This document shows positions 1 to 25,026 of a DNA stretch of 25,026 nt, piece after piece. The position numbers and the translations under genes were made by a program. The notes under the pieces are model-generated. The model ran no database searches. It was not told where the DNA came from and worked only from the letters and a program-made list of their open reading frames with translations. Numbering within the stretch: position 1 is the first letter of the stretch; each line of letters opens with the position of its first letter. The DNA is from an uncultured virus (IMG/VR IMGVR_UViG_3300030419_006277) (taxonomy: Duplodnaviria; Heunggongvirae; Uroviricota; Caudoviricetes). The stretch is taken from IMG/VR virus record IMGVR_UViG_3300030419_006277, positions 62,001 through 87,026 of that record. The stretch is one strand, 5' to 3'.

Positions 1-5
1 AATTA

Positions 6-635
6 ATGGAACTTTTACCTTTATTTGCCTCTAATGTATTCAAAGTATGTATAGAAGAGGATACCGATTCTCTTCTTAATGAAGAGTCTTTTAGTAATTC
101 TGTTGAACAAGATAGACAGGAAGGTCTTTACAGTGTTGGGTGCTTAGACAAAGCAAATCAAAATATAAGAGTTTTAGACCGCCATCCTGAAGTAGCACGG
201 GTATTGCTAGATAAATGGATGATTATTGCAAGAGAGGTTCTTAATTATAATTGTAAATTTGTTCTTACTACGTCTTGGATAACTAAAAATTATAAAGGTA
301 TGAGTTCTCAGGAACATCATCATAAGAATAGTTTTTATTCTGGGATTTACTATTTTGATGATTATGATGAAAATGTAGGAAAGCTTATATTCAGCAGTCC
401 TTTAGCAACCTTTCCAGATTTTTTAATAGAACCAACTGAATACCATATAAAGAACTGCCCGGCTTGGATACATATTCCAAAAGCAAAAGAACTGGTGCTT
501 TTTCCTAGTTATCTGAATCATCAAGTACTACCTCATGGTAGTGATAAGCCAAGGAGATCTTTAGCTTTTAATATCGTTCCTACAGGAATTTATGGGATAG
601 GTGATTCTAAGTTGGATACTAAATGGCTCTCATGA
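6..635 (+). CDS. Putative 2OG-Fe(II) oxygenase (TIGR02466 / 2OG-FeII_Oxy_5-like)
   Basis: Motifs SWI...QEHHHKNSFYSGIYY, LVLFPSYLNHQV and RRSLAFN give the HxH...H...RxS pattern typical of cyanophage oxygenases. Confidence 0.85.
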   Translation: MELLPLFASNVFKVCIEEDTDSLLNEESFSNSVEQDRQEGLYSVGCLDKANQNIRVLDRHPEVARVLLDKWMIIAREVLNYNCKFVLTTSWITKNYKGMSSQEHHHKNSFYSGIYYFDDYDENVGKLIFSSPLATFPDFLIEPTEYHIKNCPAWIHIPKAKELVLFPSYLNHQVLPHGSDKPRRSLAFNIVPTGIYGIGDSKLDTKWLS

Positions 636-1117
636 AAATAATCCCTGACTTTTTACCTGAAGACTATTTTGCAAGCATAGAAAAGGATCTTGTATGGAAT
701 CACCAATTTCCATACTATTTATTAGATAAATGCAATTCATCTCAAACAGATGATAGTCAGTGGATGATGAGTCATACAGGATATATAGAAGATACTGCTA
801 GAACTGATCTATATACTGGAATGTTACGAGCTATACACATGCTTCCAGATTTTAGAACCTTAATTAGATTAAAAGCTAATTTTTATCCACAAACTACTGA
901 GATGGTTGAACATGCTCGTCATGTTGATTTCGATTTCTCTCATCATGGAGCAATTCTTTCTTTAAATACTTGCGATGGATTCACAAGATTAGAAGATGGT
1001 ACAAAAGTAGAGAGTGTAAGAAATCGATTATTAATTTTTGATGGTTCGACTATGCATAATTCTTCTACTACTACCGATGCTAAAGGCAGGTTTAATATAA
1101 ATATTAATTATTTATGA
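623..1117 (+). CDS. Putative 2OG-Fe(II) oxygenase
   Basis: RLKANFYP...HVD, NRLLIFDG..MH.S and RFNININY give an HxD...H...R facial triad. The true start may be the second ATG at 632, which overlaps the upstream stop. Confidence 0.8.
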   Translation: MALMKIIPDFLPEDYFASIEKDLVWNHQFPYYLLDKCNSSQTDDSQWMMSHTGYIEDTARTDLYTGMLRAIHMLPDFRTLIRLKANFYPQTTEMVEHARHVDFDFSHHGAILSLNTCDGFTRLEDGTKVESVRNRLLIFDGSTMHNSSTTTDAKGRFNININYL

Positions 1118-1133
1118 ATCTTGTATACAGCAT

Positions 1134-1161
1134 AAAAACCCCACCGAACCACCAGTGGGGT
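1134..1161 (-). terminator. Rho-independent terminator downstream of hli
   Basis: The minus strand reads accccactgg-tggt-tcggtggggt followed by a U run, a 10-bp stem whose G-U pairs form only on this strand. Confidence 0.75.
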
Positions 1162-1205
1162 AATCATGCAGACTGACCACTCTCGATTTAGTGACCAGAG
1201 TTATT

Positions 1206-1397
1206 TTAGAAGATTCCTGGGATAATTTGGCCAGTTGTTACATATGCTCCTAAAGCTGCAATAAAACCGATCATTGCCCAACGACCGTTAGCTTTTTCAG
1301 CGGCTTCGACGTATGAAGCTTCGCCTTCCATTACCGCAACTTGTGGCTCACGTGCGAAAACGTTTTGTCTTCCACCAGATTCGTTAGTAACAGTCAT
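1206..1397 (-). CDS. hli: High-light inducible protein (HLIP)
   Basis: AEKANGRWAMIGF chlorophyll-binding motif and the TGQIIPGIF C-terminus typical of phage and multicopy Prochlorococcus hli genes. Confidence 0.97.
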   Translation of the reverse strand: MTVTNESGGRQNVFAREPQVAVMEGEASYVEAAEKANGRWAMIGFIAALGAYVTTGQIIPGIF

Positions 1398-1424
1398 TTC
1401 TTAAGTAAGTATTTATTCTTATAT

Positions 1425-1452
1425 TTTACATGAAGTTTTATTAATTTTAGGT
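1425..1452. promoter_or_regulatory. HLR1-like (RpaB-type) direct repeats upstream of hli
   Basis: TTTACATG-aa-GTTTTATT-aa-TTTTAGGT resembles (G/T)TTACA(T/A)(T/A)-N2 repeats and abuts a minus-strand TAAAAT -10 box. The match is degenerate in AT-rich DNA. Confidence 0.45.
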
Positions 1453-1479
1453 ATTTATTACTATTTTGATTTCAAGATA

Positions 1480-1770
1480 TTATTCTTTGACTTCATAAAA
1501 AGTATATTTTAGGAAGAGTTCTTCTCCTTTTTTTATAGGATTTTTAGTTTTTATAAAATAAAAACCGTCATCAAAATATTTAAAGCAATTAGGGTCATCA
1601 GAGTGGTTTATAAATCCTCCTAAAGGAGTTCGATATATTACTTCCCCTATGAGTACATGAGACATTCCTAAGAAAGAGTCAGCAGGTATATCTTTTTTAG
1701 CAAAGATTCCTTGACCGGATATAGGACTATCCTGTACATGTAATTCTTTTGGTAGTGCTTGGTAACTCAT
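1480..1770 (-). CDS. Minimal SET-domain protein (putative lysine methyltransferase)
   Basis: SPISGQGIFAKKDI, FINHSDDPN and IKKGEELFLKY match SET motifs GxG, NHS.PN and ELxxxY. Confidence 0.9.
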   Translation of the reverse strand: MSYQALPKELHVQDSPISGQGIFAKKDIPADSFLGMSHVLIGEVIYRTPLGGFINHSDDPNCFKYFDDGFYFIKTKNPIKKGEELFLKYTFYEVKE

Positions 1771-1806
1771 AAAAATACCCTACTAGAGAAGACTAGCAGG
1801 GTATTT
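1771..1806 (-). terminator. Rho-independent terminator after the outer-membrane protein gene
   Basis: The minus strand reads aaataccctgctag-tcttct-ctagtagggtattttt. Confidence 0.75.
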
Positions 1807-1827
1807 GTTTACTTTTTAGCGTTTAAT

Positions 1828-2193
1828 TCAGAATGAATATTTAGCTCCGAGTTTGGTTCCCCAAGCATTGTCAGTGTCACCTTCAGCTGTAAGAACTGAG
1901 ATTTCACCATAGATACCTAGATTTTCATTAAGTTCAACATTTCCACCAACTTTTCCAGATAGTTGAGTATCATTGTCAGTTCCGTCGACCGCCACTATTG
2001 CAGGGCCTCCTTGGATGAAATAAGAAGCATTTTCTGAAATGTCACCTTCCCAACCTACATGAAGGTCGGTTGTGGCGTTTGTATAGTCTGAGCCGGTGTA
2101 CGAAGAATTGATTTCTGTGTTGATGTACGGTCCAGCGAAAGCAGCAGGTGCAGCTAAAGAAGCAGCGGCTGCAATGAGGATAGGTTTAATCAT
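1828..2193 (-). CDS. Small secreted beta-barrel / outer-membrane protein of the picocyanobacterial-cyanophage type
   Basis: Ala-rich signal peptide ending AAFA|G, alternating amphipathic beta strands and a C-terminal GAKYSF Bam-type signal. Confidence 0.7.
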   Translation of the reverse strand: MIKPILIAAAASLAAPAAFAGPYINTEINSSYTGSDYTNATTDLHVGWEGDISENASYFIQGGPAIVAVDGTDNDTQLSGKVGGNVELNENLGIYGEISVLTAEGDTDNAWGTKLGAKYSF

Positions 2194-2270
2194 TTTTCTC
2201 TTTGATCAAAGAAAGGGTTGAGTCATTGTTACCCTAACATTGAAAAATCCAGGCACTGCAAGGGGTTTGA

Positions 2271-4850
2271 CTATGACACTTTATGTTCTGGCAGTATAGT
2301 TGGAGCAGATTCATGTTTTTGATCAGAGCTTCTTACTGCTAATCCTTTTATAAATGGGCGCCCTTGTTTACTAAAGTGTCGTATTTCTTTTAGCCCTAAT
2401 TGGTTCTTACAGCAGTCGAGAAGTAAAGATATAAATCTTTTTTGACCAACTGGTTTTGATCCTGTGTCTTCACAGTAAGAGCAATAACTTGCATAGAGAT
2501 GATAATTGCTATTGCAATATCTTTCTTTAGCATCTTTTGCTGCTGGGATTTTTTTACCAACTGATGAAACTATTTCTGGCTGGTGTATAACTTCAGACTG
2601 GAGCCATTCAACTAAGTTGTTACTAGTTAATAGAATGTCGTTGCGAACTTTTTTAAGTGAGTGTACTTTTTCATAGGTATCTAGTAGATATTCGCGCATA
2701 TCTTCTGTTTTCATCGCTAAAACCCAGTTAACTAACCCAGGTAGATAATTCTTCCATAACCCTTTTACGATTCCACTTTCTATTTTTATCATCTCTTTCG
2801 CTTCCGAATTTTTATCCCATAGTGGGCGATTAAACTCGACAGTTAAGCGTCGTCTAGTAAGACCAGAAGTGTTATCTGTTGTTTGGATCGGTTCATTGGC
2901 GCAGACCATAACCATGCCTGTATAAACAAATGGTTCTCCTACATTTTTATTTTTTTCTTCAAATCGAAGATTGTCTCCCCCTGTTAGTGCTTTAAATATC
3001 TGAGCTGATCCGCCATATCTTTCTGAGTCATTGATTAGTGTTAATCGTTTTCCTTTAATAGAAGCGACTTCAAATCTACTTTGCTCTAGTTGGTTAAGGG
3101 TGCTACTTGCATAGTTTCCGGGTCCTACAAGAGAACAGCAGAGATTGGCGAAGGTTGATTTACCTCTTCCACCAGGTCCAATTACTTCCAAGAAACGTTG
3201 CAGTTCATGCCCTTGTCCTATTAGACAAGCTTTTAGCCATGCTCTAAGTACCTGAACTCTTTCTACGTCATTGTATTGAGTTCGATTTAACCAGTTAATG
3301 ATAGGCCCTGGATCGGCATTAGGGTCATAGTCAAAATCTAGCCCCCAGGTTAGATAGTGTTCTGGGTTGTGTTCTAAGAATTCACCTGTACTGATTTCGA
3401 GAACTCCGTTACGGAAAGCTAGGCGATCGTCATCATCGTCCCAATAGGTATGAGTTATATACGCTTGGGTGAGATTAACTACATCAGTAAGTAGATGGGA
3501 GGTATAGCCACCTGGGGTTGGGATTCTTTCATGTGTGAATAGATCTTGTACAAAGTGTTTGTACTCGTTTTTATAGTCTTCTCGTCTCCAAGTTCCTTTG
3601 GTTCTTTGATAGAACATGAATGTGTCGTATTTGGGATCATATCTCCAACCACATTCAATGACCATTCCGGTTACGAATTCAGCTAGTTCAGATGCTGGAG
3701 GGGTTTTAGGACGTCCTTTACTTCGAACTTTTTCGTTTACTCCCTCTTCTATTTCTTTCTCAGGTTTCCCAATAATCTTTTTAAGGGCACTGTGGATTGT
3801 CTGGTCTCTCATAATGTCTTCTCCGTTAAACATTGCTTTTGCTCTTTTTGCGAGCACTTCTGGATCTGATTCGACTACGAATCCCCCAAAGTCAACGAAT
3901 CCGTCTTCTTTGGCTTTTGCTCGCAGGGTGTGTACACCTGCAGCACCTTCTGGAGCAGGCCCACCTGGTATACGTTCAAATGTTGACCATTTCTGTTCAC
4001 AGGCACCTTCTTCGAAGTTGTCTGCTTGTGACGACCAATCGACCCATTCTTTTAGTAGGCAATCATCAACTTGATGAAGTGCCATACCAATAGTGAGCCA
4101 TTCGTCATAGTCAATTGCTCTTTCTTGGTTTAAATGATCTAGATAGATTTTTGTTTCATTAATTATTTCTTCTTTTCGATATTCAGATTCGTCTTCGTAA
4201 TTCAGATTTATTTGTTGAGTTAGGACTCCACTTGTTGCTGGTTTTCTATATTTATGAGTTGGGAAGGCTCTTGCTATTGCTTGATATAGCCATTCAGGTA
4301 GTTCGGGAGGATTTTTTGCGAATTCGTAGCCGCCATGGGAGGTAGTGTAATAACCAGCAGTATCGGGATGGCTACCCATAAGGGCTCCCTGTCTTGAACG
4401 AAATAAGATTTCGAAAGATGGGATACCTATTTTTATTGTGGCTTTATCAGGTATTAGAGCCAACTTTGCAGTTGGTACTCTGTACAGCATTCTTTGCCGA
4501 CCTGGTTTTCCAGATGAGATTGTTAGTGTTCTTGGAAAGATGGAGGAGAGTGGTCCACCAGCGAGTTCTTCTAGTGCTGGTACAGCATCTGGGCCATCGA
4601 TATCTACCCAAACCAAACCACCTTCGTTTGACCACTGACCACTAATTAATCCGACTCCTGAGGCTCTTCCTTCTTCCAATTCTCTTTTAATTTGTTCAAG
4701 AGAATAAGGATGAGAGTTCCAACCTGCTACATAGGCTCTCTTATCCCTGAGGGGCGTTAATGCCCAATCAGGGGGTATGAGATTGAGATTGATTTCTCCG
4801 GGCTCTAGCTTGCTGTTAGGCTCTTTAGGAGATGGCGTAGCAGTTGGCAC
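2271..4850 (-). CDS. Primase-helicase: N-terminal Prim-Pol, PriCT-2, D5_N-like and SF3 helicase domains
   Basis: WVDIDG (Prim-Pol DxD); DYDEWLTIGMALH...W..WS (PriCT-2); AFRNGVL...H.PE.YLT (D5_N); GPGGRGKST Walker A, LINDS Walker B and MVCANE motif C. GTG start. Confidence 0.92.
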   Translation of the reverse strand: MPTATPSPKEPNSKLEPGEINLNLIPPDWALTPLRDKRAYVAGWNSHPYSLEQIKRELEEGRASGVGLISGQWSNEGGLVWVDIDGPDAVPALEELAGGPLSSIFPRTLTISSGKPGRQRMLYRVPTAKLALIPDKATIKIGIPSFEILFRSRQGALMGSHPDTAGYYTTSHGGYEFAKNPPELPEWLYQAIARAFPTHKYRKPATSGVLTQQINLNYEDESEYRKEEIINETKIYLDHLNQERAIDYDEWLTIGMALHQVDDCLLKEWVDWSSQADNFEEGACEQKWSTFERIPGGPAPEGAAGVHTLRAKAKEDGFVDFGGFVVESDPEVLAKRAKAMFNGEDIMRDQTIHSALKKIIGKPEKEIEEGVNEKVRSKGRPKTPPASELAEFVTGMVIECGWRYDPKYDTFMFYQRTKGTWRREDYKNEYKHFVQDLFTHERIPTPGGYTSHLLTDVVNLTQAYITHTYWDDDDDRLAFRNGVLEISTGEFLEHNPEHYLTWGLDFDYDPNADPGPIINWLNRTQYNDVERVQVLRAWLKACLIGQGHELQRFLEVIGPGGRGKSTFANLCCSLVGPGNYASSTLNQLEQSRFEVASIKGKRLTLINDSERYGGSAQIFKALTGGDNLRFEEKNKNVGEPFVYTGMVMVCANEPIQTTDNTSGLTRRRLTVEFNRPLWDKNSEAKEMIKIESGIVKGLWKNYLPGLVNWVLAMKTEDMREYLLDTYEKVHSLKKVRNDILLTSNNLVEWLQSEVIHQPEIVSSVGKKIPAAKDAKERYCNSNYHLYASYCSYCEDTGSKPVGQKRFISLLLDCCKNQLGLKEIRHFSKQGRPFIKGLAVRSSDQKHESAPTILPEHKVS

Positions 4851-4958
4851 TTTGTCGTCTTTCGTATATTAGGTAATAACACCAGTAGTAGAGTAGCTTG
4901 TTTTCGCGCATGCGCTAGGGATGGTGTAATTCCAATTTATAGGGAATTTATTTGTTCT

Positions 4959-5783
4959 TCATTTTTCTTTTGCATCTCCGTTGACGGCATCCATTTCGAT
5001 TTCAGAGTTTTCTTTAGCGGGTAGAATCTCTTCGTAATATTTGGCAACAGTATCTAGCCACTTCTGTTTGTACTTTTCAATAGTTGCCGGCTGGATTGCA
5101 AATACTTGAACGCTTTCCCTTGTTGCGACAAACGTCATGCATATTTGCGGAACTACGTTAATGGTGTGTTCTAGTGCTAATGCGTAGGCTGCTAATTGTA
5201 GTTGACATTTTGAATATTTCATGAAGCCAGCTCTTCTTTTGCCATATTCTCCTTTCGGTGTTTCAGGCCCTGGCCATCTTGAATAGTACGGTCCATTACT
5301 GGTTTTTAAGTCTCCCAGTACTATTTTTCCTCGATACTCTGCCACTATGTCAGGAGCTCCGGCCCACCCCCATTTTTTATCCTTATTAATTCCTGGGTGC
5401 CAGACTCTGGATATTCCGTCACCTCCCATTGTCCATCCAAAGTCATCTGGATTTGCGGGGTTTTCTGCCCATAGGACATTCTCTAATTTTTCTAGATTTT
5501 CAGGCAATCCATTCCAAAATTCTGCTATTTCTGGATCATCAATTTGAGGGTCTTTATTGCTTCCGAGAAGATATTCCTCCATTAGAGAGTGTACTTTTGT
5601 ACCTCTAGCGGCTGCTGCTTCTCTTCCTCCAGGGTTCTTTTTAGCCCATCGTTCTAATGCTGCTTTGTTTCCTGATGTAGCAGAGAGAATTGTTGTAACT
5701 GACGGGAGCGCACCATAAGGAGTTTTATAATGTCTCGAGCCACCGATTGTGAGTCGAGTATCTCCTTCAGAGCGATAATCCAA
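4959..5783 (-). CDS. PD-(D/E)XK phage exonuclease
   Basis: LPSVTTIL, RGTKVH, AGAPD...DLKTS and QLAAY motifs. TTG start. Confidence 0.88.
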   Translation of the reverse strand: MDYRSEGDTRLTIGGSRHYKTPYGALPSVTTILSATSGNKAALERWAKKNPGGREAAAARGTKVHSLMEEYLLGSNKDPQIDDPEIAEFWNGLPENLEKLENVLWAENPANPDDFGWTMGGDGISRVWHPGINKDKKWGWAGAPDIVAEYRGKIVLGDLKTSNGPYYSRWPGPETPKGEYGKRRAGFMKYSKCQLQLAAYALALEHTINVVPQICMTFVATRESVQVFAIQPATIEKYKQKWLDTVAKYYEEILPAKENSEIEMDAVNGDAKEK

Positions 5784-5835
5784 GAGACAAAATTACAATT
5801 GAAAGGAGAATAACCCTCCTAAACCTTTCTTTTTC

Positions 5836-6144
5836 TTAGTCGTGTTCTACTTCTGGTGGCCGTTCTGTGAAGCAGTTGTCAATTTTGGCTGCGAATTGCA
5901 TGTTTTGATATTGTCCAACGTGTGCTTGGATTCGAGAGTGGATAGTAAATGCTGTCTTTACTGCCTCTTCGGGATTAATCATTAATTTTGAATTAGCCAT
6001 TAGTCCGGCAGTTAGGATTGTTATTGCTAATTCTTGTGGGTTATTAGTGAAAGCTCTTAGAGATTTCCCATTATCAGTGAATGATGAGACTAGGAAATCG
6101 AGATGTTCCAGGTTTGGATTTTCTGGTGGAGCCGTGTCTGACAT
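5836..6144 (-). CDS. Hypothetical protein
   Basis: 102-aa ORF tightly coupled in the minus-strand operon; no motif recognised. Confidence 0.7.
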   Translation of the reverse strand: MSDTAPPENPNLEHLDFLVSSFTDNGKSLRAFTNNPQELAITILTAGLMANSKLMINPEEAVKTAFTIHSRIQAHVGQYQNMQFAAKIDNCFTERPPEVEHD

Positions 6145-6146
6145 GA

Positions 6147-6401
6147 TTAATCTTCCAGATTATGGATGTGATAAAGAGAGATAGTATTTCTTTTTATGAT
6201 AGGCACTAGTAAACCTTCGTCTTTTAGAGCATTGATACGCCTTTGGATGGTTCGGTGATTTCGGTCAAATTTTTTTACTACTTGAGTAATGGGTATAAGA
6301 ACAAGATGATTCCCCTCGAATTCGGTGGATTCTTCAAGTAAGTAATCGTGAACATCCCTTGCGAGATCATCCATTAGATGGGTAGATACTGGTCTTTTCA
6401 C
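6147..6401 (-). CDS. Putative winged helix-turn-helix DNA-binding protein
   Basis: IPITQVVKKFDRNHRTIQRRINALKDEGLL followed by a beta hairpin fits a wHTH pattern. Confidence 0.65.
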   Translation of the reverse strand: MKRPVSTHLMDDLARDVHDYLLEESTEFEGNHLVLIPITQVVKKFDRNHRTIQRRINALKDEGLLVPIIKRNTISLYHIHNLED

Positions 6402-6688
6402 TCTACGGACTTCTTATTTGGTACAGTCGATTCTAGGGGCGTCTCACTCTGTTTTTCTTTCTCTTTGTCTACGAGATATTGTTGATATTTAATCACTCCA
6501 TTTTTTGCTGTTTGTAAATCAAGGGTCCAGCATGGCTCCCATTCATGGGCTTTACTAGGGAACGAGTACAAGATGTTTCCTGTATTGCCATGTTTCAGGC
6601 TTTTGATTTCATATCCCGCGAACATTATGGATTCTCGGATCTCAGATGGTCCGCCTTTGTAAGTGATCTTTTTTGAACTCCTCATCAT
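6398..6688 (-). CDS. Hypothetical protein
   Basis: 96-aa ORF with a 4-nt overlap into the next gene. Confidence 0.7.
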   Translation of the reverse strand: MMRSSKKITYKGGPSEIRESIMFAGYEIKSLKHGNTGNILYSFPSKAHEWEPCWTLDLQTAKNGVIKYQQYLVDKEKEKQSETPLESTVPNKKSVE

Positions 6689-6736
6689 TAGAGGTGCGAC
6701 AACTAGACCACATTATCTTGCCTAATCCAAGAGTTA

Positions 6737-6895
6737 TTACTTTGATGTTTCTCGATTTAAAGCGAATGTCGATTTTGGGGGTGCAATATCAATTTCCAGT
6801 TTTTTAGACCGGTTTAGATCCCATTTGGAGCCATTTCCTTTGTTTTTTGCTGCCCTTTCAATGACATCATATAATTTTTTTCTTTTTTGATCCAT
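6737..6895 (-). CDS. Small basic hypothetical protein (52 aa, not in ORF track)
   Basis: Manual translation MDQKRKKLYDVIERAAKNKGNGSKWDLNRSKKLEIDIAPPKSTFALNRETSK; fills the operon gap. Confidence 0.5.
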   Translation of the reverse strand: MDQKRKKLYDVIERAAKNKGNGSKWDLNRSKKLEIDIAPPKSTFALNRETSK

Positions 6896-7145
6896 TTTTG
6901 TTTTTAGTGATTTTAGTTAAAGTAAAAGTTCCGTCGTCTTGGTTTACCCAATCCACTTCATCGCCAACCTTCCAATTCAGTTTTTTAAGTAAATCTTCTG
7001 GAAAGTCGAAGATACCTTCTCTATTAATACTAATCGACCAAGATTGGTTAAAGAAAAGTTTTTTACCATTTGCAATGGAGGCAATTAGGCGAGTATTGGA
7101 AAACGGTACGCAAGTCAGGGTAGCGGGTTCTTTTTTCTTCTTCAA
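6867..7145 (-). CDS. AbrB/MazE/SpoVT-like DNA-binding protein
   Basis: GIFDFPEDLLKKLNWKVGDEVDW...DGTFTLTK matches the swapped-hairpin pattern. Start codon uncertain. Confidence 0.7.
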   Translation of the reverse strand: MKKKKEPATLTCVPFSNTRLIASIANGKKLFFNQSWSISINREGIFDFPEDLLKKLNWKVGDEVDWVNQDDGTFTLTKITKNKNGSKKKKII

Positions 7146-7152
7146 TTTTTTG

Positions 7153-7755
7153 TTACACTCCTGTTTTGATTCTCTTTCTTAAGTTGTAAGTAAGTGAGAC
7201 TCTTTGGACTAATTGCACGGCGGCAGGAGCTTTTCCTGAGTTTGACTCTAGTTCTTCTTTGATTTTTTCTTTATCTGGCATATCTTCTTCTTTTTTATTA
7301 ACTAATTCATTATTTTTTAATCTTGTTATTTTTGTTTCTTTACGAAGTGTAAAGTTTTTCTTTTCTTCATCTGACCAATCTTGATAGTTATCAATCAGTT
7401 TAGATTGAACTGGTCTAATTGTAGCTTGATACTTTTGTCCTGTTGGTTTAGAGCCTATCAATTTCTGTTCATATGCGACTTTAATAATATTAATAATGCA
7501 CTTACGCTTGCTTTCCCAGTGTTGTTTGTTTGCTTTAATTTCTTCTGTTTCTCGGTTTAGATTTTCTATATATTTATCACAATCTTTTATTAATCTAATA
7601 ATCGCATCGAATTTTGATTCTTTTCTAGATTTTAGGGATTTCCATATTTCTACTAACTCCTTTTTTTCCTCTTCATCTAACTCTTCTTCAGCTAGTAGTA
7701 ATTCCATCTGATGACTGTGCTCAAGCAGCATCGCAAATGTAAGTGGATCCGGCAT
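7153..7755 (-). CDS. Siphovirus Gp157-like protein
   Basis: Acidic N-terminus, KFDAIIRLIK coiled coil, PDKEKIKEEL and a terminal beta strand; located beside SSB and recombination genes. Confidence 0.65.
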   Translation of the reverse strand: MPDPLTFAMLLEHSHQMELLLAEEELDEEEKKELVEIWKSLKSRKESKFDAIIRLIKDCDKYIENLNRETEEIKANKQHWESKRKCIINIIKVAYEQKLIGSKPTGQKYQATIRPVQSKLIDNYQDWSDEEKKNFTLRKETKITRLKNNELVNKKEEDMPDKEKIKEELESNSGKAPAAVQLVQRVSLTYNLRKRIKTGV

Positions 7756-7757
7756 TC

Positions 7758-7898
7758 CTATTTACCTTGACCTCGATAGGGTTTTTTCCCTTGAACGCTG
7801 AAAGATCCTCGTTTCCTTCTGCCGTTTCCAATAGATGTTTTTTTAGGAACAGACTCTTTTTGTAATTTTGTTTCTCCCCAAGCCGCTTTTTTGGGCAT
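7758..7898 (-). CDS. Small basic phage protein (46 aa, not in ORF track)
   Basis: Manual translation MPKKAAWGETKLQKESVPKKTSIGNGRRKRGSFSVQGKKPYRGQGK. The PKKT..GNG...YRGQG pattern is recalled from marine phages, and a promoter lies just upstream. Confidence 0.8.
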   Translation of the reverse strand: MPKKAAWGETKLQKESVPKKTSIGNGRRKRGSFSVQGKKPYRGQGK

Positions 7899-7921
7899 TC
7901 TTTATAAGAAGTTGTAGCTCA

Positions 7922-7949
7922 ATTTTATGCCGGGTACGGTTAATGTCAA
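7922..7949 (-). promoter_or_regulatory. Sigma70-type promoter for the minus-strand operon
   Basis: TTGACA-16 nt-TAAAAT on the minus strand, 23 nt upstream of the ATG at 7898. Confidence 0.7.
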
Positions 7950-7985
7950 TAATATTGGTTAAAATGGAATATATGCCTTGTTTTT

Positions 7986-8234
7986 ATGGCAGCATTTAAG
8001 GTTACAGAAGTATCTTTTGAGCCGATTGATTTTTCTCCAACCTTGGAGGATGAGTTCACTATGACAGCGGTTTCGAAAGAAATTGAGTCAGTAGATGATA
8101 TTGATCAATTGAAGTTAGGTGCTTTGAATTTATTGAAAGTTGCAGTGCATCGTCAAGCGGTTATTCGTGGATTGTGTAAGCGCCTCGCCAAGATCGAGAC
8201 ATATGGAGTTACTACAACTAAACATCAAGATTGA
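7986..8234 (+). CDS. Hypothetical protein
   Basis: 82-aa helical ORF (LEDEF...IESVDDIDQLK...LLK) with an upstream TAAAAT. Confidence 0.7.
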   Translation: MAAFKVTEVSFEPIDFSPTLEDEFTMTAVSKEIESVDDIDQLKLGALNLLKVAVHRQAVIRGLCKRLAKIETYGVTTTKHQD

Positions 8235-8368
8235 ATCCAATTAAACAACATAAAAAGTTATTAAAATTGGCGACTAAGGCTCAACAGTGTACGTCTCGAG
8301 AGAAAGCACAAAAGTTGATTACTAAAGCTGATAAAGCTCAAGCAAAGCTTTCGACTTCCTCTTCGTAA
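8231..8368 (+). CDS. Small helical protein, picocyanobacterial-type (45 aa, not in ORF track)
   Basis: TTG start overlapping the upstream TGA; MNPIKQHKKLLKLATKAQQCTSREKAQKLITKADKAQAKLSTSSS. The CTSREKAQK motif is recalled from Prochlorococcus small proteins. Confidence 0.65.
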   Translation: MNPIKQHKKLLKLATKAQQCTSREKAQKLITKADKAQAKLSTSSS

Positions 8369-8601
8369 AAAGTATTACCATCTTCACTAATCATTAGCTT
8401 TACCCACTTATTTTTTGTTGTCTGGGCATAGCATTCGAGACATTTTTCCTGTCCTTTATTTGTAGTCCAAACTCGAACCCACCAACTTTCCATAGGGTCC
8501 CAGATGTAACCTTTATTTCGGAGAGATTCTACTTCCTCTTCTGATAGATCTTCTTTTATAGGAGTGAAAAGGTGGTTGTCGTCAAAAAGATAGTCACTCA
8601 T
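8338..8601 (-). CDS. Hypothetical protein
   Basis: 87-aa Trp-rich ORF (WWVRVWTT). Confidence 0.7.
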   Translation of the reverse strand: MSDYLFDDNHLFTPIKEDLSEEEVESLRNKGYIWDPMESWWVRVWTTNKGQEKCLECYAQTTKNKWVKLMISEDGNTFYEEEVESFA

Positions 8602-8725
8602 CTTCTGTTACTAGTGATTTGAGAGCCAAACCAATTACTGTGACTACTACAGCCGCCATGCTCGCTCCTACTACAAAGAATAGGAGCTGAGACATGATTG
8701 CGTATAGGACTGGGTATTCAGTCAT
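8594..8725 (-). CDS. Small single-transmembrane protein (43 aa, not in ORF track)
   Basis: MTEYPVLYAIMSQLLFFVVGASMAAVVVTVIGLALKSLVTEDE; fills the gap between flanking minus-strand genes. Confidence 0.6.
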   Translation of the reverse strand: MTEYPVLYAIMSQLLFFVVGASMAAVVVTVIGLALKSLVTEDE

Positions 8726-8731
8726 TTGGAT

Positions 8732-9649
8732 TTACTTTAATCCGCCTACGAGTGCACCGCTTTCATCACGGTCGCCCAATGATTTATCAGCTGGTGGGAG
8801 AGTGCAGTTAGCTATATCAACACCAGGCTTAAGAGCGTGGTAGCCAATTTCTTTTTCGCACTGCTTGAAATAACCACTGGCATAGACCTGGGGTGGGCAA
8901 CTCTCCCAGACATCCTCGAAATGCTCGATGTCTTCTTCTTTCTTAGGCCAGAAGTTGAGAATTGTTTTCTCAGTTGGCTCGTCCCAAGATTCAGGGAAAG
9001 CAATTGGTGATTTTTTATTTTCTCCATGCATCATGGATCCAAAAGTTGGAGTCCAAATGGTAGAGGCACACATTTTTTCACCAAAACCTTGAGCAGATTT
9101 TGATCCAGTCGCTTTTGCGTATACACCTTCTAATTGTTCGATGAAGGTTGAATACTTCATACAGAATTGTTTAGCTGCTCCCCCATGAATAGCTAGTACT
9201 AATGGCTTGCTATGGGTAGGGATTCCTTTTGCATCCACTAGGTAGAAGAGAATTAAACGTCTTCTTCTATATGGGACAGGTTCGTTAGGGTGTTGTTGTT
9301 CCCATTGTTCATAGAGATGATTGACTTCTCCATAGATGCCTTCGATAGCTCCTTTTTCTTTGGAGTTTTCTATGAAGCTGATGTCATCTTTGAATGCTCC
9401 ACGAAGAATAATCATGCGAGGAGTTGTTAAGAAGAGACCATCTTCTTTATCTCCTGTGTTGAACATGTGAGTTTTTAACTCAGCATCAGGAAAGTCTTCA
9501 GCTTTTCCATGCCAGCCGCAGCGAGCTAGATCAGCTTGTTTAATGAAAATACCTGGGGTACTTTTGTCATTAATGATGAGGGCCTTAGCCATCTCCCGCA
9601 TTTGGCGCGGGTACTTTTCGGTGTCTTTGAATCGGTCGAGTACAGACAT
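8732..9649 (-). CDS. DUF5895-like protein (possible ssDNA-binding or annealing protein)
   Basis: GIFI...GW, GLFLTTPRMIILRG and FYLVD..GIPTHSKPLVL resemble the cyanobacterial DUF5895 family as recalled; lies next to SSB. Confidence 0.5.
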   Translation of the reverse strand: MSVLDRFKDTEKYPRQMREMAKALIINDKSTPGIFIKQADLARCGWHGKAEDFPDAELKTHMFNTGDKEDGLFLTTPRMIILRGAFKDDISFIENSKEKGAIEGIYGEVNHLYEQWEQQHPNEPVPYRRRRLILFYLVDAKGIPTHSKPLVLAIHGGAAKQFCMKYSTFIEQLEGVYAKATGSKSAQGFGEKMCASTIWTPTFGSMMHGENKKSPIAFPESWDEPTEKTILNFWPKKEEDIEHFEDVWESCPPQVYASGYFKQCEKEIGYHALKPGVDIANCTLPPADKSLGDRDESGALVGGLK

Positions 9650-9715
9650 TTCAGTTAGTTCAGTTGATTTTGAAAGTTTATAGAGTATGTCAGAAGATCT
9701 GACTTAATTAGGCTA

Positions 9716-10423
9716 TCAAAAAGGAATCCCATCGTCGACCTGCTTTTTGACAGCAGGAGGATTGGGTTTACTTATAGCTTGTTGATGTGGAGATTCGTAG
9801 ACTTCTGGCTCAGTCTTTTTTTCTTCTGGTTTATTCTTTCCGAAGAAGGAATACTGAGAAGACTTAACTCTTATTTTGTAACGAGAGTTAGTGGTCCCAT
9901 CCTTTCCTTGCCAGGTTTCGTAACGAAGTGCTCCACCCATTGCAAAGGAACGACCTACAAAAAGCCACTTTCTCATTCTTTGAGCATCTTCACCCCAGCT
10001 TTCAATTCGAAATCCAAGGCTGTCATCTTTAGTAAAGCCTATGGCTCGTTGCGCTGGAGCCTTACACATAATCCCAAAGTTGAAAACATCTTCGTTTCTT
10101 TGTTCTCCAATAAAACCAACTCCTCCTGCTAGAGATATGTGATTGAGGTTGGTGTTATCAGGAACAACTTGGATTGGCTGAGTAGGGACTACATACATTT
10201 TGTAGTCTTTTCCTGGATAAAGTCTTCCAACCACTAAGACTGAGCGATTAGTTTCAATAGATCCTGGGGCACAGCTATCTCCAGCTGGATAACTGGGTAT
10301 TATGTAGAGAGGTGCTTCTACAGGTTTTCTTCCTGAACCTGGAACCATGAGTTGCATGGAACGGAAGCCAGAGTCAGTAGTGTGATCTCCTATGTACTTA
10401 CCGACGATGGTGATGGTGTTCAT
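9716..10423 (-). CDS. ssb: Single-stranded DNA-binding protein with two OB folds
   Basis: Two SSB-like starts (MNTITIVG and NHISLAG), FRIESWGEDA...G.LRYETW..KDG and an acidic DDGIPF tail. Confidence 0.85.
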   Translation of the reverse strand: MNTITIVGKYIGDHTTDSGFRSMQLMVPGSGRKPVEAPLYIIPSYPAGDSCAPGSIETNRSVLVVGRLYPGKDYKMYVVPTQPIQVVPDNTNLNHISLAGGVGFIGEQRNEDVFNFGIMCKAPAQRAIGFTKDDSLGFRIESWGEDAQRMRKWLFVGRSFAMGGALRYETWQGKDGTTNSRYKIRVKSSQYSFFGKNKPEEKKTEPEVYESPHQQAISKPNPPAVKKQVDDGIPF

Positions 10424-10590
10424 GGTGTGTCTTTGAGATTGGTTTCTAGACGCTTTTGCATAATTGAAAGGATAGCCTCTAAATTTTGCGTTGCGTGGTT
10501 TCTTAAGTCAATGAAGCCTTGTTGTAATTCTTGGAGTTCTTCATTGGACATTTCATGGAGTCCGGGATCTTTTCTTGTTTTAGATGCCAT
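10420..10590 (-). CDS. Small coiled-coil hypothetical protein (56 aa, not in ORF track)
   Basis: MASKTRKDPGLHEMSNEELQELQQGFIDLRNHATQNLEAILSIMQKRLETNLKDTP; ATGA overlap with ssb. Confidence 0.7.
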   Translation of the reverse strand: MASKTRKDPGLHEMSNEELQELQQGFIDLRNHATQNLEAILSIMQKRLETNLKDTP

Positions 10591-10661
10591 GTTATAAGCT
10601 ACGGCAGGAAGACTGTACTTGGACCATTTAAAATAAACAAGAGAAAAAACTATTAAGAGTT

Positions 10662-10871
10662 ATGGCGTCTAATGAGTCTAAAAGTAAAAGTTTCTTATCA
10701 AATTATGTTAAGTCTAAGAAAGATAATGATTCTTCTAGTCGCTCTGTAAGTTCCGACGAATTAAATACGTTTGGTATTAATCCATTGAGAGAAAGTGAGA
10801 CCAATAAGAAGATTAGACAGATGTTAGATGAAGCCACAAATGCACAGACTCAAGTTCAGCTGGAAGGGTAG
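10662..10871 (+). CDS. Hypothetical Ser-rich protein
   Basis: 69-aa ORF coupled to the 910-aa gene; contains SFLSNY. Confidence 0.7.
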   Translation: MASNESKSKSFLSNYVKSKKDNDSSSRSVSSDELNTFGINPLRESETNKKIRQMLDEATNAQTQVQLEG

Positions 10872-10873
10872 TA

Positions 10874-13606
10874 ATGGTTTTAACTTTACCTGATGCTCGA
10901 AAAGAAGGTGAAAGCGAAGAGGATTTTGCTACACGTTTACAGGAATTTGATCCTGCAGAGAAATTTTTAAATGAGTATACGCAACAGTCTACTGATCCTA
11001 GAGAGACAGATTTTAGTGTAGATGCTTATGCAGGGGATACGGGAAGAGGAGGATTTTTTAGTCCCGATGGTCAAGGGAGACCTAGTGATTCACAATCCGT
11101 ACATTGGACGAATCAAGGTTGGACTGAATCTGATCAAGTTGCTGCAGAGTATGGCGGAGCAAAAGGTAAATTAAAAAGAGAAGTTGAAGCTTTTGGAAAA
11201 CAGTTTCCTATTCGAACTACGGATACTCCTGTTGACCGTCCTCAAGGGAGAGGTATGGGAGATAGATGGGAAGGACCTCTAAGTAGTGGTTGGAGACCTA
11301 GAACAGTTGAAGTTGGGAGAATTGCTTCTCGAGATGGACGTAACATTCTTGCTAGAGATCGTCCGGCTGTTAGGCCAACTGGTCAGAGTGATGTTGGTTC
11401 TTCAAGGGAGGACTTTACCCCAAGGGGCAGGAGTTTTATAGGTGGTTATTCACGTGGACAACGTACTGGATCTGGCGCTGCATCAGCGGCTTCTCCTTTT
11501 GCGAGTTCTGGTAGTGCGAATCCGAATACAGTTTCAGTTTTTCTGCAAAAACAGTTAACTAATTTACAAGGGTCTCCTAGCGATGCTGGTCAACGGAATC
11601 CCAATTGGTGGGGCCAGGGAAGAAGCCCTGGTGAAAATACTAGACCTTGGGGCAATGTTAGACAGTCTTTTGGTATTAATGTAGACGAAAGTACTTTACT
11701 TGGAGAGGACTATAGAAAGCAGCAGGTCTCTGATACTCAGTTTGCCAAAGGAAAGACTCCAAGTGGGCCACTTAAAGGATATAGAGCAACTCCTGGGTTT
11801 GGAACAGTTAAGACAGCCGCTGCGAATGTGAAGGATGTTCTTACAGGTAATCGGACAGTTGCAGATGTTTATAAAAATCCAAAAACTCTTGAGCAAGTCA
11901 ATCCAGGTGGGTTTCAGAGTGGTCCAACACCAGCTGTTCGACAGTTTGTCGAAAGGGGGGCTGCTTTTGTACCCAAACTTAATGCTTATGCAAATACAGC
12001 GGCTTTGTTGTATAAAGGTATGGATTCTGTAACTAGAGCTAGGACTGGTCAGTCATTAGCTGAAAGAATTTCAAATCCTGTTGCAACTCTTGAACGGAAT
12101 GCGGAGCAGTTTAAACAACAGGCAGATGTAAATAGAGCTAAAAGAGATGAACTGGTTGGAGGAGTAAGAGATTGGTTTGTAGATAAGATGGGTAATGTTA
12201 AAAAAGACGTACAGACTAGGAACTTAAGGCAAGCTGGTCTTGGTACTGATATACAAGGGAATATTGTTACTGAGAGCCAAAGAACAAAGGCAGCTGATGA
12301 GTTTATAGCTGGTATAGAGAATTGGGAACCTTTAACAGATCAAAGGACTTTTGAGAAGATCCCTGAAGTTCGCGGGGGGATAGTTGACGGTCAGCGGGAT
12401 GAAGATTATCTAGTCGCTCCTGAAGCGGTAACTGAAACTACTACTCCAGCAGGTAGTGCATTTAATAAGGAGAATCTCCCCGGCTGGTTCCAACATTCGT
12501 ATACAGATGATGATGGAACTTTCATGGGATACAACTATTCAGGTGGATTTGGAGCATTAACACCAGGTCCTGGTAGTGGTGAGGATGGGACCCCCGAATC
12601 TGGATATGGTACTCCTGGTTATAACTGGGATACTAAAAGTGGTGGTACTTCTTGGACATTTACTGATTATGATACGTACTCATCTGCAAATAAATCTCCT
12701 GTAGTATCTGACGTTGGAACGGTTAATGAGCTTGGTGAAGTAGTACCAAATCTAGGTGTTAAGGATGGGGATGACGTTTCTTTCATAGGTATGTTTGGTC
12801 TACAGGAAAAGGAGCAAGAAGGTCCACATAAATTTAGAACAAATCAAGGGACAAAAGATGCTCAGATGATTCAAATGGGATATGGTTCGGAGACTCCAGA
12901 ACAGTTTAAACAACGAACCGGTCATAGTATTTATGAGTATTTAAATTTACCTACAGAGAGTCAGTATGAATCTCAAGGAGATCAATCTTCTACTGTCTCA
13001 GGTCAAGAAATAGCACAGGTTGCATCTGCTGATGACTTATCTGGTGTATTAGGTGCAACTAATCAACCTGCAACTGTTGATTTAAATAAGTCAACTGAGC
13101 TTCCTCCACCTCCGACGCCAGATGACTTTTTAGAGGAATATATACCTCCTTCTCAACCTTATGATCAACAAGAACCAGTTGGTGATTATATAAAGAATGA
13201 AGAGACTGGGGAGGTTACACAGCTTTATGATGCACCTACTCCAGAAACTTTACCTTCAGATGTTGTAGATTTTTCATATAATCCAGATCGGTTAAGTCAA
13301 GTAGAACAGCAAGAAACGGCATTTAAGCTCGGGACTGCTGCTCCTAGTGGTCCAAGTAGTGATCCTGCTGTTATTGCATCTGATAGAGCTGTAAGTGCTG
13401 CTTATGCTGCTTGGAAGGCTGCTTCTAATGCACAACAGAATTATTTAGGAGGACGTACTGCTGGTACTGAAGAAGAGTATAACCAATACATGAAACTTGC
13501 CGCTGCTGAGTCCGCAGCTTCTAAGAGATTGGATGCTGCTTATAATCAACAAGCTAGAGCAATGGCTGCTTATACAGCTAGAAATACAGCGTATGCCAGT
13601 ACTTAA
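10874..13606 (+). CDS. Large low-complexity protein, possibly virion-internal or ejected
   Basis: 910-aa uninterrupted ORF rich in G/S/T/Q/P with an Ala-rich helical C-terminus and no Cys; no catalytic motif seen. The function is inferred. Confidence 0.7.
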   Translation: MVLTLPDARKEGESEEDFATRLQEFDPAEKFLNEYTQQSTDPRETDFSVDAYAGDTGRGGFFSPDGQGRPSDSQSVHWTNQGWTESDQVAAEYGGAKGKLKREVEAFGKQFPIRTTDTPVDRPQGRGMGDRWEGPLSSGWRPRTVEVGRIASRDGRNILARDRPAVRPTGQSDVGSSREDFTPRGRSFIGGYSRGQRTGSGAASAASPFASSGSANPNTVSVFLQKQLTNLQGSPSDAGQRNPNWWGQGRSPGENTRPWGNVRQSFGINVDESTLLGEDYRKQQVSDTQFAKGKTPSGPLKGYRATPGFGTVKTAAANVKDVLTGNRTVADVYKNPKTLEQVNPGGFQSGPTPAVRQFVERGAAFVPKLNAYANTAALLYKGMDSVTRARTGQSLAERISNPVATLERNAEQFKQQADVNRAKRDELVGGVRDWFVDKMGNVKKDVQTRNLRQAGLGTDIQGNIVTESQRTKAADEFIAGIENWEPLTDQRTFEKIPEVRGGIVDGQRDEDYLVAPEAVTETTTPAGSAFNKENLPGWFQHSYTDDDGTFMGYNYSGGFGALTPGPGSGEDGTPESGYGTPGYNWDTKSGGTSWTFTDYDTYSSANKSPVVSDVGTVNELGEVVPNLGVKDGDDVSFIGMFGLQEKEQEGPHKFRTNQGTKDAQMIQMGYGSETPEQFKQRTGHSIYEYLNLPTESQYESQGDQSSTVSGQEIAQVASADDLSGVLGATNQPATVDLNKSTELPPPPTPDDFLEEYIPPSQPYDQQEPVGDYIKNEETGEVTQLYDAPTPETLPSDVVDFSYNPDRLSQVEQQETAFKLGTAAPSGPSSDPAVIASDRAVSAAYAAWKAASNAQQNYLGGRTAGTEEEYNQYMKLAAAESAASKRLDAAYNQQARAMAAYTARNTAYAST

Positions 13607-13923
13607 ATTCTAGGGATTCGATTTAACATTGGTGCCAAATCATTTTCTACGATTGTTTTAGTTTTTTCTGCAATATCGTCCAGAATATTTACATCAATAT
13701 CCATAAATGGAGGAATAATTCCTAAGATTCTTAACAGTCCGTCGACGAATAAAGCGAGGCACATAAATCCAAGAATAACGCTAATAATAGTTGCTTTAAA
13801 ATTATGTTCCGCCATTGATGCTTTATCAATTGCTTTTGCTTCTTCTACTGCAGCAGCAATCATTGCATCAACTTCTTTCTTTGTATAAAAGTCTCCTAAA
13901 AATGGGATGTCATGTTTGTCCAT
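13603..13923 (-). CDS. Conserved cyanophage/Prochlorococcus membrane protein
   Basis: EVDAMIAAAVEEA...HN..ATIISVILGF..LALFVDGLLRILGIIPPFM is a recalled family; hydrophobic segment present. Confidence 0.8.
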   Translation of the reverse strand: MDKHDIPFLGDFYTKKEVDAMIAAAVEEAKAIDKASMAEHNFKATIISVILGFMCLALFVDGLLRILGIIPPFMDIDVNILDDIAEKTKTIVENDLAPMLNRIPRI

Positions 13924-13983
13924 AAAATTTTTGAGAGCTTTTACTCAGTGACTTTTTTACACCTTTTAGGTTAAAGTGTTGAA

Positions 13984-14136
13984 ATGAAAACATTAGATCC
14001 AATCGAAACTTACTTCGAGTGCATTTCTCATTGCTATTTAGATGATGAGGAAGAGGCATGCCTTACTGTCTGCGTTGAAACTCTAAAAGACGCTCCCTCT
14101 CCAACAGGAACAGCCCTTCTCGAAGCTGATGATTAG
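13984..14136 (+). CDS. Small 4-Cys protein, picocyanobacterial-type (50 aa, not in ORF track)
   Basis: MKTLDPIETYFECISHCYLDDEEEACLTVCVETLKDAPSPTGTALLEADD with a CxxxC...CxxxC arrangement. Confidence 0.75.
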   Translation: MKTLDPIETYFECISHCYLDDEEEACLTVCVETLKDAPSPTGTALLEADD

Positions 14137-14260
14137 ATTCAGATAGTTCTCTATAACCTGTGCCGACATAAATTTGTCCGGCGACCACTGAAAGTGCCAT
14201 AATTGACCAGAAGACATAGTACCAACTGGCTTTAACTTGGTGCTGTTTCTTTTTTTTCAT
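14063..14260 (-). CDS. Small membrane protein
   Basis: Basic N-terminus then WYYVFWSIMALSVVAGQIYVGTGY hydrophobic helix; 1-nt overlap with the polA stop. Confidence 0.75.
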   Translation of the reverse strand: MKKKKQHQVKASWYYVFWSIMALSVVAGQIYVGTGYRELSESNHQLREGLFLLERERLLEFQRRQ

Positions 14261-16089
14261 TAGTGAGTCTCCATCCAGTTCTTTCCTTCTTTAGCTTCTC
14301 CGGTTAAGGGACACTTTAAGTTGTAAAATTCACCGGCTTTTCGAAATGAATCGATAGCTAAACTTTTGTAAAGATCTTCAAATTGAGGTTTTACAAGAGC
14401 TTGAATTTCATCATGAATGTGTGCTACGAAGGCAAAGTGACAAGCCCATCTTAGCCCATTCTCGTACAAATCCTTGTATAGGATGCATGTAGCTTTCTTA
14501 ACTGCAATAGCACCTGTTGATTGGAGAAGTTGATTTAATGCGGAGTGTCTAGAACGTATCTGTAGATGTCTACCATCGATACCCGTTAGATAGCCACGAC
14601 TTACTACTCGTTCATCAACTTTGTCTTTTAATTGTTTAATAGCAGGAAGATTTTTGTAAAAAGTATTAATAGTTTCGTAGCCTAATTCTTTTTGTTTATG
14701 TTCGTTTAGAGAGACGTCGAGGATAGAACCTAGTTTCTGGGCGCCCGCCCCATAAAGTACGGCATAGATCATAGTTTTTGCAAGCTCTCTCGTCTTTTTA
14801 TTTATCTTTCCTTGGCCATCAAATATTCCAAATAATTTTGCATTATGAGTATGAATATCAAAGTCATCAGTGCTAACTAATTTTGAATATTCTCCTCCAT
14901 CAAAGTAAGCTAATTGTGCACCTAGTGCCCGTAGTTCTAAACCACTGGCGTCAGCTCCTATTAATAGCCAACCATTATCTGCATAGAAAAGAGCGCGACA
15001 TTCAGCTCCATATTTATGACCAACTCTAGGAATTTGTGCCATATTTGGACCTCGATGTGAGCATCGTCCACTGACACAGGCATTGGTTATGACTGAACCG
15101 TGTATTCTTCCATCTTTATATTTTTGACTATGTTTTAACCAAGCTTCTTTTCCATCTACTATTTGACCTAATCTTTTATTAAGTAGTTGATATTCTTCTA
15201 AAAGAGCAGCCTCTGGATACTTTTTACCCAGGATTTTAAGGACGTCGTCATCGACCTTAACGTTCCCTTTTTCCGTCTTGGAGAATCTAATCTCAGGGTA
15301 ACGCTCCTGTAACCGACTGGCAGTTTGTTTACGCGAAGCGGGGTTAAACGTAGTGACTTTATCTTTAAGTGGTTTGCCAGTTTTGGCTGATATTCTTTTT
15401 TCCGTAATAGGCGGGAAGACTTTTTGGAGTTCGTCATCAATTTCTGTACGCCTCGTTTTAAGAGTGTTGACAAGTGCATAAGCTTCTTTTTCATTGAAAG
15501 GAAAACCGAAGCTTTCCTGTAGTGTCATGATAATCGCGAACTGGTGCTCTAGTTCATTGCAGCGTGGGTCTAGTTCTTGTGCTTGGAAGTACTTATAGAG
15601 TTCTAATGAAACTAGGGTGTCATTTTCACAGTATTTCTGCATCTCTTCTGACCATTCATCCCATTTACTCTCACCTTCTTCTGAGAGACTGGTCTTATTT
15701 ACATTTAAACGGTCTCCCCAAGCTCCTAATGAGTGTCGACCTTTATATTTTGGGTTGATGTGAGAGAATTTTTGTTCATCGACTGGTTCTAACTCTGGCC
15801 ATAACACCCGGCTAAGAATGAGTGTGTCATAGAGTATGCACTTTTTTTTCTTTCTAAAATCTGGATAGACTTTTCTTATTGCGCGAAAGTCGAAGTTGAT
15901 AATATTGTGGCCGATGATTAGATCTGCTTTGCTTAGGACGTAGAGTCCATTACAGATGGGTTCATACCCTTCTTTGTCTGCACAACTGATAGTCTCCCCC
16001 GTATCAACATCACGTAGGACAAGGCAGTGGACTTTATCTAATTCATGGACTAGACCATTGGTCTCACAGTCCAGCACGTAGCGGAGCAT
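14260..16089 (-). CDS. polA: DNA polymerase family A, T7 gp5-like (3'-5' exonuclease plus polymerase)
   Basis: ExoI DCETNGL, ExoII GHNIINFD, ExoIII YCEND; motif A DASGLELR, motif B RELAKTMIYAVLYG and motif C HIHDE. Confidence 0.95.
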   Translation of the reverse strand: MLRYVLDCETNGLVHELDKVHCLVLRDVDTGETISCADKEGYEPICNGLYVLSKADLIIGHNIINFDFRAIRKVYPDFRKKKKCILYDTLILSRVLWPELEPVDEQKFSHINPKYKGRHSLGAWGDRLNVNKTSLSEEGESKWDEWSEEMQKYCENDTLVSLELYKYFQAQELDPRCNELEHQFAIIMTLQESFGFPFNEKEAYALVNTLKTRRTEIDDELQKVFPPITEKRISAKTGKPLKDKVTTFNPASRKQTASRLQERYPEIRFSKTEKGNVKVDDDVLKILGKKYPEAALLEEYQLLNKRLGQIVDGKEAWLKHSQKYKDGRIHGSVITNACVSGRCSHRGPNMAQIPRVGHKYGAECRALFYADNGWLLIGADASGLELRALGAQLAYFDGGEYSKLVSTDDFDIHTHNAKLFGIFDGQGKINKKTRELAKTMIYAVLYGAGAQKLGSILDVSLNEHKQKELGYETINTFYKNLPAIKQLKDKVDERVVSRGYLTGIDGRHLQIRSRHSALNQLLQSTGAIAVKKATCILYKDLYENGLRWACHFAFVAHIHDEIQALVKPQFEDLYKSLAIDSFRKAGEFYNLKCPLTGEAKEGKNWMETH

Positions 16090-16092
16090 TTA

Positions 16093-16326
16093 TTACCACC
16101 GGTTTTTATAAAGCTTTGCGATGTTCACTATATCAAGATCTTCGACTAATTTCTTTTCTTTAAGACGGTCGTAAACGCTTTTTATTGAGGTTAAATCTGG
16201 AAGACACAGAGCTCGATTTAAATTGTGAGTATTTCCAACGTCTATTAACTCGACACCTGTTGGATTTCTTTTGAGGCAGAGGACTTTTGAATTATCAGGA
16301 GTACATAACGCATATCCGCTTTGCAT
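16093..16326 (-). CDS. Hypothetical protein
   Basis: 77-aa ORF with 3-nt spacing to both neighbours. Confidence 0.7.
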   Translation of the reverse strand: MQSGYALCTPDNSKVLCLKRNPTGVELIDVGNTHNLNRALCLPDLTSIKSVYDRLKEKKLVEDLDIVNIAKLYKNRW

Positions 16327-16329
16327 GAC

Positions 16330-16614
16330 TCAATCCTCTATTGCTTTCTTATCGGGGATAGCTCTCATTAGAAAAATATCTAATGCGATGTGTACAAGAA
16401 GAGGAACCATTTTGAATGCTGGCTCAGGTAGTCCTCCAAAGAGAGCGTTTAATTTATCGCTAAGATCAGTTCGATGGAGTTCTTCGAACTCAACAGATAA
16501 CATATTCGCTACATTTAGGAAGAAGTCCGTTGGCTCCTCATCAGGGCTTTTAAGTTGATCAACTATTTCCCATAGTTGTGGGTCTGATTGAATCAGCTTT
16601 AATAATTCTTCCAC
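16330..16614 (-). CDS. Hypothetical acidic helical protein
   Basis: 94-aa ORF with GTG start, first of the three genes leading into polA. Confidence 0.7.
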   Translation of the reverse strand: MEELLKLIQSDPQLWEIVDQLKSPDEEPTDFFLNVANMLSVEFEELHRTDLSDKLNALFGGLPEPAFKMVPLLVHIALDIFLMRAIPDKKAIED

Positions 16615-16621
16615 TATTTAA

Positions 16622-17221
16622 ATGACTTATCGAGTACGCCGCAAGTTTACAAGCTCTACATTTACTGTCGATGGTCAATTATGTAAAATTTTTATGGAAC
16701 CTTTCTCAAAATTTGGGGATGGTTACTACTTTTGGAATGTTGGTTTTGGTATTGGTAAGTCAAGTAGGCAATTAAATGATTGGTATTGGAAAAGAAAGAA
16801 TAAGAGAGCACGCTCTATTCGTAATCAGATGGTAGGGCGTTCTGGTTTAAAAGCTATACGTAGAGGATTTCAGGAAGTTTTACGGATGAGGTGGTTAATT
16901 GAGCCAGGAGACGCGATTATTTTGGATTGCACATCAGGAGATCCCGATAGACAATTCCACGCTTGGAGCCGCTGGCATCGGTATCATCCAGAGTGGGTTA
17001 TTGATTTCGAAAAGAAAGAGTTTTATTGGTATAGACCTCCTTATTTTGATGATCCAATAAGAAAGGAATTTAATATCACACCTTTGGTACCTGAAGACCC
17101 CTTAGAGAATACTGCGAAGGAAAAGTACTTTGATTGTTTCAGAGTGACCCCAAAGCTTGAGACAACAGAGCTCTCTATGGAGCAGATTGCTAGTCTATTG
17201 TCTCCTGTTTTGGTGAATTGA
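16622..17221 (+). CDS. Hypothetical protein
   Basis: 199-aa Trp/Arg-rich ORF, divergent from the polA unit with only 7 nt between the starts. Confidence 0.75.
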   Translation: MTYRVRRKFTSSTFTVDGQLCKIFMEPFSKFGDGYYFWNVGFGIGKSSRQLNDWYWKRKNKRARSIRNQMVGRSGLKAIRRGFQEVLRMRWLIEPGDAIILDCTSGDPDRQFHAWSRWHRYHPEWVIDFEKKEFYWYRPPYFDDPIRKEFNITPLVPEDPLENTAKEKYFDCFRVTPKLETTELSMEQIASLLSPVLVN

Positions 17222-17425
17222 GTGCTTGATCCTTATCGTTCAATAGATTTATATCCTGGTAAATGCGGAGTTACTTCAATAATTCATGGGTACTTATTTA
17301 AATTTAAACCTTGGTATTACGATGGTAAGACTGTGTGGTGGGGGAAGGAATATGAGTTAAGAAGTGATGCCGAAGATGCTTCATTTAAGTTAAAAAATTC
17401 TATAGATACAGGGGTATTAGTATAA
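17222..17425 (+). CDS. Hypothetical protein
   Basis: 67-aa ORF whose GTG start abuts the upstream stop. Confidence 0.65.
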   Translation: MLDPYRSIDLYPGKCGVTSIIHGYLFKFKPWYYDGKTVWWGKEYELRSDAEDASFKLKNSIDTGVLV

Positions 17426-17457
17426 ATCCTGGGTCAAAGAAGAACAGTCGCAGGCCC

Positions 17458-17540
17458 CTGAGGGAGGGATAGTTTTTACTGTTTCCTATCCCTGGCGAAC
17501 GAGAGCCTTGCCGAGGGACAGCGGTGAGGCTACCCCTCAG
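17458..17540 (+). ncRNA. Putative structured RNA (three-way junction), family unknown
   Basis: P1 ctgaggg/ccctcag, P2 agggatag/ctatccct, P3 agccttgccg/cggtgaggct with G-U pairs only on the plus strand; a GC-rich island in AT-rich intergenic DNA. Confidence 0.55.
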
Positions 17541-17596
17541 ATTTTATTGTAATAGAACTTAATATTTTTTTAACAATTAATGTAACATGACAAACG

Positions 17597-17625
17597 GTAA
17601 CAACGACTACAAAATAGGTTATAAT
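17597..17625 (+). promoter_or_regulatory. NtcA box (GTA-N8-TAC) overlapping the -35 region of a TATAAT promoter
   Basis: GTA-acaacgac-TAC at 17597-17610 and TATAAT at 17620-17625. Confidence 0.65.
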
Positions 17626-17655
17626 TTATTTAAGTCACACAAGAGGAAACTCACC

Positions 17656-17808
17656 ATGAAGCGTTTAACTTACAGAGGCACTGCCTACCAGAAATCCGAG
17701 ACCGTTAGTAAAGAAGGTCAGGATTTGAAACGTGTTCGGGATGATGCGCCTCATACCTACCGTGGTATTCGTTACCACTATGAAGCTAAGAAAAAGCAGG
17801 TTGCTTGA
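17656..17808 (+). CDS. DUF4278-like small basic protein (candidate glutamine synthetase inactivating factor)
   Basis: MKRLTYRGTAY...HTYRGIRY carries a duplicated YRG motif. GAGGA RBS and the promoter position favour ATG 17656 over 17587. Confidence 0.8.
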   Translation: MKRLTYRGTAYQKSETVSKEGQDLKRVRDDAPHTYRGIRYHYEAKKKQVA

Positions 17809-17828
17809 TTAAGGTTTCATAATTGAAT

Positions 17829-17860
17829 AAGGGCTCCTCCATGAGAGGGGCTTTTTATTT
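17829..17860 (+). terminator. Rho-independent terminator, possibly bidirectional
   Basis: gggctcct-ccatgag-aggggctt followed by tttattt, between convergent ORFs. Confidence 0.7.
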
Positions 17861-18013
17861 GGTTTTAAATTCTTCTATCTGTTCTTTCTGTTCTCGTTCT
17901 TTTTCTAAGATTCGTAGCACTAGAGCATCACGTTGATGGATGTTCTCAGGACGCGATAAGTATTTGTCTTTATAAATAGCGGTTATCGCTTCCTGTTTGT
18001 CTTCGCATGTCAT
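17855..18013 (-). CDS. Small hypothetical protein (52 aa, not in ORF track)
   Basis: MTCEDKQEAITAIYKDKYLSRPENIHQRDALVLRILEKEREQKEQIEEFKTK. Confidence 0.55.
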   Translation of the reverse strand: MTCEDKQEAITAIYKDKYLSRPENIHQRDALVLRILEKEREQKEQIEEFKTK

Positions 18014-18082
18014 AGACCTTGCGTGAGTAAAGTTTGTACGAGGACTGGCTAATACTATTTAATGGGGAGTAATAGTCAATTA

Positions 18083-18114
18083 GTTTCATTTTGTTAAGGC
18101 AGTCCATGTAGACT
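18083..18114 (+). promoter_or_regulatory. Putative psbA promoter with an HLR1-like repeat
   Basis: GTTTCATT-tt-GTTAAGGC at 18083-18100, then a TAGACT -10-like hexamer at 18109-18114. Confidence 0.45.
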
Positions 18115-18163
18115 TATGCTAAGCCATTTAACAAATTTAATGGTTTCTTAATTACCGATCATT

Positions 18164-19255
18164 ATGGGCACAGCCATCCAACGGAGGGACGTAGAAGTCT
18201 CTCCAGTACCGGGTTGGCCGCAGTTCTGTGACTGGGTAACATCAACTGACAACCGCCTCTATGTGGGGTGGTTTGGCGTGTTAATGATTCCTTGTCTTTT
18301 GACGGCGACAACCTGTTTTATTATTGCTTTTATTGCTGCTCCACCCGTTGACATAGATGGGATCCGTGAACCAGTAGCAGGATCTATTCTCTATGGAAAC
18401 AACATCATCTCAGGAGCAATTGTACCGAGCTCGAACGCAATCGGAATGCATTTTTACCCAATATGGGAAGCTGCAACGATTGATGAGTGGCTCTACAACG
18501 GAGGACCCTATCAGCTTATCGTCTTCCACTTCCTCATTGGTATCTCTGCTTACATGGGACGCCAATGGGAACTTAGCTATCGACTAGGGATGCGTCCCTG
18601 GATTTGTGTTGCTTATTCCGCACCAGTATCAGCCGCGTTTGCGGTATTCCTTATTTATCCGTTCGGACAAGGAAGTCTCTCTGACGGTATGCCGTTGGGG
18701 ATCTCAGGGACGTTCAACTTTATGTTTGTCTTTCAGGCGGAACATAATATCCTCATGCATCCTTTCCATATGTTGGGAGTTGCGGGGATGTTTGGAGGTT
18801 CTCTCTTCTCTGCTATGCATGGTTCCTTGGTTACATCTTCCCTTATCAGGGAGACAACTGAAAATGAATCGCAAAACTACGGATATAAATTTGGACAAGA
18901 GGAAGAAACTTATAACATCGTTGCAGCCCACGGCTACTTTGGACGTTTAATCTTCCAGTACGCCAGTTTCAACAACAGCCGGTCTCTTCACTTCTTCCTT
19001 GCAGTCTTCCCTGTGGTTTGTATTTGGTTCACTTCCATGGGTATTTGCACAATGGCGTTTAACTTGAATGGTTTTAATTTTAACCAGTCAATTATTGACG
19101 CTCAGGGCAAAGTTGTTCCGACCTGGGGGGATGTCCTGAACAGGGCTAACCTTGGAATGGAAGTTATGCATGAGCGTAATGCTCACAACTTCCCGCTAGA
19201 CTTGGCTGCTGCTGAATCGACTCCTGTTGCTTTAATTGCTCCGGCAATTGGTTGA
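18164..19255 (+). CDS. psbA: Photosystem II D1 protein
   Basis: Full-length D1 ([35 protein letters not shown]); Y161, D170, E189, H190, H332, E333, D342 and A344 equivalents present; no intron. Confidence 0.99.
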
Positions 19256-19324
19256 CGTTTTAGATTTAGTTCGGCTACGTTAAATCAGGTGCATGGTTTT
19301 TCATGTGCGTGTGTGCAAAACATT

Positions 19325-19358
19325 AGACCTGGGGGTGGTGCCTCAGGTCTTTTTTTTA
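19325..19358 (+). terminator. Rho-independent terminator after psbA
   Basis: agacctgggggt/gcctcaggtct stem followed by a long T run. Confidence 0.85.
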
Positions 19359-19404
19359 TACTTAGTACAAGTAAAATTAAAGAAAAGTATTGTTAGATAG
19401 ATAG

Positions 19405-19728
19405 ATGTTGTGGGCTTTACCATCAGTAATAGGTGCAGGAGCAGGTGCTATAGGAGGATGGAAAAAAGGTGGTCTACCTGGTGCTATAGGAGGTGCAGTT
19501 GTTGGAGCGATTCCTTGGAGTAAATGGAAAGCAGCAGGGATGGGACTTGGTTTTCTTAAAGATTGGGTTACTCGTGATAAAAGTAATAGAAATAATATCG
19601 CTGAGGCTGCAAGTTATTCTCCGGAACCTAAAGCTTCTCAGTTTGCACAGAATTATGCTTCTAACTTAGTAGATCAAGATTGGGAAAGTGGACCTTTTAG
19701 TGATTACAGGCCAAGTCTTACTGCTTAG
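19405..19728 (+). CDS. Gly-rich hypothetical protein with a glycine-zipper-like N-terminus
   Basis: IGAGAGAIGG...GAIGGAVVGA; preceded by the shared upstream motif. Confidence 0.7.
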   Translation: MLWALPSVIGAGAGAIGGWKKGGLPGAIGGAVVGAIPWSKWKAAGMGLGFLKDWVTRDKSNRNNIAEAASYSPEPKASQFAQNYASNLVDQDWESGPFSDYRPSLTA

Positions 19729-19769
19729 TTCAGTGTAAGTAAAATTAAAAGATATAGCGTTAATTAAAG

Positions 19770-20195
19770 ATGAATCTTGTAGATAATAATCGTGGGTCAT
19801 TTCGGACAACTCCACCATTTAACCCCGATCCTTATCCTGGAGTTTTTACTACAACTCCCCCATTTAATCCAAGAGGGAATGAACGTCCTCATTTTCAGAC
19901 TATGGAGATCAATACAGATAAGCATGGACTACCTAATCCAGACGGCACTTGGGGTAGAAATCAGACATTACCTTGGGATGGAACTCCAGGGGAAATGCAG
20001 CCTTTAGGAGCAAGAATAGGTAATTTTTTAAATAATTACGAAGTCGCTGGATCTTATGGACAGCAGAAGGATATGCCAGATTATGTTTATGAGTCGTTAC
20101 GTAGGCAGATGGGACCTGGATATGGATTTGGGGATTACAAACCTGAAGACATGAGAAATGTAATTAATTGGAATGCAGGTAGGTTAAGGATCTAA
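19770..20195 (+). CDS. Pro/Gly-rich hypothetical protein
   Basis: 141 aa with an internal F.TTPPFNP repeat (two copies); preceded by the shared upstream motif. Confidence 0.7.
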   Translation: MNLVDNNRGSFRTTPPFNPDPYPGVFTTTPPFNPRGNERPHFQTMEINTDKHGLPNPDGTWGRNQTLPWDGTPGEMQPLGARIGNFLNNYEVAGSYGQQKDMPDYVYESLRRQMGPGYGFGDYKPEDMRNVINWNAGRLRI

Positions 20196-20244
20196 TTAGG
20201 AAAGGTAGAATTAAAGAAATATTGTTTAATTTGCGTTATAACTG

Positions 20245-20733
20245 ATGACTTTAATGCATCCTCAGCATCCCAGGAAGACAGGTAAACCATGGCCTCGGGA
20301 AATTATTGATCCTGGCTTAATTGCTACTGATTCTTGGCCCCAGAATCTTCCTATAGGAAGGACTAATCAAGCACCTCGTCCAGAAGGATTTCAGAGAGCT
20401 GTCACTGGTTTAGCAGACTATATAACAGGAAATAAGTGGGACTTTGATCAGCGTGGGAGAGGTGCTGAGCAAGGAGTTAGAGAAGGTGGTGGAATTCTCG
20501 ATAGGATTGGCAACTTTTTAGGAGGTCTGGGAGTTAATCAAGATTATGAGGATGGTGTTATGAGAGATTCGTCTGGTGGGCGTTTATATCCAAACCCTTA
20601 TGGAGAAGGAAATGTTCATGAGAATTTATATAATGATGAGCGTTGGCATCAGGATCAGATGAGGAGACTGCGTCCTCAACAGGGCGGTGATCTAGATATG
20701 GTGATACCCAACAAAATAAAGTGGTCTGAATAA
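20245..20733 (+). CDS. Gly-rich hypothetical protein
   Basis: 162 aa containing LADYITGNKWDFDQRG and RIGNFL; preceded by the shared upstream motif. Confidence 0.7.
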   Translation: MTLMHPQHPRKTGKPWPREIIDPGLIATDSWPQNLPIGRTNQAPRPEGFQRAVTGLADYITGNKWDFDQRGRGAEQGVREGGGILDRIGNFLGGLGVNQDYEDGVMRDSSGGRLYPNPYGEGNVHENLYNDERWHQDQMRRLRPQQGGDLDMVIPNKIKWSE

Positions 20734-20758
20734 TATGCCGCTTATTAGGTGAATAGTT

Positions 20759-20956
20759 ATGGCAGACAAGTGGATTAAAGATGCAATCAAGCGACCTGGA
20801 GCCTTCACTAAGAAGGCCGAGAGTCGCGGTATGGATGCTCAGGAATTCGCTGCCAAAGTAAGAAAGAATCCAGATGAATATGACACTCGTACTCGTCGTC
20901 AAGCGAACTTAGCTGTGACTCTTAGCAAGATGCATAAGAGTAAGAAGAAGGATTAG
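20759..20956 (+). CDS. Small basic phage protein
   Basis: KWIKDAIKRPGAF...RRQANLAVTL pattern recalled from phage hypothetical proteins. Confidence 0.75.
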   Translation: MADKWIKDAIKRPGAFTKKAESRGMDAQEFAAKVRKNPDEYDTRTRRQANLAVTLSKMHKSKKKD

Positions 20957-21378
20957 TCATCAAGCTTAACTGTTACTTCTGTGTGAGTATGAGCTTTGCC
21001 AGCTATGACTTCTAGTACTCCATCTTTATAAGAAGCTTTTACATCGTCTCTGTTTAATCCGTTTTGGAAGTGAAGAGTCCGACTCCAGGTTCCATAGCGA
21101 AATTCACTGAGAAGATTATCTTTTGTATTTTTAGGTTCGGAGCGTTCAGCTGAGATACTGAGGGTCCGATCTGTTGCTTTGACTTGGATTGAGTCTTTGT
21201 CGACTCCTGGTAGCTCTAGTTTGATAATGTAACTATCTTTTTCTTCGAATATTTCTCCTGCTGGAGTTCTGACTGAGTTGTAGAGTTGTTGTTCGAGTTT
21301 GTCGAATAGATCAAGAGATGCTGGGTAGCGGTTTTGCAGTGGGAAGGTCAACATGTTTTTTAGTCCTCCAAATTCCAT
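20953..21378 (-). CDS. hsp20: Small heat-shock protein (Hsp20 / alpha-crystallin)
   Basis: LELPGVDKDSIQV, EFRYGTWSR and VKASYKDGVLEV motifs. The start may be the downstream ATG (MLTF) after a GGAGG. Confidence 0.93.
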   Translation of the reverse strand: MEFGGLKNMLTFPLQNRYPASLDLFDKLEQQLYNSVRTPAGEIFEEKDSYIIKLELPGVDKDSIQVKATDRTLSISAERSEPKNTKDNLLSEFRYGTWSRTLHFQNGLNRDDVKASYKDGVLEVIAGKAHTHTEVTVKLDD

Positions 21379-21441
21379 AGTTCTACTTTGCCTTATTTTC
21401 TTTAATTTTAGAACTAGGAAAACCGTATGATTAAGTGCGGT

Positions 21442-21606
21442 TTACTGTTCAATCATAATTGAATCGATTGAATGTGGGTGTTCATGTAGATATTGAACAT
21501 CTTCTGTTGCAACTTTGTATGCTTCGTATGAGTTATCTGCATACGTACAGATATCTTTATGTTCTCTAGTTTGTTCGTGATAACCGACTGTGTAATGCTT
21601 CGTCAT
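21442..21606 (-). CDS. Small His/Tyr-rich picocyanobacterial-type protein (54 aa, not in ORF track)
   Basis: MTKHYTVGYHEQTREHKDICTYADNSYEAYKVATEDVQYLHEHPHSIDSIMIEQ; the HYTVGYH...IC.YA...EDVxYL.EHP pattern is recalled from Prochlorococcus and its phages. Confidence 0.8.
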   Translation of the reverse strand: MTKHYTVGYHEQTREHKDICTYADNSYEAYKVATEDVQYLHEHPHSIDSIMIEQ

Positions 21607-21668
21607 TACTCTGTAGCAATTTTATTTACTCTAGGAATGGGAAGCTATATTGAATATTATTTATAGTC

Positions 21669-21803
21669 TTATCTATATATAAGAACCTGGCGGCGATCTT
21701 CTGTTGATTGCCACTTACCATGTCTTGTTTGCTGTCTTCTGATTTCTTCGCAGTGTTCACATTTGCAATAGTATTTTTCTTCTTGTGGTTCTTTATTCTT
21801 CAT
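21669..21803 (-). CDS. Small CxCxxC protein (44 aa, not in ORF track)
   Basis: MKNKEPQEEKYYCKCEHCEEIRRQQTRHGKWQSTEDRRQVLIYR. Confidence 0.6.
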   Translation of the reverse strand: MKNKEPQEEKYYCKCEHCEEIRRQQTRHGKWQSTEDRRQVLIYR

Positions 21804-21880
21804 CAGTTTCTAAAAAGATTTGTAGAAGGATTACTATTATTAAATTTATAGTTATTGTCCAAGTTATTACATAGTTAAAG

Positions 21881-22078
21881 TCAGCAGTCATAAACAACGA
21901 TGTCCTTTCTGTATTCGTTTAGACCTCTGGAGAGGCATTCAATGGTGAACTCTCCTGTACTCATGTTTATAGGTACTATTTTTTCATCTTTTAATTGTTC
22001 TAGTACTGAGAGTATTTCTAATCGTTCTTGAGTTTTATTAGTCATGGGGAATAGATCGGGGGTAATGACTACTTCCAT
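21881..22078 (-). CDS. Hypothetical protein
   Basis: 65-aa ORF co-oriented with its neighbours. Confidence 0.55.
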   Translation of the reverse strand: MEVVITPDLFPMTNKTQERLEILSVLEQLKDEKIVPINMSTGEFTIECLSRGLNEYRKDIVVYDC

Positions 22079-22083
22079 AGTTT

Positions 22084-22557
22084 TTACTTATCCCATATAT
22101 CTGTTAGTCTAAAATTCTCTTCGTTTAATTTGCTTCTTCTTTCTTCTTGTGTTAGGGGAGTAAAATTTTTCGTTCGTTCTCTTACTTCTTCTATTTCTCT
22201 ATTTTCTTTACCTCTTCTTATTTGTTCATCAATCCATGAATCTCTTTCTCCTTTTTTTCGTTCATTCAATCTCATTACATCAAAGAAATTACCTCCTTTA
22301 CCTTCTCTAGGGTCACTTTCTACGCCTCTTTGTTTATCAATCCATGCTCTTGTATCTGCATCCCTATATGGCTTAAGACCAGCAGTCATGATATTCATTA
22401 TCCCAAAGAGTCCACCGCTTTTCCCTGGGAATGCTTGACCTGCCATTCGAGTACTCTTTACTCCTCTTTGTTTGTTTACCCAGTCTTCTCTTTCTCTGTC
22501 CTTTTCAGACAGTTGACCAGAGTTTGTTTGCTCAATAGCTCTTCTATGTGCACCCAT
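22084..22557 (-). CDS. Hypothetical charged protein with internal repeats
   Basis: Three R..W(V/I)..Q.R units; preceded by the shared upstream motif. Confidence 0.7.
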   Translation of the reverse strand: MGAHRRAIEQTNSGQLSEKDREREDWVNKQRGVKSTRMAGQAFPGKSGGLFGIMNIMTAGLKPYRDADTRAWIDKQRGVESDPREGKGGNFFDVMRLNERKKGERDSWIDEQIRRGKENREIEEVRERTKNFTPLTQEERRSKLNEENFRLTDIWDK

Positions 22558-22583
22558 CGTTATTAATAGTCAATCTTTTTATT

Positions 22584-22847
22584 CTACTGCTCCCGATTAT
22601 TCTCATAGAATAAAAAGTTTTTAACAGATTTGTCAGTTGCTGTAGCCATTCTTGTGATGGCTTCTAATTTTTTTTCTGCAGCTAAGGCTCGAGCACTCCA
22701 ATAAGTTAATTGTTGATTTTTACCACCCAATTCTGTCTCTAAAGCCATTTGGAATATGGAGGATGGGCTGATTTGTTCTTTTTTACCAGACTCTTGCCAA
22801 CGGGTGTAAAGTCGTTCAGGTACGGAGACGCTTATGACCTGTGCCAT
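22584..22847 (-). CDS. Putative ribbon-helix-helix DNA-binding protein
   Basis: VISVSVPERLYTRW...ISPSSIFQMALE fits a strand-helix-helix pattern. Confidence 0.55.
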   Translation of the reverse strand: MAQVISVSVPERLYTRWQESGKKEQISPSSIFQMALETELGGKNQQLTYWSARALAAEKKLEAITRMATATDKSVKNFLFYENNREQ

Positions 22848-22891
22848 TCGGTTTTTGTTGTGTGACTTATTTAAGATAGCACGTTATTTAA

Positions 22892-23098
22892 TTAAGTCTT
22901 ATACCTTAGACCTTCTCTTGTAATGGTCATTGATTCACTGGCGATTTCTGGTATTGGTTCACTTACTGTGAGTTTTGTTAGTGCCCTTAAGTCATTTGCA
23001 AATTTCTCTGCTTCATCGATTGTTTTAAATCGAGGTGCATGGCAACCAACGTCGGGGTGGTCGACGAAGACAATATAAGCAGTGACTGGAAATCCCAT
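22892..23098 (-). CDS. Hypothetical protein
   Basis: 68-aa ORF with an upstream TTGCGT-16 nt-TACCGT promoter-like sequence. Confidence 0.65.
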   Translation of the reverse strand: MGFPVTAYIVFVDHPDVGCHAPRFKTIDEAEKFANDLRALTKLTVSEPIPEIASESMTITREGLRYKT

Positions 23099-23161
23099 AG
23101 ATGAGTACTTGTACCGATTAACGGTAGCAGGTTCTTATTTTGACGCAAGGGTTTTTACGAT

Positions 23162-23368
23162 CTACTTGAAGTACTTGTTTAAGACTTCTAATTGATCATG
23201 CCAATGAGCTATTTTATCCAATTCTTCTTGGATAGCTTGTGTTACGTCGGGATGTTCTCCTATACCCACTGAGTTAAGTAGGTAGACTTCTACGTTTGCT
23301 TTATGCATTTCAATCTCACCTTGAGCGTGAGCACGTAGGGCTTTTAAGAGTACATCTCTCATAGTCAT
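23162..23368 (-). CDS. Conserved marine phage hypothetical protein
   Basis: HAQGEIEMHKANVEVYL.NSVGIGEHPDV..AIQEELDKIA is recalled from T4-like cyanophages. Confidence 0.85.
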   Translation of the reverse strand: MTMRDVLLKALRAHAQGEIEMHKANVEVYLLNSVGIGEHPDVTQAIQEELDKIAHWHDQLEVLNKYFK

Positions 23369-23541
23369 GCAAGTAGGAACGGGCCTGACTTGTAATATAC
23401 TCCTGGGTTATCTTTAACGGTTTGATCTGCTTCTTCGTGATCAGTTACTTTTACAACTTCACTGCAGCTTGTACCAGAACTCTTGGTGAGTACAGCCCAG
23501 GCAAGTTTCTTTGCAGGTTTGGTTCCATTCATGCTCATCAT
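23365..23541 (-). CDS. Small hypothetical protein (58 aa, not in ORF track)
   Basis: MMSMNGTKPAKKLAWAVLTKSSGTSCSEVVKVTDHEEADQTVKDNPGVYYKSGPFLLA; ATGA overlap with the downstream gene. Confidence 0.7.
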   Translation of the reverse strand: MMSMNGTKPAKKLAWAVLTKSSGTSCSEVVKVTDHEEADQTVKDNPGVYYKSGPFLLA

Positions 23542-23705
23542 GGCATTTATTCTTTATTCGCGTACTTAATTATGGGGGGAATAAACTTTCCCAGTACAAG
23601 GTGATGTCCAATAGAAAACCACTGCTATGACTGGGGTAAGAAATCCAACCTTAGCAGTGGCAATGGGTTTGTCTAGTGCAAAATCTTTAGATTTGCTGAT
23701 ATGTT

Positions 23706-23885
23706 TTAGTAGCCTCGTAGTACGTCGTAATCAGAGGCATAGTCGGTTACATCAGTAAGTTGCTTGTTAATAGCTAAAGCTAGAAGATCTTCAGTGTTTC
23801 CACCTCCTCCGTATTTAGCTTGAATGAGTTGTCTTCTTACTTCAACTTCGTTGTCTGCTGTTGGTAAGTAAGTTTGCTTACGCAT
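23706..23885 (-). CDS. Small hypothetical protein (59 aa, not in ORF track)
   Basis: MRKQTYLPTADNEVEVRRQLIQAKYGGGGNTEDLLALAINKQLTDVTDYASDYDVLRGY. Confidence 0.7.
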   Translation of the reverse strand: MRKQTYLPTADNEVEVRRQLIQAKYGGGGNTEDLLALAINKQLTDVTDYASDYDVLRGY

Positions 23886-23909
23886 GGTGTTGAGTGCAAG
23901 TGGATATGA

Positions 23910-24188
23910 TCAGGTGATATCAAATGAAGCTGCTTCATACTCAGGAGAGTTTTCTTTAGCTTGAGGCTCTGGTTCAAATTGAGCCTTGATACCTTTGAAT
24001 AGCTCGATTGCTTGATCGAGATTCAGTTCCTGTTCACCATGAATATTAGCAATAAATAAAGGATCTTCTTGCAAGTCTTCAACAGTTTTTAACACTGTAT
24101 TTAGTTTCTTAACAACTTCTCTGTGATGGGACTCCACAGTTACTTTCTTTTTCATGTCAGCGATCATAAAAGTGTACAGGTTCGCCAT
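23910..24188 (-). CDS. Hypothetical protein
   Basis: 92-aa ORF with an AAGGAGAGG RBS upstream. Confidence 0.75.
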   Translation of the reverse strand: MANLYTFMIADMKKKVTVESHHREVVKKLNTVLKTVEDLQEDPLFIANIHGEQELNLDQAIELFKGIKAQFEPEPQAKENSPEYEAASFDIT

Positions 24189-24209
24189 TGCACTGTACCT
24201 CTCCTTATT

Positions 24210-24446
24210 TTAGAAAGGCTGTCTTGCCCCACCTAGGTAACTTCCACCGACCGTTGGCTTTGTTTGCTGTAAGAATCCTCCAGTCATCGCCTCTTTTGCA
24301 GGGCTATCAAATTCTGGCATTTCCATAATGTTTTCATCAGACGTTTCTTGACTCTCAAGACCATCCGATCCGATACCTGACAAGATATCTCCAGCCATTC
24401 TTCCTGAAGCTTCACCGCCTCCTTCTTTTCCTCTGGAACTGCCCAT
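24210..24446 (-). CDS. Gly/Glu-rich disordered hypothetical protein
   Basis: 78 aa containing RMAG; preceded by the shared upstream motif. Confidence 0.7.
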   Translation of the reverse strand: MGSSRGKEGGGEASGRMAGDILSGIGSDGLESQETSDENIMEMPEFDSPAKEAMTGGFLQQTKPTVGGSYLGGARQPF

Positions 24447-24518
24447 CTTTAATTAAGTACTGTATCTTTTATTCTATCTCTTCTTCTTATACATATATAG
24501 TCTTCGGTGGTAGTGGTG

Positions 24519-24863
24519 CTAACTGGATATTTTCTCTTTTATCTTTTTGAATGTAGTTTTTGTCCAATCAAAAGCTTTTAATACGTATGGGATACAGAAA
24601 TCAATTAGCTTTTTAATATCTTTTGCTAAGTCTTTTAGTTCTTTTTTAACTAATTTCCATCTAGCTTTTATATCAGCCCAATATGCTGATGGGGGTATTA
24701 GTTCTGGTTCTGTTTCTTTTGTTGGTTCAGTCACGGTTTTAATGATTGGTTGGGCTTGTACCCTAGGTCTTGAGACTACTGCTACTTTACTTAGGAATTC
24801 ATCTGCTTTTTTTCTTGGGCTTTTAATTGTTCTAGTAGCCGTAACCATCATCGTTGTGATCAT
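24519..24863 (-). CDS. Hypothetical cyanophage protein with an amphipathic C-terminal helix
   Basis: LIPPSAYWADIKARWKL..E...L.KD; the true start is probably an internal ATG. Confidence 0.7.
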   Translation of the reverse strand: MITTMMVTATRTIKSPRKKADEFLSKVAVVSRPRVQAQPIIKTVTEPTKETEPELIPPSAYWADIKARWKLVKKELKDLAKDIKKLIDFCIPYVLKAFDWTKTTFKKIKEKISS

Positions 24864-24942
24864 CTGCGCCTAATATTAATACCCAAAGCCATATAAGGCC
24901 AAGAATTAACATAATTGTTTCAAATACTGGTATTGGAATCAT
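24832..24942 (-). CDS. Small single-transmembrane peptide (36 aa, not in ORF track)
   Basis: MIPIPVFETIMLILGLIWLWVLILGADDHNDDGYGY. Confidence 0.5.
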   Translation of the reverse strand: MIPIPVFETIMLILGLIWLWVLILGADDHNDDGYGY

Positions 24943-25026
24943 CGACAATCTTTACTTTATAGATGGTGGTTTTGGCTGCTTTCTTGGCAAATGAAAGATC
25001 GATTCTTTTCTTTAGCCAATAGAGAA

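What the first reader, a model, noticed from the sequence alone, without database searches (positions are those of the whole stretch)
17430..17540. Unexplained three-way-junction RNA with a possible kissing loop and an alternative pairing
Seen: a GC-rich non-coding island folding into P1 (ctgaggg/ccctcag), P2 (agggatag/ctatccct), a purine-rich junction ggcgaacgag and P3 (agccttgccg/cggtgaggct). G-U pairs indicate the plus strand. The P2 loop segment ctgtttc can pair with the P3 loop segment gggacag (7 bp including 2 G-U). Upstream gaacagt (about 17442-17448) can pair with the same P2 loop, which would be mutually exclusive. It is not a simple terminator, and I cannot match it to hammerhead, HDV, purine or glutamine riboswitch consensus. 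It lies just upstream of the DUF4278-like gene, a gene class often under glutamine riboswitch control. Inference: a novel ncRNA, riboswitch or ribozyme candidate.
Basis: partly seen in the sequence, partly recalled or inferred. Interest (0 to 1): 0.7.

Follow-up and report, generated by a model that had tools for sequence, protein, structure and literature searches.

The report
Cyanophage kissing-loop small RNA gene
This is a real, tightly folded small RNA gene of about 110 bases, carried by many uncultured ocean and lake cyanophages; it is related to a catalogued RNA of unknown function, it is not the switch of the gene next to it, and its job is still unknown.

Summary
A covariance model built here (R1) finds the element in over 100 viral and metagenome loci (100 distinct sequences). 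On 85 distinct sequences 94.6% of cells pair, 31 of 35 pairs change on both sides, and 0 of 500 shuffles reach this.

The loop of an upstream hairpin P0 (GAACAGU, 17442-17448) pairs with the P2 loop (ACUGUUU, 17478-17484). It is paired in 100% of cells and 6 of 7 pairs covary. C-for-U changes in the P2-loop U-tract point to a triple helix there.

A -10 box sits 3-7 nt before P0 in 104 of 108 loci. At least five loci hold the RNA alone between opposite-strand genes. The DUF4278 (IF17-like) gene has its own NtcA-type promoter, and in relatives its own canonical glutamine riboswitch, downstream of this RNA.

So this is a stand-alone ncRNA gene, not that gene's riboswitch. It shares its kissing-loop module with CyVA-1 (RF02965) but has a different topology and fails that model's cut-off. 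This scan noted the same kind of RNA before, on other DNA. The function remains unknown.

The parts
17418..17427 (+). -10 promoter box of the RNA gene (TAGTAT / TATAAAT); it overlaps the stop codon of the upstream ORF
   Evidence: A TAnnnT hexamer ends 3-7 nt before the first P0 base in 104 of 108 distinct loci; the other 4 have CATAAT. In many relatives the genes just upstream are on the other strand, so the RNA needs its own promoter. No transcript data.
17431..17457 (+). P0 hairpin: stem GGGTC/GGCCC and a 17-nt loop AAAGAAGAACAGTCGCA. AGAAG is invariant; GAACAGT 17442-17448 is the kissing strand.
   Evidence: 5 pairs, 99.5% paired, 4 of 5 with changes on both sides. A metagenome contig variant, G17433A with C17455T, is compensatory.
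17458..17464 (+). P1 5' strand (CTGAGGG)
   Evidence: Pairs with 17534-17540. The inner G-C pairs are invariant, 4 of 6 modelled pairs covary, and 80.9% of cells pair; the outer pairs vary in length.
17465..17493 (+). P2 hairpin: AGGGATAG/CTATCCCT with loop TTTTTACTGTTTC (U-tract 17473-17477; kissing strand ACTGTTT 17478-17484)
   Evidence: All 8 pairs covary and 98.3% of cells pair. Kissing helix with the P0 loop: 7 pairs, 100% paired, 6 of 7 covary. Triple-helix signature in the U-tract.
17494..17503 (+). J2/3 purine-rich junction GGCGAACGAG
   Evidence: The A-A and G-A positions are conserved across the family alignments. No partner was found by mutual information.
17504..17531 (+). P3 hairpin: AGCCTTGCCG/CGGTGAGGCT with loop AGGGACAG, which mimics the P0 loop and can pair with the P2 loop
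   Evidence: All 9 modelled pairs covary and 92.6% of cells pair; conserved tandem U-G/G-U. The loop is complementary to the P2 loop over 7 nt or more in 45 of 98 distinct sequences, against 3.7% for shuffled loops.
17532..17540 (+). J3/1 (AC) and the P1 3' strand (CCCTCAG): the 3' end of the conserved element
   Evidence: R1 match 17429-17540, 109.6 bits. In L106 and L146 a tRNA-Leu gene starts 1-4 nt after this point.
17582..17625 (+). Not part of the RNA: promoter of the neighbouring gene. It holds GTA-N8-AAC (17582-17595), GTA-N8-TAC (17597-17610) and the -10 box TATAAT (17620-17625).
   Evidence: Read. The promoter scan lists GTAACA-17-TATAAT. A GTA-N8-TAC box lies within 130 nt downstream in 60 of 106 distinct loci. 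In L150 and L090 the same boxes and -10 box directly precede a canonical glutamine riboswitch. NtcA site definition from PMC6212724 (passages).
17656..17808 (+). Not part of the RNA: DUF4278 / IF17-like 50-aa ORF, followed by a terminator-like hairpin at 17829-17855
   Evidence: Pfam PF14105 at E 2.3e-5, 25.1 bits, cut-off 25.3. Terminator-like site.

Best explanation
The element is a stand-alone gene for a structured non-coding RNA of about 110 nt, carried by psbA-bearing, cyanophage-like viruses.

Host RNA polymerase most likely starts at a -10-type promoter 6-7 nt upstream, so the RNA begins with hairpin P0 (inferred). The RNA folds into P0 plus a three-way junction (P1, P2, P3). It is locked into one compact shape by a 7-bp loop-loop helix between the P0 loop and the 3' part of the P2 loop (shown by covariation). 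The 5' U-tract of the P2 loop probably lies in the major groove of that helix as U.A-U / C+.G-C triples, as in an H-type pseudoknot (inferred from correlated substitutions).

It is a rearranged relative of the Rfam sRNA motif CyVA-1. It has the same two kissing loops, but the hairpin order is swapped and there is an extra hairpin, P3.

It is not the riboswitch or leader of the adjacent IF17-like (DUF4278) gene, which is a self-contained cassette with its own NtcA-type promoter.

My best guess at the mechanism is that the RNA acts in trans through its folded shape, by binding a protein or small ligand. P3's loop would be a lineage-specific adaptor. In the window's clade it copies the P0 loop and can displace it from the P2 loop, giving two exclusive tertiary states. 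In other clades it is a 6-nt palindrome that could make kissing dimers. The partner and the biological role are unknown.
For: Family and structure:
- The element is syntenic in 17 of 18 loci fetched through the upstream gene.
- Pattern scans, confirmed with model R1, gave 44 of 45 viral-contig hits and 76 of 80 fetched metagenome hits. Chance pattern hits were rejected.
- There are 100 distinct sequences.
- Covariation. The kissing helix is not part of the R1 model, so its 100% pairing is not fitted.

Triple helix (100 distinct sequences):
- C at U-tract column 58 occurs in 13 of 24 sequences where kissing pair 16-64 is G-C, and in 0 of 76 where it is A-U.
- C at column 57 occurs in 2 of 3 sequences where pair 15-65 is G-C, and in 0 of 97 otherwise.
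- The order of the columns is parallel to the purine strand.

Own promoter: (104 of 108 distinct loci).

Stand-alone gene:
- The RNA lies between opposite-strand genes in L011, L012, L085, L086 and L088.
- A tRNA-Leu gene starts 1-4 nt after it in L106 and L146.
- A canonical terminator lies 9 nt after it in L048.

Separate cassette downstream:
- Boxes, -10 box, Gln-II aptamer and ORF in L150 lie behind a manA RNA and its terminator.
- Boxes, then a glnA aptamer, in L090.
- RF01704 or RF01739 lies downstream of the RNA in 13 loci.

Link to CyVA-1:
- The CyVA-1 model aligns its 17-nt-loop hairpin to P0 in relatives: 21.6 bits in G004, and 17.1 bits on model positions 39-67 in G005.
- A true CyVA-1 (L358, 43.0 bits, cut-off 41.4) has loops GUUUCUGUCGCUUCC and GAAGGAGAGCGACGUCA. 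These are complementary in the same register and follow the same C-in-U-tract rule.
- R1 cross-hits that hairpin at 20.4 bits, and L230 has our architecture with the CyVA-type GAAGGAG loop at 54.2 bits.

P3-loop classes.
Against: - There is no transcript evidence. The only RNA run held covers 17751-17893 alone, and all runs were contigs. The start, the end and the very existence of a discrete RNA are therefore inferred.
- Only 1 of 103 distinct loci has a canonical terminator within 90 nt. Transcription may therefore usually run on into the downstream genes, which keeps a leader role open.
- A DUF4278 ORF lies downstream on the same strand in 80 of 117 loci (loci not de-duplicated) and never upstream or on the other strand. 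That linkage is non-random, and a purely independent gene does not explain it.
- No binding partner, ligand or target is identified. No further covarying tertiary pair was found.
- The CyVA-1 link rests on one confirmed CyVA-1 sequence, the Rfam consensus and sub-threshold cross-hits.
- The triple-helix counts are not corrected for relatedness.
Confidence: 0.55

Rival explanations
1. It is a cis-acting leader or orphan riboswitch. Transcription from the RNA's promoter would read through into the downstream genes (IF17-like gene, psbA and others). The folded element, perhaps on binding a nitrogen- or carbon-status metabolite, would then gate that read-through, acting in tandem with the NtcA boxes and, in relatives, with the glutamine riboswitch.
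For: A DUF4278 ORF lies downstream on the same strand in 80 of 117 loci: 74-117 nt away in 62 and 233-970 nt away in 18, and never elsewhere. There is almost no canonical terminator after the element (1 of 103). The conserved junction and loop nucleotides and the probable triplex resemble aptamer architecture. The P0/P3 competition for the P2 loop in 45 of 98 sequences is what a switch would need. IF17-like genes are normally riboswitch-controlled (PMC6212724, passages read).
Against: The RNA is kept intact where nothing on its strand follows (L011, L012, L085, L086, L088). It is also kept where a tRNA gene, or a manA RNA with its own terminator, follows. The ORF keeps its own promoter, and its own glutamine aptamer begins right after that promoter. 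In L085 three opposite-strand genes separate the RNA from the ORF. No conserved alternative pairing with downstream sequence was seen, and the ribosome-binding sites do not covary with the P2 loop.
Confidence: 0.22
2. It is a promoter-proximal RNA that acts on the transcribing polymerase or on replication. It could be a put-like processive antiterminator that drives long read-through or antisense transcripts, or an origin or primer transcript beside the DNA polymerase module.
For: It sits directly after a promoter, at the edge of the replication module. PolA lies 1.3 kb away in the window, and PolA is within about 1-1.5 kb in L084, L085, L086 and L088. An AT-rich stretch follows it. In several loci it points into opposite-strand genes with no terminator.
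Against: No test was possible. GC skew of the 87-kb genome follows gene strand and shows no origin signal at the locus. An elaborate tertiary fold with a variable P3 loop is not expected of a primer. There is no sequence likeness to any Rfam family of that kind.
Confidence: 0.1
3. It is a DNA-level site or a chance GC-rich inverted repeat, not an RNA.
For: The single-sequence fold is only modestly better than shuffles (z = -2.1). The P3-loop palindromes (TGATCA, TGGCCA, AGCT) are also typical DNA sites.
Against: 31 of 35 pairs covary. G-U pairs are conserved on one strand only. The loop-loop helix covaries over a distance of about 40 nt. Covariance-model matches are strand-specific.
Confidence: 0.02

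Closest known systems
CyVA-1 RNA motif (Rfam RF02965, type 'Gene; sRNA'; Weinberg et al. 2017, PMC5737381 - one passage seen, supplements unreadable)
   Same: One hairpin has a 17-nt loop GAAG[A/G]AG-N6-GUCA. A second hairpin's loop is a U-tract, then the complement of that N6, then UC(C). The G-U closing pair is in the same register, and the same C-for-U change goes with a G-C pair. A short G/C-rich P1 closes a three-way junction. It is found in viral contigs. Its function is unknown.
   Different: In CyVA-1 both hairpins lie inside P1 in the order U-tract hairpin then GAAG hairpin, within about 77 nt. Here the GAAG hairpin (P0) lies 5' of P1 and outside the junction. The junction holds the U-tract hairpin (P2), a 10-nt J2/3 and an extra hairpin P3, for a total of about 110 nt. 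The CyVA-1 model does not reach its cut-off on any family member tested: best 21.6 bits against 41.4, and nothing on the window.
Glutamine riboswitches glnA (RF01739) and Glutamine-II / Downstream-peptide (RF01704) in front of IF17-like DUF4278 genes (Klaehn et al. 2018, PMC6212724, passages read)
   Same: Same neighbourhood: upstream of a DUF4278 gene in cyanobacterial-type DNA. Both have a three-stem or pseudoknotted fold.
   Different: There is no match to either model in the window. In 13 relatives the true glutamine aptamers are separate elements downstream of this RNA; in L090 and L150 they start just after the gene's own promoter. The window's cassette has lost the aptamer, leaving about 30 nt from the -10 box to the ATG.
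H-type pseudoknots with a major-groove U.A-U triplex (SAM-II, preQ1-II riboswitches, telomerase RNA) - recalled, not tested by any model
   Same: The 5' pyrimidine part of a hairpin loop is followed by a strand that pairs outside the hairpin. U-to-C changes are tied to A-U-to-G-C changes in the pseudoknot helix.
   Different: The outside partner is the loop of another hairpin (a kissing complex), not a single-stranded tail. There is no sequence likeness and no Rfam hit. No ligand is known.
Purine-riboswitch type three-way junction with L2-L3 kissing; phi29 pRNA and retroviral DIS loops - recalled analogies
   Same: P1 encloses P2 and P3, whose loops can pair in 45 of 98 sequences. Self-complementary 6-nt loops in 24 of 98 could make dimers.
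   Different: The L2-L3 pairing is not family-wide and competes with the universal P0-P2 pairing. There is no Rfam match. Dimerisation is untested.

Membership tests
CyVA-1 (RF02965) | Rfam covariance model score at or above the gathering cut-off (41.4 bits) | tested here: not met
   No CyVA-1 hit on window 17300-17850 at E up to 10. The best hit in the own genome is 13.6 bits at another place. Family members in G002, G004 and G005 score 13.0-21.6 bits. Positive control L358 scores 43.0 bits.
CyVA-1 (RF02965) | Hairpin with a 17-nt loop GAAGGAGAaCGACGUCA | tested here: met
   The P0 loop is 17 nt, AAAGAAGAACAGUCGCA in the window and GAAGAAGAACAGCGUCA in most members. The CyVA-1 model aligns its positions 39-67 to P0. 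L230 carries GAAGGAG in our architecture.
CyVA-1 (RF02965) | Second hairpin whose loop is a U-tract plus the complement of the first loop | tested here: met
   P2 loop UUUUU-ACUGUU-UC compared with L358 loop UUUCU-GUCGCU-UCC; both are complementary to their partner loops.
CyVA-1 (RF02965) | Topology: P1 encloses both hairpins, U-tract hairpin first, about 77 nt | tested here: not met
   Here the GAAG hairpin is 5' of P1, the junction holds P2 and a new P3, and the length is about 110 nt.
Glutamine riboswitch (RF01739 / RF01704) | Match to the aptamer models | tested here: not met
   No hit in the window. The same search finds true aptamers as separate elements downstream of the RNA in 13 related loci.
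Riboswitch in general (cis-regulatory leader) | Consistently in the 5' UTR of the regulated gene, with an expression platform | tested here: not met
   A promoter lies between the RNA and the ORF. The RNA stands alone between opposite-strand genes in 5 loci. No conserved alternative pairing with downstream sequence was seen. Ligand binding is not testable here.
Intrinsic terminator | G+C-rich hairpin directly followed by a U-run | tested here: not met
   The scan lists only a weak 5-bp site inside the element. A U-run after P1 is not conserved. 1 of 103 loci has a true terminator within 90 nt.
Self-cleaving ribozymes (hammerhead, twister, pistol, hatchet, HDV-like) | Match to the Rfam models; cleavage activity | tested here: not met
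   No Rfam hit. Activity is not testable with these tools.
tRNA / tmRNA | ARAGORN or Rfam tRNA match | tested here: not met
   No tRNA or tmRNA in the window.

The most novel reading that the evidence does not exclude
The RNA is a trans-acting sensor or self-assembling RNA. A triplex-reinforced kissing core would form a binding pocket. The P3 loop would toggle the molecule between two tertiary states (P0:P2 or P3:P2), or join two molecules through palindromic loops. A free-standing phage RNA would then report or rewire host nitrogen/carbon status next to the IF17-like, manA and glutamine-riboswitch cassettes. This would be the first function for the CyVA-1 superfamily.
Probability: 0.15. Interest if true: 0.85.

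Novelty: new variant of a known kind. Interest (0 to 1): 0.55.

Why it matters
Complex-folded bacterial and phage RNAs with strong covariation and no known job are rare, and have in the past turned out to be riboswitches, ribozymes or RNA-only assemblies.

This family has over 100 members in uncultured cyanophage-like viruses and an unusually clear tertiary signature: a covarying 7-bp kissing helix with triple-helix-type substitutions. It also ties an orphan Rfam motif (CyVA-1) to a second architecture, which shows which part is the conserved functional core.

It sits at the head of a hot spot where these phages collect regulatory RNA cassettes: manA RNA, glutamine riboswitches with IF17-like genes, and tRNA-Leu. 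It may therefore bear on how cyanophages read or reset host nitrogen status.

It also corrects a tempting mis-annotation, namely that it is the riboswitch of the DUF4278 gene.

Tried and rejected
- Rfam, whole window at gathering score and 17300-17850 at E up to 10: nothing meaningful.
- blastn of two family variants against 50,697 phage records: no match.
- R1 found nothing in S-EIVl and only a chance-level hit (E 0.76, 9.2 bits) in S-RIP2. It found nothing in P-TIM40, S-BM3, S-CREM1, Sf-FS3 or S-CBP4. CyVA-1 is absent from those five too.
- Exact 18-mer scan of viral contigs: 0 hits.
- Genome-contig pattern scan: 14 hits. Three are real, lie in MAG contigs and look like phage DNA (L065, L075, L078). 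None is in cyanobacteria, and the rest are chance.
- Sequencing runs: 6 listed, 4 laid, all as contigs. The one RNA run covers only 17751-17893 at about 90% likeness, so there is no evidence on expression or on RNA ends.
- Ribosome-binding-site masking by the P2 loop: GUUUCCU matches AGGAAAC in the window, but the sites in other loci do not follow the P2 loop. Rejected.
- Base-pairing of P2 with the CACAC leader motif: no covariation. Rejected.
- GC-skew search for an origin: skew follows gene strand and gives no signal.
- Mutual-information scan for further tertiary pairs: only the known helices.
- CyVA-1 loop patterns in viral contigs: the 80 loci fetched were nearly all chance (one, L230, is our family). 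One search gave 0 hits. One search gave 33 hits, of which one is a true CyVA-1, L358.
- Paper searches: for DUF4278 with riboswitch; cyanophage, structured RNA and covariation; phage, IF17, glutamine synthetase and gifB; and CyVA-1. I found no description of this RNA.
- The IMG/VR survey PMC10690425 (passages; 6 supplementary files searched, 3 not searchable) may still list it among its more than 10,000 candidates.
- The supplements of PMC5737381 could not be read.

Full report
**What is there.** The window is the last 25 kb of an 87-kb IMG/VR virus record. It holds genes for a prim-pol/D5 primase, an exonuclease, SSB, a family-A DNA polymerase (14260-16089, minus strand), psbA (18164-19255), Hsp20 and a 2OG oxygenase. 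psbA is 75-79% identical to that of Prochlorococcus and Synechococcus phages. It is therefore an uncultured cyanophage-like virus.

The flagged island reads as follows:
- P0: GGGTC 17431-17435 with GGCCC 17453-17457, and a 17-nt loop.
- P1: 17458-17464 with 17534-17540.
- P2: 17465-17472 with 17486-17493, loop TTTTTACTGTTTC.
- J2/3: 17494-17503.
- P3: 17504-17513 with 17522-17531, loop AGGGACAG.

The minimum-free-energy fold of the + strand is exactly this (-45.8 kcal/mol, z = -2.1). The minus strand folds worse. No tRNA or tmRNA is present. Rfam finds nothing in the window, and only chance-level hits at E up to 10.

**It is a conserved RNA family.**
- The 199-aa gene upstream (16622-17221, phrog_38455) brought in 18 related viral loci. 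nhmmer found the element in 17 of them, syntenic and on the same strand. The covariance model later found it in the 18th, L011.
- A pattern drawn from the two conserved loops matched 45 viral contigs. It matched 14 genome contigs. It matched at least 119 metagenome contigs, of which 80 were fetched.
- Model R1, built from 14 sequences, confirmed 44 of the 45 viral hits. Of these, 41 loci were scored directly and three more are sequence-identical to confirmed loci.
- R1 also confirmed 76 of the 80 metagenome hits. It confirmed two of the 13 genome-contig loci searched (L075, L078). A third real hit, L065, is identical to L064 and was not searched. All three lie in MAG contigs that look like phage DNA, and none is cyanobacterial.
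- R1 rejected the chance hits, including L057 at E 0.39 and L076 at E 0.99.
- The union holds 100 distinct sequences.
- The own genome has one copy.
- No cultured phage tested has it.

**Structure.** On the plain MAFFT alignment of 16 sequences, P0, P2 and the P0-loop/P2-loop helix are 100% paired. On the model-guided alignment of 85 distinct sequences:
- 94.6% of 2867 cells pair.
- 31 of 35 pairs change on both sides.
- 0 of 500 shuffles reach any of the five measures, and sliding the partner gives 43-55% pairing.
- P2 covaries at 8 of 8 pairs, P3 at 9 of 9, and P0 at 4 of 5.

The loop-loop helix is not part of the model, so it is not fitted. It has 7 pairs, is 100% paired, and 6 of 7 pairs covary. 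Examples are AACAGU/ACUGUU, GACAGC/GCUGUC, GAGCGAU/AUCGCUU and AACAAU/AUUGUU. An invariant G-U pair and conserved U-G/G-U pairs in P3 fix the strand.

Taken sequence by sequence, 45 of 98 distinct RNAs, including the window, have 7 or more complementary bases, against 3.7% for shuffled loops. Their substitutions keep the pairing (ACAG to ACAA with CUG to UUG; C to U and A to G wobble changes). Another 24 of 98 carry a perfect palindrome of 6-8 nt, usually at a fixed place in a 10-nt loop: UGAUCA, UGGCCA, UAGCUA, CCAUGG or GUGGCCAC, against 6.2% for shuffles. Two sequences belong to both classes, and 31 to neither.

**A probable triplex.** The 5' part of the P2 loop is UUUUU. A C appears at its fourth base only when the kissing pair 16-64 is G-C (13 of 24, against 0 of 76 with A-U). 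A C appears at its third base only when pair 15-65 is G-C (2 of 3, against 0 of 97). The order of the columns is parallel to the purine strand. That is what U.A-U to C+.G-C major-groove triples in an H-type pseudoknot would give. The counts are not corrected for relatedness, but both U and C occur within close sub-clades.

**It has its own promoter and is not tied to one downstream gene.**
- A TAnnnT box ends 3-7 nt (mostly 6-7) before P0 in 104 of 108 distinct loci, and the other four have CATAAT.
- In most clades the genes just upstream are on the other strand.
- Downstream partners vary. A DUF4278 ORF lies at 74-117 nt in 62 loci and at 233-970 nt in 18 of 117 loci (loci not de-duplicated).
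- A manA RNA (RF01745) follows in 9 loci, about 70 nt after the element in most of them. In L150 it is followed by its own terminator.
- A tRNA-Leu(UAA) gene follows 1-4 nt after the element in L106 and L146.
- A different + strand gene follows in L008.
- Opposite-strand genes lie on both sides in L011, L012, L085, L086 and L088.
- A canonical terminator follows within 90 nt in only 1 of 103 loci. The 3' end is therefore not defined by sequence alone.

**The neighbouring gene is a separate cassette.** Between the RNA and the ORF the window has GTA-N8-AAC (17582-17595), GTA-N8-TAC (17597-17610) and TATAAT (17620-17625). The ATG follows 30 nt later. GTA-N8-TAC is the NtcA site, and DUF4278 is the IF17 (gifB) domain. 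Host IF17-like genes are NtcA-controlled and sit behind glutamine riboswitches (PMC6212724, passages).

In L150 the same boxes and -10 box are followed at once by a Glutamine-II aptamer and the ORF, all behind the manA terminator. In L090 the boxes are followed by a glnA aptamer. In all, 13 loci have RF01704 or RF01739 downstream of our RNA. Our RNA is therefore neither that riboswitch nor its replacement. The window's cassette has simply lost its aptamer.

One thing remains unexplained. The cassette, when present, is always downstream of the RNA and on the same strand.

**Relation to the known.** I tested that.
- The CyVA-1 model does not hit the window.
- It does align its 17-nt-loop hairpin to P0 in relatives: 21.6 bits in G004, and 17.1 bits on model positions 39-67 in G005.
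- Its consensus is P1 / hairpin with loop GGUUUUaCCGUU.. / hairpin with loop GAAGGAGAaCGACGUCA / P1.
- One true CyVA-1 in a viral contig (L358, 43.0 bits against a cut-off of 41.4) has loops UUUCU-GUCGCU-UCC and GAAGGAG-AGCGAC-GUCA. They are complementary in our register and obey the C-in-U-tract rule.
- R1 cross-hits that hairpin at 20.4 bits, and L230 has our architecture with the GAAGGAG loop at 54.2 bits.

The two families therefore share the kissing module. The order of the hairpins, the place of P1 and the extra P3 differ, so this RNA fails membership of RF02965 but is best filed as a new variant of that kind. CyVA-1 has no known function. I saw only one sentence on it in PMC5737381, and its supplements were unreadable.

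**Mechanism, and how sure I am.**
- Shown: the fold, the kissing helix, the strand, the family, and the independence from the DUF4278 cassette.
- Inferred: the promoter and transcription start, the triplex, and the discrete RNA.
- Guessed: a trans action through shape, with the P3 loop as adaptor (an alternative P3:P2 state in the window's clade, or dimers through palindromes elsewhere).

No transcript evidence could be had. Rival readings remain open: a cis leader or orphan riboswitch, and a polymerase- or replication-linked element. Both are scored in the fields above. A DNA-only or chance reading is close to excluded.

**Verdict.** This is a real, well-supported structured RNA gene. It is a new architectural variant of the orphan CyVA-1 kind, already met once by this scan on other DNA, and its function is unknown.

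Noticed in passing
window 17582-17855: The IF17-like (DUF4278) cassette of this phage has the two GTA-N8-(T/A)AC boxes, a TATAAT box, the ORF and a terminator-like hairpin. It lacks the glutamine aptamer that the same cassette carries in relatives (L150, L090, L010 and others). The phage copy may thus have escaped glutamine control while keeping NtcA-type boxes.
   Followed up: partly
L150 1676-1913; also L010, L107, L111, L112, L116, L123, L138, L140: A manA RNA (RF01745, filed as cis-regulatory) follows the new RNA in 9 loci, about 70 nt after it in most of them. In L150 it is followed directly by a strong intrinsic terminator. That looks more like a stand-alone RNA, or an OFF switch, than a simple leader.
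   Followed up: partly
L106 1368-1453 (-), L146 1327-1400 (+): A tRNA-Leu(UAA) gene begins 1-4 nt after the 3' end of the RNA in one sub-family. RNase P cleavage would then define the RNA's 3' end. Other loci have the same tRNA 460-700 nt downstream (L130, L161).
   Followed up: partly
L011 about 3960-4030 and L033 (downstream of the element): These loci share a conserved block, GATGGAACCCCyCGGGCCTTCAATCCGAAGGGTAGG..GCAGTCATTGACGAGGATGACTG, with hairpin potential and no Rfam hit at gathering score. It may be a second structured element or a terminator of the convergent ThyX-like gene.
   Followed up: no
window 10874-13606 (+): A 910-aa ORF in the replication module has no Pfam or PHROG match at all.
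   Followed up: no
window 17433 / 17455: One contig of run X2 carries G17433A together with C17455T, a compensatory G-C to A-U change in P0 within a natural population.
   Followed up: no
L065, L075 (Bacteroidetes MAG), L078 (Planctomycetaceae MAG): Contigs binned into non-cyanobacterial MAGs carry the RNA with near-identical cyanophage-type flanks. They are probably phage contigs mis-binned into these MAGs.
   Followed up: no
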